From an uncultured Chloroflexia bacterium (GTDB lineage: Bacteria; Chloroflexota; Limnocylindria; Limnocylindrales; CSP1-4): DNA of 64,000 nucleotides. The translations under genes were made by a program, and so were the position numbers. The stretch covers positions 8,141 to 72,140 of the forward strand of contig CAVQJC010000014.1 in assembly GCA_963712745.1 (NCBI GenBank), in the 5' to 3' direction. The notes below the pieces were generated by a model. That model saw only the letters and a list, made by a program, of their open reading frames with translations. It made no database searches and had not been told where the DNA came from. Within the stretch, counting starts at the first letter, position 1, and each line of letters begins with the position of its first letter. Shown here in pieces: positions 1 to 64,000 of the stretch.

Positions 1-884
1 GCTAAGGAACGGCGTGGGAACACCGGTGGCCTCACCCATGTAGCGCAGGGCCGCGGTGTCCTTGGGCAGGCAGCTGCCGCCGTAGCCGATGCCGGGGCGG
101 AAGAAGTGACTGCCGATGCGATCGTCCTGGGCCACGCCGTCCACGACCTCGTCGACGTCGACGCCCATCGGACTCGCACAGCTGGGCGATCTCGTTGATG
201 AAGGAGATGCGCGTGGCGAGGAAGGTGTTGGCGACGTACTTGATCATCTCCGCCGTCCGGCGGGTGGTCAGCACCACCTCGCCCGGCAGGCCGCGATAGA
301 GGTCGGCCACCGCCTGCGGCATCGTCGTGGGTCCGCGGCACCAACGACGATGCGGTTGGGCTCGAAGAAGTCACGGACCGCGCGACCCTGCTGCAGGAAC
401 TCGGGGTTGGAGACGATCGATCGGCTGCGCGTGACCTTCGCGGGTCTCACGGCAGAGGATGGTCTCGAGCATGTCGCCGGTGCCGATCGGTGAGGTCGAC
501 TTGTTGACGACGATCGGTCCGGTGCCGTTCAGCGAGCGAGCCACCGAGTGGGCCGCGGCACGGAGGTTGCGCAGGTCGGAAGCTCCGCCCAGCGTCTGGG
601 GCGTGTCGACCGCCAGGAAGATGAACTCGGCCTCGGGGACGGCCTCCTCGTAGTCCGTCGTGAAGCGGAGCCGCTCGGCGGCGACGCCTTCGGCGATGAG
701 CTGGGGCAGGCCGTCCTCCTGGACGCGCAGGACGCCGCGGCCGAGCTCATCGACGAGCTCGGCGTCCTTGTCGACGCCGGTGACCTGGTGACCGAGGTGC
801 GCGAAGCCGGCGGCCATGACCAGGCCGACATGCCCGCAGCCGACGATCGGCGATCCGACGAGCGGGTGACCTGCTGACGTCCAC
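1..884 (-). CDS. ugd: UDP-glucose/GDP-mannose 6-dehydrogenase (frameshifted; runs off the left edge)
   Basis: Motifs IVGCGHVGL (Rossmann), [23 protein letters not shown] and [21 protein letters not shown] are spread over ORFs 371-961, 268-450 and 32-322. Probable GTG start at 884, with frameshifts near 850, 440 and 320. Confidence 0.9.
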
Positions 885-964
885 GTCAAGCGAGAGGTAC
901 ACGAAGCGAGCCTCCTCTGGCAGTAGTCCAACGATCCGAATCCGATGACTCGGCACGGCAAAAA

Positions 965-1023
965 TCGGTTGACAGGCTGTTATCCCGGTTAACGCGGGTT
1001 TAACCCGGTTAACAATCTGTTAG
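965..1023. promoter_or_regulatory. Helically phased GTT/GGTTAAC repeats upstream of ugd (probable regulator-binding array)
   Basis: GTT cores at 968, 979, 988, 998, 1008 and 1019 (about 10-bp period); CCGGTTAAC occurs twice; the patch is AT-rich relative to the window. Confidence 0.5.
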
Positions 1024-1093
1024 AGGAAAGGAAGGACGAAAGGGTTGCATCCGATGCCCAGAAACCTGCCGGAGGGACTCCCGCGGAGCGGCC

Positions 1094-2266
1094 CTAGGAA
1101 GCCTGGAGCTTCTCGGTTTCGCCCTTCTCCTGGGACTTGGCCCTCTGCGCATTGGCCTGAGCCTTGCCGTCCGGTTCCGGCTGACCGTTCACCGACGAGC
1201 TCGCGTCCGTCGGGGACCGACCCTTCGACTCCTGTTCGGGCTACTTCTCAGCCTTGCCCGTGGCCTGGAAACCGCTGCTGGCCTTCGGCTGGGCCTGGGC
1301 CTTCGGCTGGGCCTGGTCCTGCTGCCGAGCCTGCGCCTTGGGCTCGGACCTGGGCGGCGTCGGGGGACCGGCGACCGGACCGGCGCCCGTCCGTGACCTG
1401 GCGTCGGCCTGGGACTTCGGCTTGGTCGCGGTCTTGGTCGTGGCCTTCTGTGTCGCGGACTTGGCCCTGGCATCGGCTTTGGCCTTGGGTGCCTGGGTCT
1501 TGGCCTTCTGTGTCGCGGCGTTGGTCCTGGCCTTCTGAGCCGGCGTCTTGACCTTGGCCTTCCGTGACTTGGCGTTGGCCTGGGACTTCGTCTTGGCGAT
1601 CTGCGTCCCGGTCTTGGCCTTGTTTGACTTCATCCTGTCCCGCGCCGCCGTCTTGACCTGAGCCGCCGGCGCTGCCTTCGAGGCCGACCGGGACTTGCCC
1701 GCGCCGACATCGGCCGTCGATGCGGGCTGGTCCTTGGATGTGGCCCTGGCGTTTGCTTGCGCGGGTGCGTCGACGACTGGCGAGACCGGCCCGGGCGCAG
1801 GTTGCTGGATGAGACCGGGGCCGGGTTCCGGGAACGTCACGACCGCTGTCAGCGTCTCGGGGCGGAACCACGCGTCGGCGGCGACACGGTGCTGAACATC
1901 GACTGCGCCATGCGCCCTGCCGGCTCGATGACTTCCGTCGCGACCACGCCGGCGGCGGCTAGAACGCCGGCACTGCCCACGCTCGCCACGAGTAGAGCGA
2001 CGCACGACGGTGGTCAGGGCCTGCAGCCGAACCAGCGACGTGGTGCGTGGCGCGGCGGCAGTCGCGACGTTCTGCCAGAACGTGCGCCAGATGGTGACCG
2101 CATCCCCGAACCGGATCGCGGCACGGAAGCGACGCGGAGCAGTGGACGGCGGCTCACGATCGATGCGCTGCTGGATGCGCTCGGCGAGCCCGACGGGCGG
2201 CACCACCGGCGTCGCTGTGAGATAGCGGTGCAGCAGACTCGACGTCCTGCCGGCTGGCTGACTCAT
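1094..2266 (-). CDS. Putative anti-sigma/membrane protein with Lys/Ala/Thr/Gln-rich low-complexity tail (frameshifted)
   Basis: Start overlaps the ECF sigma stop (ATGA). N-terminus PPVGLAERIQQRI resembles an anti-sigma helix. A hydrophobic helix (VALLVASVGSAGVLAAAGVV) lies in a shifted frame near 1930-2000. The K/A-rich frame has high GC3. Coding-like sequence continues past 1241 in another frame to a TAG at 1094. Confidence 0.55.
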
Positions 2267-2984
2267 GCGGGGCCGTCCTCGAGGATCTCGCGTAGTCGCT
2301 TGAGGCCACGATGCAGCTGGGCCTTGACGGTCCCCTCCGGACGCCCGGTCGTCTCGGCGATCTCCAGGATCGAGAGCTCCCCGAAGTAGCGCAACGAAAC
2401 GACGTGACGGTACAGCTCGGGTAGCTGCTGGACCGCAGCCCGAACATGGGCCCGCTCCTCAGCGTGCATAGCCTCCGCCATCGGGTCGCGGGCCGCATGC
2501 GGGATGGACAGGGCTGCGTCGGTCGAGTGGCGTCGTGGCGCGCTCGCCGCCGCGATCGGTCGGCCGACCGTCGCCAGGCTTCACGAATGGCGATGCGCGT
2601 CAGCCAGGCGGCCGGATGGCCGTCACCACGGAACGCACCCAATGCCCGATACGCCAGCACGAAGGTCTCCTGCGTCGCCTCTTCCGCATCTTCCACCCGA
2701 CCGAGCACTCGATAGCACGTTCGGAAGACCCTCGGCGTCTCCCGTTCGACGAGGAACTGGAAGGCCCTTCGGTCCCCGGCCACGAGGGCCTGGGCGAGGG
2801 CGTGGTCGGCCTCGTCAAGGATGAGGCGTCCGGGGCCCGCAGAGGTTGCACGCAGACCGTCGCGATCGCGCGCCGGTCGACCCCTGAAGGCCGCGCGGAC
2901 TCGTCTGTCATCGCCGGACTCTCGAGCCCGATCGAAGGCGGAGGCCGGGTCGGAGGGTGGGTCGGCGAAACGCATGGACAGCAA
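2263..2984 (-). CDS. ECF RNA polymerase sigma-70 factor (frameshifted; true start probably near 2820)
   Basis: Region 2 (GDRRAFQFLVER...DAEEATQETF...AWLTRIA) is in ORF 2154-2984; region 4 (LPELYRHVVSLRYFGELSILEIA...GTVKAQLHRG) is in ORF 2263-2481. Confidence 0.9.
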
Positions 2985-3348
2985 CGTGGCTCCCGTTCAC
3001 GGGGTATGTACATCTCACGGCGGGGACTGGGGACCACCGCGGGCTCTGCACGGTCGCGCCGTCCGGGAGGGCCTCACCTACACCGTATGAGGGACGATCG
3101 GTACTAAGCAATACCACGTACCGGCGACGAAGCCAAAGCGTTGCCAGAACGCAACGGCCAGCGCGCCTGCGTCGCGAGGTCGGAACGTTCTGCGTAGAAC
3201 CGCCCGTGTCGGCCAGAGTGGTGCAGCCGGGTCCGGTGCGCTTGATGGGCACTAGTCAGCCGCGGGACCATCGCGGGCCTTCCCGACGACCGTCTGACTG
3301 ACCATAGTCAGGGGCACGGATTACGTATCGGGGAGTCATCCCGCACTC

Positions 3349-3576
3349 ATGTATCTACATCCCAACTCCCAGCCTCGTTCCACCCCTTCGGGGACCGCCT
3401 CGCCGACCCGGACCGCGATCCCGGTCATGGAGAGCCATGACATGCGCGTCGTGGGCCTCGGCCCGGCGTCCGACCAGTTGAGGATGTCCGTCGCCGACAT
3501 GGACGTCGTCCACGTCGCCAGGGCGAAGGTCGACATCAGGATGTGCCCGGTCTGCCCGGTGCCGCATCCCGCCTAG
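3349..3576 (+). CDS. Small hypothetical protein with C-terminal CPVCPVPH motif
   Basis: 75 aa, high GC3, GGGAG upstream, followed by a hairpin. Confidence 0.45.
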   Translation: MYLHPNSQPRSTPSGTASPTRTAIPVMESHDMRVVGLGPASDQLRMSVADMDVVHVARAKVDIRMCPVCPVPHPA

Positions 3577-3648
3577 GCCAGACTCACCGCGACAGGCCAG
3601 CTTCGCGGCGATCGGCCAGCCACCAACAACCAGCCAGCGAACGACGAG

Positions 3649-3675
3649 GGCCCCGGAGCAGATCCGGGGTCTTGT
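3649..3675. terminator. Hairpin between convergent genes
   Basis: CCCCGGA-gcaga-TCCGGGG followed by tcttgt. Confidence 0.45.
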
Positions 3676-3676
3676 C

Positions 3677-4342
3677 CTACCCGCCGGAATCGAGGTAGGC
3701 CAGCACCGCCAGCACGCGACGGTGCCCGTCTGTGGAGCCCGGCAGGTCGAGCTTGCCGAAGATGCTGCTGATGTGCTTCTCGGCCGCGCCCTCGGTGATG
3801 GTCAGCAGCTCGGCGATGCCCGCGTTGGTGCGCCCCTCGGCCATGGCCGCGAGCACCTCTCGCTCACGCGGCGTGAGGGCGGCCAGCCGGTCGTCGCGGC
3901 GGCGCTGGACCATCAGCTGCGCGACCACCTCCGGATCGAGCGCGGTGCCGCCCCCGGCCACGCGCCGCAGGGCATCGGTGAAGTCGCGCACGTCGGCCAC
4001 GCGGTCCTTCAGCAGGTAGCCCACGCCGCCGGCACCATCGGCCAGCAGCTCCGAGGCGTACTGCGCTTCCACGTACTGGCTGAGCACGAGCATGGGCGAA
4101 CCGGGCACCAGGCGTCGCGCCTCGATGGCCGCGCGCAGGCCCTCGTCACGCTGGGTCGGCGGCATGCGCACATCGACCACCGAGACGTCCGGCCGATGCT
4201 CGACCACGGCCGCCACCAGCGAGGGACCGTCGCCCACCGCGGCCACCACCGTGCCCACGCCATCCTCGATGAGCCGCACCAGTCCTTCGCGCAGCAGTAC
4301 CGAGTCCTCCGCGATGGCTACTCGAAGCGTCGCCTGTTCCAT
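3677..4342 (-). CDS. NarL/LuxR-family response regulator
   Basis: REC domain (IAEDSVLLREGL, VDVRMPP, YLLKD) plus LuxR HTH (LTPREREVLAAMAEGRTNAGIA). Confidence 0.95.
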   Translation of the reverse strand: MEQATLRVAIAEDSVLLREGLVRLIEDGVGTVVAAVGDGPSLVAAVVEHRPDVSVVDVRMPPTQRDEGLRAAIEARRLVPGSPMLVLSQYVEAQYASELLADGAGGVGYLLKDRVADVRDFTDALRRVAGGGTALDPEVVAQLMVQRRRDDRLAALTPREREVLAAMAEGRTNAGIAELLTITEGAAEKHISSIFGKLDLPGSTDGHRRVLAVLAYLDSGG

Positions 4343-4391
4343 GCCCCGATGATGCCCGAGCGCGAGCGCCGGGACTTGCCCGAACGGCCGG

Positions 4392-4409
4392 GGTAGGGCT
4401 AACCCCACC
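4392..4409. promoter_or_regulatory. Imperfect palindrome, probable binding site of the adjacent response regulator
   Basis: GGTAGGGCTAACCCCACC (7 of 9 pairs) in the divergent intergenic region; -10-like TAGCGT at 4478. Confidence 0.5.
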
Positions 4410-4562
4410 CCCAGGACACCCGCCAGCCCATCCCCAGGACTCCCGCTGCCCGGATTGGAGCGGACGGCGCACAGCCCTAGCGTCGTACCTGCCCAACACA
4501 CCGATCGCGGCCCTCCCCGGCCGCGGCACTCACACCATCACACCACGAGAGGGAAGTTGACG

Positions 4563-5729
4563 ATGACCCTGCTACGCGACCTGGGGCGCCGGAGGCTCCG
4601 CACCACGCTCACCATCCTCGGCATCACCATCGGCATCTGGGCCCTGGTGGTGTTCGGGTCGATGGCCAACAAGATCAACGCCATCGTCGACGGCGGCAGC
4701 CAGTTCTACTCGGACAAGGTGACCGTCGCAGCGCGCGGCTCGGGCATGGGCTTTGGCCAGCCGCTCGACATCAGCACGGTCGAGACGATCGAGGCCATCG
4801 ACGGCGTGGCACTGGCAGTGCCCTCGATCGGCATGCCCATCGAGGACGAGATGTCCGGCGCTGGCCTGGGCATGGAGTACATCTCCGGCCAGGTGGCCGG
4901 CGCCGACCAGGGCCTGGAGAGCTACCAGCTCAACATCGCCACCGGTCGCGAGCTGACGGCGGCCGACGAGGGCTCCTACGTCACGGTCCTCGGCTCCGAC
5001 ATCGCGCGCCAGTACGGCGCCTCGGTCGGCAGCACGGTCGACATCCGCGGCCGGGGCTTCGAGGTCGTGGGCATCCTGGAGCCCACCCTGACCATGCCCG
5101 ACAGCTCCGCGATGATGCCGCTGGCGGCAAGCCAGGAGCTGTTCGTGGGCATGATCCCCACGATGTTCGCCGACGAGCTCGATCCCGCCGAGGTGGTCAG
5201 CGGCCTCACCGTCTACCCCCAGCGCGGCGTCGACCCCGAGGCGCTGGCTGAGACCATCCGCGCGGCCGAGCCGACGCTGGAGGTCATGTCCGGCTCCGAC
5301 TTCGACGAGCAGATCGGCTCGGCCACGGCCATCTTCAACGCCATCCTCGTGGGCATCGCCCTCCTCAGCCTGGTCGTCGGCGGCCTCTCGGTCATCAACA
5401 CCATGGCCATGTCCGTGGCCGAGCGCACCCGCGAGATCGGCATCAAGCGCGCCATCGGCGGCAGCCGCAGCCGCATCGTGGGCGAGCTGGTGGCCGAGTC
5501 CGCCCTCATCGGCTTCCTCGGCGGCGTGATCGGCCTGGCCGGCGGTGCCATGGTCGCCATCATCGGCAACGAGCTGGGCCGAGAGTCGGGCTTCCTGCTC
5601 TTCATGCTCACGCCCTCGACCGCCATCACCGCGGTGCTCTTCTCGACCGGCCTGGGCGCTGTCGCCGGCCTGGTCCCGGCCCTGCACGCGGCGCGCCTCG
5701 ATCCGGTCGCTGCCCTGCGCTACGAATGA
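4563..5729 (+). CDS. ABC transporter permease, MacB/FtsX family
   Basis: LRTTLTILGITIG, INTMAMSVAERTREIGIKRAIG, AARLDPVAALRYE. Confidence 0.95.
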   Translation: MTLLRDLGRRRLRTTLTILGITIGIWALVVFGSMANKINAIVDGGSQFYSDKVTVAARGSGMGFGQPLDISTVETIEAIDGVALAVPSIGMPIEDEMSGAGLGMEYISGQVAGADQGLESYQLNIATGRELTAADEGSYVTVLGSDIARQYGASVGSTVDIRGRGFEVVGILEPTLTMPDSSAMMPLAASQELFVGMIPTMFADELDPAEVVSGLTVYPQRGVDPEALAETIRAAEPTLEVMSGSDFDEQIGSATAIFNAILVGIALLSLVVGGLSVINTMAMSVAERTREIGIKRAIGGSRSRIVGELVAESALIGFLGGVIGLAGGAMVAIIGNELGRESGFLLFMLTPSTAITAVLFSTGLGAVAGLVPALHAARLDPVAALRYE

Positions 5730-5782
5730 CCGACACCCGATACCCGACAGACCGAGCCATCCAACGACGAAAGGAAACCGAC

Positions 5783-6547
5783 ATGACCAGCAACGTGCTC
5801 ATCGAAGGGCGAGACCTGCGCAAGACCTATCAGCTGGGCAAGCGAGCGGCCGTCCCAGCCCTGCGCGGCGTGGACGTCAGCATCGCCGAGGGCGAGATGG
5901 TCGCCATCATGGGCCCCTCCGGCTCGGGCAAGTCCACGCTCATGCACATCCTGGGCCTGCTGCACGCACCGGAGGCCGACGGAGGCCCGCGGCCCGAGCT
6001 GTGGTTCGAGGGTCGGGACATGACCCGCCTGGGCGAGTCCGAGCGCACCCGCATCCGTGCCAAGCGCATGGGCTTCGTGTTCCAGTCGTTCAACCTGGTG
6101 CCCACCCTGACCGCGATGGAGAACGTGGCGCTCGCCTGCGACTATGCCGGCATCAAGGGCACGCCCGCACAGGCGGCGGCCGAACACGCGCTGCGCCTGG
6201 TGGGCCTCGATGACCGGGCCGGCCACCGCCCCGCGGAGCTCTCCGGCGGCGAGCAGCAGCGCATCGCCACCGCGCGTGCCCTGGTCAACCGCCCCTCGCT
6301 CATCCTCGCCGACGAGCCCACCGGCAACCTCGACTCCGTGCGCGCGCGGGAGGTCCTGGGCCTGTTCCGCCGCTTCAACCGCGAGCACGGTCAGACCATC
6401 GTGCTGGTGACGCACGACGCCGAGGTGGGCGACGCCTGCGACCGGGTCGTGCACATGCGTGACGGCCTCGTGGCCGAGCACGGCGCCATCACGCTCCCGC
6501 CGGCGGTCGTGAGCGTGCCCGGGGCGGCCATGCCCACCGCGGCATGA
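5783..6547 (+). CDS. ABC transporter ATP-binding protein (LolD/MacB-like)
   Basis: [32 protein letters not shown]. Confidence 0.95.
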
Positions 6548-7929
6548 GCCTCGCGGAAGGACACGGGCTTGGTGGTAGGGTCGAGATGATGGACCACAGC
6601 GGGGGCGCGCCCACCGGCGCGACGGGCGGGGCGCGGACTCTCTCCTTGCGCTCGTTCCTGCTGTCCCCGCTCGACCCGGCCACCTGGCGGGCGGCCCTGG
6701 CCATCCTCATCGGCGTGGCCGTCACGGGCATCGGCTTCAACGGCCTCTTCATCATCTGGTCCATCGGCGGCTCGCTGCTGGCCGTGCTCATCGGCATCCC
6801 CATCATCGGCTTCGGCATCGAGGCCATGCGCTACGTCGCGCGAGCCGAACGCTGGCGCATGGAGCTGGTCGACGGCGTGCCCGTCCTGGCCCACCCCTAC
6901 CGGCCCATCGACTACTCGCCCAACGCGCCCTACGGCGACTGGCTGAAGCAGTACGCCGAGGGCCAGTTCCTCGATGCCAGCCGCTGGCGCGACGTGGTCT
7001 ACGCGCTCATCGCCTTCCCGCTCGCACTACTCGAGTTCATCCTCGTCCTGGCGCTGTGGGCGGTGGTCCTCGGCCTCGTCATCGGCACCATCACGCTGCT
7101 CAGCGGCGCGGCCGCCACGTACGAGCCGGTTCCGCCCATCGCGCCGGTCGTCACCACGGTCATGGCCCTCGCACTCCTGCCCGTGGCCTCGTTCGTCACC
7201 CGCGGCATGATGGTGGTCCACCGCTCCATCGTGCAGACGCTGCTCTCCGTGGACCCCACCGAGGCCCTGCGCGAAGATGTGGAGCGGCTGCGCGAATCGC
7301 GTTCTGCGGCCATCGAGCTGGAGGCCTCCGAGCTGCGGCGCATCGAGCGCGATCTGCACGACGGCGCCCAGCAGCGGCTGGTGATGCTGGCCCTGGACCT
7401 GGGCCGGGCGGAGGAGAAGATCGACAGCGATCCCGTGGCCGCCAAGCAGCTGGTAGCCGATGCCCGTGAGCAGTCGCGCCTGGCGCTGGCCGAGCTGCGG
7501 GACCTCGTGCGCGGGACGGCACCGTCGATCCTCATCGACCGCGGGCTGGTCGCGGCCGTGGCCTCGATCGCGACCCAGAGCCGGATCGAGACGTTCATCG
7601 ATTCGGGACGCATCGGCGCGCAGCGCTTCAGCCCGGCCGTGGAGCGAGCCGGCTACTTCGCCGCGGCCGAGGCGCTGACCAACGTGGCCAAGCACAGCGG
7701 GGCCAGCCGTGCCGATGTCATCTTCTGGCGAGACACCACTCGCCTCTTCGTGGAGATCTGGGACAACGGCCGCGGTGGCGCCACGCTCACCGGTGAGGGC
7801 GGGCTGGCCGGCCTGCGTGACCGGGTGGCCACCATCGACGGCGCCATCGACGTGGTCAGCCCGCCGGGCGGTCCCACCATGGTGCGCGTGACGTTGCCCG
7901 TGGCGCCACCTCCGGGCCTGCCGCGCTAG
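6544..7929 (+). CDS. Membrane sensor histidine kinase (HisKA_3 type)
   Basis: Four TM segments, ELRRIERDLHDGAQQRL, EALTNVAKHS, DNGRGG. Confidence 0.93.
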   Translation: MSLAEGHGLGGRVEMMDHSGGAPTGATGGARTLSLRSFLLSPLDPATWRAALAILIGVAVTGIGFNGLFIIWSIGGSLLAVLIGIPIIGFGIEAMRYVARAERWRMELVDGVPVLAHPYRPIDYSPNAPYGDWLKQYAEGQFLDASRWRDVVYALIAFPLALLEFILVLALWAVVLGLVIGTITLLSGAAATYEPVPPIAPVVTTVMALALLPVASFVTRGMMVVHRSIVQTLLSVDPTEALREDVERLRESRSAAIELEASELRRIERDLHDGAQQRLVMLALDLGRAEEKIDSDPVAAKQLVADAREQSRLALAELRDLVRGTAPSILIDRGLVAAVASIATQSRIETFIDSGRIGAQRFSPAVERAGYFAAAEALTNVAKHSGASRADVIFWRDTTRLFVEIWDNGRGGATLTGEGGLAGLRDRVATIDGAIDVVSPPGGPTMVRVTLPVAPPPGLPR

Positions 7930-7950
7930 CGAAGGCGCGGATCCCTCCAC

Positions 7951-10419
7951 TCAGACCTGGCCGGCCGGCAGGGCGGTCAGCTGCAGGGGGATGGGCCGCG
8001 GGCTGGGGTGGTCGATGGCCAGCTCCGGCAGGCGCGGCAGGCCGCGCTCATCCTGCTCGTCGGGGGCCGGCGCGGGTGCCTGTGCCACCGGTTCGACCAC
8101 CAGGTTGGTGAGGTCGCGGGGCCGGATGTCGGGTTGCGTCTCCGGCCGCCCCAGCAGGTAGCCCTGGCCCACCGGGATGGCCAGCTGCTGCAGGGCTCGC
8201 AGCTGCTCTGGCGTCTCGACGCCCTCGCCGATGACGACCGAGCCCTGGCGCCAGGCCAGGTCGCGGATCGAGCGCAGCACCGCCCAGGACGCTGCGTGCT
8301 GAGCACCGGACTGGACCAGCGAGAGGTCGATCTTGACGATGTCGAACGGGATCTCGGCAAGCATGCGCAGGCCCGCGCTCCCCGCGCCGACGTCGTCCGC
8401 CGCCAGCCGAAGACCGTACTCGCCCAGGTGGCGGACGTTGTTCGCGAGCCGCTTGATGTCGACGATGGGGTCGCGCTCGGTGAGTTCGAGGATGACGCGC
8501 GAGGGCGAGATCCCGTGCCGGAGCAGGGTGTTGAGCAGCCAGCCCGCGTCGAAGTCCCTGACCTCGAGAGTCTTGGCGGAGAGGTTGATGCTGATGATGT
8601 GATCGGAGCCGATGCCCTTGGCGCCAGCACTGACGGTCTCGAAGCTGGCAAGGTCCAGCTCGACCGTCCGGCCGGTCGCCGCGGCGGCGGCGAACAGGCG
8701 CTCGGGATCGGGGATGGGACCGTCACGCTCGGGGCGGACCAGCCCCTCGAAGCCCAGGACGGCCCCGGTGCGCAGGTCCACGATCGGCTGGTACACCGGC
8801 TTGAACAGCCGTCCGCGGGCGATCTCGTAGACCGCGTTGCCGAGGCCGGCGGGTCCCTGCTTCGTCGGGCAGGCGATCGCGGTCAGGGTCGAAGATCTCG
8901 ACGAACCCGCGCCCGTGGCGCTTGGCCCAGTAGAGCGCGACATCGGCCTGTCGCTGGACCTGGCCGGCCTCGAGAGCGAAGCGCGGTACCGCAGAGATGC
9001 CGCCGGAGAAGGGCGTCGGACGCTCGCCGGTCGGCGGACGCAGGCAGTAGTGCCGCAGGCGACTCGCGGCCTCGGCGGCTTCCTCCGGCTCGGTGTCGGG
9101 CATGAGCACCGCGAACTCGTCGCCGCCGATGCGGAAGAGGCGGTCCGTCGCTCGCAGGGCCTCGCGCATGACCGTGGCCAGGCCGGTCAGGAGGCGATCG
9201 CCCTCGGCGTGCCCCTCCCGGTCGTTCACGACCTTGAGGTTGTCGAGGTCGAGGAGCAGCAGCGCGAACGATGCGCCGTCGCGCTCGGACAGCTGCACCT
9301 GGATGAGCCAGCTCGTCCTGGAAGGCACGGTGGTTGCCCATGCCGGTGAGGCCGTCGTGCAGCGAGTCCTCCCTCGCCTCGCGATAGAGCGTCTCGAGCT
9401 GGTCCTGTGAGTCGCGCAGTTCGCGGAAGGGCGCGATGAGGAGGCGCATGAGCACGAGCACTCCCGATGAGCGCCACGATGCTGACCACGAAGAGCGCCA
9501 GCCAGGTGCCGGTGGTCGCGGGCGATGCCGGCGTGGGCCAGGCCTGGATCATCCCGATACCGGCCGCGGCCACGGTCGGCCAGATGTCGGCCACGCTCGT
9601 CTCCCAACCGACGCGGGCGAGCGCCGCGCCGGTGGCCTCATAGCCCGAGAGGATGCCCTTGGTGTAGATGGCCAGGTCGGCGGGCTGGATGGGCTGTGGG
9701 GCATCCGCCGCGGACGCGCCCGAGCGGCTGGCTCCGGCGACGAGCGTGGAGCTGTCGAGGTCGACCAGGATCGTGGTGGCCGCCGTCCACGGCGTGCGCT
9801 CGAGCAGCGTCTCGAGGTCGATGGCGGCAGAGAGCACGGCCTCGGGACCGCCGCGCCCGGCGATGGGCGTGGCGACGAGCAGCTGTTCGGTCCCGCGCGG
9901 GTGCGAACGCACGATCGTCCCGGTCGACGCCCGGGCCGCAGTGTCGAGCATCGCTCCCTGCGCGCAGGTGGCATTGGGATCCACCACCGCGCGGTCCTCG
10001 GCGATGACGGTCATGCGCCCGTCGGAGACGCGGGCCACGCAGGCGCCGGCCACGATGGACCCGTCGGCGCCTCGAAGGGTGGAGATCGACCGGCGCGCCA
10101 GCTGGCGCGTAGCGCTGCTGCTGGACGATGCGAGACGCGACATGTCCGAGTCGGATGCCAGCGCGGCCAGGCGCACCTCGATGCCCTGGGCGCGCATCAG
10201 CAGGTCGGCCGCAGCGGTAGAGGTCTGCCGAGCACGGGCGGCGGCCAGGGACGTGTCGGGCCCCTGGATGAGGACCGATGCAAGCATGACGCCGACCAGG
10301 GCCGGCACCAGCGCCAGCACGAGCAGTCCGAGCAGGAGACGGCCCTGCATCGCATCGAGCCGCGATCGTCTGCTGTCTACGGTGACGCCGCGCTCGGTAC
10401 GGCTGCGTCGTCGTTCCAT
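7951..10419 (-). CDS. Membrane-anchored GGDEF-EAL c-di-GMP signalling protein (three frameshifts)
   Basis: TM-extracellular-TM region (9226-10419), HDGLTGMGNHRAF (8883-9461), DLDNLKVVND and RIGGDEF (8723-9607), YQPIVDL..FEGLVR, ELTE, DDVGAG and EGVET (7951-8943). Confidence 0.88.
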
Positions 10420-10565
10420 ATCTCTCCGGGGGCGATGTCACCATTCAACCCGAGGGACATCCGTAAGGGGAGTGACCCGTTGCGCCTACACGAGATCCGG
10501 GACGTGACTGACCGCGGTCTGCACCGGACCACACCGCAGTCGACGTTGCGACACTGCGCGGTAGG

Positions 10566-11537
10566 TCAGATGGTGATGACCAGCTTGCCCTGCGACCGCT
10601 TCTGGTCCAGGTGGCGGAGCGCTTCGGGCACCTCTTCGAGTGGGTATGTCCTGTCGATGACCGGGCGCAGCTGGCCGGCCTCGATGAGCCGGGTCAGCTC
10701 GGCGACGTCGTCTTGCCTGAAGGGCTTCCACATGAAGAGCCCGGACTTGCGGCTGGTCGTGATCGAGAGGATGGGACCGACGAGGATGGCGCCCAGGAGT
10801 GAGCGCGTGTCGCCACCGGCCCAGGCGTAGACCCCGCCACGGCGCAGCGCACGCCGGGAGGCGAAGATCGAGCGGTGCGAGGCGACGTCCACGATGCGGT
10901 CCCAACGACGCCCGCTCCCCGCGAAGTCCTGCGCGCTGTAGTCGATGACGTCATCGACGCCCAGCGAGCGCACGAAGTCCACCTTGGCCGTGCTGCACAC
11001 CCCGGTGACCTCGCAGCCGTAGGCCTGCGCGATCCTGACCGCGAACGGCCCGACGTTGCCAGAGGCGCCGTTGACCAGGACCGTCTCACCCGCGCGCACC
11101 GGCCGCCATGAGCGCAGCGCCTGGAGCGCGAGGATGGCCGACTGCGGCACGGCCGCCGCTTCTTCGAAGGTGAGGCCCTGTGGCATCGGGGCAAGGGCCG
11201 CCTCGGTGGCGAGGGCGTAGTCGGCGAAGGCGCCGTAGCCACATTCGGTGAGATCGCCGAAGACCTCGTCCCCGACCGCGAATCGAGCGGCACCGGGTCC
11301 CACCGCTTCGACCACGCCCGCGACGTCCAGGCCCAGCCGTTTCGACCTGGGCACACGCAGGCCGATGCCCAGGCGGGTGACGGTCGGGCGACCGTAGAGG
11401 TAGTCGAGATCGGCCGCATTGACCGATGAGGCGCGGACGCGGACCAGGACCTCGCCGGCCTTCGGGGTCGGGTTCTCGAGCTCGCGCAGCTCCAGGACCT
11501 CCGGCCCGCCGTACCGCTCGCGAACGAACGCTCTCAT
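10566..11537 (-). CDS. NAD(P)-dependent alcohol dehydrogenase/quinone reductase (MDR family)
   Basis: YGGPEVL, ASSVNAAD, NGASGNVG, RPVIDRTYPL. Confidence 0.92.
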   Translation of the reverse strand: MRAFVRERYGGPEVLELRELENPTPKAGEVLVRVRASSVNAADLDYLYGRPTVTRLGIGLRVPRSKRLGLDVAGVVEAVGPGAARFAVGDEVFGDLTECGYGAFADYALATEAALAPMPQGLTFEEAAAVPQSAILALQALRSWRPVRAGETVLVNGASGNVGPFAVRIAQAYGCEVTGVCSTAKVDFVRSLGVDDVIDYSAQDFAGSGRRWDRIVDVASHRSIFASRRALRRGGVYAWAGGDTRSLLGAILVGPILSITTSRKSGLFMWKPFRQDDVAELTRLIEAGQLRPVIDRTYPLEEVPEALRHLDQKRSQGKLVITI

Positions 11538-11703
11538 CAGGTTCCTCCCCTGCCCTTCCGCTCCGAGGCCCATTGTGCGTCAGGGCACGTCCCGCGCGTA
11601 GTGGTGCCCAGATGCATGCGCTCCGGGACGAGACCGATTGACATCGGTGATGTGAACACGCACGATGCCGATCCACCCCGAATGTACACCCCTGAGGTAC
11701 TAG

Positions 11704-11993
11704 ATGAGTCGTCGCGCGTCCTCCCTCGTGCTGTCCATCGTCCTGATGCTGGTCATGGCGCTGGTCGCGACCGGAGCTGCCCAGGCCGCCCCGTCGAAGG
11801 CGAAGGCCAAGGACAAGGCCTATCACGCGCGCAACGTCAAGTACTGGACACCGGCTCGCATGGCCAATGCAAGTCGGGCGTGCTCAACTCGGTCAACTCG
11901 TACAAGTACATCGGCGGCAAGAAGCGGTACTACATGTTCGGCCCGAAGTTCAACACCCGGACCGAGGCCCTCTACGAGTCGATCGTCCCCTAG
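11704..11993 (+). pseudogene. Internally deleted secreted trypsin-like serine protease remnant
   Basis: Signal peptide and YWTPARMANA are joined out of frame (about 11871) to a C-terminal GVLNSVNSYKY...MFGPKF; no catalytic core. Confidence 0.6.
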
Positions 11994-12000
11994 CTGACCC

Positions 12001-13176
12001 TCAGCTCGAGGGCCTGACGGTCAGGCTGAAGCCGCGCTTGCGCAGCTCCTCGGCGTAGTCGGCGCCGCCGACCGCCAGCTCGGCCGGGTTCACACCTCGG
12101 GGCGTCCGGCCCTGGGCATTCATGATGGCCTTGAGCGCGCCATCCCAGCCGGTGGTGCGCTCCATGGCCGTGAAACCGGTGGCTTCGTCGAAGCGGTCGA
12201 TGAGCTCGACCTGCACCTGGCCAGGCCGGCCATCCTTGCGACCCACCGCCAGCACGCGCACGATGACGAGGTCGGGATCACCCGGTTGCGCCCGGATCTT
12301 GGGGTCGAGCACGGCGTGGAGCACGTCGCGCGGCACGACCGACTGTCCCTTGACCTCGACCGGCTCCTCGTCGAGCAGGCCCGCCAGGGTGTAGGCGCGC
12401 CATTCGGCGAAGTGGCCGGGCCAGCGCAGCGTCTTGTTCCAGAGCGTCTTGAGCTTGCCCTCGAAGGTCCAGGGCATGGTGCTGGTGCCGCCGCCGGCGA
12501 CGAAGGCCTCCATCTGCCCGATGTCCCCGCCGAAGTCGACCGTCTCGTAGTCCGCAGGCTCGAAGGTCGGCACCTCGACGCGCCGGCCGTCGCGGATGAA
12601 GTGGGCCAGGCCGTAGTACTCGTTGGTGAGCCCGGCGATGTTGAAGGTCAACGTGTAGTTGAAGGGGGGCTTCGGATGCAGCGGGTTGCCACCGTCCCAC
12701 ATGAGGATCTCGTCTGTCTCGTCGAGGAGGCTCATGGCGTAGACGCTGAGGCTGGTGCCCATGCCCGGGACCTGGCCGCAGTCGGGGATGATGGCGATGC
12801 CGGCGGCCGCCGCCTCGTCGCTGCGCTTCAACTGCTCCAGCACGAGGTCGGTCTTGCCGCCCAGGTCGGTCATGCAAGCCTTGGCCTCGATCGCCGCCTC
12901 CGTGATGGCGGGGTTGAGCCAGTAGGGCACGGCGCTGAGGAACGAGTCGACGGGCCTGAGGAAACTGACCAGGGCGGCGTGATCGGTGACGTCGAGCTGC
13001 ACCGGCTCCGCGATGGCCCGGCCGATGAGGTCGTTGACTCGGGCCGCCGCGGCCTGCGCGGCTTCAGCGCTGATGTCGGCGATGCGCACGCGTTCGGCAT
13101 CGCCCCACCTGGCCATGTCGTAGGCGGCGGCGGTACCCTGTCGCCCTCCGCCGAGGACTGCGTACGTGTAGGCCAT
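12001..13176 (-). CDS. Saccharopine dehydrogenase family protein (lysine 6-dehydrogenase-like)
   Basis: LGGGRQG, SAVPY, IPDCGQVPG, KTLRWPGH, TAMERTTG. Confidence 0.9.
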   Translation of the reverse strand: MAYTYAVLGGGRQGTAAAYDMARWGDAERVRIADISAEAAQAAAARVNDLIGRAIAEPVQLDVTDHAALVSFLRPVDSFLSAVPYWLNPAITEAAIEAKACMTDLGGKTDLVLEQLKRSDEAAAAGIAIIPDCGQVPGMGTSLSVYAMSLLDETDEILMWDGGNPLHPKPPFNYTLTFNIAGLTNEYYGLAHFIRDGRRVEVPTFEPADYETVDFGGDIGQMEAFVAGGGTSTMPWTFEGKLKTLWNKTLRWPGHFAEWRAYTLAGLLDEEPVEVKGQSVVPRDVLHAVLDPKIRAQPGDPDLVIVRVLAVGRKDGRPGQVQVELIDRFDEATGFTAMERTTGWDGALKAIMNAQGRTPRGVNPAELAVGGADYAEELRKRGFSLTVRPSS

Positions 13177-13210
13177 TCCCTCCCCCATTGGTGCTCGGTC
13201 GGACTTGTGC

Positions 13211-13597
13211 CTACCAGATGGTAGGCACCGGATACTGGCGGATGGCTTCGTCGGGCGTGAGGATGGTCATGCCCAAAGAGATCGCCTGGGAGACGAGTGC
13301 GCGATCGAATGGGTCTCCGTGGATAGTCGGCAACCGACCCACCCGTAGCATCGTCTCTTCTCGCAGCGGGAGCTCCTCCACGCCCATCTCGTCGCGCAGC
13401 CGCGGGATGTAGCGGTCCGGTGGCTCGGGCAGGCGCAGCTTGCCGCGTCCGTGCTTGACAGCGATCTCCCAGGCCGAAACGGCGCTGAGGTAGACGGGGT
13501 CATCGGGGCTTTCGATGATGCTTCGTGCAGCCGGGCTCAAACGGCGATCTATCGTCGCAGCGAACAGGAACGTCGCGGTGTCGAGCAGGAACTTCAC
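13211..13597 (-). CDS. vapC: Type II TA toxin, PIN domain (VapC)
   Basis: FLLDT, SAVSAWEIAVK..GKL, HGDPFDRAL, TPD; GTG start overlaps the antitoxin stop. Confidence 0.92.
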   Translation of the reverse strand: MKFLLDTATFLFAATIDRRLSPAARSIIESPDDPVYLSAVSAWEIAVKHGRGKLRLPEPPDRYIPRLRDEMGVEELPLREETMLRVGRLPTIHGDPFDRALVSQAISLGMTILTPDEAIRQYPVPTIW

Positions 13598-13848
13598 TCT
13601 TCGCCGGGCTCCCGGCCTTCGAACGCCGCGAGCAGATCCTCTGGCAGCGGCTCGAAGAACGCGTCCGTCACCTCGAACTGGCCCTTGGCAAGCCCGAGCT
13701 TCCGCGGCTGCGTGCGACGCTTCTCGATCGGCTTGATCTCTGCGATGGGCACGTTGCGCTTGCACAGGATGATCGTCTCGCCTGCCTCGAGCAGTGGCAG
13801 GTAGCGCGACAGGTGCGTCTTGGCCTCATGGATGTTGAGCCGAATCAT
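13594..13848 (-). CDS. Type II TA antitoxin, Phd/YefM family
   Basis: NIHEAKTHLSRYL..GETIIL..RNVPIA..RKLG. Confidence 0.92.
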   Translation of the reverse strand: MIRLNIHEAKTHLSRYLPLLEAGETIILCKRNVPIAEIKPIEKRRTQPRKLGLAKGQFEVTDAFFEPLPEDLLAAFEGREPGEE

Positions 13849-13879
13849 GACTAGAAAGTAGCCTAAGTACATGGTCATG
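13846..13879 (-). promoter_or_regulatory. Leaderless promoter with inverted-repeat operator for the TA operon
   Basis: CATGAC...GTCATG inverted repeat brackets a TACTTT -10 that lies 6 nt before the ATG. Confidence 0.5.
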
Positions 13880-13976
13880 TCTACTGTTTCGCGGGTTTCG
13901 GGATAGCTTGGGCGACCCACGTGACTCTGGCGTGTGAGAGCGCAGGGGGTTGCCCGGCGCCGAAATGGTGACGTCG

Positions 13977-14722
13977 ATGCAGCGAGACTTGGTCATCGCG
14001 GCCAGGGACGGCGATCTTGATGCCTACTCAAAGCTGGTGAGGACCTCGTTCCCGCGCCTGTATGGCGTTGCCAATCTTCCGCGTCGATCACGGACAGTGA
14101 GTTCCGCGACGCCGGCGGCGTGCAGGTGTTCGAGGAGTCAGCCCCCACTATCGGGGACAACCGCTTCCACGATGGACCGGCGATCTATGGCGACTACGGT
14201 GACCGCACCGTCATTCGTGGCAACCTGCTCGATGGGCCGGGCAGGACCGCCGTCCGTTTCGGCAGCCCCGCGGACGCGGTTGTCGAAGGCAACGAGATCA
14301 CGGACCGCGAGGCCGGCATCGACAGCCCGTACGGCCCCATCGCAGCCTCGACCATCCAGGGCAACACCATCAGCGGTGCCACCTCGGTGGCCATCTCCGT
14401 GAACGGCGCTGCGCGGGTCGGTGACAACGTGCTCTCGGAGGATCGCACCGCGATCACGTGGTCTGGCAAGGAAGGCCTGATCGAGCGCAACACCATCACA
14501 GGCGGCGAGAACGGGATCGTCATCGGGAGCGGCGGTCCGACCGTTCAGGACAACACCGTCGAGGGAGTCGTGGGCAGGGCGGTCGTCATCGCGGGAATCT
14601 CTTCGCCGGTGCTGTCGGGCAATCCCTCTGGTGGTAACGGCGAGAACCTCTCCGTGTCCGACAAGGCCACGCCGGAAGACGACGGCACCAACGAGATCTG
14701 CGAGGACGGCGCGGCCGAATAG
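13977..14722 (+). pseudogene. Fusion remnant: ECF sigma N-terminus joined to the C-terminus of a right-handed beta-helix (NosD/pectin-lyase-like) protein
   Basis: MQRDLVIAARDGDLDAYSKLVR..PRLYGVANL ends abruptly near 14078; another frame continues with beta-helix repeats (IRGN, VEGNEI, IQGNTI, IERNTI, VQDNTV). Confidence 0.65.
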
Positions 14723-14785
14723 TCAGCCGAATACCCGTTCGCACATGCCCGGGTCGGCCGAGGGTCGGCCCGGGTCTTGGTCCGT

Positions 14786-15334
14786 CTAGGCGACCTCGCT
14801 GACCGGCTTGATCGGGTCAGGCGCCGTGTGCGGGTCGCCATTGATGCGCTGCCAGAAGCTGACATCGCGCCACTCGTCGAGCTTGTAGCCGAGGCTCTTG
14901 AGCGTGCCGGCGTGCTCGAAGCCGAGCGACTGGTGCAACGCCACACTGGCATCGTTGGGCAGCGCGATGACGGCCACGATGGCGCGGTAGCCCTGCTGCT
15001 CGAGGACCTCCAGCACCCGCTGGGAGAGGACCTTGCCCAGGCCCTGCCGCTCGTGGCCGGCACGCACGTAGACGGTGACCTCGCAGGTCCAGTCGTACGA
15101 ACCGCGCAGCTTCCAGGGAGATGCGTAGGCGATACCACCGATGACGCCGTCCTTGTCGGCGACGATGAAGGGGTAGCGCTCGTGGAGCACCTGCCACGTC
15201 GCCTCCCAGTCCTCCTCGGACTGGGGACGGTCGTGGAAGTTGATGGCCGTCGTCTCGATGTAGTGATTGACGATCTCGGCGAACTGCTCGAGGTCGGCCT
15301 CTACGGCCAGTCGGATGTCGTAGTCGATGGGCAT
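14786..15334 (-). CDS. GNAT N-acetyltransferase, phosphinothricin acetyltransferase (Pat/Bar/ArsN) family
   Basis: IVNHYIETTAINF, ERYPFIVA, GIAYASPWK, YDWTCE, LPNDASVALH. Confidence 0.9.
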   Translation of the reverse strand: MPIDYDIRLAVEADLEQFAEIVNHYIETTAINFHDRPQSEEDWEATWQVLHERYPFIVADKDGVIGGIAYASPWKLRGSYDWTCEVTVYVRAGHERQGLGKVLSQRVLEVLEQQGYRAIVAVIALPNDASVALHQSLGFEHAGTLKSLGYKLDEWRDVSFWQRINGDPHTAPDPIKPVSEVA

Positions 15335-15449
15335 AGCGGGCACGATACCGCACCCGGGGAAGTCACCCCGCGTCAGACGGTCGCCCAAGCCGCCGGATGA
15401 CCGCTCGTGACACCGAATGCGCCCAAGGGAGGCCGCCTGCCGCCGACCC

Positions 15450-15995
15450 CTACCAGACCTCGCTCACCGGGCGGATCGGAGCCGGCTCCGTGTCGTCCAT
15501 CGGCCCCACCAGGCGCTGCCAGGAGCCGACGTTGCGCCAGGCCCCCAGCTTGTAGCCCACGCGCTCGAGCGTGCCCAGGTGGACGAACCCGAAGCGCTCG
15601 TGGAGCCGCACCGAACCGTCGTTGGGGGTGGTGATGCCGGCGATCAGGCAGCGATAGCCCTGCGCATCGAGCAGCGGGAGGAGCCGGCCGTAGAGCGCCG
15701 TCCCCAGGCCCTGTCCCGCCAGCCCCACGCGCAGGTAGATGGAGACCTCGGCGGTCCAGGCATAGGCTGCCCTCGAGTTGAACGACTTGCCGTAGGCCAG
15801 GCCACCCACGAAGCCATCCTGCTCGGCCACCAGCCACGGATAGCGCTCCTGGCAGACATCCCAGTCGGACAGCCAATCGGCAGCCGAGAGCGGGCGGTCG
15901 CCGAAGTGGGCCACGCCCGCGGCGATGTGCTCGTTGACGATCTCGGCGATGGCGACCATGTCCCCGGCCCGCGCCCGTCGCACTTTCCATGTCAT
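15450..15995 (-). CDS. GNAT N-acetyltransferase, Pat family (second paralog)
   Basis: ERYPWLVAE, RAAYAWTAEVSIY, GQGLGTALY, PNDGSVRLHERFGF, VGYKLGAW. Confidence 0.9.
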   Translation of the reverse strand: MTWKVRRARAGDMVAIAEIVNEHIAAGVAHFGDRPLSAADWLSDWDVCQERYPWLVAEQDGFVGGLAYGKSFNSRAAYAWTAEVSIYLRVGLAGQGLGTALYGRLLPLLDAQGYRCLIAGITTPNDGSVRLHERFGFVHLGTLERVGYKLGAWRNVGSWQRLVGPMDDTEPAPIRPVSEVW

Positions 15996-16114
15996 GCCAC
16001 AACGATAGGACGGTGCCGAGTGCACCGCAGCTGGGGGCCGGTTGGAGGTGCAGACGAACGGGTGCTGGCGCATCATGTCACCAACGAATCGGGTTCCCAG
16101 AGGAGACAGACCAC

Positions 16115-17755
16115 ATGTCAACCGAGTACGCCGTCCCCACCGTTGCCGAGCCGGCGCCGCCCACGCCCAACGAGGTCCTGCTCGTGGCCAGCGGCGACCT
16201 GCGCCACACCGCCAACGTGATGGGCTGGCCGGCGCAGCAGGTGCTGGAACAGCAGATCACCGACGTACTCGCCGAGAGCGGTTGGACCGTCCGACGCGGC
16301 CACGAGTACGACCCCGAGTACGGTCACGGCTTCATCTGGAACCAGCGCATGGGCATGGACGTCTTCGCCGGCGTCCACCCCGACACACCGGTCATCATCG
16401 CCGAGGCCGTGTGGGAGTACAGCCACCACGTCCTCTCCGGCCTCAAGACCATGCGCGGGCCCATCCTCACGGCGGCCAACTGGAGTGGCCAGTGGCCCGG
16501 TCTGGTCGGCCTGTTGAACCTCAACGCCTCCATGACCAAGGCCGGCATGGAGTACAGCTCCATCTGGAGCGAGGACTTCAGCGACGAGTGGGCGCGCAGG
16601 GCGCTCCAGGAGTGGGTCAAGACCGGCAAGATCGAACACGACACCAGCCACGTCCGCCCGCTCGACCCGGCCTCACTCCCGGCCGACGAAGCCGCCCTTG
16701 GTCGCGCCCTCGCGGCCGAGCTGAAGTCGAAGGGCGCCATCATGGGCATCTTCGACGAGGGCTGCATGGGCATGTACAACGCCATCTTCGATGACGAGTA
16801 CATCAACCCCCTGGGCATCTTCAAGGAGCGCCTGAGCCAGTCGGCCCTCTACTACCGCATGACCACGGTCACCGACGAGGAGGCCGAGGCCGTCTTCGGG
16901 TGGCTCGTCGACCGCGGTGTCAAGTTCGACTTCGGCACCGACTGGGAGACCGAGCTGACCAAGGACCAGGTCATCAGCCAGTGCAAGATGTACATCGCCG
17001 CGCTGCGCATCGCCGACGACTTCGGCTGTGCCGGCATCGGCATCCAGTACCAGCAGGGCCTGAAGGACCTGGTGCCCGCCTCGGACCTGGCGGAGGGCCT
17101 GCTCAACGAGATCGACCGCCCGCCGGCGTACGACGAGGACGGCAACGAGCTCTATCCCGGCGCTCCCCTGCCCCACTTCAACGAGGTCGACTGGGGCTGC
17201 GGCGTGGACGCGCTCATCACCAACCGGGTCTGGACGGCCATGGGCCTGAACCCATCCACCAGCCTGCACGACGTGCGCTGGGGCGACCCCTGGGGTGACG
17301 ACTTCGTGTGGATCATGGAGATCTCAGGCTCGGTCCCGCCGAGCCATCTCCGCGGCGGCTACGAGGGCGTGGTGTCCGAGCGTCAGAGCCCGATGTACTT
17401 CCGCCTTGGCGGCGGCACCATCAAGGGCGTCAGCAAGCCCGGTCCGGTGGTCTACAGCCGCGTCTTCCTGATGGACGGCCGGCTGCAGGTCGACATGGGC
17501 CTGGGTGAGGCCATCGAGCTGCCCGACGAAGAGACGCAGCGCCGCTGGGACGCCACGTCGAGCAACTGGCCCATCATGCACCTGGTCATGCCCGGCGTGA
17601 CCCGCGACCAGTTCATGGCGCGCCATCGCAGCAACCACATCCAGGTCGTCTACGCGCCCGACCTCGAGAGTGGCAAGAAGGCGCTGGCGGCCAAGGCAGC
17701 GATGTTCCACGCCCTCGGCGTGAAGGTCAACCTGACCGGAGACGTCGACCTCTAG
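16115..17755 (+). CDS. L-fucose/L-arabinose isomerase superfamily protein
   Basis: WPGLVGLLN, GCMGM, GIQYQQGL, HFNEVD, LHDVRW, GGGTIKG, WPIMH, NHIQV; AGGAG RBS. Confidence 0.75.
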   Translation: MSTEYAVPTVAEPAPPTPNEVLLVASGDLRHTANVMGWPAQQVLEQQITDVLAESGWTVRRGHEYDPEYGHGFIWNQRMGMDVFAGVHPDTPVIIAEAVWEYSHHVLSGLKTMRGPILTAANWSGQWPGLVGLLNLNASMTKAGMEYSSIWSEDFSDEWARRALQEWVKTGKIEHDTSHVRPLDPASLPADEAALGRALAAELKSKGAIMGIFDEGCMGMYNAIFDDEYINPLGIFKERLSQSALYYRMTTVTDEEAEAVFGWLVDRGVKFDFGTDWETELTKDQVISQCKMYIAALRIADDFGCAGIGIQYQQGLKDLVPASDLAEGLLNEIDRPPAYDEDGNELYPGAPLPHFNEVDWGCGVDALITNRVWTAMGLNPSTSLHDVRWGDPWGDDFVWIMEISGSVPPSHLRGGYEGVVSERQSPMYFRLGGGTIKGVSKPGPVVYSRVFLMDGRLQVDMGLGEAIELPDEETQRRWDATSSNWPIMHLVMPGVTRDQFMARHRSNHIQVVYAPDLESGKKALAAKAAMFHALGVKVNLTGDVDL

Positions 17756-17839
17756 ACTACGTCATCCAGCCCTGGAAGCTGCCGACCGGGTAGCGAGCCG
17801 GGACGCCGCAGCCCGCCGCAACCCGCTCCGGCGTCCCGG

Positions 17840-18265
17840 CTAGATGGCGCCGCCGCTGTCGAGCGACTTCACCCAGGACTCGAAACCCTCGGGCACGTTG
17901 GGACCCTTGACCCGGTACATGCCGGTGACCTTGCCGCCGGCCGCTTCGGCGGCATCGGCCAGCTGACGCAGGGTGGAGCCGACGGCCAGCTTGTAGGTGG
18001 CGAAGACCGCGGTCGGCTTGCCGTTCAGCGTCAGCTTCTCGATGAAGGTGAGGGCCGGCTCGGACGGATGCTGCTTGATGATGAACCAGCCCTTGGTCCA
18101 GGCCCCCAGCACGATGGCCCCGGCCGTGCCCACCTTCCGAGGGTCGGCGTTGGAGACGTTCTCGACGGTGCACTCGTGCCCGGCCGCACGCACGACCTCG
18201 CCCATCTTCTCAGCGGCGCCCGCGGTGATACCGGTGTGTGTGTCGAAGACGATGGCGACCTTCAT
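17840..18265 (-). CDS. Flavodoxin-like protein
   Basis: IVFDTHTGIT..AAEKM, VLGAWT, GKPTAVFAT. Confidence 0.8.
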   Translation of the reverse strand: MKVAIVFDTHTGITAGAAEKMGEVVRAAGHECTVENVSNADPRKVGTAGAIVLGAWTKGWFIIKQHPSEPALTFIEKLTLNGKPTAVFATYKLAVGSTLRQLADAAEAAGGKVTGMYRVKGPNVPEGFESWVKSLDSGGAI

Positions 18266-18331
18266 GAGCTCCGCTCCTGCTACTGCTGCGCATCCATTCT
18301 GCGCCAAGCAGGGCCGGCCTGTCGGGGTCCG

Positions 18332-19612
18332 TCAGGCGGCACGAAGCTCCGCTCGCGGCGCGTCGCCCTCGAGCCGTGCGGCCAGCAGGCCGGCCAGCTC
18401 GTTGAAGCCCCGGCTGAAGAGCGAGTCCGGGTACGCCGTGACGATGGATGAGCCCGCAGCGACCGAACCCCTGGCGAGGCGCTCGTCGTGCATCAGCACC
18501 GCGTCCGGCTGCCACCCCAGCTCGTCGGTGAACTCTGCCGCATCGTAGTCAGCGTCGACGTGGTTCACGACGGTGAGGATCTTGTCCATCGGGAACCCCG
18601 CTGCCGTCAGCACCGCGTGGCAGCGCTGTGTCTTGCGCACCGCGCCGTGCCGGGGCGTGGTCACGTCGAGGACCACGTCCGCGTCGTCGAGCATCGCCAG
18701 CGTCCGGTCGTCCATTACCGCGGGCACGTCGATGACGACGAGTCCATGCGTCTGCTTGAGCACCTGGAGCGCGCGACGGATGTCAGCCAGCATGATGAGG
18801 TCGGCCTGCTCCATGCGGGGCGGAGCCAACAGCACGTCCAGGCCGGTCGCATCCTGCCACAGCAGTGGCGCTACATCGGCCTCGGTCGCGTGGCCGGTGG
18901 GCAGCTGCAAGAGCGATGGCGCGTCCTCGGGTGCCTCGAGATGGAGACGCAGGTCACCGTGGACCTGGTCGCCATCCACCAGCACGACGCGGGTCCCGGT
19001 AGCCTGACCCATGGCCACTGCGAGGTTGTGGGCGATGGCAGTGCGGCCCACGCCGCCCTTGGCGGAGAAGACGGCGATGGTGCCTGACAGCGGGACGACC
19101 ACGGGGCCGCGGTGTGCGTCGTCGAGGCGGTGGATCGCACCGAGCATGGAAGCGTCGTCGAAGGGAAGCGTCAGGACCTCGGCCAGCCCGGTCTCCGGGT
19201 TCAGGGTCACGGGTCGGTCCGGCACGGTCAGGAACACGACCGGGGTCGTCCGTCCCGCCGAGCGCATGGCGCGTGCCACTTCCAGACCACTTACCTTGCC
19301 CTGGAGGAGCGCGTCGATGACGACCACATCCGGTTCGGTCGCCTCGATCCGCTCGAGCGCGGCCTGACCGTCGCCCACGGTCTCGATGAGTCGCACGTGC
19401 TCGTCCCGCCCGGTGACCTCACGCACGTGGTCGGCCACTTTGTCGAGCTCCTCCACGAGCAGCACGCGCACCGTGGCCTCCGAACGGTTCGACGCCATGG
19501 GCGGCACCAGCGCCGGCCCCAAGTCCATCGGGGGCAACTCCTGGTCAGCCCGGTCCGGCAGCGGAGCGATCACCGGGGGAACGGTCGGGGCGGCGGTCGG
19601 GATGGCGGTCAT
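18332..19612 (-). CDS. CpaE/TadZ-like protein: receiver domain plus MinD/ParA ATPase
   Basis: REC-like N-half (VLLVEE, PDVVVID), FSAKGGVGRT..AHNLA, VLVDGD, VVIDVP. Confidence 0.85.
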   Translation of the reverse strand: MTAIPTAAPTVPPVIAPLPDRADQELPPMDLGPALVPPMASNRSEATVRVLLVEELDKVADHVREVTGRDEHVRLIETVGDGQAALERIEATEPDVVVIDALLQGKVSGLEVARAMRSAGRTTPVVFLTVPDRPVTLNPETGLAEVLTLPFDDASMLGAIHRLDDAHRGPVVVPLSGTIAVFSAKGGVGRTAIAHNLAVAMGQATGTRVVLVDGDQVHGDLRLHLEAPEDAPSLLQLPTGHATEADVAPLLWQDATGLDVLLAPPRMEQADLIMLADIRRALQVLKQTHGLVVIDVPAVMDDRTLAMLDDADVVLDVTTPRHGAVRKTQRCHAVLTAAGFPMDKILTVVNHVDADYDAAEFTDELGWQPDAVLMHDERLARGSVAAGSSIVTAYPDSLFSRGFNELAGLLAARLEGDAPRAELRAA

Positions 19613-19844
19613 GGGGTTGTCCTCGCGTGCTCTTCGAAGCGATGTTCCGGAAGATGGCCGCGGCCGGCTGCCCCACTCCGATGTGACCCCCGGCCGCTTC
19701 GTCCATCCTCCCCGCGGACCATCGGGTCGGCCCCCGCTCGAACGTACGGCTGGAGGCGCGACTGGTACGGCACCGCAACGCCCGGGACGGCCTCCTCCTA
19801 CCCCGGACTACCAGCCGCCGGACCCGGCGTCGGCGGCAGTCCAT

Positions 19845-21721
19845 CTACCGACCCGGCATCCAGGGCTCCTCGTTCCGCTCGGCCGCGTCGATGGCCAGGG
19901 CGGCGGAGATGATGCCCACGTGGCTGAAGGCCTGCGGGAAGTTGCCCAGCTGTTGGCCGGTGTGCGGGTCGATCTCCTCGGCCAGCAGGCCCAGGTCGCT
20001 GGCGTGCCCGAGCACCATCTCGAAGCGTTCCTTCGCCCGCTCGACCTGGCCGCTGCGAGCCAGGGCGGTGACCATCCAGAGGGTGCAGAAGACGAACGTG
20101 CCCTCGTCGCCGTCGAGGCCATCGTCGCCCCGATAGCGGTAGATGTGCCCGTTCACGCCCAGCTCCTCGTCGATGGCCTCGATGGTGGCGAGCACGCGTG
20201 GGTCGTCGGGCGGCAGGAAGCCGACGTTGGGGACCTGCAGCGCGGCCGCGTCGAGCGCGGTCGAGCCGAAGGCCTGGGTGAAGACACCGCGGACGGGGTC
20301 CACGCCCTCGGTCTCGATGCGCCGCCGCATCTGGTCGCGCGCCCTGCGCCACCGGGATGGCACGGCCGCTGCACCGTCGTGCCGCTCGACGAGCCGGATG
20401 CCCAGGTCCACGGCCAGCCACATCAGCAGCTTGGAGAAGAGGAAGTGCCGGGCCCCGCCGCGCACCTCCCAGATGCCCTCGTCGACCACGTCGAACTCGT
20501 CGATGGCGAGCTCCGACGACCTCCTCGATGAAACGCTGGTAGTGCGCATCGACATGCTGCCCGACCTCACCGCCGTGAGCGCTGGTGAACCAGGTGGACG
20601 CCAGCAGCCAGCCGATACGTGTCGTGCTGTGTCTGGTCCCAGGCGCCGTTGCCGATGCGCACGGGACGCTGAGCCGCGATAGCCCGAGAGGTGGGGCAGC
20701 TCGGTCTCGGTCAGGATGCGCTCGCCGCCGATGCCGTACATGATCTGGAGCTCCGAGGCGCGGCCGGCCGTGGTCGCGCGGATCCACTCGGCGAAGCGGC
20801 GGCACTCGTAGTCGTGGCCCAGGCGGATGAGCGCGTTCAGCATGCGTCGTCGAGTCGCGCACCCAGGTGTAGCGGTAGTCCCAGTTGCGGCCTCCGCCGA
20901 TGACTTCGGGCAGCGATGTCGTGGCCGCGGCGATGACCGCACCGGTGCGGCCGTCGGTCAGGCCCTTGATGACCAGGGCACTGCGCTCGACAGCCGCGCG
21001 GTAGGGCCCCTCGTAGCGCGTCGCGGCCGTCCAGCGCTGCCAGAAGCGGACGGTCTCGTCCAGCCTGGCCACGGCTTCGTGGTGGGGGATGCGGCTCGTG
21101 TCGAGGCCGCTGGGCGTGGACCAGGTGATGGAGATGACCCGCTCCTCGCCGGCTCGCGAACCGTGCCGCGAGCGTCCACGCCACCAATGCCCGTCGCGCG
21201 GCAGCGGCCCGATCTCGCTCTCGAGCAGCAGCGCGTCGGCACTGCCGGTGGCCACCACCAGGTCGTCGGCGAGCTCGGTGATGTAGGGGGTGGTGAGCCC
21301 GTACTCGAAACGCGGGCGGAAGGTCAGGCCGACCTCGACGGCGCCGCGGACGCCGCGGACGATACGGATCGAGCGAGTGGCGCGCGCCAAGCCGGTGGGC
21401 CACCCCGATCTCGTCGGGATCCGGCTCCACTGGCATGAAGTCGGTGAGCGTGACCACGCCGGTCGAAGTCCTGAACGTGGTCTCCAGGACGTTGGTCCCG
21501 GGCAGGTAGCGCCGCTCGATGCCAGCCTCGGGCTCGGCCGGAGCCACGCGGAAGAAGCCGCCGATATCGCGGTCGAGGATGCGCGCGAACACGGGGCGCC
21601 CGTCGAAGCGGTGGAAGACGGCCCACTCGATGGACCCGTCCCGCGCCACCAGCGCCAGCGAGTGGCAGTCGCTCAGGAAGGCGTAGTCGGAGATCGGCGG
21701 GAAGCCGTCGTCCGCGGTCAT
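19845..21721 (-). CDS. Glycoside hydrolase family 15 (trehalase/glucoamylase-like; several frameshifts)
   Basis: PISDYAFLSDC, RYLPGTNVLET, AATTSLPEVIGGGRNWDYRYTWVRD, DEGIWEVRG, LGLLAEE, GNFPQAFSH. Confidence 0.9.
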
Positions 21722-21949
21722 GACGTCATACCCCGGCGAGCCATTCAGTCGGAGGCCTCGGCGGTGCCATCGAGGTCGGTCGCCATCGCCCAGACCTTCT
21801 CGGCGGGGCGTTCGCATCGCGTTCGGCAGTCATCACTGACACGGCAGGCCTCCATGCATCGTGGGTGCCCCGCCCACCTGGCTCGTCGGTCGCTTGAGTG
21901 TAGCCCCGCGCTGCTAGACCACCGCTGGCGCTCGCTATACTCGGGCGCG

Positions 21950-22180
21950 ATGCAGCAGCCGATGTACCACCCTGACGACTTGGCCTCGATGGACCCGCTG
22001 GTCCTGATGAAGAACCTCGACCACGTGCGCATGACGTCGCGGCGACTCAGCTACGTGCTGCAGGGCCAGGTGCACCTGTACCGGCCCGAGGCCAACGAGC
22101 TGCGCATGGAGATCGACCGCTACGTCGAGGCCGAGCGCGCCATCGAAGCGGAGTTGGCGCGGCGCCAGATCCGCGTCTGA
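21950..22180 (+). CDS. Small helical hypothetical protein (76 aa)
   Basis: High GC3; TATACT -10 at 21936-21941, 8 nt before the ATG. Confidence 0.7.
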   Translation: MQQPMYHPDDLASMDPLVLMKNLDHVRMTSRRLSYVLQGQVHLYRPEANELRMEIDRYVEAERAIEAELARRQIRV

Positions 22181-22205
22181 GGGCGCAGGGGTGCCGTCAG
22201 GCGAG

Positions 22206-22802
22206 CTACCGCGGGCGACCGATGGCGAAGAGATAGCGCGGCTTCTCCCCGTCGGGCAGCTCGAGCAGCCGGCACACAGCCGTATCGTCGAAGGATCCGA
22301 TGGGCACGCCCCCAAGGTCAAGGGCCACGGCCTGCAGCAGCAGGTTCTGGCCGGCGTGGCCGGCCTCGAAGTCGGAATAGCGCAGGCCACGCTCCTCGCC
22401 GTGCCTGCCCGAGATGCGGCCGGGCACGATCGAGAAGATGATCACGGCCGGCGCTGTGGCCACGAACGGCTGTCCGCCGGTGGCTTCCTGGAGAGCGGGT
22501 CGCAGGTCGGTATCGGCGAGTGGCTCCAGGGCATGGTCGTCGGGCAGGTAGCGGGCCAGGCCGTCGGCCGTGGCCACGTACACCTCAAGCGCCTTGAGGT
22601 TGCTGGCGGAGGGCGCGGTGCGCCTGCCGCCATCGTGGGTCACGCCCTGGGCGGCCCACAACAGCTGGCCCAGTTCGTCGTCGGTCAGAGGGTGCGGCTG
22701 GAAGTCCCTGATGGTGCGCCGCGCGGCCAGGGCAGCCTCAAGCGCCATGCTGCTATCGGTGCGTGGCGCGGGGAGTCGGTAGGTGGATCGGGTCGTCTGC
22801 AT
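22206..22802 (-). CDS. SagB/ThcOx-family nitroreductase
   Basis: ARRTIRDF, LLWAAQG, RTAPSA, EAGHAGQNLLLQAVAL, IGSFDD; start uncertain. Confidence 0.88.
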   Translation of the reverse strand: MQTTRSTYRLPAPRTDSSMALEAALAARRTIRDFQPHPLTDDELGQLLWAAQGVTHDGGRRTAPSASNLKALEVYVATADGLARYLPDDHALEPLADTDLRPALQEATGGQPFVATAPAVIIFSIVPGRISGRHGEERGLRYSDFEAGHAGQNLLLQAVALDLGGVPIGSFDDTAVCRLLELPDGEKPRYLFAIGRPR

Positions 22803-22885
22803 GGGCTCCAGGCTGGCATCCGCAGGGGCGTGGCGGTAGAGCCATCGGTCGCGTCTGCAGCCTGGCATGTCGCTACCCTGTCCAC

Positions 22886-23575
22886 ATGATCGCGGCAGAC
22901 ATCGACATCGAGCACGGGCTGCCCGATGAGCTGCGCGAGCAGGCCGTGCTCCTCTTCGAAGAGGCCTTCGGCGACAAGATGCGCATGGCCGTCCGCGACC
23001 GCGACAAGCGCATGGCCTTCAAGCAGCGCGTATACGACGCCGACCACGTCATCATCGCCCGCCGCGGCGATGAGCTCCTGGGCATGGCAGGGCTGAGCTC
23101 CAGGGACGGCGCCTACCGCGGCGGATTGATGGCCATCTCCTGGGATCCACGCTCGTACCGGGATCTGCTCGGCTGGCTCGGTGCGGCCTGGGCGGTGTGG
23201 GGCCTGCAGCTGGGGGACCATCGCCCCAAGGCCGACGAGATCTACCTCGACGGCATCGCCGTCTTGGCACCGGTTCGCGGCCACGGCATCGGCAGCCGCC
23301 TGCTCGACGAGGTGCGCTCCATCGCCCGGGCGCATGGGAAGCGCTTCGTGCGGCTCGACGTGGTCGACACCAACCCGCGCGCCCAGGCACTCTACGAACG
23401 GGTCGGTTACCAGGTCACCGGGGTCCAGTCGTTCCGCTACCAGCAGCGCTGGACGGGTTTCGGGGCCATGATCTCGATGGAGCAGGCGGTGGACCGCCCT
23501 GATCCGTCCGGAGCGGACGGCGGAGAGGCTAGGCCACCGCGGCGATCGCCTGCGGTCCGCGCTCCTGGGCGATGA
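22886..23575 (+). CDS. GNAT N-acetyltransferase
   Basis: YLDGIAV..RGHGIGSRLL, LDVVDTNPRAQALYERVGY. Confidence 0.88.
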   Translation: MIAADIDIEHGLPDELREQAVLLFEEAFGDKMRMAVRDRDKRMAFKQRVYDADHVIIARRGDELLGMAGLSSRDGAYRGGLMAISWDPRSYRDLLGWLGAAWAVWGLQLGDHRPKADEIYLDGIAVLAPVRGHGIGSRLLDEVRSIARAHGKRFVRLDVVDTNPRAQALYERVGYQVTGVQSFRYQQRWTGFGAMISMEQAVDRPDPSGADGGEARPPRRSPAVRAPGR

Positions 23576-23810
23576 CGCGGTTGGCGAGCTCGGCCAGCCG
23601 AGGCAGTGCCGCCAGCGCAAAGCCGATTCCCAGGCCCTGGAGTGCCTCGTAGTCCATGCCGCGGTAGTCGCCACGAGCCGCCACCGCGCACATCTCGTCG
23701 TAGAGCTCCGGCCAGGCCACCGCCCTGCGGCGATAGCAGAAGCGCACGAACGCCTCCGCCTCGGCGTCGGGATCGTGGGGCGCCCCATCGCTCTGGTCGG
23801 TCGGGGTCAC
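23529..23810 (-). CDS. Small hypothetical protein
   Basis: Globular-looking segment AFVRFCYRRRAVAWPELYDEMCAVAARG..; high GC3; start uncertain. Confidence 0.6.
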   Translation of the reverse strand: MTPTDQSDGAPHDPDAEAEAFVRFCYRRRAVAWPELYDEMCAVAARGDYRGMDYEALQGLGIGFALAALPRLAELANRVIAQERGPQAIAAVA

Positions 23811-24110
23811 GACCCTGCCGATGGCGGCCGACTCCCCGCGTTCGTGGCGCTCTTCATAGGTTCTGGGCAGCACGTTGCCCGGTCGCTCTGTCGACACCCT
23901 CTCCCACCTTCTGACGGGCACGCCGATACGAACCCGCGCTGACACAGTTACCGATGAACGCCGTTGCGCAAGTCCGCGACGCGACGACGCGCTCAGCCCG
24001 TGGGGATGTCCGCAGACCCCTGGGCTTTCCCTCTCCTTGCGCCACCCCGGAGACCTCTCCGGGCGGCAGGGGCCGATGATACGTCGGCCTTCCCGTGACG
24101 CGCTAGCGGC

Positions 24111-24143
24111 TCGTCCACGAAGTTGTCCACGACCTTGTCCACA
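24111..24143 (+). promoter_or_regulatory. Three DnaA-box-like 9-mers at 12-bp period
   Basis: TCGTCCACG (24111), TTGTCCACG (24123), TTGTCCACA (24135). Confidence 0.5.
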
Positions 24144-24219
24144 TGGCCCCCGATCGGGGACATCTCGTGACTTGGGGCAGGGTCGGAGTGGGCCACCCGG
24201 GCCTCCCTGCCCCGGGTCA

Positions 24220-25275
24220 TCAGGCGGGCTTGCGGAAGACGCCGAGGCCCGGTTCAGCCGTTAGCTGCCAGCGGCAGTCGCCGCCCAGCTCGAGGCCACC
24301 GAAGGGGTCATGGGCAAGCAGCAGGCTGCCGTCGAGATCCAGCCAGTCGACCTCGCTGGCCACCATCGCCGCGGCGGCCACGCCCACGCTCGACTCGACC
24401 ATGCAGCCAAGCATGAGCTTCATGCCCATGGGCCGTGCCCGGCGGATCATGCGCAGGGCAGGCCCGATGCCGCCACACTTGGCGAGCTTCACGACGATGC
24501 CGTCGACCACGCCCTCGAGCATGGGCAGATCGTTCTCGAAGACGGCCAATTCGTCGGCCATGATGGGCAGGCTCGAGCGCTCCCGCAGCCAACGGAGCTC
24601 GGGCAGCATACGCGCCTTGAACGGCTGCTCGACGAGCTCCACCCCCAGCCGCTCCAGCTCGGGGATCATGGCGGCCGCCTGCTCGGGCTGCCAGGCGGTG
24701 TTGGCATCGACTCGCAAGGGACCGCTGAAGACCGCGCGCACGGCCTCAAGGGTCTCGATGTCGGCCGGGCCACCGACCTTGATCTTGAGCGCCGGGAAGT
24801 GGGAGACGCGGCGGGCGCGCTCCGCGACCGTGGCCGGATCGTCGATGCCCAGCGAGTAGTCGGTCGGAGGCAGCTTGTCGGACGTGCCCAGGAGCTCCCA
24901 CACCGGCAGGCCGAGCGCCTTGCCGGCCATGTCGTGAAGGGCCATGTCGAGGCCGCCCTTGGCCCCACCGTGATTGCCCAGCGCGTCGGTCATCAACTCA
25001 CTCGAGCGCTCCAGCCAAAGCAGGATCTCGTTGCGATCACGCGGCATCTGCCCCAGTTCGCCGAGCGCCCCGACCAGGCGCGGCAGGACCGCCTGCGTGG
25101 TAGCGACGGTCTCGCCGTAGTACGGCACCGGGAAGCACTCGCCCAGCCCAGCGGCTCCGTCCTGTTCGAGGTACGTGAGCACGGTCTCAGACGCCTGCGA
25201 GTCCTCGGTCCGGGCGATGCGGAAGGGCTCGCGGAAGGGCAGGTGGAGGTTCTCGGTTTGGAGCGAGAAGGTCAT
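24220..25275 (-). CDS. Dipeptide epimerase/N-acetyl-D-Glu racemase (enolase superfamily, DgcA-like)
   Basis: PFRIAR, LKIKVG, RVDANTAW, VEQP, MADE, VKLAKCGG, GCMVE, DLDG. Confidence 0.9.
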   Translation of the reverse strand: MTFSLQTENLHLPFREPFRIARTEDSQASETVLTYLEQDGAAGLGECFPVPYYGETVATTQAVLPRLVGALGELGQMPRDRNEILLWLERSSELMTDALGNHGGAKGGLDMALHDMAGKALGLPVWELLGTSDKLPPTDYSLGIDDPATVAERARRVSHFPALKIKVGGPADIETLEAVRAVFSGPLRVDANTAWQPEQAAAMIPELERLGVELVEQPFKARMLPELRWLRERSSLPIMADELAVFENDLPMLEGVVDGIVVKLAKCGGIGPALRMIRRARPMGMKLMLGCMVESSVGVAAAAMVASEVDWLDLDGSLLLAHDPFGGLELGGDCRWQLTAEPGLGVFRKPA

Positions 25276-26366
25276 CGCGCGGCTCCTCGGCCTTCCAGGC
25301 TCGTCTCCACATCGGCGCGCACGGCTTCGAAGAGCTCGCCTGGGCCGAAGCGGTAGGGGTCGTCGGTGGGCAGGCCGGTCTCGGCCGCCACCCGTTCGAT
25401 CTCGGCCCGTGCCTCCTCTTCGGAGAGCAGCGCCGTGTTGAGGGCGATGGCGGCCACATGCGACGGCGCCACCGCGTTGGCCACCATCTCGTAGAGGCGG
25501 ATGTTGTCCTGCAGCGAGAGCGTGGGCGCGTCCTCCCCGGTGGCCTGCTCCCAGCCGAAGTGGCCGCTGCGCCCGGGCTGATGCACCAGCACCATCGCGT
25601 GCGGCGTGGTGCCGTGGACGAGGCCGAGCGTGACCGCCGAATAGGCCGGATGGTCGAGGGAACCCTGGCCCTCGACGAAGATCCAGTCGCCCATCTCCTC
25701 GGCCTGCTCCACGAGCCACTCCGCGGTGCCGTTGATGAAGTCGCTGATGACGCGGTCGACCGAGACGCCCCAGCCCTCGATCATGATGCCGGTCTGACCG
25801 GTGGGCACGAAGACCGCCGCCAGTCCGGCATCCTGCGCGGCGCGCCGAAGCTCGAGTGCGACGGTCATCTTGCCGACGGCACAGTCGGTACCCACCAGCA
25901 GCACCACGCGCTTGGCGGGCCCATGCTTGCGGCCGATGGCCACCTCGTGGCGCTCGGGTGGCCGCCGGTGATCGATGAGCTCGACACCGTGGGCCGCGGC
26001 CAGCGAAGTGAACTCGGGATCGTCGGAGACGAACTCGTGGAGGCCGCTGACCACGTCGAGACCGTGGACGATGGCGTCGGCGATGATGGCGCGCCAGGCG
26101 GGCGGGATCTTGCCACCCTGCGGCGCGGTGCCGATGAGCAGGGCGGACGGCCCGAGCGGCAGGGCCTCGGCCAGCGTGGCCACCACGGGCGCGGCATGCT
26201 CCTGACCCAGCCACTCCGACACGTCCCGTCCCGCACGCGTGCTGTCGAGCACCGCGACCACGTCGTCGCGGCCGTACTTGATGACGCCCATGGCGGTCTT
26301 GGAGCCCGGCTCACCGAACTGGCCTTCGGCCAGGATGAGGTAGCGACGGCGGGTCTCAGCGTCCAC
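25272..26366 (-). CDS. DUF1611 protein (D-glutamate N-acetyltransferase DgcN-like)
   Basis: SGLH, GTDCAVGKM, PTGQTGI, SDFING, VEGQGSL.HP; stop overlaps the epimerase start. Confidence 0.88.
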   Translation of the reverse strand: MDAETRRRYLILAEGQFGEPGSKTAMGVIKYGRDDVVAVLDSTRAGRDVSEWLGQEHAAPVVATLAEALPLGPSALLIGTAPQGGKIPPAWRAIIADAIVHGLDVVSGLHEFVSDDPEFTSLAAAHGVELIDHRRPPERHEVAIGRKHGPAKRVVLLVGTDCAVGKMTVALELRRAAQDAGLAAVFVPTGQTGIMIEGWGVSVDRVISDFINGTAEWLVEQAEEMGDWIFVEGQGSLDHPAYSAVTLGLVHGTTPHAMVLVHQPGRSGHFGWEQATGEDAPTLSLQDNIRLYEMVANAVAPSHVAAIALNTALLSEEEARAEIERVAAETGLPTDDPYRFGPGELFEAVRADVETSLEGRGAAR

Positions 26367-26439
26367 GGGCGATCCCTTCCTGCATGATCCGACTGTAGCG
26401 AGATCGATGCCTCGGCTACCCGCTTGACCGCGGGATGGA

Positions 26440-26500
26440 CCCGCCCAGTCGCTGGGGGGACCCGCCCGGTCGCTGGGGGGCTCCGCCCAGGCGTTGGGGG
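26440..26500. repeat. Three degenerate 21-bp tandem repeats
   Basis: ccgcccagtcgctgggggg / ccgcccggtcgctgggggg / ccgcccaggcgttggggg. Confidence 0.7.
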
Positions 26501-26508
26501 ATAGAAGG

Positions 26509-26536
26509 ACGCCCCCGGGGCGCGGTCCGGGGGCGT
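26509..26536 (-). terminator. Hairpin downstream of tRNA
   Basis: ACGCCCCCGG...CCGGGGGCGT 10-bp stem. Confidence 0.6.
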
Positions 26537-26547
26537 AGGAAAGATCG

Positions 26548-26624
26548 TGGTACCGCATACCGGATTCGAACCGGTGATCTCCGCCTTGAGAGGGCGGTGT
26601 CCTAGGCCTCTAGACGAATGCGGC
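26548..26624 (-). tRNA. tRNA-Glu (CTC)
   Basis: Reverse complement GCCGCATTCGTCTAGAGGCCTAGGACACCGCCCTCTCAAGGCGGAGATCACCGGTTCGAATCCGGTATGCGGTACCA forms a cloverleaf with anticodon CTC and encoded CCA. Confidence 0.97.
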
Positions 26625-26727
26625 TTGTCCGCCCGAGATGGTAACGGACCTTCGCTAGGTCTGTCCAGAACAGCAGCCGTGGGCGGGCTGCGGCCGGGCG
26701 TCGGCGCCCGTGCCGCCGCCAAGCGCG

Positions 26728-27627
26728 CTAGAGGCGGTGATGCTCGAGGAACGAGCGGATGGTATCCGCGACCTGGTCGAAGCCCTGCTCGCCGAGGACC
26801 GCGCCGTAGTGCGAGTGCGCACCGAAGGGTTGATATTCCGCGCCGAGCCACTCGGCCAGGCGAGCGCTGTCGGCCTCGGCGAACTGGTGGTCGAGCCCTG
26901 CACCGATGACGAGGATGGGCACCTCAGGCAGCCGGTCGCGGTCGACGTAGACGCCGGCCAGCATCTGGCGGCGGGCGGCCCCGCTCTCTGCCCCCAGGAG
27001 GTGCTGGATACGTCGGACGTCGGCCAGCGTGAGGTCCTGATTCTGGCGCTGGACCTGATCGTGGCTGCCCGCCCAGTCGATGAGTTCGGCCTGGTATGTC
27101 GCAGGCACCAGGCGGACGACGTGTGGCGGCGGTACCGGCCGTACCGGTGCCGGGATGGCCGGGCTGATGAGGATGAGTGCGTCGATCTCGCGGCGGGCGG
27201 CCACCTTCATCGCGAGCAGGCCGCCCAGACCATGCCCGACCACGACGGCGGGGCGCCCGAGCGCCTCGAGACCGGCCACGGCGTCGTCAAGGTAGGTGTC
27301 GAAGCTGAGCTCCTCGATGGGTGCGGTCTGGGACCAGAAATGGGCCCGCAGGTTCAGCGCATGGCCCTCCCAGCCACGCTGCGCGAAGTAGCGCAGGTAG
27401 CGCTCCCACAGCCACGAGCCGCCCAGCTCCCCGTGGAGGTAGTAGAGCGGGCGCCGGCGCGAGCGGCGCTCGGGCAGCCACGATTCGACGTACAGGCCGC
27501 GCTCTTCGAGCACGATCTCGTCCTTGCGTACCGGCTTGCCCTGGGGGCGACCGGTCAGTTCCCTCGTCGTTCCGCCTCGCCCATTGCCGGCGATGGCGGC
27601 CGTCCCCTTGGGGAGGTCAGGATCCAT
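26728..27627 (-). CDS. Alpha/beta hydrolase fold protein
   Basis: LHGELGGSWLW, VVVGHGLGG (Gly at the usual nucleophile Ser), HSHYG. Confidence 0.8.
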   Translation of the reverse strand: MDPDLPKGTAAIAGNGRGGTTRELTGRPQGKPVRKDEIVLEERGLYVESWLPERRSRRRPLYYLHGELGGSWLWERYLRYFAQRGWEGHALNLRAHFWSQTAPIEELSFDTYLDDAVAGLEALGRPAVVVGHGLGGLLAMKVAARREIDALILISPAIPAPVRPVPPPHVVRLVPATYQAELIDWAGSHDQVQRQNQDLTLADVRRIQHLLGAESGAARRQMLAGVYVDRDRLPEVPILVIGAGLDHQFAEADSARLAEWLGAEYQPFGAHSHYGAVLGEQGFDQVADTIRSFLEHHRL

Positions 27628-27665
27628 TCCGTGCCTCGTCTCTCCTTGGTCCGCTGAAGGCTCCA

Positions 27666-28963
27666 CTATCGGTCCAGCGGGTCGAGCGCCAGGCCGGTAG
27701 GGGCCTTGGGGTTGAAGTAGGTCGACTTCTGGGGCATGACCTCGCCGGCCCCGGCCACGAGCGAGATGGCGGCCGGCGGCATCTCGTCGAGCAGGAACGC
27801 CGCCGAGGCCTCCTCAGCGGCGACCTGCTGTGTCGCGACCACGGCATCCTTCACGTACCAGAGACGCCCATCTGCGGCGAGCTCCGTGGCATCGGTGCCG
27901 AAGACACGGTCGATGGTCACGCTGAGCGCGTTGACGTCGAGCCCCCTGGAAGCCTCCGAGAGGCGCGCATCGAGAAGGGCGTCCGTGGCCGCGCGGTCGA
28001 CGGTCAGGATAGCCGCCACGGGCGACCTCCCGGTGTAGACCCCGATGCGGCCGGTACCCGTGGCCCCGTCATCGAACTGCGGCGGCTCGGCCATGCGCGC
28101 GAGGAGCGCCTCGCGGTGGGGCAGCCGCTCGATGGCGAAGTACGACTCGAGACGCGCCAGGAGATCCTCGCCACAGGGCTGCCCGCGGATGACGCGGTGC
28201 GTGGGCAGCGCGGGCGGTGACTGGTCGAGCGGATAGATGAGCGCCAGCGCGTAGCCTGAGGCAGGGTCGGCAGCCGCTGTGTCGGCCCCGCGGTCGCGGT
28301 GGTAGGCCAGCGCGGTCTCGTAGCGATGGTGTCCGTCGGCGATCGTCACCGGCGCGGACGACATCAGCGAGAGCACCGCGGCTGCCTCCTCGGCCCCGCA
28401 GACCCAGAGGCGATGGCCGACCCCGCCGGGGGTAGTAGCTTCGGCATCGGGCTCTCGCTCGGTCAGCACCAGCAGCGCCGCCGAGGTGGCGGCGGGTTCA
28501 GAGCCGGCCAGGAACACCAGCGGGCTGGTGTTGAGCCGGGTCGACTCGAGCAGGGCGTAGCGGTCGGCCTTGGGCCCACCGTGGGTCTTCTCGTGGGGCA
28601 GGACCCCCGCCTTGGGGCCGTACTCCTCGAGGCCCAGGCGGCAAAGCAGGCCGGTGGCGGTCTGCTCGCGACCTTCGGCGTCCAGCCAGCGCATCTGGTG
28701 GACCGTCACGGTCGGCTCCGCATCCCTGACCAGGACCCCGACTCGCGCCACGCCGACGCGGTAGCTGCGGCCGCAGCGTAGTCACTGGGGCCGGCCTCGC
28801 CGAGATCCGCTGGCAGCTCGATGCGCACGATGTTGTGGGGGTCCCTGGTCAGCAACTCCTGCCGCTCAGCTGGGCCGATGATGTCGTACGGCGGCGCGAG
28901 CACGGCGGAGAGGTCGACGGCCGCGTCGAAGCGGAGCGCGCGGAAGGGTCGCAGGTCGGGCAC
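27666..28963 (-). CDS. DUF1015 family protein (frameshift near 28750)
   Basis: LRPFRALRF, APPYDII, LPHEKT, IADGHHRYETAL, MPQKSTYFNPK. Confidence 0.9.
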
Positions 28964-29047
28964 GGACGAATGGTACCGACCCTGCGCGAATCGAGCCGTC
29001 GAGGCCCCCGGCGACCGGACCGAGCCAAGCGACGCTACGCTTGCTAC

Positions 29048-29512
29048 GTGACCTCGACGCCGCGCCCTAGACTCCTCGCGCTGGCCCTGGCCGGCAGCTT
29101 CCTCGTCGGCGGCTGCTATTCCCTGGCTGAGCCGTCGTTCCACCCCGGTGACCAGCGCGACATCCTGCAGACGATCTTGCTCCGCGGCATCGTGACCGGG
29201 GAGCCCATCGCCGGCGAGACCGCCTGTGACGACCACGACCTGGTCGGCAACTCGCTCTACCTGACCGCGCGCATGCCCGACGAAGTCGAGCCGCGCGATG
29301 TCTACATCCACATGTACCGGGAGAAGTACTGGGATCGCTCGGCCGAAGAGGTCGACGGCTGCCAGGCTGAGTACGCAGCCGCCAACCCTGACGCCGAGAT
29401 CACCCGGCTCGACATCCCGACCTACCGGGTGTTCGGCGCGGACTGGTCGGAGGAGCTGACGGACGAGTTGACCAAGGCTCTCGAGGAGGCGTCCCAGGCC
29501 GGCAAGGACTGA
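29048..29512 (+). CDS. Putative lipoprotein
   Basis: Basic N-terminus, hydrophobic stretch, lipobox VGGC. Confidence 0.7.
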   Translation: MTSTPRPRLLALALAGSFLVGGCYSLAEPSFHPGDQRDILQTILLRGIVTGEPIAGETACDDHDLVGNSLYLTARMPDEVEPRDVYIHMYREKYWDRSAEEVDGCQAEYAAANPDAEITRLDIPTYRVFGADWSEELTDELTKALEEASQAGKD

Positions 29513-29515
29513 CCC

Positions 29516-29770
29516 ATGGACGCGCCGTCCGGTCTCGGCTTTCGCTACGCCCGATCCGCTGACGGTACGAGCATCGCCTGGGCTCGCTCGGGCACGGACC
29601 GCCGCTGGTGGTGGTGCCCCCGGTCCCCTTGCGCAACGTGGGCGGCGAGTGGTCCGTGCCCCTGATGCAGGATGCGTACTAGCGGCTCGCCGGTGCCTTC
29701 GAGCTCATCCTCCACGACGGCCGCGGCACAGGCGCCTCCCAGCGCGCGGTCGACGATCTTGGCGGCTGGC
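29516..29770 (+). pseudogene. Truncated N-terminus of an alpha/beta-hydrolase-fold protein
   Basis: RYARSADGTSIAWARSG-[shift]-GPPLVVVP..., in-frame TAG, ILHDGRGTGASQR, then similarity ends. Confidence 0.6.
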
Positions 29771-29800
29771 AAGCCCGGGCGCGCGAGACACCTCGTCCTC

Positions 29801-29860
29801 TTCGCGTGATCCGGCCGGGCTTCGCGTGATCCGGCCGGGCTTCGCGTGATCCGGCCGGGC
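29801..29860. repeat. 3 x 20-bp perfect tandem repeat
   Basis: TTCGCGTGATCCGGCCGGGC three times. Confidence 0.95.
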
Positions 29861-29894
29861 GCGGATGGCTGACCCGCGGGCGCATACTCGCGGC

Positions 29895-30713
29895 TTGAGC
29901 ACCGAGCCGGACGTCCGCAGCCGCCAGAACCCGCGCTTCAAGGCGGCGCTGGCGCTGCGTGGCGCGCGCGAGCGACGGGCCCGTGGGCGCATCCTCGTCG
30001 ACGGTGCTCGCGAGATCGGTCGCGCGCTCGAGACGGGTGTCGTGCCGGTCGAGGGCTGGGTCGCGCTCGAACAGGTGCGCAGCGCGGCCGCTCGAGCCCT
30101 GCTCCCGCGCCTGGCCTCATCGATGGAGATCATCGAGACCACGCCGGAGCTTCTGGCGCACCTGGCCTACGGCGAGCGGGACGAAGGCATCGTGGCCGTG
30201 TTCGAGACGCCGCCCTCGGACCTCGGCCGGCTGGCCGGCCGGCTCCCGGAGCGCCCGCTCATCGCGGTCGTCGAAGGCGTCGAGAAGCCCGGCAACCTGG
30301 GCGCGCTCCTGCGCTCGGCCGACGGAGCCGGGGTCGATGCTGTCATCGCCGCCGACCCGGCATCGGACATCTGGAATCCCAACGCCATCCGCGCCAGCCT
30401 GGGCACGATCTTCAGCCTGCCGGTCGCGGCCTGTTCATCGGCCGAGGCCCTGGCCTTCCTGCGTGACCACCGCATCGACATCCTTGCCGCACGCGTAGAA
30501 GGGGCTACCGGCTACGACACGGTCGATCTCACCGGGTCGGTGGCGCTCGTGGTCGGCGCCGAGACCAGCGGTCTGACCGAGACCTGGTCGGGCGAGGGCG
30601 TGACGCCCATCAGTATCCCCATGCTGGGGCTTGCAGACAGTCTCAATGTGTCAGCCAGCGCGGCCGTACTCTTCTACGAAGCGCAGCGCCAACGCCGCGC
30701 CGCTGACCGATGA
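29895..30713 (+). CDS. TrmH/SpoU-family RNA methyltransferase
   Basis: SRQNPRFK, VEKPGNLGALLRSA, GAETSGL, IPMLGLADSLNVS; probable leaderless TTG start. Confidence 0.93.
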   Translation: MSTEPDVRSRQNPRFKAALALRGARERRARGRILVDGAREIGRALETGVVPVEGWVALEQVRSAAARALLPRLASSMEIIETTPELLAHLAYGERDEGIVAVFETPPSDLGRLAGRLPERPLIAVVEGVEKPGNLGALLRSADGAGVDAVIAADPASDIWNPNAIRASLGTIFSLPVAACSSAEALAFLRDHRIDILAARVEGATGYDTVDLTGSVALVVGAETSGLTETWSGEGVTPISIPMLGLADSLNVSASAAVLFYEAQRQRRAADR

Positions 30714-30733
30714 CCAGACCAGGAGGGAGTTCC

Positions 30734-31084
30734 ATGGCCACGACCACGCTGCTCGTCGAGTTCGACATCAAGGCCGGCCGGACCGACGACTTCAAGGCCG
30801 CCGCGAAGGCCCTGTTCGCCAAGACGCAGGAAGAGCCGGACACCCTGCGCTACGAGTACTTCCTCAGTGACGACGGCACCAGCAACGTGAACATCGAGGT
30901 GTTCAAGGACGCCGATGCCTTCGTCTATCACAACCGCAACGTGGCCGACCTGGTGCCGGCTCTCTTCGACGCGGTGGACAAGGTCAGGATCGCCGTCATC
31001 GGCGACGCCAACGACGACCTCTGGGCTGAGCTGGCCGATGTCGAGACGGTCCACTACGAGCGCCTCGGCGGCATCACCCGCTAA
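30734..31084 (+). CDS. ABM/putative quinol monooxygenase family protein
   Basis: EEPDTLRYEYF..EVFKDADAFVYH; AGGAGG RBS. Confidence 0.8.
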   Translation: MATTTLLVEFDIKAGRTDDFKAAAKALFAKTQEEPDTLRYEYFLSDDGTSNVNIEVFKDADAFVYHNRNVADLVPALFDAVDKVRIAVIGDANDDLWAELADVETVHYERLGGITR

Positions 31085-31087
31085 TCG

Positions 31088-31489
31088 CTAGACCAGCGAC
31101 CGGGTGGCGATGTTGGCCACGCCGATGTGGCGATGCCTTGGCCCGTCTAGCTCCAGGAAGATGATCCGCTGCCAGGTGCCAACGTCCAGGCGGCCCTCGC
31201 TGACCGGCAGCAGCAGCTGGCCGCCGATGAAGCTGGCGAGGACGTGCGACTGGGCGTTGCCCGGGTTCCAGACCTCGTGCTGCCAGGGCCCGTGGTCCTC
31301 GATGAGATGGGCCGCCACGCGCTCATAGTCGGCGAACATCTCCGAGCCTGACTCACCCAGGAAGACCGCGGCCGTGGTGTGCTCGACGGTGACCAGCAGG
31401 AGGCCGTCGGGCCAGTCGCGGGAAGTGAAGAGATGGGTGATGTCGAGCGCCTGCGTGCGCCGGCTGGTCGAGAGTTCGAAGCGAAGCAT
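31088..31489 (-). CDS. YjbQ/UPF0047 family protein
   Basis: HTTAA, NAQSH, GTWQRIIFLELDGPR. Confidence 0.88.
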   Translation of the reverse strand: MLRFELSTSRRTQALDITHLFTSRDWPDGLLLVTVEHTTAAVFLGESGSEMFADYERVAAHLIEDHGPWQHEVWNPGNAQSHVLASFIGGQLLLPVSEGRLDVGTWQRIIFLELDGPRHRHIGVANIATRSLV

Positions 31490-31518
31490 CCCCTGAGGCT
31501 ACTCGCCCCCGGCAGTCG

Positions 31519-32574
31519 CTACCGGTCCTCGATGACCACGACCTGCTCGAGGTGCCGCGGTTGTTCCGGGTCGAGACCACGGCCGACCGCGATGCCCAGC
31601 GCCAGCGCCTGCAGGACATGCAGCGCGAGGGGCAGGCGGGCGATCTCGTCGAGCCCGGCCCCGGGGCCATCCGGGCCCAGCACCATGGTCGAGGCTCCGA
31701 GGACGGCCGATTCATCGATCACCCGCCGCTCGTCGGCCTCGGCCGTTCCGCCGATGATGCCCACCACGATCGTGCCTGGCTCGCACACCGACATCGGCCC
31801 ATGTCGGAACTCGAGCGGATGGAAGGCGGAGGCTGGGACCTGGCCCGTCTCGGTCGCCTTCAGGACCGCCTCGTTGGCCAGGCCGAACGCAGCACCGCCG
31901 CCGAGCACCACCAGCCGCGAGGGGTTCGTGGCCGCCAGCTCGAAGGCGCGGTCGATCCATGGTGCGGTCTCGACCCACCGTCCGGGTAGCGCGTCGAGGT
32001 CGGCCGCGAAGGCCGGGTCACCGAGTCGTGCCCCCAATCGCATGAGCAGCGCCGTCTGCGAGGCGAACGATCGCGTCATCACGATGGCTTCCTCGTCCCC
32101 CTCGGGGATGGCCAACGCGACGTCTGCCAGTCCGGCCATGGGCGCGGCCGGACGGCAGGTGACCGCGACGGTGAACTGCCCACGGGCGCGGGCAGCCTTG
32201 ATGACCTCAAGGGCCTCGGTGGTGGTGCCCGAGCGGGAGACCACGATGACCGGCTGATCGGCCAGGGACTGACCGGCGAAGACGGCCGCGGGCCGGAGTA
32301 GCAACTCGCTGAGGGGCTGGGCCTCGGCGGGCAGGTTGGCGTGGGCGCGCATGGAGAAGGCCGCGATCTGCGAGATGTAGAGCGACGAGCCCGCACCGGT
32401 GATGACGATACGAGTGGCGCCGTCGAGCCGGTCCACGATCGCCTGGGGGGCGGAGCGCGCGACCTCGAGTGCGGCGGTTATGGCCTCAGCACCGGTGCTG
32501 GCCTCGCGCCAGGTCGTGGTCCGCTCTACTCGCTCGCGGATCTGCTGGGCGGTAGGCATCTCGGATGCGTCCAT
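31519..32574 (-). CDS. Double-SIS sugar-phosphate isomerase/deaminase (AgaS/GlmS-like)
   Basis: TGAGSS, SRSGTTTE, EEAIVMTRSF, EAVLK, EFRHGP, DPEQPRHL. Confidence 0.88.
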   Translation of the reverse strand: MDASEMPTAQQIRERVERTTTWREASTGAEAITAALEVARSAPQAIVDRLDGATRIVITGAGSSLYISQIAAFSMRAHANLPAEAQPLSELLLRPAAVFAGQSLADQPVIVVSRSGTTTEALEVIKAARARGQFTVAVTCRPAAPMAGLADVALAIPEGDEEAIVMTRSFASQTALLMRLGARLGDPAFAADLDALPGRWVETAPWIDRAFELAATNPSRLVVLGGGAAFGLANEAVLKATETGQVPASAFHPLEFRHGPMSVCEPGTIVVGIIGGTAEADERRVIDESAVLGASTMVLGPDGPGAGLDEIARLPLALHVLQALALGIAVGRGLDPEQPRHLEQVVVIEDR

Positions 32575-32676
32575 GGGTGCTCCGTTGTCGATGCTGAGGT
32601 CTTCGGGGCCTGCTCGTACGGTAGCATCGCTGCGGCGCGGTTCTCGTCGCGGGTCACGTCCAGCGGGAGGAAGAAG

Positions 32677-33657
32677 TTGAGGCTCGGCACACTTCGTGGC
32701 CTGGACGCCTGTGCCTCCGAGAGGGGCACGTTCTCGATCCTGGCGCTCGATCATCGCAACAACCTGCGCCGGATGCTGGACCCGGACGACCCTGAGTCGG
32801 TCAGCTACGAGCAGATGGTCGCGGTCAAGCGCTCGATCGTGCGCGCCATCGCTCCGGTCGCCGACGGCATCCTGCTCGACCCGGACCTGGGCGCGGGCCC
32901 CGCGATCCACGACGGTTCGCTGCCTTCGGGCTGCGGACTGCTCGTAGCCGTCGAAGAGAGTGGGTACGACGGGCCGCCTACCGCGAGGCGCAGCCGCATC
33001 ATGAAGGATTGGGGCGTGTCGCAGATCAAGCGACTCGGGGCCGACGCGGTGAAGCTACTGCTCTACTACCACCCCGATGCGCCCAACGCCGAGGACCAGG
33101 AACGCCTGCTCATCGAGATAGCCGAGTACTGCGCCGATTCGGACATCCCGCTCTTTCTCGAGACGCTGGGCTACTCCATCGAGGAGGGCGCGGCCGGGCT
33201 GACCGATGACGCTCGCCGCGATGTCGTGGTGCGCACCGCCAGGCGCTTGACAGCGCTCGGCGGGGACGTGCTCAAGTGCGAGTTCCCGTACGACGCCTCG
33301 GTCACCGACCGCAGCCGCTGGAAGGAGGCCTGCGCCGAGCTCGAGGCGGCCTCGTCTATCCCCTGGGCCATCCTCTCGGCCGGCGTGGACGATGCCACCT
33401 TCGAGGCCCAGACCGAGGTCGCCTGTGCTGCTGGTGCGTCGGGGGTGCTGGTGGGCCGGTCGGTCTGGAAGGAAGCGGCCACGATGGCCGCGCCCGAGCG
33501 CGACCGCTGGCTGGAGACCGTGGGCGCGGCGCGCATGCAGCGCCTCGTCGATATCGTCGAGGCGGAGGCTCGGCCGTGGCGAGAGCGCTCGCCGCTGCTC
33601 GACCAGCCGGAGCCGGGCGAGGGCTGGTACGCAAGCTACCCGGGGTCGTTGGCGTGA
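32677..33657 (+). CDS. lacD: Tagatose-1,6-bisphosphate aldolase (LacD family, class I)
   Basis: LALDHR, LLDP, EESGY, AVKLLLYYHP, DVLKCEFP, LSAGV, GVLVGRSVW; start uncertain. Confidence 0.85.
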   Translation: MRLGTLRGLDACASERGTFSILALDHRNNLRRMLDPDDPESVSYEQMVAVKRSIVRAIAPVADGILLDPDLGAGPAIHDGSLPSGCGLLVAVEESGYDGPPTARRSRIMKDWGVSQIKRLGADAVKLLLYYHPDAPNAEDQERLLIEIAEYCADSDIPLFLETLGYSIEEGAAGLTDDARRDVVVRTARRLTALGGDVLKCEFPYDASVTDRSRWKEACAELEAASSIPWAILSAGVDDATFEAQTEVACAAGASGVLVGRSVWKEAATMAAPERDRWLETVGAARMQRLVDIVEAEARPWRERSPLLDQPEPGEGWYASYPGSLA

Positions 33658-34667
33658 GTGGTGCACCGGAGCTCGATAGCGAGTCAGCTTCCACGCCAGA
33701 GGGGGACTCGGCCCCGGAGCGCGAGACAGACGTCTACGTCATCGGCGACGTCAATCCGGACATCCTCGTCATCGACAAGGACGTCGTGCCCGAGTTCGGG
33801 CAGGTCGAGAAGTACGTCGGGACGATCCGCCTGACCGTGGGGGGCTCGTCGGCCATCACCGCCTGCGGCCTGGCCCGCCTGGGCCTGCGGGTGGCGCACG
33901 GCGGGATCGTGGGGGACGACATCCTCGGCCATGCCATCCTCGAAGCTTTGCGCCAGCGGGGCGTCGACACCTCCACCGTCTTGGTCGACCCGGCCATCCC
34001 CACCGGCGCCACCGTCCACCTGGGCACCGGCGACAACCGCGCCATGCTTACGGCCACCGGCACCATCGATCGGCTCGCAGCCGAGGACGTGCCGTCCGGG
34101 CTCCTGCCGCACATCCGGCACATCCACGCGGGATCGACGGGCATCCAGCCGAAGCTGCGGCCAGGTCTTCCGGCCCTGTTCGACAAGGCCCGGGCAGCCG
34201 GTGTGACCACGTCCTTCGACTCGAACTGGGATCCCGACCGGCGCTGGGAGGGCATCGATCCGATGCTGGCGGCGACTGACATCTTCTTCCCCAACGAACG
34301 GGAAGCCAGGCTCATCAGCGGCGAGTCGGACCCGCTGGAGGCGGCCCATGCGCTGGTGGCACGGGCCGAGGCTGCCGGACGAGATGACTCCGCGGAGCCG
34401 CTGACGGTAGTCGTCAAGATGGGTGCCCAGGGGGCATTGGCCGTGCGTGGCGACCACGCGCTGCGGCTGCCGGCCGACAAGGTCAAGGTCGTGGACTCGA
34501 CCGGTGCCGGCGACAGCTTCGACGCCGGGTTCCTCTATGGCTTCCTCGATGGACGTCCGCTGGCCGAATCGCTGGCCCTGGCGGTCGCCTGCGGCACGCT
34601 CTCGACCCGCGCGGTAGGTGGCGTCGACGGCCAGGCCACGCTGGAGGAGGCCACGGGTCTGCTGTAG
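33654..34667 (+). CDS. PfkB-family carbohydrate kinase
   Basis: GGSSAITAC, FPNERE, VKMGAQG, DSTGAGDSFDAG. Confidence 0.92.
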   Translation: MSGAPELDSESASTPEGDSAPERETDVYVIGDVNPDILVIDKDVVPEFGQVEKYVGTIRLTVGGSSAITACGLARLGLRVAHGGIVGDDILGHAILEALRQRGVDTSTVLVDPAIPTGATVHLGTGDNRAMLTATGTIDRLAAEDVPSGLLPHIRHIHAGSTGIQPKLRPGLPALFDKARAAGVTTSFDSNWDPDRRWEGIDPMLAATDIFFPNEREARLISGESDPLEAAHALVARAEAAGRDDSAEPLTVVVKMGAQGALAVRGDHALRLPADKVKVVDSTGAGDSFDAGFLYGFLDGRPLAESLALAVACGTLSTRAVGGVDGQATLEEATGLL

Positions 34668-34695
34668 GCGGGCGGGGCGCGCAGCAGCCTGGGGG

Positions 34696-35751
34696 TTAGC
34701 CCTCTTCGCGTTCGATCTGGCGACGTGAGGCCGGGGTGCGCCTGGACGTGGGAACGTCGGAGGCACCCTCGACGAAGGACGCTTCGCGCGCCCACGCTGC
34801 GGCCTGCTCCTGCTGCTCCACCGAGAGGATGCCGTGGCGTGCCAGTGAGGCCATCTCGTCGCGGATGTAGGTGTTGAGCATCTCCGGACCGTCGGTGTTG
34901 ATGGTGTAGCGCACGCCGTTCTTGGCGAAGGTCTCGAAGATCCACACGAACTCGTCCCAGCCGGAGACCACTCGCGAGTTGAGGTTGCTGGTCGGGCACA
35001 GTTCCAAGGTGATGCCGCGCTCGCGGATCATGTCCATGGTCTTCTGGTCATACGCCGACTTCACGCCGTGACCCAGCCGGTCGGGCTCGAGGTGCTTGAT
35101 GACCTGGGCCACCTCCTTGACCGGGCCTGACTCGCCGGTGTGAACGGTGATGCCCAGGCCCTTCTTGCGTGCCTGCCGAAATGCAGCCTTGTAGTCGGCC
35201 GGGTCGAAGGTCGAGGACTCCGGGCCGGCGATGTCGATACCCACCACGCCGCGGTCCCGGTAGGCGATGGCTTTCTCCACGATGATCTCGTTGAGATGCC
35301 TCGGGAAGGCGCGGTCCAGGCAGAGGATCAGTCCCGGCTTGATGGGGTACTCGAGAGTGGCCCGGTCCATGCCCCGGATGGCGGCGCTGATGATGTGGTC
35401 GAGATCCTGCTCGCCTCCCCGGTTGCGCTTCATGGGGTTGAAGCGCAACTCCATGGTCGTGACGTGGTTCTTGCGGTAGGCGCCGCCGATGACCTCGTAG
35501 ACCGAGCGCTCCACGGCCAGCGGCGAGGACTGGATGAGCTCGGTCCAGTGGAACAGCTGCAGATAGCCGTCGAACGATCGGCCGCGCCGCTTGGACACGG
35601 TGATCATCTCGCGAAACTCCCAGTAATCCTTGCTCGGCAGGCGGATGCCCTGGGAGTGGGCGATGCCCCACATGATCGCGGGCGACACGGCACCACCGAG
35701 ATGACAGTGGAGCTCAGCGAGGGGGATCTTGCGGGAGAGGACAGAGGCCAT
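34696..35751 (-). CDS. add: Adenosine deaminase family protein
   Basis: ELHCHLGG, HTGE, RLGHG, ELCPTSN, INTDGP. Confidence 0.85.
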   Translation of the reverse strand: MASVLSRKIPLAELHCHLGGAVSPAIMWGIAHSQGIRLPSKDYWEFREMITVSKRRGRSFDGYLQLFHWTELIQSSPLAVERSVYEVIGGAYRKNHVTTMELRFNPMKRNRGGEQDLDHIISAAIRGMDRATLEYPIKPGLILCLDRAFPRHLNEIIVEKAIAYRDRGVVGIDIAGPESSTFDPADYKAAFRQARKKGLGITVHTGESGPVKEVAQVIKHLEPDRLGHGVKSAYDQKTMDMIRERGITLELCPTSNLNSRVVSGWDEFVWIFETFAKNGVRYTINTDGPEMLNTYIRDEMASLARHGILSVEQQEQAAAWAREASFVEGASDVPTSRRTPASRRQIEREEG

Positions 35752-35789
35752 GCGGCGATGCTACCGCGTGGCCTGGTCCCCGCGACGGC

Positions 35790-36215
35790 TCAGGCAGGCA
35801 GCGACACGGGCTGGGTCAAACGGATGTGGTTGCCGGAGGGGTCGCGGAAGCCGGCATCGATGCCGTAGAACCGCTCTTCAGGGGGCTCGATGAACTCAAC
35901 GCCAAGAGTGATCAACCGCTCGTAGTCGGACTTGATGTCGTCGGTCGTGAGGAAGATCCCGTTGGCCTGTCCCTTGCCCACGATGTCGCGGACCTGCTCC
36001 ACGGTCGCCGCGTCGGGAATGGGTGGGCTGGCCATGGCCATGAGCACGATCGAGACGTCTGGCTGCCCGGCCGGACCGACCGCCAGCCAACGGAAGTCGC
36101 CCATCTCCGGGACCGTCACATCGGACCGAACTTCCAGGCCGACCTTGTCGACGTAGAAGCTCAGGGCCTCGTCCTGGTCGTGCACCCAGAGTTGGGCACT
36201 GGCGAGCTTGATCAT
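35790..36215 (-). CDS. VOC/glyoxalase family protein
   Basis: VHDQDEALSFY, YGIDAGFRDPSGN. Confidence 0.9.
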   Translation of the reverse strand: MIKLASAQLWVHDQDEALSFYVDKVGLEVRSDVTVPEMGDFRWLAVGPAGQPDVSIVLMAMASPPIPDAATVEQVRDIVGKGQANGIFLTTDDIKSDYERLITLGVEFIEPPEERFYGIDAGFRDPSGNHIRLTQPVSLPA

Positions 36216-36269
36216 CGTTCCTCCTGTCGGGTAGGTGTCCGGCAGATCGGCCGTTCGACCCGGAGGAGC

Positions 36270-36707
36270 CTAGCCCGCCGGTGTGGCCCTGTCTTCTCGA
36301 AACGTGCGGCTTTGGGGCCGTGCGTGGGCGCGCATCACGCACGCCGGGATCATGGCCATGCGGCTGGCCGCCGGGTGCGCTGCCCGGTAGCGCAGCGGGG
36401 GCATGCCGAACACCCGAGTGAAGCTCGAGGTGAACGATCCGACGCTCTCCCATCCGACGCTCACGGCGATGCGGGCGACCGCCCAGTCGGTCTTGCGCAG
36501 CAGGGCCGCTGCGCGCTCGAGCCGTCGGGTGGTCAGGTAGCGATGCGGTGGTTCTCCGAAGGTGCGACGGAACTCGCGGCTGAAGTGAGCCTTGGAGAGT
36601 CGTGCCTCCCGCGCCAGCTCGGCCACCGTCAGCGGCTCCGCGTAGCGCGAATCGACCATGTCCCTGGCGCGGAGCAGGTGCCGGCTCGGGGGGAGCTCGC
36701 CCGTCAT
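36270..36707 (-). CDS. AraC-family transcriptional regulator
   Basis: HLLRARD, LSKAHFSREFRRTFGEPP, RRLERAAALL, SVGSFTSSF. Confidence 0.92.
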   Translation of the reverse strand: MTGELPPSRHLLRARDMVDSRYAEPLTVAELAREARLSKAHFSREFRRTFGEPPHRYLTTRRLERAAALLRKTDWAVARIAVSVGWESVGSFTSSFTRVFGMPPLRYRAAHPAASRMAMIPACVMRAHARPQSRTFREDRATPAG

Positions 36708-36841
36708 CACACCAGTATCGGGCAACCGGCGTGGTGCGGGCACCCCGCAAACGTGCATGAGTCGGCATTGACAGTCGTGCAACGCTGTGGCCGGACGTGG
36801 CTCGTCGGCGGCCTCACCGCCGGCAGGAGCAAGTAGGGAAC

Positions 36842-37894
36842 ATGCGCCTCACCGACTACCGGCCGGTCAGCAGACTGCGCTTGCGCGAGCATCTCATCGA
36901 GAAGCCGAAGTTCGGCGTGGTCGACGCCCACAACCACCTGGGGCCGGTCTTCAGCCAAGGCTGGCACGAGCGGCCCGTTTCGGAGCTCTTGGCCGTGCTC
37001 GATGAGGCCGGCGTGGAGACCATCGTCGACCTCGACGGCGGACAGGGCAAATCCTTCAGCGAGCACCACGCCAGGTACGCGGGCGCGCATCCCGCGCGCT
37101 TCGCCCATGTCGCGCAGCTGGCCTACGAGGAGTGGGTCGAGCGGCCCGACTTCGGCGAGATGGAGGCCGCGCGCTTCGAGGATTCGGTGCGGCGTGGAGC
37201 GGTCGGCATCAAGGCCTGGAAGCCGCTGGGGCTCCGCGCACTTGATCCGGAGGGGAAGCTCGTGCCCGTGGACGATCCGCGGCTCGATCCCCTGTGGGCG
37301 ATGGGCGCGAAGACGGGCGCCGTGATCATCGTCCACGTGGCCGACCCGATCGCCTTCTTCGACCCCCTCGACGAGCACAACGAACGCTGGGAGGAACTGC
37401 AGGAGCATCCCGACTGGCACTTCTGGCCGTCGCGGGCCGGGGCCGGCGAGCACGGCTTCCCTGGCTTCGACGAGATCATCGCAGCCTTCGAGCGGGTGGT
37501 GTCACGTCATCCCCAGACGACCTTCATCGGTGCCCACGTGGGCTGTGCCGCGGAGGACCTGGCGCTGGTCTCGGGGATGCTGGAGCGCAACCCGAACCTC
37601 TTCGTGGACATCTCCGCTCGCATCAGCGAGCTGGGCCGCCAGCCCTACTCCGCCCGCGAGTTCTTCCTCAGGTATGCCGACCGCATCCTCTTCGGGACCG
37701 ACTTCGGCTACGACCCCGAGATGTACCGCATCTTCTACCGCTTCCTCGAGACCTTCGACGAGTCATTCGACTACGACCTCGGCGACTACCCTCAGCAGGG
37801 CCGCTGGCAGATCCACGGTATCGGCCTGCCCGACGACGTGCTGCGGAAGGTCTACGCGGACAACGCCAGGCGCATCCTGCTCAAGGATCGCTGA
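36842..37894 (+). CDS. Amidohydrolase family protein (Amidohydro_2)
   Basis: DAHNH, HVADP, GAH, ELGRQP, RILFGTD. Confidence 0.88.
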   Translation: MRLTDYRPVSRLRLREHLIEKPKFGVVDAHNHLGPVFSQGWHERPVSELLAVLDEAGVETIVDLDGGQGKSFSEHHARYAGAHPARFAHVAQLAYEEWVERPDFGEMEAARFEDSVRRGAVGIKAWKPLGLRALDPEGKLVPVDDPRLDPLWAMGAKTGAVIIVHVADPIAFFDPLDEHNERWEELQEHPDWHFWPSRAGAGEHGFPGFDEIIAAFERVVSRHPQTTFIGAHVGCAAEDLALVSGMLERNPNLFVDISARISELGRQPYSAREFFLRYADRILFGTDFGYDPEMYRIFYRFLETFDESFDYDLGDYPQQGRWQIHGIGLPDDVLRKVYADNARRILLKDR

Positions 37895-37989
37895 GGGGAC
37901 GCGCCGCGCGGGCACCGCGACGGACGTGCGTTCGGCCCCGCGGAGGACTAAGGTCTCGACTTTCGAACCAGCAGGCGGAGTGAGGAAGC

Positions 37990-38616
37990 GTGCGTGACGT
38001 CGGGCGGCTGTCGTTGGCGCTCGGAGTGGTGGCTCTGGCCACCATCGTCGGCCTGGCCGGACTGGCCCAGCTGAAGTTCAGCGCGTTCCTCTCCGACTCC
38101 GTGGGTGAACGGCTCGAGATCGTGGGCAGGACTGCGGCGCAGGATTTCGGCGCGGCCATCGACCACGGGCTGAGCGTCGCCGAGGTCGCCAACGGCCGCC
38201 AGATCCTCGAACGAGCGCGAGGTCACGATCGGTCCATCAGCGGCATCGCCGTCTTCGACCTCGATGCCGCCATCCTGCACACGGCCGGCGACATCCCGGA
38301 CGGGGAAATCGACCCCCGGACGCAGGAGGCCTTCCGCGTGGTCGTCCTTGAGGACGCAGTGGACGCCTGGAGCATCGAGGCGGGGGACCAGATCAGGAGC
38401 GGAGTGGTCATCGATGGCAGCTTCGGTCAGCCGGTCGGGGGCGTCGTCGTCCACTATCCCGTCACCGAGATGCGCGAGCAGGAGGCTTCCATGATGGGCT
38501 CGCTCCTCTTCGACGCGGCCTGGATCGGACTGGTCGTTCTCATCGTCGTCGGAATCGTCTTCGCCGTGCTGCGCAGGCGCGAAGGAGGCGATGACCCCGA
38601 GGCTGACCAGGCATGA
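37990..38616 (+). CDS. Two-TM membrane protein with extracytoplasmic sensor-like domain and no output domain
   Basis: TM, about 130-aa loop (IAVFD...GQPVGGVVV), TM; overlaps the next gene (ATGA). Confidence 0.7.
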   Translation: MRDVGRLSLALGVVALATIVGLAGLAQLKFSAFLSDSVGERLEIVGRTAAQDFGAAIDHGLSVAEVANGRQILERARGHDRSISGIAVFDLDAAILHTAGDIPDGEIDPRTQEAFRVVVLEDAVDAWSIEAGDQIRSGVVIDGSFGQPVGGVVVHYPVTEMREQEASMMGSLLFDAAWIGLVVLIVVGIVFAVLRRREGGDDPEADQA

Positions 38617-40403
38617 ACCGCGCTGAGCAGGTCTCGCGCCGCCTCATCGGCATCATCGCCGGCCTGCTGGTGGTGGCGGCCATCCTCTTCGGAGCGCTCA
38701 TCATCGAGGACTTCAATCGGGCACTCGAGCCGGAGCTCGAGCGACGTTCGGGGCTCATTGGGACCACGGTGCACGACGACGTGGAGCGCGCGCTGAACGT
38801 AGGCATCCCACTGGAACGGCTGGTTGGCGTGGAGGCCTACGTCGAGACGCTGATGACCGACTTTGCTGAGCTCGAGTTCGTGGTCGTCCGCGACGGGGCC
38901 GGCACCGTCCTCCACTCGGGCGGCGACGTCTCGGAGGCGGTTCGTGCACAAGACTTCAAGGTCCCGCTTGAAGGCAGCGCTGAGGATGCCGGTTCGCTCG
39001 TCTCGCGCTACCCACTGGCGACCGAGCTCGGGACCGTGGGCGCCATCGATGTGGGCGTGGACGGCGGGTTCGTGCGCGTCAGACTCGAGGATCTCGCACT
39101 CGATCTCATGGTTATCGTGGTCGTGGCGCTGGTGCTGGCGTACGAGCTGGCGCTTGCCGTGAGCGAGAGGGTGGCGGGTCGCGGACGGCGCCGCTCGTCG
39201 GGCGTGGCCGAGGCCAGGTTGGTCCTCTTCGTCTTCGTGGTCGGGGAGGAGCTGAGCAAGTCGTTCCTGCCGCAGTTCATCCTTGGCGCCACCGATCCGG
39301 GGGCGGCCCTCGACCCGGCGGTGGCGGTGAGCCTGCCGATCGTGGCCTACCTGCTCACTCTTGGCCTGGCCTCGCCTTTCGCCGGCAAGCTCGCCGGGCG
39401 TTACGGCGAACGCACTCTCTTGATGGCTGGCCTGGTGTTCGCGGCGGCAAGCCAGGTAGGCATGGTGGTCGCGGCGGACCTGCTTCAGATCACGGTGCTA
39501 CGAGGCCTGACGGGAGTGGGATACGCGATCTCGACCATCGCCTGCCTTGAGTACCTCATCGAACGACAGCCTCGAGCCGATCGGATCCGTGCCACTGGAG
39601 CATTCATAGCCGTCGTGATCGGGGGCACATTCGCCGGGACTGCGCTAGGTGGCATCCTGGCCGACCGACTTGGATACCGTCCGGTGTTCGCCCTCAGCGC
39701 GGTCCTGGTGCTGGCCGCGGGGCTCCTGGCCTGGCGACTGATGTCGGCCGCGAGGACCGGGAGCCAGGCCGAGGAACCGCAGGCGTTCTCGATACGCGAT
39801 GTCGCCGGCGTCCTGCACCAGCCAAGGCTGCTGGCACTCATGGCCGGGGTGACCGTGCCCATGAACGTGTTGCTGGCCGCGTTCCTGTGGTACCTGGTGC
39901 CGTTGACACTGGCCGCGTCCGGCGAGAGCGCCGCAGTCATCGGCCGGACGCTGATGCTCTACTACCTGGCCGTGTTGCTCGCGGCACCCGCGGTCGGCCG
40001 GTTGACCGCCGCCGGGCTCGACGCCAGGTTGCTGGTCGGCATCGGCTCCGTCATCAGCGGGGCGGTGCTGCTGATCCCGGCGGGCCAGCTGACGACGCTC
40101 GCCGTGTCGGTAGCGGTCGTGATCGTCGGCCTCGGCCACGCGGCGATCCGCGGGCCACAGCTGGTCCTGGCTATCGAGATCGGCGAGGCTGAACGCGCGG
40201 GGCTCGGGCGAGGCGCCACACTAGCGGTGATGCGGACGCTCGAGCGACTTGGAGCTCTGGTAGGTCTCCTCGTGGCGGCCGTGGTCGCGGCGCGATGGGA
40301 CCTGCTGGTGGCCATGGCGGCGATCGGCGTGGCCACTGGCGTCGCGGGCGTGGCATACCTCTCGACCGTGCTTGTCGGAGAACGGGGCACCGCGCGTGTC
40401 TAG
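38613..40403 (+). CDS. MFS transporter with N-terminal TM-sensor-like-TM extension
   Basis: About 190-aa N-extension, then about 12 TMs with GKLAGRYGER, RGLTGVG, GGILADRLGYR. Confidence 0.85.
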   Translation: MNRAEQVSRRLIGIIAGLLVVAAILFGALIIEDFNRALEPELERRSGLIGTTVHDDVERALNVGIPLERLVGVEAYVETLMTDFAELEFVVVRDGAGTVLHSGGDVSEAVRAQDFKVPLEGSAEDAGSLVSRYPLATELGTVGAIDVGVDGGFVRVRLEDLALDLMVIVVVALVLAYELALAVSERVAGRGRRRSSGVAEARLVLFVFVVGEELSKSFLPQFILGATDPGAALDPAVAVSLPIVAYLLTLGLASPFAGKLAGRYGERTLLMAGLVFAAASQVGMVVAADLLQITVLRGLTGVGYAISTIACLEYLIERQPRADRIRATGAFIAVVIGGTFAGTALGGILADRLGYRPVFALSAVLVLAAGLLAWRLMSAARTGSQAEEPQAFSIRDVAGVLHQPRLLALMAGVTVPMNVLLAAFLWYLVPLTLAASGESAAVIGRTLMLYYLAVLLAAPAVGRLTAAGLDARLLVGIGSVISGAVLLIPAGQLTTLAVSVAVVIVGLGHAAIRGPQLVLAIEIGEAERAGLGRGATLAVMRTLERLGALVGLLVAAVVAARWDLLVAMAAIGVATGVAGVAYLSTVLVGERGTARV

Positions 40404-41424
40404 GGTTCTGGCGACGGCTGTCACGCTTCTGATCACGCTGGCCGCCATAACGCCGTCGGCCGTCGACGCGGCGGACGACGACGCGGGCAGCGGACCGTTC
40501 GAGGTGGTCATGGTCACCTGGCGTGGCTGCGAGGATGCCTGCGCCGGCTTCTGGGACTACCTCGACGCTGTCGGCCTCGACGTCTCCCCGACCATCCTCG
40601 ACGCGAACCAGGATCGCGACCGACTGCCAGGCCTGGTCGAGCAGATCGACGCCCTGGATCCCGACCTCGTGGTCACCTGGGGCACGTCGGTGACGCTGGG
40701 GATCATCGGCACCGTGGACGGAGAGGAGGGGCCTCGCATTGACGATGTGCCGGCCATCTTCATGATCGTGGCAGACCCAGTGGGTGCCGGGATCATCTCG
40801 GAGACCGGCGTCTCCGGCAGGCCGCTCGTCACCGGCACGCACAATCGTGTGCCCGAGGCCGTGCAGATGCGTGTGCTGGCGGACTACCTCCCATTCGATC
40901 GTATCGGGGTCATCTACAACGACGACGAGCTCAACGCGGTGCTCAAGGCGGAGGAAGTCCGCCGGGTCGGGGCGGAACAGGGATTCGAGGTGGTTGAGCG
41001 CGTGCTAGCCAAGGACAAGGACGGTGTACCGCTGGTCGACGATATCCCGGTTGCCGTGGCGGAGATCGCCGACGCGGACGTGGACCTCATCTACCTTGGT
41101 TCGAGCTCGTTCCTGCTCGACAACGCAGACCTGTACACCTCGTCCGCGCTCGACCAGGGCCTGCCGCTGGCTACGGCCTACGAGGCCATGGTGCGAGACT
41201 CACAGGCCCTCATCGCACTCGGCAGTGCGTACTACAACGTGGGCCAGCTCGCCGGCTTTCAGGCTGAGCTGATCCTGCGCGAAGACCGGATCCCGGGGGA
41301 CCTCGAGGTCGTCGGCCTGGACAGGTTCAGCGTGGTCGTGAACTTGGCGACTGCCAGGCAGCTGGAGCTCTACCCGCCCCTGCTCTTGCTACGATATGCG
41401 GACGTCGTCGATTCGAGCCAGTGA
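40396..41424 (+). CDS. Substrate-binding protein (ABC_sub_bind family)
   Basis: Signal peptide, DLVVTWGT, VADPVGAG, IGVIYN..E.N, YYNVGQLAG, VVNLATA. Confidence 0.85.
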   Translation: MSRVLATAVTLLITLAAITPSAVDAADDDAGSGPFEVVMVTWRGCEDACAGFWDYLDAVGLDVSPTILDANQDRDRLPGLVEQIDALDPDLVVTWGTSVTLGIIGTVDGEEGPRIDDVPAIFMIVADPVGAGIISETGVSGRPLVTGTHNRVPEAVQMRVLADYLPFDRIGVIYNDDELNAVLKAEEVRRVGAEQGFEVVERVLAKDKDGVPLVDDIPVAVAEIADADVDLIYLGSSSFLLDNADLYTSSALDQGLPLATAYEAMVRDSQALIALGSAYYNVGQLAGFQAELILREDRIPGDLEVVGLDRFSVVVNLATARQLELYPPLLLLRYADVVDSSQ

Positions 41425-41550
41425 ACGACCCCATCGTTCACATCTGGCCGGTCATTCGATTGGACAGCCGTACGATGGGGACGTAGCCTCGGCCTCCGAC
41501 AGCGACCGGGGGGAGCCGGCCAGCCGTGGCCCACGAAGGAGGAATCCCCG

Positions 41551-42405
41551 ATGTCCGACTACGCCAACCCCAACGCACTGGTCAGCCCCGAGTGGGCACA
41601 GCAGCACCTGGACGATCCCGGCGTCCGCTTCGTGGAGGTGGACGTCGATACCGAGGCCTACAGCCAGGGACATATCCCCGGCGCGGTCGGCTGGAACTGG
41701 GAGACGCAGCTCTCGGATCGCGTCCGGCGCGACATCGTCAGTCGCGAGGAGCTCTCCGAGCTGCTCTCGAACTCGGGTATCGGCCCGGAGACACACATCG
41801 TGCTCTACGGCGACAACAACAACTGGTTCGCGGCCTGGGCCTACTGGCAGCTACGACTCCACCGCGTGGAACGCGTGAGCCTCATCAACGGAGGCCGGGC
41901 CTACTGGCTGGAGAACGACCTGCCGCTGGTCCCCGATGTACCCGACTATGCCCCCACGGGCATCGAGGTGGCCGAGCCCGACTTTGCCACGCGCGCCTTC
42001 CAGCGCGACGTGGCCGACCAACTGGGTGATCCGGACCTGGCCCTGGTCGACGTCCGTTCCCCGGCCGAGTTCTCGGGCGAGGTGATGGCGCCCCCGGGTA
42101 TGAGCGAGACGGCGCAGCGAGCGGGGCACATCCCCGGCGCCGAGTCAGCACCATGGGCCCAGACGGTCAACGAGGACGGCACGTTCAAGTCGGCCGATGA
42201 GCTGCGCGCCCACTACGAGGCCAAGGGCGTGACCGCGGACAAGGACGTGGTGGCCTACTGCCGCATCGGCGAGCGATCGAGCCATACCTGGTTCGTGCTG
42301 CACGAGCTGCTCGGCTACGAGCGCGTGCGCAATTACGACGGCTCGTGGACCGAGTGGGGCTCGCTCATCGGCGCACCCATCGAGAATCCGAGCGCTGGGG
42401 GCTAG
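41551..42405 (+). CDS. Thiosulfate sulfurtransferase (two-domain rhodanese, CysA/SseA-like)
   Basis: GHIPGA twice, DVRSPAEF, YCRIGERSSH, NYDGSWTEW. Confidence 0.95.
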   Translation: MSDYANPNALVSPEWAQQHLDDPGVRFVEVDVDTEAYSQGHIPGAVGWNWETQLSDRVRRDIVSREELSELLSNSGIGPETHIVLYGDNNNWFAAWAYWQLRLHRVERVSLINGGRAYWLENDLPLVPDVPDYAPTGIEVAEPDFATRAFQRDVADQLGDPDLALVDVRSPAEFSGEVMAPPGMSETAQRAGHIPGAESAPWAQTVNEDGTFKSADELRAHYEAKGVTADKDVVAYCRIGERSSHTWFVLHELLGYERVRNYDGSWTEWGSLIGAPIENPSAGG

Positions 42406-42411
42406 GACAGG

Positions 42412-42939
42412 CTAGGACGCGCCGACCTGGTCAGGGTCCAGGCAGAAGGTGAACATGCGCTCCGCCTCGATGCGCGCGTAGGCCACGCCCGGGTCGTCGA
42501 AGATGGCCGAGGCGGAGTCGCCGAAGCGGGCCCCGTAGTAGTCGAGCAGCACCTGGCGGAAGCCTCCGTCGTCATGCGACCTGGGGTCGATCTCGACGGC
42601 GCGACCGTGGGTCGTGACGCTGAGCGCTTCCGCCGGCAGGTAGGTGGCACTGACCGCGGGACGCCGTCGGATGTGACGGAAGCGCAGTGACGCATCGCTC
42701 GAGCCGAAGTACCACTCACCCCGGTAGAAGAAGCCGTCCACCGGGCCGGTGATGGGCCGCCCGTCGGAAGTGACCGTGGCCAGCGTCAGCAGGCACATAC
42801 CCTGGAGTCGATCGGCCAGCTGGCCGGCGGTCAGCCGGCGCTCGGGCGTGATGACCTCGCGGAGGTGCGACCCGGCCGACTCGTAGCTGGAGTCGAGCGT
42901 GGCCTGGAGCCGCGCCAGGTCCTCGGTCGTCTCGTGCAT
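42412..42939 (-). CDS. Pyridoxamine 5'-phosphate oxidase-like (split-barrel) protein
   Basis: LATVTSDGRP..PVD, RHIRRRPAVS. Confidence 0.8.
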   Translation of the reverse strand: MHETTEDLARLQATLDSSYESAGSHLREVITPERRLTAGQLADRLQGMCLLTLATVTSDGRPITGPVDGFFYRGEWYFGSSDASLRFRHIRRRPAVSATYLPAEALSVTTHGRAVEIDPRSHDDGGFRQVLLDYYGARFGDSASAIFDDPGVAYARIEAERMFTFCLDPDQVGAS

Positions 42940-42962
42940 CGGCCGGCGGCTGTCTGGTGCGA

Positions 42963-44027
42963 CTAGCCGCCGATAGCCAGGCCGTTGGCCGCCAGCGCGG
43001 CGGCACGGGAGCTACGGTTGCGCTTGGCCTCCTCGGGCACCTGGTCGCGGGCGTGGTAGGACGAGCGCACGAGCGGTCCCGACTCGACATGCTTGAAGCC
43101 GAGCGCCAGGCCTTCCGCCTTCATCTCGACGAACTCATCAGGATGGACGTAACGCTCCACCGGCAGGTGGTTGGGGGTGGGGCGCAGGTACTGGCCGAGG
43201 GTGAGGATGTCGCAGTCGACCGCGCGCAGGTCGCGGAACGTCTGGCTCAGTTCCTCGCGCGTCTCACCCAGGCCGACCATGATGCTCGACTTGGTGTGCA
43301 CGGTCCCGGGCCGGCCGGCGAACTCGAGAGCCATGGCCTTGGCGTCGGCGAGGACTCGCAGCGAGCGGTCGTACCGGGCCCGCTTGCGCACCGGCTTCTG
43401 CAGCCGTTCCACGGTCTCGACGTTGTGGTTGAGGATGTCCGGCGCCGCCTCCATGACCGTGCGCAGGTCGGCGTCGAGGTAGTCGGGGATGAGCACCTCC
43501 ACGCCCATGGCCGGACTGCAGCGGCGCATCTCGCGGATGGTCTCGGCGAAGATGCGGGCACCGCCGTCATCAAGGTCGTCGCGGCAGACGCTGGTGACCA
43601 CCACGTGCTCGAGGCCCATGACCGCGACCGCTTCGGCCACTCGACGCGGTTCGTCGTCGTCATCCCAACTCGGCCGGCCGGTCTTGACCGCACAGAATCC
43701 GCAGGCGCGGGTGCACGTGTCGCCGAGGATCATGACCGTGGCCGTACGCTCCTCCCAGCACTCGCCGATGTTGGGGCACATGGCCTCCTCACAGACGGTG
43801 TTGAGCGTCTGGCCCTTGACCAGGCCCTTGAGCTCGTTGTAGTTGGCACCGGTCGGCAGCTTGGCCTTGATCCACTCGGGATGGCGCTTGCGATCGGGGC
43901 CGGTTCGAGCCGCGGTGGCGTCGACCGAGCCGCCCATGGCGATGGTCAGCGGCTGACCGATCTCGGGCGAGCCGTGGCTGTGACAGCCCCCGCTGCCGTT
44001 GCTGAAGATCGGGAGTTCCTTGGCCAT
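42963..44027 (-). CDS. lipA: Lipoyl synthase
   Basis: [27 protein letters not shown]. Confidence 0.97.
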
Positions 44028-44030
44028 GTC

Positions 44031-45572
44031 CTACCAGATGGGGGTGTTCTGGTCGACCGCACCGAGCCAGGCTGCGACGTCCTGCAGGAAGGCACCCGCC
44101 TGGGCACCGTCGGTGGCCCGGTGATCGATGGCGATGCACATGTTCATCATCGAGCGGACAGCGATGGCGTCGCCCTGGTCCTCCAGCACGACCGGCCGCT
44201 TCACGATCTTCTCCATGGTGATGATGGCGACCTCGGGCACGTTGATGATCGGCAGCGTCAGGATAGAGCCGGTCCAGCCGGTGTTGTCGACGGTGAAGGT
44301 GCCGCCCTCGAGATCCTCCGGCCGAAGCTTCTTGTTGCGGGCCCGCTTGGCCAGGTCGTTGATGGCGGCGTTGAGGCCGTGGAGGCTGAGGTCCTGCGCA
44401 TTCTTGATGACCGGCACCACGAGACCGTCGTCGACGGCTACGGCGATGCCGATGTTGATGGCCTTTCGACGCCAGTGCCCTTCTTCGGTCCAGTGGGCGT
44501 TGAAGTCGGGGAAGCGGCGCAGGGCCTCGACACAGGCCTTGGTCATGTAGGCCACGTAGCTCATCGACATGCCTTCGCGCGACTTGTAGTCGGCATTGAC
44601 GGCAGCGCGGGCCTTGACCACCGGGGTCATGTCGACCTCGATGGTGATGTAGGCAGCCGGCACTTCGACGAAGCGCTGCATGTGCCTGGCGATGGCCTTG
44701 CGCATGGGCGTGAGCTGCTTGAGCGAGTCGCCGTGCTTGACGGGGGAGTCGGTGGGGTCGGCAGCGGGCGGGGCGGGTGCCAGGGCTGGCGCGGGTGTCA
44801 GGGCTGGTGCGGATGCCAGGGCTGGTGCAGGTGCCAGGGCTGGCGCGGGTGCCAGGGCTGGCGCAGGTGCCAGGGCTGGCGCGGGTGCCAGGGCTGGTGC
44901 CCCCGAAGCGGGGGCCGGACCGGAGCCGTTGGTCGCGCCGGCCGAAGCTGCCTCGACGTCAGCGCGGGTGATGCGGCCGCCCATGCCCGAGCCGGCGATG
45001 GCGGTGACGTCCACCCTCAGCTCGCGTGCCAGGCGACGCACGGCCGGGGTCATACGCATGTTGGTGGGGACGACGACAGGGGCCGCTGGGGCGGCGGTGG
45101 CCGGTGCCGTGGTCGGCATGGGGGTCGCGGGGGCCTGGGTCGCTGGTGCCTGGGCCGCAGGTGCGGGGGTCGGCTGTGCCTGGGTCGCTGGTGCCTGGGC
45201 CGCAGGTGCCTGGGCCGCAGGTGCGGGCGGCGGCGGCTCGGCTCCAACGGCCGTAGCGCCGGCCGCCTCGCCCGACGTGCCCGGGGCCGCCGCCGCATCT
45301 GCCGGTTCGGCTGACGCTCCCGGAGCGGCCGTCGCGCCGGCCGCGTCCACCTCGGCGATGGGCGCATCGTTGCCCACGGTGTCGCCCTCGGAGACGAGGA
45401 TCTTGGTGAGGGTGCCCTCGAACGGTGAAGGGACCTCGGCGTTGACCTTGTCGGTCACGACTTCGACCAGTGGGTCGCCCACGCGAACGGGGTCGCCGAC
45501 GGCCTTGAGCCACTTCCCGATGGTGCCCTCTTCGACGCCTTCACCGAGCTGGGGCATGGTCACCTGGGGCAT
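44031..45572 (-). CDS. 2-oxoacid dehydrogenase E2 (dihydrolipoamide acyltransferase)
   Basis: Lipoyl domain (TDKV), E3-binding TPAVRRLA, catalytic DHRATDG. Confidence 0.95.
   Translation of the reverse strand: MPQVTMPQLGEGVEEGTIGKWLKAVGDPVRVGDPLVEVVTDKVNAEVPSPFEGTLTKILVSEGDTVGNDAPIAEVDAAGATAAPGASAEPADAAAAPGTSGEAAGATAVGAEPPPPAPAAQAPAAQAPATQAQPTPAPAAQAPATQAPATPMPTTAPATAAPAAPVVVPTNMRMTPAVRRLARELRVDVTAIAGSGMGGRITRADVEAASAGATNGSGPAPASGAPALAPAPALAPAPALAPAPALAPAPALASAPALTPAPALAPAPPAADPTDSPVKHGDSLKQLTPMRKAIARHMQRFVEVPAAYITIEVDMTPVVKARAAVNADYKSREGMSMSYVAYMTKACVEALRRFPDFNAHWTEEGHWRRKAINIGIAVAVDDGLVVPVIKNAQDLSLHGLNAAINDLAKRARNKKLRPEDLEGGTFTVDNTGWTGSILTLPIINVPEVAIITMEKIVKRPVVLEDQGDAIAVRSMMNMCIAIDHRATDGAQAGAFLQDVAAWLGAVDQNTPIW
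44775..44900 (-). repeat. 7 x 18-bp coding repeat (APAPAL) in the E2 linker
   Basis: cagggctgg every 18 bp from 44781 to 44889. Confidence 0.9.
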
Positions 45573-45656
45573 GAGTCGACTCCTGGGAATTCCGTTCGCT
45601 GGACTGGGATGGGCACTACTCGAGTCAAGGACTCCATGATAGCGACCCCTCCGATT

Positions 45657-45677
45657 CGGACCCTGATACAGGGTCCG
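45657..45677. promoter_or_regulatory. Perfect 9-bp inverted repeat between divergent E2 and HTH gene
   Basis: CGGACCCTG-ata-CAGGGTCCG. Confidence 0.55.
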
Positions 45678-45727
45678 TGAAGTGCCGGGTAACGGCGTGT
45701 GAAGCGAGCATCGGCACCATCGGCGCC

Positions 45728-46456
45728 ATGGACGACGTACGCATCGGCAATACCCTCCGCGTCATCCGCATCCGCAAGCACCTGCGCCAGTGCGACGTCG
45801 CCCGCCGCGCCGGCGTTTCGCGCCAGGTCGTCGGCCGACTCGAGAACGGATACGCGGGCCGATACACGCTCGACACCATCCGCTCGATCGCGAACGCCCT
45901 CGGCGCTCGCTACGACGGACGGCTGCACTACCGGGGCGCCGAGCTCGATCGTATCGTCAACGCCGCCCACGCCGAGCTCCACGAGTCGGTCGCTGCACAC
46001 CTCGAACGCCTGGATGGCTGGACATGGCTGCCCGAGGTGACCTTCGCCCACTACGGCGAACGCGGCATCATCGACATCCTCGCCTGGCATGCGGAGACGC
46101 GTAGCCTCCTCATCATCGAGTTGAAGACCGAGCTGGTCGACCCCCAGGGTCTGGTAGCGGTGATGCATCGTCGTGTTCGCCTCGGTCGCACGGTCGCGCG
46201 ACAGCACGGCTGGGATCCCTCCTCGGTGAGCGCGTGGGTCATCATCCGCGACACCGCCACCGAGCGGCGCCGTGCGAAGAGGCACGCACAGCTGCTTCGC
46301 AAGGCGTTCCCGCACGAGGGTAGGACCGCGCGTGCATGGCTATCGCACCCACGCGGCCGACTCAGCGCTCTGTCCTTCTGGTCAGATGTCACGCCGGGTG
46401 GCGCTAGCAAGGTGCCCGTGCGCACTCAGCGCGTCCGGGTTGCTCATCGGCCCTAG
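45728..46456 (+). CDS. XRE-family HTH protein fused to a PD-(D/E)XK nuclease-like domain
   Basis: LRVIRIRKHLRQCDVARRAGVSRQVVGRLENG; HAELHE...PEV...IDIL...IIELKTEL. Confidence 0.8.
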   Translation: MDDVRIGNTLRVIRIRKHLRQCDVARRAGVSRQVVGRLENGYAGRYTLDTIRSIANALGARYDGRLHYRGAELDRIVNAAHAELHESVAAHLERLDGWTWLPEVTFAHYGERGIIDILAWHAETRSLLIIELKTELVDPQGLVAVMHRRVRLGRTVARQHGWDPSSVSAWVIIRDTATERRRAKRHAQLLRKAFPHEGRTARAWLSHPRGRLSALSFWSDVTPGGASKVPVRTQRVRVAHRP

Positions 46457-46572
46457 ACCCCGCAGGAGCCAAGCGTGACCGGACATGTCGGAGATCGCTG
46501 TTGACGTGCCCTGGCCGACGGGGCGGCCGACCATCTGGCTAGGGCCACCGAGGATGACATCTGACTAGATGG
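46374..46572. repeat. 41-bp imperfect inverted repeat overlapping the 3' end of the HTH-nuclease gene
   Basis: 46374-46414 matches the reverse complement of 46532-46572 at 32 of 41 positions without gaps; perfect core GTCAGATGTCA. Confidence 0.8.
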
Positions 46573-46590
46573 CGGCGAGGCCGCCAGCGC

Positions 46591-46690
46591 GGGCCTGTCG
46601 CCAGCGGCCGAGGCCTGTCGCCAGCGGCCGAGGCCTGTCGCCAGCGGCCGAGGCCTGTCGCCAGCGGCCGAGGCCTGTCGCCAGCGGCCG
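46591..46690. repeat. 5 x 20-bp tandem repeat
   Basis: (A/G)GGCCTGTCGCCAGCGGCCG five times. Confidence 0.95.
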
Positions 46691-46718
46691 CGCGCAGCCG
46701 CGCCCCACGGCCGCGGAG

Positions 46719-48152
46719 CTAGAAGTTGATGGACTTGCCGTCGACGGCCATGGCCGCCTCGCCCATCGTCTCGGAGAGCGTGGGGTGCGGGTGGACGGCA
46801 GAGCCGACCTCCCAGGCGGTGGCCTCGAGCAGCATAGCCGTGGAGGACTCGGCGATGAGCTCGGTGACCTGATGGCCGATCATGTGCACGCCCAGCAGCT
46901 CGTCGGTCTCGGCGTCGGCGATGACCTTGACGAAACCGGTGGTGTCGCCCTCGATGATGGCCTTGCCCGACGCCATCATCGGCATCTTGCCGACCTTGGT
47001 CTTGAGGCCGCGCTCCGCGCACTGCTCGGAGGTGAGGCCGATCGAGGCCACCTGCGGCCGCGAGTACGTCGCTCGCGGCATCTTCACGTAGTCGATCTCC
47101 TCGACCTCGAGCCCGGCGATGGCGTGCACCGCGGCGATGCCCTCGTGCGTGGCCACGTGCGCGAGCCACAATCCGCCGGCGATGTCGCCCACGGCATACA
47201 AGTGCGGGTCGGCGGTGCGCATCTCCGCGTCGGTCTGGACGATGCCGCGGTCCACCACCGCACGCGTCGTCTCGAGACCGATGTCCTCGACATTGGCAGC
47301 TCGACCTGTGGCAACCAGCATCTGCTCGGCACGCAGCTCGGCCGGCTCGGCGCCCTCGGGGCCAACCATCAGCGACACGCCCGAGTCGTCTGCCTTGACC
47401 GCTCCCGTGTCGAAGCGCGCCGAGGTGATGACCTTGATGCCGCGCTTCTTGAAGGCGCGCGCCATCTCCCTCTGGATCTCACCGTCTTCGAGCGGCACCA
47501 AGCCCGGCAGATACTCGAGCACGGTGACCTCGGCACCCATGTCGTGGTAGTAGGAGGCGAACTCGACACCCACCGCACCGGCGCCCACGACGATGATCGA
47601 CTCGGGCATATGCGAGGAGCGGAGCACGTCGTCGGACGTAACGATGCGCTCGCCATCCGGCACCAGCCCCGGCAGCGATTTGACCCGCGAGCCGGTGGCC
47701 ACGATCACGTCCGTGGCCTTGAGGATGGTCTCGCCGGTCGACTTGCCCTCGCTGTCGGTCGTCTTCACCCGGACCTGCTGCGGGCCTTCGAGCCGGCCGC
47801 GGCCGACGATGTACTCGACCTTGTTCTTCTTGGCCAGACTGGTCACGCCCTTCACCAGGCGCGAGACGATCCGGTCGCGCCGCTTGGCGATGGCCTCAGG
47901 GTCGGCCGATACGTCGGCGGCCGAGATGCCGAACTCGGTCGAGTGCTTCATGTGGTCGAGCAAGTCGGCCGAAGCGAGCATGGCCTTGGTCGGGATACAG
48001 CCGATGTGCAGGCAGGTGCCTCCGAGGCCCATGGGGTTGTCGTCCACGAGGGCGACCTTGAGCCCCAGCTGGCCGGCGCGGAACGCGGCGCCGTAGCCGC
48101 CGGTGCCGCCGCCGAGGACGACGATGTCGAAGGACTGGGTTTCGTTGGGCAC
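46719..48152 (-). CDS. lpdA: Dihydrolipoyl dehydrogenase (E3)
   Basis: GGGTGG, GGTCLHIGCIPTK, GAGAVG, HPHPTLSE; GTG start at 48152. Confidence 0.96.
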   Translation of the reverse strand: MPNETQSFDIVVLGGGTGGYGAAFRAGQLGLKVALVDDNPMGLGGTCLHIGCIPTKAMLASADLLDHMKHSTEFGISAADVSADPEAIAKRRDRIVSRLVKGVTSLAKKNKVEYIVGRGRLEGPQQVRVKTTDSEGKSTGETILKATDVIVATGSRVKSLPGLVPDGERIVTSDDVLRSSHMPESIIVVGAGAVGVEFASYYHDMGAEVTVLEYLPGLVPLEDGEIQREMARAFKKRGIKVITSARFDTGAVKADDSGVSLMVGPEGAEPAELRAEQMLVATGRAANVEDIGLETTRAVVDRGIVQTDAEMRTADPHLYAVGDIAGGLWLAHVATHEGIAAVHAIAGLEVEEIDYVKMPRATYSRPQVASIGLTSEQCAERGLKTKVGKMPMMASGKAIIEGDTTGFVKVIADAETDELLGVHMIGHQVTELIAESSTAMLLEATAWEVGSAVHPHPTLSETMGEAAMAVDGKSINF

Positions 48153-48205
48153 GGTGGACCTCGGAAGAACGTGATTCGGACGGGTGCGATGGTAGCAAAG
48201 CACCC

Positions 48206-48502
48206 GCATCGCGCTCGCTTCAGACCGGCGCCACACCTGCATCGCGCTCGCTTCAGACCGGCGCCACACCTGCATCGCACTCGCTTCAGACCGGCGCCAC
48301 ACCTGCATCGCGCTCGCTTCAGGCCGGCGCCACACCTGCATCGCGCTCGCTTCAGACCGGCGCCACACCTGCATCGCACTCGCTTCAGACCGGCGCCACA
48401 CCTGCATCGCACTCGCTTCAGACCGGCGCCACACCTGCATCGCACTCGCTTCAGACCGGCGCCACACCTGCATCGCACTCGCTTCAGACCGGCGCCACAC
48501 CC
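48206..48502. repeat. 9 x 33-bp tandem array (VNTR, no spacers)
   Basis: GCATCGC(G/A)CTCGCTTCAG(A/G)CCGGCGCCACACCT starting at 48206, 48239 ... 48470. Confidence 0.97.
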
Positions 48503-48529
48503 AAATCGGCCGACCTATACTCGCCCCGC

Positions 48530-49198
48530 GTGGACGACCTACCCCTGACCCTCCTCCTGCTCGCCATGGGCTATCTCGCCGGCTCGCTGCCGATGGGCGT
48601 CATCGTGGCCCGCCTCACCGGCGGCACCGACCCCCGGACCGTCGGCTCCGGCCGCACCGGCGGCACCAACATGCTGCGCGCCGGCGGTTGGGGCCGGGCC
48701 ATCGCGGTCGCCTCACTCGACCTGGCCAAGGGCGCCGTGCCGATCCTCGTCGCCCGGGCTCTCGGTGCCCCGGTCGAAGTCCAGGCACTGACCGGCCTGG
48801 CCGCCGTCCTGGGCAGCTGGAAGTCGGTCTTCCTGGGTTTCCACGGCGGGCGCGGGGTGGCCACCGGCGTCGGCGGCATGATCGCCATCGCACCCTGGAT
48901 CATCCCCATCGCGCTGCCTGCCTTCGCCATCGTCATCTGGACCACGCGCTACGTGTCGCTGGGCTCGATCCTGGGGACCGCCTTCGGGGCCGGCGTGGTC
49001 ATCGTGGCGATCGCGCTCGGCTGGCTCGACCCCGGCTGGCTGCTCTACGTCATCCCCGGCGAGATCATCGTGTGGGTCGCCCACCGCGACAACATCTCGC
49101 GCCTGCTGGCGGGGACCGAACGGAAGTTCCAGCCAGGCGACCGCGCGCCTACCCCGCCTCCGGGTTCAGAGACTCCCGAGGAACCGACCGAGTCCTAG
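48530..49198 (+). CDS. plsY: Glycerol-3-phosphate acyltransferase
   Basis: YLAGSLP, DPRTVGSGRTGGTN, DLAKG, GGRGVAT, YVSLGS, HRDNISRL; TATACT 8 nt upstream. Confidence 0.93.
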   Translation: MDDLPLTLLLLAMGYLAGSLPMGVIVARLTGGTDPRTVGSGRTGGTNMLRAGGWGRAIAVASLDLAKGAVPILVARALGAPVEVQALTGLAAVLGSWKSVFLGFHGGRGVATGVGGMIAIAPWIIPIALPAFAIVIWTTRYVSLGSILGTAFGAGVVIVAIALGWLDPGWLLYVIPGEIIVWVAHRDNISRLLAGTERKFQPGDRAPTPPPGSETPEEPTES

Positions 49199-49407
49199 CC
49201 CTGTCCGCCCCGGCCGAGCAACGAGCGCACCAGCACCAGGACGGTGCCGACCACGAGCACGAGCACGACCACCGGCATGGCGGCCAGGGCACCGTCGGCC
49301 CCCGGCAGCAAAGCGCTGGCCACGCTGGCGAGGAGCACGCCTGCGGCGAGCGCGGCGATGAGCAGCACCACCCGCCGGTCACGAGGGACGTGCCGTGGCT
49401 CTTCCAC
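49195..49407 (-). CDS. Small two-TM membrane protein
   Basis: 70 aa, two hydrophobic helices, directly after nnrE. Confidence 0.6.
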   Translation of the reverse strand: MEEPRHVPRDRRVVLLIAALAAGVLLASVASALLPGADGALAAMPVVVLVLVVGTVLVLVRSLLGRGGQG

Positions 49408-49409
49408 GG

Positions 49410-50213
49410 TCAGGAGAGGTCAGCCTGCAGGGGGATGCCGATGGGCGCCACGAGGACCCGCCCCGCCAACAGTCGCGTGCGCTTCCTCAGGCCCTCCTTG
49501 GGCCGGTGGAAGGTGATGGTCACGTCCGCCCGCACCACCGGGTCGGAGGCCTCGCCGCTGGTCAGGTCGATCGAGGTAGGCGTATCCACGGCCAGCACCG
49601 GCACGCCGCCCTCCCTCGCGCGTACGACGACGTCGACCGCGGTTCGGATGGGCTCGCGCAACAGTCCGCTCACGCCGGTGCCGAGCAGCGCGTCGATGAC
49701 CAGGCCCGCCCGCTCGATGCCGTTGAGGTAGAGGGCCACGTCGGAGTCACGCGATGTCGCGACCCGGTTGATGATGTCGAAGCCGTCGAGACGATTCCAG
49801 TTGAGCAGGGCATCGGGCGTGGTGGGCGACCCGCTGCTCGAGAGGAGCACGACCTCCGAGGCGATCCCTTGACCAGCCAGCAGCCGCGCTGCGACGAGGC
49901 CGTCGCCACCGTTGTTGCCCGGGCCGCAGAGGATGAGCACGACCGACCGCAGCGGACGGTCGTTCGAGACCATCAGGGCCCTGGCCGCCGCAGCGACGGC
50001 CGTGCCCGCCTGCTCCATGAGCCAGGCCCCGGGCGTACCCAGCCGCTGGGCCCGCACGTCGGCGCCGCTCATCTCCTCCCCCGTCATCGGCTCCAGGGCA
50101 GCCTGCTCGCGCCAGCGTTCGGTGAGCGCTTCGATGTCGGTGTCGGACTCGAAGATGAACGGATCAGAAGCCGGCAGGGGGAGACCGGTGGTGGGGTCGA
50201 GGGTCGGTGTCAT
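49410..50213 (-). CDS. nnrE: NAD(P)H-hydrate epimerase (YjeF N-terminal)
   Basis: LMEQAG, CGPGNNGGDG, IDALLGTG, AVDTPTS. Confidence 0.9.
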   Translation of the reverse strand: MTPTLDPTTGLPLPASDPFIFESDTDIEALTERWREQAALEPMTGEEMSGADVRAQRLGTPGAWLMEQAGTAVAAAARALMVSNDRPLRSVVLILCGPGNNGGDGLVAARLLAGQGIASEVVLLSSSGSPTTPDALLNWNRLDGFDIINRVATSRDSDVALYLNGIERAGLVIDALLGTGVSGLLREPIRTAVDVVVRAREGGVPVLAVDTPTSIDLTSGEASDPVVRADVTITFHRPKEGLRKRTRLLAGRVLVAPIGIPLQADLS

Positions 50214-50214
50214 G

Positions 50215-51139
50215 TCAGCTCGATGGTAGGCGCACCGACCCATCGGCGGAGCGTTCCACGAGTCCATCGCGCTCCAGTGCGATGAGCGCAGCGCAGGATC
50301 TCCTCCTCGCCATGCGTCCCCATGGCCGATGGCAGCTGCTCCCAGGCGCCGTCATCGAGGGAGCGCAGGTGCTCGACGATGCGGCCACGGAGCCAGCGCG
50401 TCGTACGCTCGAAGGGGACCTGTTCCGAATCGGAGTGGCGCCCGGGCGTCTCGACCCGTCCGGCGCTGGCACACCAGTCGCTCACCGGGCACTCCTCACA
50501 GCGCGGGCGCCGGGAGACGCAGACGGTGGCGCCGAGTTCCATCGAGGCCTGCGTCCAGGTGGCTGGGTCGCCGAGGTCGACCAGCCCATCGGCCTCGGCT
50601 TGCAGTTGGCGTACGCTCATCGACAGCCCGAGCACACGCGAGACCACGCGACGAACGTTCGTGTCCACCGCCGCCACCGGCTGCCCGAAGGCGATGGCCG
50701 CGACCGCCCTGGCGGTGTACGGGCCGACCCCGGCCAATCCTTGCAGCGCAGCGAGGTCAGGTGGGACTCTCCCGTCGTGGTCGGCCTCGATAGCCGCGGC
50801 GGCACGCTGCAGGTTCACTGCCCGGCGGTTGTAGCCCAGTCCGGCCCAGGCCCGCAGCACCTCGGCGGTCGAGGCCGCGGCCAGCGCGCGCGGCGATGGG
50901 TAGCGCGCCATGAACTCGTACCAGGCCTCGTCGACCCGCGCGATCTGCGTCTGCTGGGCCATGACCTCCGAGACGAGGATGGCCCACGGATCGCGCGTTG
51001 AGCGGATGCGGAGCGGCCTCGCTCGCGGTCCGTACCATGCCAGCAAGGCTCTCTGGAAGCGCCGGCGGCGGGTGCCACGAAGCGACCCGAACCACCCGCT
51101 ACCAGGACCATCTGCACCTGAACGTGTCGATTCCTTCAT
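50215..51139 (-). CDS. mutY: A/G-specific adenine glycosylase (frameshift near 50290)
   Basis: VSEVMAQQT, WAGLGYNRRA, GVGPYTA, VDTNVRRV, C-x6-C-x2-C-x5-C. Confidence 0.9.
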
Positions 51140-51185
51140 CTCCGGTATACCCACTTTCGCCGAAGGTCGGGCACAATGCCCAGGA

Positions 51186-53972
<2,787 letters not shown>

Positions 53973-54123
53973 CCGGCGCCCGTCGGCACGTCCTGGCCAG
54001 GGACCCATCCGGTTCCCGGAGTCGGCCGGGCTGTAGCCACCGCGGCCGACGCGATCACCGCGGCCGACGCGACCTCCCCGCCTGCACACAGCAGCGACAT
54101 CTGAAGGCGCTACCCTCCGGGCC

Positions 54124-56727
54124 ATGCCCCTCGAGGAATTCCGACGCAAGCGCGACTTCGAGCGCACGTCCGAGCCCGCAGGAGCCGCGCAGGGGGCTGG
54201 CGGCCCACTCGTGCGCCGCTTCGTCGTGGGCCGCCACCGTGCGAGTCGCCTGCACTACGACCTGCGCCTTGAGATCGACGGCGTCCTCGTCAGCTGGGCA
54301 ATTCCGCGTGGTCCGTCGATGGCTCCGCTCGCCAAGCGCCGCGCGGCGCGCACCGAGGATCACCCGCTCGAGTACCTCGACTTCGAAGGCATCATCCCCG
54401 CCGGCCAGTACGGCGGTGGCGATGCCATCGTCTGGGACCATGGCATCTGGACCCCGGAGCTGGCCGAGGATCCGGCCAGGTCGGTCGTAGTCGGGGAGCT
54501 GAAGTTCGTCCTCCACGGAGAGCGGCTCCGAGGCCGTTTCGCCCTCGTGCGTACCGGCACCGAGCGCGGCAGGGAGGACTGGCTGCTGATCCGCAAGCGC
54601 GAGAGCGCGGTCGAGGACTGGGACATCGAGGCCCTGCGCACATCGGTCCTGACCGGCCGTACCAACGAGGAGGTGGCGGCCGGGGAGCCGGCAGCGCCCG
54701 GTTGGGAGCGTCGGCGGCTGGGCGATCTTGGCCGCGCAGCCAGGCCGGCACGGATGCCGGCCTTCATCGAGCCCATGCTGGCCACGCCGGTCGATCGGCC
54801 CTTCAGCGGACCCGACTGGCTCTTCGAGTTGAAGCTCGACGGCTATCGCGTGCAGGCGGTGGTGCGCGAGGGCGCGGTACGGCTGTGGACACGCAGGCGC
54901 AAGGACGCGAGCACCTACTTTCCCGTGTTCGGATCGCTGGCACCCGACTGGATCGCGGCGTCGCAAGCGGTGGTGGATGGCGAGATGGTGGCCCTCGACG
55001 CTGATGGCCGGCCAGCCTTCGGCCTGCTGCAGGAGCTGGCCGGCATGCGCGGCCTGGGCGTCAGGCGGCGCGAGCGCCTGCCCGCGGCCACGGGCGACGG
55101 GCCGCGAGGCGAGGGCAGGCTGGTGTATCACGCGTTCGACCTGCTCCATCTCGAGGGCCACTCGCTCCTCGACGTACCACTCGAGGAGCGAAAGCGGCTG
55201 CTGCGGCTGCTGCTCGTGGAGCACCCCCAGGTCCGCTTCGTCAGCCACGTAGCGGAGCACGGTGAGGACTTCGGGGCCGCTGTCATGGCCCAACGACTGG
55301 AGGGCAGCATGGCCAAGCGCAGGGACAGCCGGTATGAGCCCGGTACCCGGTCGCGAGCGTGGCTCAAGATCAAGGCTCGACGAGAGCAGGAGCTCGTGCT
55401 CATCGGCTACGAGCCAGGCCAGGGCAGCCACAAGGAGCTGGGCTCGGTACTGGTCGCGACGCACGAGTCCGATGGCTGGCGCTTCGCAGGGCACGTCGGG
55501 AGCGGCCTGGACGGCCGGGCTCGCAAGGAACTCAGAGCGCTCGTGGAGGAGTCTGCGCTGCCGGCTTCGGCGGTGCCGGGGGTACCGGACTCACCCAGCG
55601 CTCGCTACTGCCAGCCGCGCCACGTCATCCGCGCGCAGTTCGGCGAATGGACCCTGGATGGCCTGCTGCGACAGGCGGCCTACAAGGGCCGCGAGCCCGA
55701 TCGCGATCCGCTGACGGTCTCGCGAGAGATCGCCGAGCCGGCACCCGGGAGCAGGCCCGAGCCGGGCAGGGCGTCCGCACTGGCTGATGCCGCCTCGCCA
55801 CACGAGCTGGAGGCCCTCGAAACGCTGGGCGAGGGTGGCCGCTGGGAGGTGGGCGGACACAGCGTGGAGCTGACCAACCTCGACAAGATCCTGTTCCCCG
55901 CAGCCGGCTTCACCAAGCGCGACCTGGTGCGCTACTACACGTCCATCGCCCCGGTCATCCTGCCCTACCTTCGCGAGCGACCGCTCAACGTCCATCGCTG
56001 GCCGGACGGCGTGGGAGGCAAGACGCAGTTCTGGCAGAAACAGATCCCCTCGCACGCGCCCGACTGGGTCTCCCGCTGGGACTACCCCGAGGCTGGTCGA
56101 GCGCAGTCCCACACCTACGTCGTGGCCGACCGCGTGGCCACCATGGCCTGGCTGGCCAACCAGGCCGTCATCGATCTGCACCCCTGGACCAGCCGCCTGC
56201 CCGACTACCGGCGCCCGACCTACGCCTACATCGATATCGACCCCGGCACGGAGACCACCTGGGCGGAGCTGGTCACGCTGGCGAAGCTCTATCGCACCGC
56301 ACTCGGGCACCTCGGCGTCAGCGGCTACCCGAAGGTCACGGGCAAGCGAGGAATCCAGGTCTGGATCCACGTGGCGCCGCAGTACACGTTCGACGAGACG
56401 CGCGACTGGGTGGGGGCGCTGTCACGCGGCGTCGGCGCGGTCGTGCCTGACCTCGTCTCGTGGGAGTGGACGAAGGCGGACCGAGGGGGCCGCGCTCGCC
56501 TCGACTACACGCAGAACTCGTTCATCAAGACGCTGGTCGCGCCGTACGCAGTGCGGCCGGTGCCCGCCGGCGCGGTCTCGGCACCGATCACCTGGGACGA
56601 GCTCGATGACCCCGGGCTCGATGCCCAGCGCTGGGATCTGCGCTCCATCGTCGCCCGCGTGGAAGAGCGCGGTGACCTCTTCGCGGGGGTCCTGGCCGAT
56701 CCCCAGGAACTGCCGCCGATCTCCTAG
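54124..56727 (+). CDS. ligD: NHEJ DNA ligase D (phosphoesterase-ligase-polymerase)
   Basis: HRASRLHYDLRLE, ELKLDGYR, WLKIK, TNLDKILFP, DIDP, TGKRGIQ, LDYTQN. Confidence 0.95.
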   Translation: MPLEEFRRKRDFERTSEPAGAAQGAGGPLVRRFVVGRHRASRLHYDLRLEIDGVLVSWAIPRGPSMAPLAKRRAARTEDHPLEYLDFEGIIPAGQYGGGDAIVWDHGIWTPELAEDPARSVVVGELKFVLHGERLRGRFALVRTGTERGREDWLLIRKRESAVEDWDIEALRTSVLTGRTNEEVAAGEPAAPGWERRRLGDLGRAARPARMPAFIEPMLATPVDRPFSGPDWLFELKLDGYRVQAVVREGAVRLWTRRRKDASTYFPVFGSLAPDWIAASQAVVDGEMVALDADGRPAFGLLQELAGMRGLGVRRRERLPAATGDGPRGEGRLVYHAFDLLHLEGHSLLDVPLEERKRLLRLLLVEHPQVRFVSHVAEHGEDFGAAVMAQRLEGSMAKRRDSRYEPGTRSRAWLKIKARREQELVLIGYEPGQGSHKELGSVLVATHESDGWRFAGHVGSGLDGRARKELRALVEESALPASAVPGVPDSPSARYCQPRHVIRAQFGEWTLDGLLRQAAYKGREPDRDPLTVSREIAEPAPGSRPEPGRASALADAASPHELEALETLGEGGRWEVGGHSVELTNLDKILFPAAGFTKRDLVRYYTSIAPVILPYLRERPLNVHRWPDGVGGKTQFWQKQIPSHAPDWVSRWDYPEAGRAQSHTYVVADRVATMAWLANQAVIDLHPWTSRLPDYRRPTYAYIDIDPGTETTWAELVTLAKLYRTALGHLGVSGYPKVTGKRGIQVWIHVAPQYTFDETRDWVGALSRGVGAVVPDLVSWEWTKADRGGRARLDYTQNSFIKTLVAPYAVRPVPAGAVSAPITWDELDDPGLDAQRWDLRSIVARVEERGDLFAGVLADPQELPPIS

Positions 56728-56736
56728 GGCACGCCC

Positions 56737-57561
56737 TCAGTCGCGACGGGTGATGGCCTTGGCGAGCACGAACGCGCCGATCACGATGAGGATCACCGGC
56801 CACAGGCGCAGCGCCCCGGCCACGTCGGTGCGCGTCATCTGCACCAGGCCGATGAGCGTGAGGATGCCGCCGGGGATGAGCGGCCACCAGTGATTCTGGG
56901 GCAGCCGGTAGAGCGAGCCCAGGACCCAGATGCCAAGGAAACCACCGGCGATGGCAAGCATCATCACACCGCTCTCGGCCTCGCCAGTGGCGGCGGAGTC
57001 GAGCACGATGCCGATGCCGACGCCGGTGAGGATGGAGCCAGGGACGAGGAAGCCGTACTCGCGAGTGACCACGAACACCGCCAGCAGTGCGAGCCCGATG
57101 AACATGGTCACGAAGCGGCCGATGTTGGGCTCCAGTTGGCCAGCCAGGAAGAACAGTCCGATGCCGGCGATGACGAGGCCGGCGACGAGTCCGCCGGGAT
57201 CGTTGCGGGGGCTCCGTTTCCTGCGTGGCCGCTCCGGGCTGGGAGGCGGCGGCGGTGCGTAGCCCGGAGGAGGACCGTAGCCCGGCCGTCCCGCGCCATC
57301 GCCCCCACCGGGCGGGTAGCCGGGCGGGTAGCCGGGTGCCGGCGGAGGCCCATAGCCGGGCGAAGGAGGTGGTGGGGCGCCCGCTCGGTCACCGCGTCCC
57401 TGGCCCATGGGTGGCTGGCCCGCAGGCTGGTTCGGGGACGGAGGTGTCGTTGGTAGCGGCGCCCCTGGATAGCCCAGTGGCGCGCTCGGGTCGATCACAG
57501 TCCGAATGCTGGCACGAGACCGCGTTCCTTGCTCGGCTGTGGGACTATTGCTCCCCGTCAA
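56737..57561 (-). CDS. Membrane protein with Pro-rich N-terminus (LiaF-like TM motif)
   Basis: PPGY repeats then about six TMs; WWPLIPGG, LWPVILIVIG. Confidence 0.7.
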   Translation of the reverse strand: MTGSNSPTAEQGTRSRASIRTVIDPSAPLGYPGAPLPTTPPSPNQPAGQPPMGQGRGDRAGAPPPPSPGYGPPPAPGYPPGYPPGGGDGAGRPGYGPPPGYAPPPPPSPERPRRKRSPRNDPGGLVAGLVIAGIGLFFLAGQLEPNIGRFVTMFIGLALLAVFVVTREYGFLVPGSILTGVGIGIVLDSAATGEAESGVMMLAIAGGFLGIWVLGSLYRLPQNHWWPLIPGGILTLIGLVQMTRTDVAGALRLWPVILIVIGAFVLAKAITRRD

Positions 57562-57583
57562 GCAAGCAGGAGGAGTGTCCTAC

Positions 57584-58507
57584 ATGTCCGACAACCGCAG
57601 GCGGGTGGGCGTGCTTGCCCTCAGCGCCGCAAGCCTGGCGCTGATCGCCAGCCCGCTCGCCACCATGGCCCAGGACGACGAGATGATGGCCAGCGTGAGT
57701 GAGGCCTGCCAGGCGGCCAACCTGGACGACATGCTCAAGAACCCGGGCCGACTGACGGTCAGCACGGACGATCCCGCGTACTACCCATGGTATTCGGGCG
57801 CGGTACCGGAGGGTGAGTCCTGGGCGGTGTACGGAGGCTATCCGCCGTCTGGTGAGGGCTTCGAGAGCGCCCTCGCGTACGCCATCGCCGAGCAGCTAGG
57901 CTTTTCGCCCGACCAGGTCGACTGGATGGCCCAGGGTGAGTTTGGCCTCGCTTTCGCGCCTGGGAGCAAGGACTTCGACTTCCACCTGGGCCAGGTGGCC
58001 ATCACCGAGGCGCGCGCCCAGGCGGCCGATCTCAGCGACCCCTACTACGAGGCAACACAGTCCATCGTGGCCCTCGCCGACAACCCCATCACCGAGGTCA
58101 CCACGCTCGAGGAACTCAAGGACTACCAGCTGGCCGCTCCAGGCAACACGACCAGCTTCCGCATCATCGAGGACGTCATCCAGCCCAACGTGGAGCCCAA
58201 GGCCCCGCCGGACGTGGCCACCGGCACACAGCTGCTGGCCAATGGCACGATCGACGGTATCGTGGTCGACACGCCGTCGGGCTTCTACATCCGTGACGGC
58301 ATCCTCCCGTTCGAGCCGTACGAGCTTGAAGGCGCCATCGTGGGCCAGGTCACCGCAGTGGGCGACGAAGCCTTCGGCGCAGTCCTGGAGAAGGACAGTG
58401 CCCTGACCGCCTGCGTCAACGAGGCCATCGCGGCCATCCGCGGGAGCGACCAGTACCAGGAGATCCTGGACGCCTGGATCGCCGGCGACGCTCCCGTGCT
58501 CCAGTAG
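57584..58507 (+). CDS. Polar amino-acid ABC transporter substrate-binding protein
   Basis: Signal peptide, LTVSTDDPAYYPW, GEGFESA, ITEARAQ..DLSDPYY. Confidence 0.9.
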   Translation: MSDNRRRVGVLALSAASLALIASPLATMAQDDEMMASVSEACQAANLDDMLKNPGRLTVSTDDPAYYPWYSGAVPEGESWAVYGGYPPSGEGFESALAYAIAEQLGFSPDQVDWMAQGEFGLAFAPGSKDFDFHLGQVAITEARAQAADLSDPYYEATQSIVALADNPITEVTTLEELKDYQLAAPGNTTSFRIIEDVIQPNVEPKAPPDVATGTQLLANGTIDGIVVDTPSGFYIRDGILPFEPYELEGAIVGQVTAVGDEAFGAVLEKDSALTACVNEAIAAIRGSDQYQEILDAWIAGDAPVLQ

Positions 58508-58604
58508 CACTTCCCACTCCGAGTCAGACGAGCAACGCGAGCGCCGTGAGGCGCTCGCGTTGCCCATGAAGGGGTAGATCCTGAGCGGTCCCCACGGCAG
58601 CGCG

Positions 58605-59456
58605 ATGACAGACGTCCCGGGCCCGTCCGGGTCGCGGCGATCCAGGCTCCTCGGCAACCCCGAGTCGGGGCGACGGGGAGTCGTCGTGTCCGTCTTCAGC
58701 ACGCTCATCGTGGTGGCGGTCCTGGGCCTCCTTCTCGTCAACGCCCCCGGCTGGGACCAATTCCAGTACGCGTTCTTCAACGCGGAGATCGCCGCAGCCA
58801 CCTTCCCCAAGATCCTTCAGGCCTTCGGCCGCAACGTGATGCTCTTCCTGGCCGCAGAGAGTCTCGTCCTGGTCCTGGGCCTGCTGCTGGCCATCATGCG
58901 CAGCCTGCCGGGCCCCGTCTTCACGCCGGTCCGGGGCTTCGCCATCATCTACGTCGACGTCTTCCGCGGCCTCCCGGGCATCCTCGTCATCTACGTCTTC
59001 GGCCTGGGCCTTCCCAGCCTGGGTCTCGACTGGATGCCGGACAACGATTTCTTCTGGGGCCTCCTGGCCCTGGTGCTGATCTACTCGGCCTACGTGTCCG
59101 AGGTCTACCGAGCCGGCATCGAGTCGGTGCACCCCAGCCAGGATGCAGCCGCGCGCTCGCTTGGTCTGTCGCACACTCAATCACTGCGCTATGTCGTCGT
59201 CCCGCAGGCAGTGCGGCGCATCATCCCTCCGCTGCTCAACGACTTCATCGGGCTGACCAAGGACACCGCGCTGGTGGCCTTCATCGGCATCATCGAGGCC
59301 TTCCGCCGCGCGACCATCGAACAGGCTGCTGCCTTCAACTTCACGCCGATCGTCATCACGGGCCTGCTGTTCCTCCTGCTGACCATCCCGTTGTCGCGGT
59401 TCGTCGATTGGCTCGTGGCGCGCGACCGCAAGCGCCAGATGGCAACCGCCCGATGA
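58605..59456 (+). CDS. Polar amino-acid ABC transporter permease
   Basis: YVDVFRGLP, AYVSEVYRAGIES, QDAAARSLGL, KDTAL. Confidence 0.93.
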   Translation: MTDVPGPSGSRRSRLLGNPESGRRGVVVSVFSTLIVVAVLGLLLVNAPGWDQFQYAFFNAEIAAATFPKILQAFGRNVMLFLAAESLVLVLGLLLAIMRSLPGPVFTPVRGFAIIYVDVFRGLPGILVIYVFGLGLPSLGLDWMPDNDFFWGLLALVLIYSAYVSEVYRAGIESVHPSQDAAARSLGLSHTQSLRYVVVPQAVRRIIPPLLNDFIGLTKDTALVAFIGIIEAFRRATIEQAAAFNFTPIVITGLLFLLLTIPLSRFVDWLVARDRKRQMATAR

Positions 59457-60257
59457 GCGCGCGCATCGGCGCCAGCGGTCGGCAGCTGGGCGATGAAGTG
59501 ATACGCATCGAAGACCTGCACAAGTCATTCGATGAGCTGGAGGTGCTCAAGGGCATCGACCTCGTCGTCCACGAACACGAGGTCGTCTGCCTCATCGGTG
59601 CGTCGGGCTCGGGCAAGTCGACGCTGTTGCGCTGCGTGAACTTGCTCGAACGCATCGAGTCCGGCCGAGTCGTGGTCGAGGACGAGGAGATCACCGCGCG
59701 CGGCACGGACATCGACCGCATCCGGCGCCGTATCGGCATCGTCTTCCAGGCCTACAACCTCTTCCCGCACATGAGCGTGATCGACAACGTAACGCTGGCC
59801 CCGCGGAAGGTGACGAAGCTCGGGCGTGGAGAGGCGCGCACAACTGCCATCGAGTTGCTGCGGCGCTTTGGCCTGGAGGAGAAGGCCGACGAGTATCCCG
59901 ACCGGCTGTCGGGCGGCCAGCAGCAGCGCGTGGCTATCGTGCGTGCCCTGGCCATGAAGCCGGACCTGCTGCTGCTCGACGAGATCGACCTCCGCGCTCG
60001 ACCCCGAGCTGGTGGCCGAGGTCCTCGACGTCATCCGCGAGCTGGCCGAGTCGGGCATGACCATGATCATCGCCACTCACGAGATGGGCTTCGCGCGCGA
60101 CATCGCCGATCGAGTCTGCTTCCTCGACGCGGGACAGATCCTCGAGGAAGGGCCACCGAAGGACATCTTCGGCAACCCGCGGGAGGCACGCACCCGGCAG
60201 TTCCTGGACCGGGTCATCCAGGCCGGGCGCATGGGCGGCGGCTTCAGCAGTGCCTAG
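59453..60257 (+). CDS. Polar amino-acid ABC transporter ATPase (frameshift near 59988)
   Basis: [22 protein letters not shown]-[shift]-[15 protein letters not shown]. Confidence 0.92.
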
Positions 60258-60417
60258 CTGCTGCGCGCGGGGAGCGCCGCCGGGACTCTCGGTGGAGACT
60301 CGGAGGGAGTAGCCGCCCGAGTCACGAGGGCCGATCCGGATCCACACCCGCGCCCGATGGCGACTCCCGCTAGAGTTGCACGGCGCACTCCCCAAGCGCG
60401 GACTCCGAGGAGGACCG

Positions 60418-61111
60418 ATGGCAGACTTCGCACGACTGCAGGCGGCCGTGGAGGCCGGCAACCGCGAGGAAGCGGTCGAGATCGACCCAGGCCGCCATCG
60501 ACGAGGGCATCGCCCCGCTCGATATCCTCGACCCCATGACCGACGCCATGGCCGTCATCGGCGAGCGATTCAGCCGCCAGGAGATCTTCGTGCCCGAGAT
60601 GCTCATCAGCGCCCGGGCCATGAAGGGCGCGGTGGCACTGCTCGAGCCGCTGCTCATCGGCTCCGGGCACAGGCCTGACAAGGTCGCCGTCCTGGGCACC
60701 GTCAAGGGCGACCTCCACGACATCGGCAAGAACCTGGTGGCCATGATGCTCAAGGGCGCCAACTTCAAGATCGTGGACCTGGGTACCAACACCAGCGCCG
60801 AGGACTTCATCGCTGCCGCGCGCGAGCACCAGGCCGACCTCATCGGTTGCAGCGCCCTGCTCACCACCACCATGGGCAACATGCGTGGCGTGGTCGAGGC
60901 CGTACGCGCGGCCGAGGACATGCCCGCACTGCGCGTCATCATCGGTGGCGCTCCGGTCACGCTCGAGTACGCCAACGAGATCGAGGCCGACGGCTGGGCA
61001 CCCGATGCGGCCGCCGCGGTCCACGTGGCCAGGGCCGTCGTGGAGACGGCGCGCGGCAAGACCGATCTGTCCGGCGTGGTTCACCCCGAAGCGCTGGCCG
61101 CGGCCAGCTAG
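60418..61111 (+). CDS. Methyltransferase cognate corrinoid protein (MttC/MtbC-like; frameshift near 60486)
   Basis: IFVPEMLISARAMK, GTVKGDLHDIGKNLV (DxHxxG), SALLTTTM, IGGAP. Confidence 0.92.
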
Positions 61112-61133
61112 CGGGCCCGCACCCGAGGGCACG

Positions 61134-62006
61134 ATGCGACTGCAACTCATCACCTGCGACATGCTCATGCGACCGGTCGAACACTTCGCCGCGGAGTCGC
61201 CGCACGAGCTCATCGTCAGCGACCTGTCCGCCTCCCTCCACGTGGAGCCGGTGCCGCTGCGCGACCGCATCCAGGAGGAGATCGACCGGGTGGAGGCGGA
61301 GGACCCGGAGGCCGACGCCATCCTGCTCGGCTACGGGCTCTGCGGCGGCGCCACCTCCGGGCTCGCCGCCCGCACCAAGCCGCTGGTGCTGCCCCGCGCC
61401 CACGATTGCGCCACCATCTTCCTGGGCAGCCGCGAGCGCTACATGAAGGAACACGAGACCACGCCGGGCACGTACTGGTTCACCGAGGACAACGTCAAGC
61501 GCGGCGACGCCCTCAAGGGCTGGCTGCTCGGAGACGCGCAGCGCTCTGACGGCATCGAGGAGACCTACCGGCAGTACGTCGAGAAGTACGGCCAGGAGAA
61601 CGCCGACTACCTCATGGAGGCCATGGGTGAGTGGCAGTCGCACTACGAACGCGGCGCGTTCCTCGAGACGGGCCTGGCCGCGGACGACACGGCCGCAGAG
61701 CGGGCACGGCAGGAGTCGGAGCTGCGCGGCTGGCGCTTCGAGCGCGTGATGTCAGACCTCTCGCTCATCGACCGCCTGCTCGATGGCGAGTGGGATGACG
61801 ACTTCATCGTGGTGCAGCCGGGCGAGCAGCTGGCCATGAGCTATGACGACGGCGTCGTGAAGACGGTGCCAGCCGGCGCGACTGGAAGCTCGATCAGGCC
61901 TCCGTCATGTGGCCGTCTCCTCCGTCACGAGCACAGGCTCGCCCGAGCCTCCTCGGCGATGCGCTCGACCGACGGGATGACCGCGTCCTCGAGCGGCGGG
62001 GCATAA
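61134..62006 (+). CDS. DUF1638 family protein (3' end uncertain)
   Basis: LITC, SLH..P, LGYGLCGG, PRAHDC..FLGS, PGTYW. Confidence 0.8.
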   Translation: MRLQLITCDMLMRPVEHFAAESPHELIVSDLSASLHVEPVPLRDRIQEEIDRVEAEDPEADAILLGYGLCGGATSGLAARTKPLVLPRAHDCATIFLGSRERYMKEHETTPGTYWFTEDNVKRGDALKGWLLGDAQRSDGIEETYRQYVEKYGQENADYLMEAMGEWQSHYERGAFLETGLAADDTAAERARQESELRGWRFERVMSDLSLIDRLLDGEWDDDFIVVQPGEQLAMSYDDGVVKTVPAGATGSSIRPPSCGRLLRHEHRLARASSAMRSTDGMTASSSGGA

Positions 62007-62936
62007 GGGATGAGCATGTCGTGGGGCAGCGACACCGCTCGCGGCGGGGGACCATGTGGCACCGCTCATGGCCAGCCGGCTGATGAGCGTGGCGCCCCAG
62101 CCGGCATCGTGCGATTGCTCCTCGGCCACCACCAGCCGCCCGGTCTTCTCGACCGACTCGGTGATGGTGGCGAGGTCGAGTGGGCGGATCCAGCGCAGGT
62201 CGATGACCTCGGCCTCGATGCCCTCGTCGGCGAGCAGGGACGCGGCCTCCAGGGCGCGCTCGACCAGGTGCAGCGTGGCCACGATGGTGACGTCGCCGCC
62301 CACGCGCTCGACGGAGGCGCGGCCCAGCTCGGCGGCGACCCCGCGGCGCACCGGTCCCGGGTGCAGGTAGAGCAGCTGGTGCTCATGGACGATGACCGGG
62401 TCGTCCGAGCGCACGGCGGCGGTGATGAGCTCGTAGGCCGCGGCCGGGGTGCCGGCGGCGGCCACGCGCAGGCCCGGCTGGCCCATGAACCAGGACTCGC
62501 CGGTCGCGCTGTGCTGGGTGCCGAAGCGGCCGCCGGCACCGCTGATGACGCGCAGCGTGACCGGTACGCTGAGGGCCCCGCCGCTCATGAAGCGGTACTT
62601 GGGCAGCTCGTTGACGATGGCGTCGGCGGCGGTGGGCAGGAAGTCGGCGAACATGAACTCGACGATGGGGCGCAGGCCCATCACGGCCATGCCCAGGGCC
62701 ACGCCGGTGAAGCCGTTCTCGCAGATGGGCGTGTTGAGGACGCGCTGGCCGTACTTCTCGGGCAGCCCGGCGTTGGTCTTGAAGACACCACCTTCGTTGG
62801 CGATGTCCTCGCCCAGGAAGACGACCGCGGGGTCGGCGGCGAGGGCGTCGTCGATGGCGGCGTTGACGGCCTCGCGGTAGGACATCATCGACCGGCTCGG
62901 CCGCGGCGGTGGCACGTGCTCAGTCGGCGTAGACAT
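61925..62936 (-). CDS. TPP-dependent dehydrogenase E1 beta subunit (frameshift near 62050)
   Basis: GEDI, TPICENG, EFMFADF, TQHS, IDLRWIRPLD; shifted frame gives IPYAPPLEDAVIP. Confidence 0.9.
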
Positions 62937-63882
62937 GGCGCGCGGCCTCCTCGAGGGTCAGATACGGGGCCGCCTCGGCGGCGCTGATGGCGGCCTCGAC
63001 GTCGGCCTCGGCCGCGGCCGCGATGGCCGCCTGCTCGGCCTCGGTCAGGGCGCCCTCCTCGGCGAGGCGCCCCCCGAGGCTGGCGATGGGATCGCGCGCC
63101 TGCCAGGCCTCGAGCTCCCCGTCGGGACGGTACTTGGCGGGGTCGGAGCGGCTGTGGCCGCGGTAGCGGTACGTCTTCATCTCGAGCAGGCTCGGGCCGT
63201 CCCCCGCGCGGGCCCGGGCCACGGCCTCGGTGACCGCGGCATGGACGGCCTCGACATCCTGGCCGTCGACGATGCGCCCGGGCATGTCGTAGGGCTCGGC
63301 CCGCCGGGCGAGGTCGTCGATGGGCGTGGTCATGCGCACCGGGCTGTACTCGCCGTAGAGGTTGTTGGTGATGATGAAGACGACCGGGGCCGCCCAGACC
63401 GCGGCCATGTTCAGCGACTCGTGGAAGGTGCCGATGTTGGTGGCCCCGTCACCGGCGAAGGTGAGGGCCACGTGCGGCTCGGCCCGCAGCCGGAAGGCCA
63501 TGGCCGCCCCGACCGCGATGGGCAGGCCCGCGCCGACGATGGCGTTGGCCCCGATGTTGCCCTTGCTGGTGTCGATGAGGTGCATCGAGCCGCCGAGGCC
63601 CTTGGAGCCGCCGCTGGCCTTGCCCATGAGCTCGGCCATGGCCGTCTCGAAGGACATGCCCAGGGCCAGTGCCTCGCCGTGGCCGCGGTACGTGTTGGTC
63701 TGGACGTCCCCGGGTGCCATGGCCGCGATGGCCCCCACCGAGACCGCCTCCTGGCCCTGGCACAGATGGGTCGTGCCCTCGATGCGGCCGCTCAGGAAGA
63801 GCTGCTGGACCCGGTCCTCGAAGACGCGGATGCGGACCATCTGCCGGTACCACTCGAGCCGTGGGTCGTGGGGGTCGGGCAT
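62920..63882 (-). CDS. TPP-dependent dehydrogenase E1 alpha subunit (AcoA/PdhA-like)
   Basis: HLCQGQEA, GGSMH, GDGATN..NN, TYRYRGHS.SD. Confidence 0.93.
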   Translation of the reverse strand: MPDPHDPRLEWYRQMVRIRVFEDRVQQLFLSGRIEGTTHLCQGQEAVSVGAIAAMAPGDVQTNTYRGHGEALALGMSFETAMAELMGKASGGSKGLGGSMHLIDTSKGNIGANAIVGAGLPIAVGAAMAFRLRAEPHVALTFAGDGATNIGTFHESLNMAAVWAAPVVFIITNNLYGEYSPVRMTTPIDDLARRAEPYDMPGRIVDGQDVEAVHAAVTEAVARARAGDGPSLLEMKTYRYRGHSRSDPAKYRPDGELEAWQARDPIASLGGRLAEEGALTEAEQAAIAAAAEADVEAAISAAEAAPYLTLEEAARHVYAD

Positions 63883-63984
63883 CTAGGTCCTCCGTGGCCG
63901 GTGGGGTGGTGGGCGTCGGTGGGGTCGGGCGGTGGTGGTCATGGTCATACCTGGGGGCTTGACCTCGACGACGGTATCGCCTCG

Positions 63985-63998
63985 GTCAACCGGTTGAC
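63985..63998. promoter_or_regulatory. Perfect 14-bp palindrome, LacI-type operator candidate
   Basis: GTCAACCGGTTGAC about 100 bp upstream of E1 alpha. Confidence 0.55.
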
Positions 63999-64000
63999 TC

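Follow-up and report, generated by a model that had tools for sequence, protein, structure and literature searches.

A gene family of Limnocylindria combining an XRE-type HTH with a predicted PD-(D/E)XK nuclease fold and an inverted repeat that begins in its last codons

The window (the whole 64-kb stretch of DNA that was analysed) carries, between the co-oriented genes E2 and lpdA, a gene of opposite orientation that is divergent from E2 and convergent with lpdA (Table 1). It encodes a protein of 242 aa from the ATG at 45728, within an ORF extending from 45677 to 46456 (+). The seven flanking genes that were scanned encode a rhodanese, a PNPOx-like protein, a lipoyl synthase, PlsY, a YjeF_N protein, an HhH-GPD protein and an ABC substrate-binding protein; no transposase, recombinase, methylase/methyltransferase or antitoxin was found among them. 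A preliminary description of this DNA had reported a 242-aa XRE-HTH gene with an E...D...ELK motif between lpdA and E2, and had noticed no transposase, methylase or antitoxin nearby: ORF calling, Pfam searches and alignments agree with the former, and the scan of the flanking genes with the latter.

Table 1. Position of the genes and sequence features of the locus in the window
Feature	Position	Strand	Basis
E2 gene (2-oxoacid_dh, lipoyl and E3-binding domains)	44031..45572	-	Pfam
Perfect 9-bp stem with 3-nt loop, in the divergent E2/XRE intergenic region	45657..45677	.	complementarity
Three operator-like boxes at 11-nt spacing: GAAGT (45679), degenerate TAACG (45690), GAAGC (45701)	45677..45706	+	sequence reading; family pattern
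-10-like hexamer CACCAT, 7 nt before the ATG	45715..45720	+	family-wide hexamer position
XRE-HTH + PD-(D/E)XK-fold gene	45728..46456	+	ORF call, translation, domain search, alignment, model
XRE/Cro-C1 type HTH, residues 6-60	45743..45907	+	Pfam; PDB-profile and Foldseek matches
Predicted PD-(D/E)XK-fold domain, residues ~70-218, with E103/D116/E131-L-K133	45935..46381	+	AF2 models, Foldseek, alignments
Left arm of the inverted repeat (41-nt core), bipartite: block 1 TGGTCAGATGTC, block 2 GGTGGCGCTAGC	46374..46414	+	complementarity, conservation, GC3
Stop-proximal box CAAGCGTGA, in the loop between the arms	46470..46478	+	family motif NRAGCGTG, promoter-box matrix
Right arm of the inverted repeat (41-nt core), intergenic	46532..46572	+	complementarity; conserved in context A; co-varies with left arm
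20-bp tandem array	46592..46690	.	period 20, 4.9 copies, 100% matches
lpdA (Pyr_redox_2 + Pyr_redox_dim)	from 46719	-	Pfam

The N-terminal domain is an HTH of the XRE/Cro-C1 type, as it scores above the curated Pfam cut-offs of HTH_31 (35.5 bits vs 27, E 1.2e-8), HTH_3 (33.5 bits vs 23) and HTH_26 (30.3 bits vs 22). It is matched by the PDB profiles of HigA, the 434 repressor and C.AhdI and, in Foldseek, by HipB, ClgR and C.AhdI; C.AhdI and C.BclI rank among the solved HTH structures nearest to it. All PADLOC matches below 0.01 fall within the HTH (residues 2-67; Control_protein, E 3e-4), and NCBIfam antitoxin models match the HTH only and remain far under their cut-off (38 bits vs 71.65).

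The C-terminal domain is predicted to adopt the PD-(D/E)XK nuclease fold. The full-length AF2 model (pLDDT 85.9) displays in this domain an alpha-beta-beta-beta-alpha-beta core (H70-93, E98-105, E114-121, E126-133, H139-159, E167-174) that is found again when the domain is modelled alone (pLDDT 86.2, pTM 0.79). In the model, D116 lies on strand 114-121 and E131-L-K133 on strand 126-133. Furthermore, E103, D116, E131 and K133 are invariant in 26/26 aligned homologues and again in the alignment of the C-terminal domain, which suggests a working enzyme. The top Foldseek matches of the domain are R2 RLE, Can2, EndoMS/NucS, Card1, SduA and cap-snatching endonucleases (E 8e-4 to 1e-2, query TM-scores 0.30-0.44), which we take to belong to the PD-(D/E)XK nucleases; among ranks 1-24, which were examined, all are nucleases except one unannotated structure. 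Fold and intact motif bear out the PD-(D/E)XK assignment initially proposed for this domain. NucS/EndoMS, Can2/Card1, Shedu SduA and R2 RLE share with it the core fold and the D...(D/E)xK arrangement, but the likeness is at the fold level only: a sequence-profile search of PDB gave no match at E <= 10, a search of the ESM Atlas returned only members of the same family, and the best PADLOC matches to the domain are PDC-S02 models with E 0.02 or weaker. Moreover, the partner domain in the family is an XRE HTH and not a CARF, PCNA-binding or reverse-transcriptase module.

This protein is a member of a large and so far uncharacterised family with multiple paralogues, which occurs mainly in Limnocylindria (Chloroflexota) and includes 660 clusters at 50% identity with E <= 1e-30. 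A literature search, which for PMC2701414 covered a passage of the reference list, found no description of an HTH/PD-(D/E)XK family of this kind. We compared 80 homologous loci, 77 of which were aligned for 3' features and the 12 closest of which are orthologues of the gene (context A). The genes lipA-E2 lie upstream in 12/12 of these closest loci and lpdA lies downstream in 11/12. In the family tree, context A forms a single clade (SH-aLRT 96), and genomic context labels change 7 times on the tree vs 35.2 times when they are shuffled. The neighbours of family members are housekeeping genes, among them nrdJ, dnaB, tkt and amtB. In three contexts, housekeeping genes of one orientation flank the gene, which runs antisense to them. 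Convergent downstream genes are found in contexts A, C and D and at three more loci, co-directional ones in four contexts. Since the 12 closest loci are syntenic, the clades track context and the neighbours are housekeeping genes, we conclude that the gene is a resident, vertically inherited chromosomal gene and not a mobile element. The preliminary description had instead suggested that it may be a compact selfish element, or a nuclease with a structured 3' RNA, while naming synteny of the gene in relatives as the finding that would speak against this; such synteny is what the 12 closest loci display.

The preliminary description had also placed the locus outside the named insertion sequence, toxin-antitoxin and CRISPR classes, and this view stands. 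Insertion sequences, transposons and MITEs do not fit a gene whose position is fixed in 12/12 orthologues, that has no second copy in the 64-kb window and that no repeats flank as a whole, both inverted-repeat arms being at its 3' end; no near-identical paralogues were seen either. The neighbours are a divergent E2 and a convergent lpdA, and there is no small partner gene as in type II toxin-antitoxin systems. The downstream array consists of 20-bp units placed head to tail without the spacers of a CRISPR. Besides these classes, a restriction-modification system with a C protein would call for a methyltransferase, which is absent from the seven flanking genes.

The region upstream of the gene has a conserved organisation across the family. 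In 74/80 loci, the start codon is preceded at 6-8 nt by the end of a NAnnnT hexamer; an SD-like motif is present in only 6/80. With the hexamer 7 nt before the ATG, as in the window, a leaderless mRNA is implied, from a putative transcription start. This promoter is overlapped in the family by 2-6 T(A/G)AGC boxes phased at 11 bp, the last of which starts at -26 in 33/80 loci; the 11-nt phasing is seen across the family. GATAAG occurs in 21/80 upstream regions vs 0/570 background windows and TAAGCG in 20/80 vs 1/570. These boxes are putative binding sites of the HTH. A scan of the locus for consensus promoters found nothing. A perfect 9-bp hairpin had been described upstream of the gene; it is indeed present in the window (arms CGGACCCTG and CAGGGTCCG at 45657-45665 and 45669-45677, 9/9 complementary), but an equivalent stem was not found in 10/12 orthologous loci, and the stems of the loci L004 and L006 are located elsewhere and have different sequences. 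This hairpin is specific to the window and is not a conserved part of the unit.

The 3' end of the gene carries an inverted repeat with arms of 50 nt (46374-46423 and 46523-46572) that are 74% complementary and 99 nt apart. Its best 41-nt core (Table 1) corresponds to the 41-bp inverted repeat previously noticed, with the left arm in the last codons of the gene (about codons 216-229 of 242). Each arm comprises two blocks whose spacing is fixed in both arms, the 8-nt spacer between them being the most divergent part. The left arm is located at the same codons in every paralogue clade and its A/T core bases are conserved family-wide; the right arm is conserved in 12/12 context-A loci and its flanks are not. 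Arms of one locus also match better than arms of different loci: own-locus matching exceeds the 99th percentile of cross-locus controls in 28/77 loci and, within orthologues, averages 27.7 (diagonal) vs 19.4 off-diagonal. In addition, the generic family arm motif is found downstream in inverted orientation in 25/77 loci and in sense orientation in 6/77, vs 1.8% of background windows. The inverted repeat is accordingly a feature associated with the gene in its homologues and not a peculiarity of the window.

The arms co-vary, as the preliminary description had proposed to verify. Script-based pair counts among the 12 orthologues gave double changes in 15/35 pairs and 72.1% of paired cells vs 65.2% in shuffles, 0/500 shuffles being as high. 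For instance, arm columns 35-251 are GC in six sequences, CG in five and UA in one, and are never unpaired. The left arm also leaves a trace in codon usage: GC3 at its codons 219, 220, 222, 226 and 229 is 0.23, 0.42, 0.55, 0.16 and 0.39 for a family mean of 0.815, and five of the six codon columns with GC3 below 0.6 lie within this arm. Because the inverted repeat overlies these codons, their third positions are forced to A/T. The arms are selected at the nucleotide level.

The number of arm copies differs between loci. In the window, none was found beyond the two arms. By contrast with this minimal set, the nrdJ-linked clade has kept five copies of the site in seven genomes: besides the copy inside the gene, a single one in forward and three in reverse orientation, with a spacing of 50-52 bp. 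Extra tandem copies of the right arm occur in L001, L005, L022, L070 and L073.

Several other readings of the 3' region were considered and rejected. A small gene or pseudogene on the minus strand behind the right arm was suspected from arm differences in L007 that looked synonymous, but across 37 loci the minus-strand reading displays no conserved feature, and in several of them (that of the window, L068, L071 and L076) it contains stops inside the arm. In the +1 frame of the window, an overlapping ORF starts at an ATG in block 1 and ends with the TGA in the stop box; it was discarded, since orthologues do not keep this ATG and the register of the box varies. Finally, inverted repeats are present as in invertons, with no recombinase among the flanking genes scanned. 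No locus appears flipped, since the native tail is read in all 77 aligned loci, and an inversion that swaps tails would give the RRVR-type motif of the family in only 1/37 alternative tails.

The stop-proximal box, which in the window lies in the loop between the arms, has the family motif NRAGCGTG, found in 37/77 loci. This box lies 83-85 nt after the Phe codon of a Phe-Trp pair in 26/36 loci, in any frame, and 94 nt from it in the subclade of the window. At 83-85 nt, it is the stop codon itself in 10 loci, ends in the stop in five and is read through in 11. The matrix of the promoter boxes recovers the stop-proximal box, with 31 matches in two bins vs 3.85 expected per bin, although this matrix is of low information and also matches conserved codons inside the gene. 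Family members have one to three boxes of the promoter kind at or next to the stop codon. A promoter located after the stop box was rejected, as no -10-like hexamer is found at the spacing of the promoter.

A tandem array starts 20 nt after the right arm. It had been described as 5x20 bp and is present in the window (4.9 copies), but it has no counterpart in relatives: where orthologues are followed by an array its units, of 16 to 68 bp, are unrelated, and 4/12 have none. More generally, arrays are found within 400 nt downstream in 30/77 loci, with unrelated units, and other intergenic tandem arrays exist in the window. The 20-bp array is a minisatellite of the sort typical of intergenic DNA in this lineage; it does not belong to the conserved unit.

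The analysis shows the gene, its fold and its synteny, how the motifs are arranged, the constraint on nucleotides and the co-variation between arms; which protein binds which site, and with what regulatory outcome, we infer. We tentatively propose, while giving it somewhat less than an even chance, that the protein binds DNA, regulates its own gene and has its sites on either side of that gene. The cis-architecture, which we take to be common to all members of the family, consists of a leaderless-type promoter with phased boxes, of gene-end boxes and of at least two copies of a bipartite site of about 35 bp, the first within codons ~217-229 and the others inverted, 40-220 bp past the stop. The protein would bind the phased boxes through its HTH and repress its own promoter, and the same protein, as an oligomer, would occupy the gene-end boxes and the bipartite sites. 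This second nucleoprotein complex could close the gene off by looping or as a roadblock; it would lie between the gene and the convergent lpdA in the window and upstream of nrdJ in one paralogue clade. The nuclease-fold domain might either read the bipartite site and dimerise there, or cut or nick there. Several findings weigh against this proposal. The arms keep their complementarity via changes on both sides, which is the classical signature of a base-paired helix; for protein sites, either specificity would have to co-evolve or evolution would have to be concerted. Only two copies of the site are present in the window, the matrix of the boxes is of low information and also matches codons inside the gene, and a pure repressor would leave the invariant E/D/E-x-K motif unused.

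A more novel reading, which we regard as unlikely, is a new kind of self-contained module of gene plus site, in which an HTH-guided PD-(D/E)XK enzyme acts on a bipartite target that the last codons of its gene encode and that recurs in mirrored form downstream. The enzyme would nick, cut or clamp a hairpin or loop and thereby form a protein-controlled gate between neighbouring transcription units, and many paralogous gates would lie beside core genes across Limnocylindria. If it were true, the genes next to such putative gates would include E2/lpdA, nrdJ, dnaB, tkt and clusters for beta-oxidation and tyrosine catabolism.

The main rival to binding of a protein to DNA sites is a hairpin in the transcript, which we consider possible but rather unlikely. 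The arms would pair in the mRNA of the gene or in antisense read-through from the convergent neighbour, and an interrupted helix of about 35 bp around the stop codon would end, stabilise or process the transcript; it may be coupled to translation, since ribosomes must melt the left arm. The double changes that preserve pairing, the better match of arms from the same locus and the convergent downstream genes of contexts A, C and D and three other loci all argue for such a hairpin, as does the folding of the inverted-repeat region, which is better than that of 200/200 shuffles on both strands (z -3.4 and -3.9). However, G:U cells are not enriched on the plus strand (18 G:U vs 29 A.C), so no strand-specific excess is seen, and the loop between the arms varies from 100 to 250 nt across loci. 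No intrinsic terminator (GC-rich hairpin followed by a T run) was found in 45400-46900 on either strand, and a search of Rfam returned only a sub-threshold miRNA model (22.9 bits vs 100). Furthermore, the internal loop is strictly length-symmetric despite its diverged sequence, the A/T core bases conserved family-wide are unneeded by a plain helix, and five-copy arrays cannot all pair. We lean towards DNA sites and away from a single RNA helix because of the fixed block spacing, the lack of G:U excess and these multi-copy sites.

It is improbable, in our opinion, that the arms have no specific function and, as an ancient quasi-palindrome whose halves template switching or gene conversion has kept alike, act at most as a generic bidirectional terminator beside minisatellites. 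Inverted repeats between convergent genes are ordinary, and tandem arrays are common in the intergenic DNA of this lineage, including the window. However, conversion would homogenise the 8-nt spacer too, and this spacer is the most divergent part of the arms. This explanation also does not account for the left arm being at the same codons in every paralogue clade, for the rare A/T-ending codons kept across the family, for a stop-proximal box at a fixed distance in any frame or for the four contexts with a co-directional downstream gene. Least probable of all is a selfish or self-acting nuclease element whose protein would cleave, nick or recombine the DNA at the mirrored sites, so that the segment carrying its own stop codon homes, inverts or is excised: the catalytic-type motif intact in all aligned homologues, the sites that adjoin and partly overlap the gene, the antisense placement between co-oriented housekeeping genes in three contexts and the variety of adjacent core genes would suit it, but the gene is syntenic with clades that track context, repeats around the whole gene and near-identical paralogues were not seen, the window has no dispersed copies of the arm sequence, no locus shows the inverted orientation, the tail made by inversion has no conserved feature and the genes scanned nearby include no recombinase, transposase or methylase.

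An autoregulated protein with sites on both sides of its gene has partial precedents. Lambda/434 CI-type repressors also have an XRE HTH, with operator-like boxes repeated across their own promoter and further sites on the far side of the gene. The mRNA of the family appears leaderless, as is the lambda cI mRNA made from PRM, and in lambda a loop joins OR and OL. In contrast, the boxes of the family are 11-bp-phased direct repeats and not palindromes, its C-terminal domain has a nuclease fold instead of the CI dimerisation/peptidase domain, one site lies inside the coding sequence and there is no prophage context. The C proteins of restriction-modification systems, with their C-boxes, share the XRE HTH and boxes at their own promoter, here for putative autoregulation; however, neither a methyltransferase nor a separate endonuclease gene is found near the family gene, which is syntenic in housekeeping clusters. 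In ParB-parS, the coding sequence of parB/spo0J contains a parS site. Likewise, the gene of this DNA-binding protein includes its putative cis site among its codons and, therefore, gene and site are inherited together. Unlike ParB, the family has neither the ParB fold nor a CTPase, its sites are bipartite and mirrored around the stop, and it has many paralogues per lineage.

Two further comparisons concern the inverted repeat itself. As in intragenic invertons and shufflons, one arm lies in the coding sequence and the repeat flanks the 3' end of a gene, but here there is no invertase and no flipped locus, and the flipped reading has no conserved feature. REP/BIME or MITE-like palindromes are also mirrored repeats between convergent genes, sometimes in tandem; they differ from the family arms, which are not dispersed (two matches in the 64-kb window) and of which one copy is coding and located at the same codons in all paralogues.

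Limnocylindria are abundant, uncultured bacteria of soil and freshwater and, to our knowledge, almost nothing is known of their gene regulation. The family, which occupies several conserved chromosomal positions, offers for this group a defined promoter type, leaderless with 11-bp-phased boxes. It also provides a rare and well-supported example of codons that carry a superimposed non-coding signal, with a family-wide collapse of GC3 at five of them. Should the protein act on its own mirrored sites, a regulator or nuclease would here be wired to its locus in a new way; otherwise, our data still upgrade the annotation of hundreds of proteins labelled only 'XRE family regulators'.

The stop-box motif was also considered as a genome-wide signal of gene ends and rejected: in the window, the 19 YRAGCGTGR sites other than that of the gene are not associated with gene ends, and at least 16 fall inside called ORFs. 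The motif occurs 20 times in the window vs 7.3 expected, and this excess is probably an effect of codon usage.

The P0001 gene lies between the E2 and lpdA genes, on the strand opposite to both, and the wider neighbours encode a rhodanese, a PNPOx-like protein, a lipoyl synthase, PlsY, a YjeF_N protein, an HhH-GPD glycosylase and an ABC substrate-binding protein. The preliminary description had listed a 9-bp hairpin, an inverted repeat and a 20-bp array around this gene; each was found in the window. Its remark that transposase, methylase and antitoxin genes are lacking nearby also holds for the neighbours scanned.

Coordinates of the P0001 locus and of other repeats in the window
Feature	Position	Strand	Details
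Array	26437-26500		21 bp x 3.0, 86%
Array	29800-29860		20 bp x 3.0, 100%
E2 gene	44031..45572	-	lipoyl, E3-binding and catalytic domains
Repeats inside the E2 gene	44773-44897; 45122-45234		18-bp; 15/30/60-bp
9-bp hairpin	45657-45677		upstream of the P0001 gene
P0001 ORF	45677..46456	+	ATG at 45728, 242-aa protein
Promoter boxes	45679, 45690, 45701		45690 degenerate
Promoter hexamer	45715-45720		
Inverted repeat, arms	46374-46423 / 46523-46572		best 41-nt core 46374-46414 / 46532-46572
Stop-proximal box	46470-46478		
Tandem array	46592-46690		20-bp x 4.9, perfect
lpdA gene	from 46719	-	other flank of the P0001 gene
Array between lpdA and plsY starts	48201-48501		33-bp x 9.1, 97% matches
PBP-like ORF	50910..53972		
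Triplet-type repeats	53803-53908		GCA/AGC

P0001 belongs to the XRE HTH family; as judged from its model, its C-terminal domain can be placed in the PD-(D/E)XK superfamily at the fold level only. Residues 6-60 match an XRE-type HTH above curated cut-offs (HTH_31, 35.5 bits, E 1.2e-8). A word-index search yielded 610 proteins at E <= 0.001 among 2311 candidates, and an exhaustive profile search 660 representative clusters at E <= 1e-30. Where the sources name these proteins, they are called "XRE-family transcriptional regulator" or "hypothetical protein", and the portion of the literature searched held no description of the family. E103, D116, E131 and K133 are invariant in an alignment of 26 sequences, together with many Trp, His and Arg residues. 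AlphaFold predicts an alpha-beta-beta-beta-alpha-beta core for the full-length protein (pLDDT 85.9) and for residues 66-242 alone (pLDDT 86.2, pTM 0.79), with D116 on strand 2, E131-x-K133 on strand 3 and a disordered end of ~16 residues bearing a conserved RRVR-type motif. Foldseek matches of the domain model (E 8e-4 to about 4e-2, query TM-scores 0.30-0.44) include the R2 retrotransposon endonuclease domain, Can2/Card1, EndoMS/NucS, Shedu SduA, bunyavirus cap-snatching endonucleases and PfoI, all presumably of the PD-(D/E)XK type. The modelled core, the invariant E/D/E-x-K residues and these matches agree with the PD-(D/E)XK pattern that had been noticed beforehand in this protein. Sequence-profile search found no PDB relative of the domain, and nuclease matches in Pfam, NCBIfam and PADLOC were sub-threshold only (YhcG_C, E 0.11; YraN, E 0.048).

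A genome scan matched 507 stretches, 466 of them encoding relatives; the best 80, nearly all from Chloroflexota/Limnocylindria MAGs, were retained and compared by tblastn with the neighbour genes of the window. Among these best 80 of 466, the 12 closest loci (56-74% identity), which are orthologues, all keep lipA-E2 upstream in the same orientation. Furthermore, lpdA lies downstream in 11 of them, directly adjacent in eight and 2.4-3 kb away in three (L009, L010, L080); it is absent from the 6-kb flank of L008. At the other 68 of these loci (44-54% identity), the neighbour genes of the window are absent and the family members sit in recurrent contexts of their own: between thiolase/aldehyde dehydrogenase and acyl-CoA dehydrogenase/HADH/MeaB genes, between a glyoxalase-like gene and HPPD adjoining FAH, upstream of a class II ribonucleotide reductase, or beside ROK/SBP genes, transketolase, AmtB, DnaB and an alpha-amylase-family gene. 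In a rapid IQ-TREE analysis of 80 rows, the arrangement of the window (hereafter context A) forms a single clade (SH-aLRT 96), and five context labels require seven changes against 35.2 when shuffled (0/200 shuffles as low). Apart from this locus itself, neither the gene nor the arm sequence recurs in the 64-kb window. Since synteny is kept, clades track context and the window lacks a further copy of either, the family members are old paralogues fixed in place and not a jumping element, so that the selfish nuclease cassette proposed beforehand is not supported.

The locus was also tested for membership of the IS/MITE, type II TA, R-M, CRISPR, inverton and Rfam classes and belongs to none of them. 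L009 has, between the XRE gene and lpdA (6785-9220), an ORF of 526 aa in which a serine-hydrolase-like S-x-x-K motif was recognized by eye. Two family genes look broken and are either pseudogenes or assembly errors: that of L080 (6001-6660) matches in two frames and stops at 219 aa, and that of L024 (6001-6447) stops at 148 aa. The members from L029, L060 and L068, binned as Steroidobacteraceae, Methylomirabilota and Sulfotelmatobacter, nest within Limnocylindria clades, for which mis-binning seems more likely than gene transfer.

The 3' inverted repeat is conserved and selected, and its presence in homologues supports the preliminary description on this point. Its left arm, ~35 nt long, begins at the Phe-Trp codons of the conserved final beta-strand (ALSFW); its right arm lies 40-220 nt beyond the stop codon. 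For scoring, the left arm of each locus was compared with the reverse-complemented DNA downstream of the same locus and of other loci (n=77; 4 of 81 sequences were excluded, two without the motif and two with too little downstream DNA). The own-locus score exceeds the 99th percentile of cross-locus scores in 28/77 loci and the 95th in 39/77; among orthologues, its mean is 27.7 vs 19.4 for other loci. The right arm occurs in all 12 aligned context-A loci, where the surrounding DNA is not conserved. In these 12 loci, 72.1% of 419 cells are paired vs 65.2% in shuffles (0/500 as high), falling to 27-41% when partners are offset by 1-3 columns, and the covariation score is 0.238 vs 0.131 (0/500 as high). 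Moreover, only six codon columns of 79 coding sequences (family mean GC3 0.815) have a GC3 below 0.6, five of them within the left arm: codons 219 (0.23), 220 (0.42), 222 (0.55), 226 (0.16) and 229 (0.39). Therefore, specific A/T bases (CA-GAT ... T-AG) are held family-wide against codon bias. A generic motif derived from this core is found downstream in inverted orientation in 25/77 loci and in sense orientation in 6/77, the background being 1.8% of 4506 windows. Arm-type sites also occur in other numbers: two forward and three reverse copies downstream of the paralogue in L073 (6756-6968), 1 + 2 copies in L022 (6758-6931) and three right arms in a perfect 50-bp x 3 tandem in L070 (6095-6245).

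We tentatively regard the arms as protein-bound DNA sites, on data that are not decisive. The repeat is bipartite, two matching blocks flanking a ~8-nt spacer whose length is kept while its sequence has diverged. This strict spacing favours duplex-DNA sites and speaks against the arms being similar through gene conversion; the family-wide conservation of the A/T core likewise favours DNA sites. Furthermore, the nrdJ-linked clade (seven genomes) keeps five copies, of which one is in the gene, another is forward and three are reverse with a spacing of 50-52 bp; the five cannot all pair at once. Pairing of the arms in a transcript hairpin is a somewhat less likely reading: both-sided changes in 15/35 pairs of the alignment of the 12 context-A loci and favourable folds on both strands speak for it, whereas 18 G:U cells vs 29 A.C cells (G:U on the other strand), mismatch types that look compositional (39 loci) and searches that found neither a U-tract terminator nor an Rfam match count against a simple plus-strand RNA helix.

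The promoter geometry is also fixed. A NAnnnT hexamer ends 6-8 nt upstream of the start codon in 74/80 loci, and a SD-like motif is found in only six, which argues for leaderless mRNAs from a putative start site. Just upstream of the hexamer, T(A/G)AGC-type boxes form 2-6 direct repeats with an 11-nt period, the last beginning at -26 in 33/80 loci. GATAAG occurs in 21/80 upstream regions vs 0/570 background windows, and TAAGCG in 20/80 vs 1/570. A further box, NRAGCGTG, lies between the RRVR codons and +200 in 37/77 loci, about three being expected from a rough composition estimate. In 26/36 loci, its start lies 83-85 nt beyond the Phe codon, the box supplying the stop codon in ten, ending in the stop in five and being read through in another register in 11; since its distance is the same in all three cases, the signal resides in the nucleotides and not in the protein. 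In the subclade of the window (with L001 and L004), the box lies at 94 nt, and in L008, L036 and L062 it is repeated at 10-11 nt. The promoter-box matrix, which is weak and also hits conserved codons, gives 31 hits in the two bins of the stop-proximal box vs 3.85 expected per bin.

The family combines a resident HTH and PD-(D/E)XK-fold protein with a fixed promoter geometry, a stop box and mirrored bipartite sites that start in the coding sequence. In the proposed mechanism, the HTH would bind the phased boxes and repress the leaderless promoter. The same protein, as a putative oligomer, would occupy the gene-end boxes and the arms, and the resulting loop or roadblock would close the gene off from its neighbours, in the window the convergent lpdA and in another clade the region upstream of nrdJ. 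As for the nuclease-fold domain, it would either read the bipartite site or act on it; the intact E/D/E-x-K motif of the predicted fold keeps catalytic action as an option. Compared from general knowledge, the system would be most alike in its working to a CI-type XRE autoregulator with distant operator sets. The arrangement would also resemble that of the parS site, which sits in parB, the gene of its binding protein. Of the conserved features, the 3' repeat was in the preliminary description, and the promoter and stop boxes are newly recognized.

The hairpin and the 20-bp array, viewed beforehand as parts of the unit, are not conserved. No equivalent of the hairpin was found in 10/12 orthologous loci, and the stems of L004 and L006 sit elsewhere and differ in sequence. 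In 30/77 loci, a tandem array is present in the first 400 nt after the stop. These include 8/12 context-A loci, whose arrays have unrelated units of 16, 17, 18, 20, 24, 28, 31, 47, 54 and 68 bp; in a few loci (L001, L005, L070), the right arm itself is within the unit. In our reading, the 20-bp array is a minisatellite typical of the lineage. Further arrays in the window, together with 234 arrays in 849 kb of the fetched loci, point to minisatellites as a trait of the whole genome in this lineage.

Through the array in the gap between the divergent lpdA and plsY starts, the lpdA ORF gains a long upstream extension that reads as MQVWRRSEASA repeats. The array looks like a window-specific expansion, since tblastn coordinates put this gap at only about 25-160 nt in those orthologous loci where plsY gives one complete match. 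The repeats inside the E2 gene encode Ala/Pro-rich inter-domain linkers, which are ordinary for E2 proteins. The triplet-type repeats encode a Ser/Asn-rich C-terminal tail of an ORF that, by eye, looks like a penicillin-binding protein.
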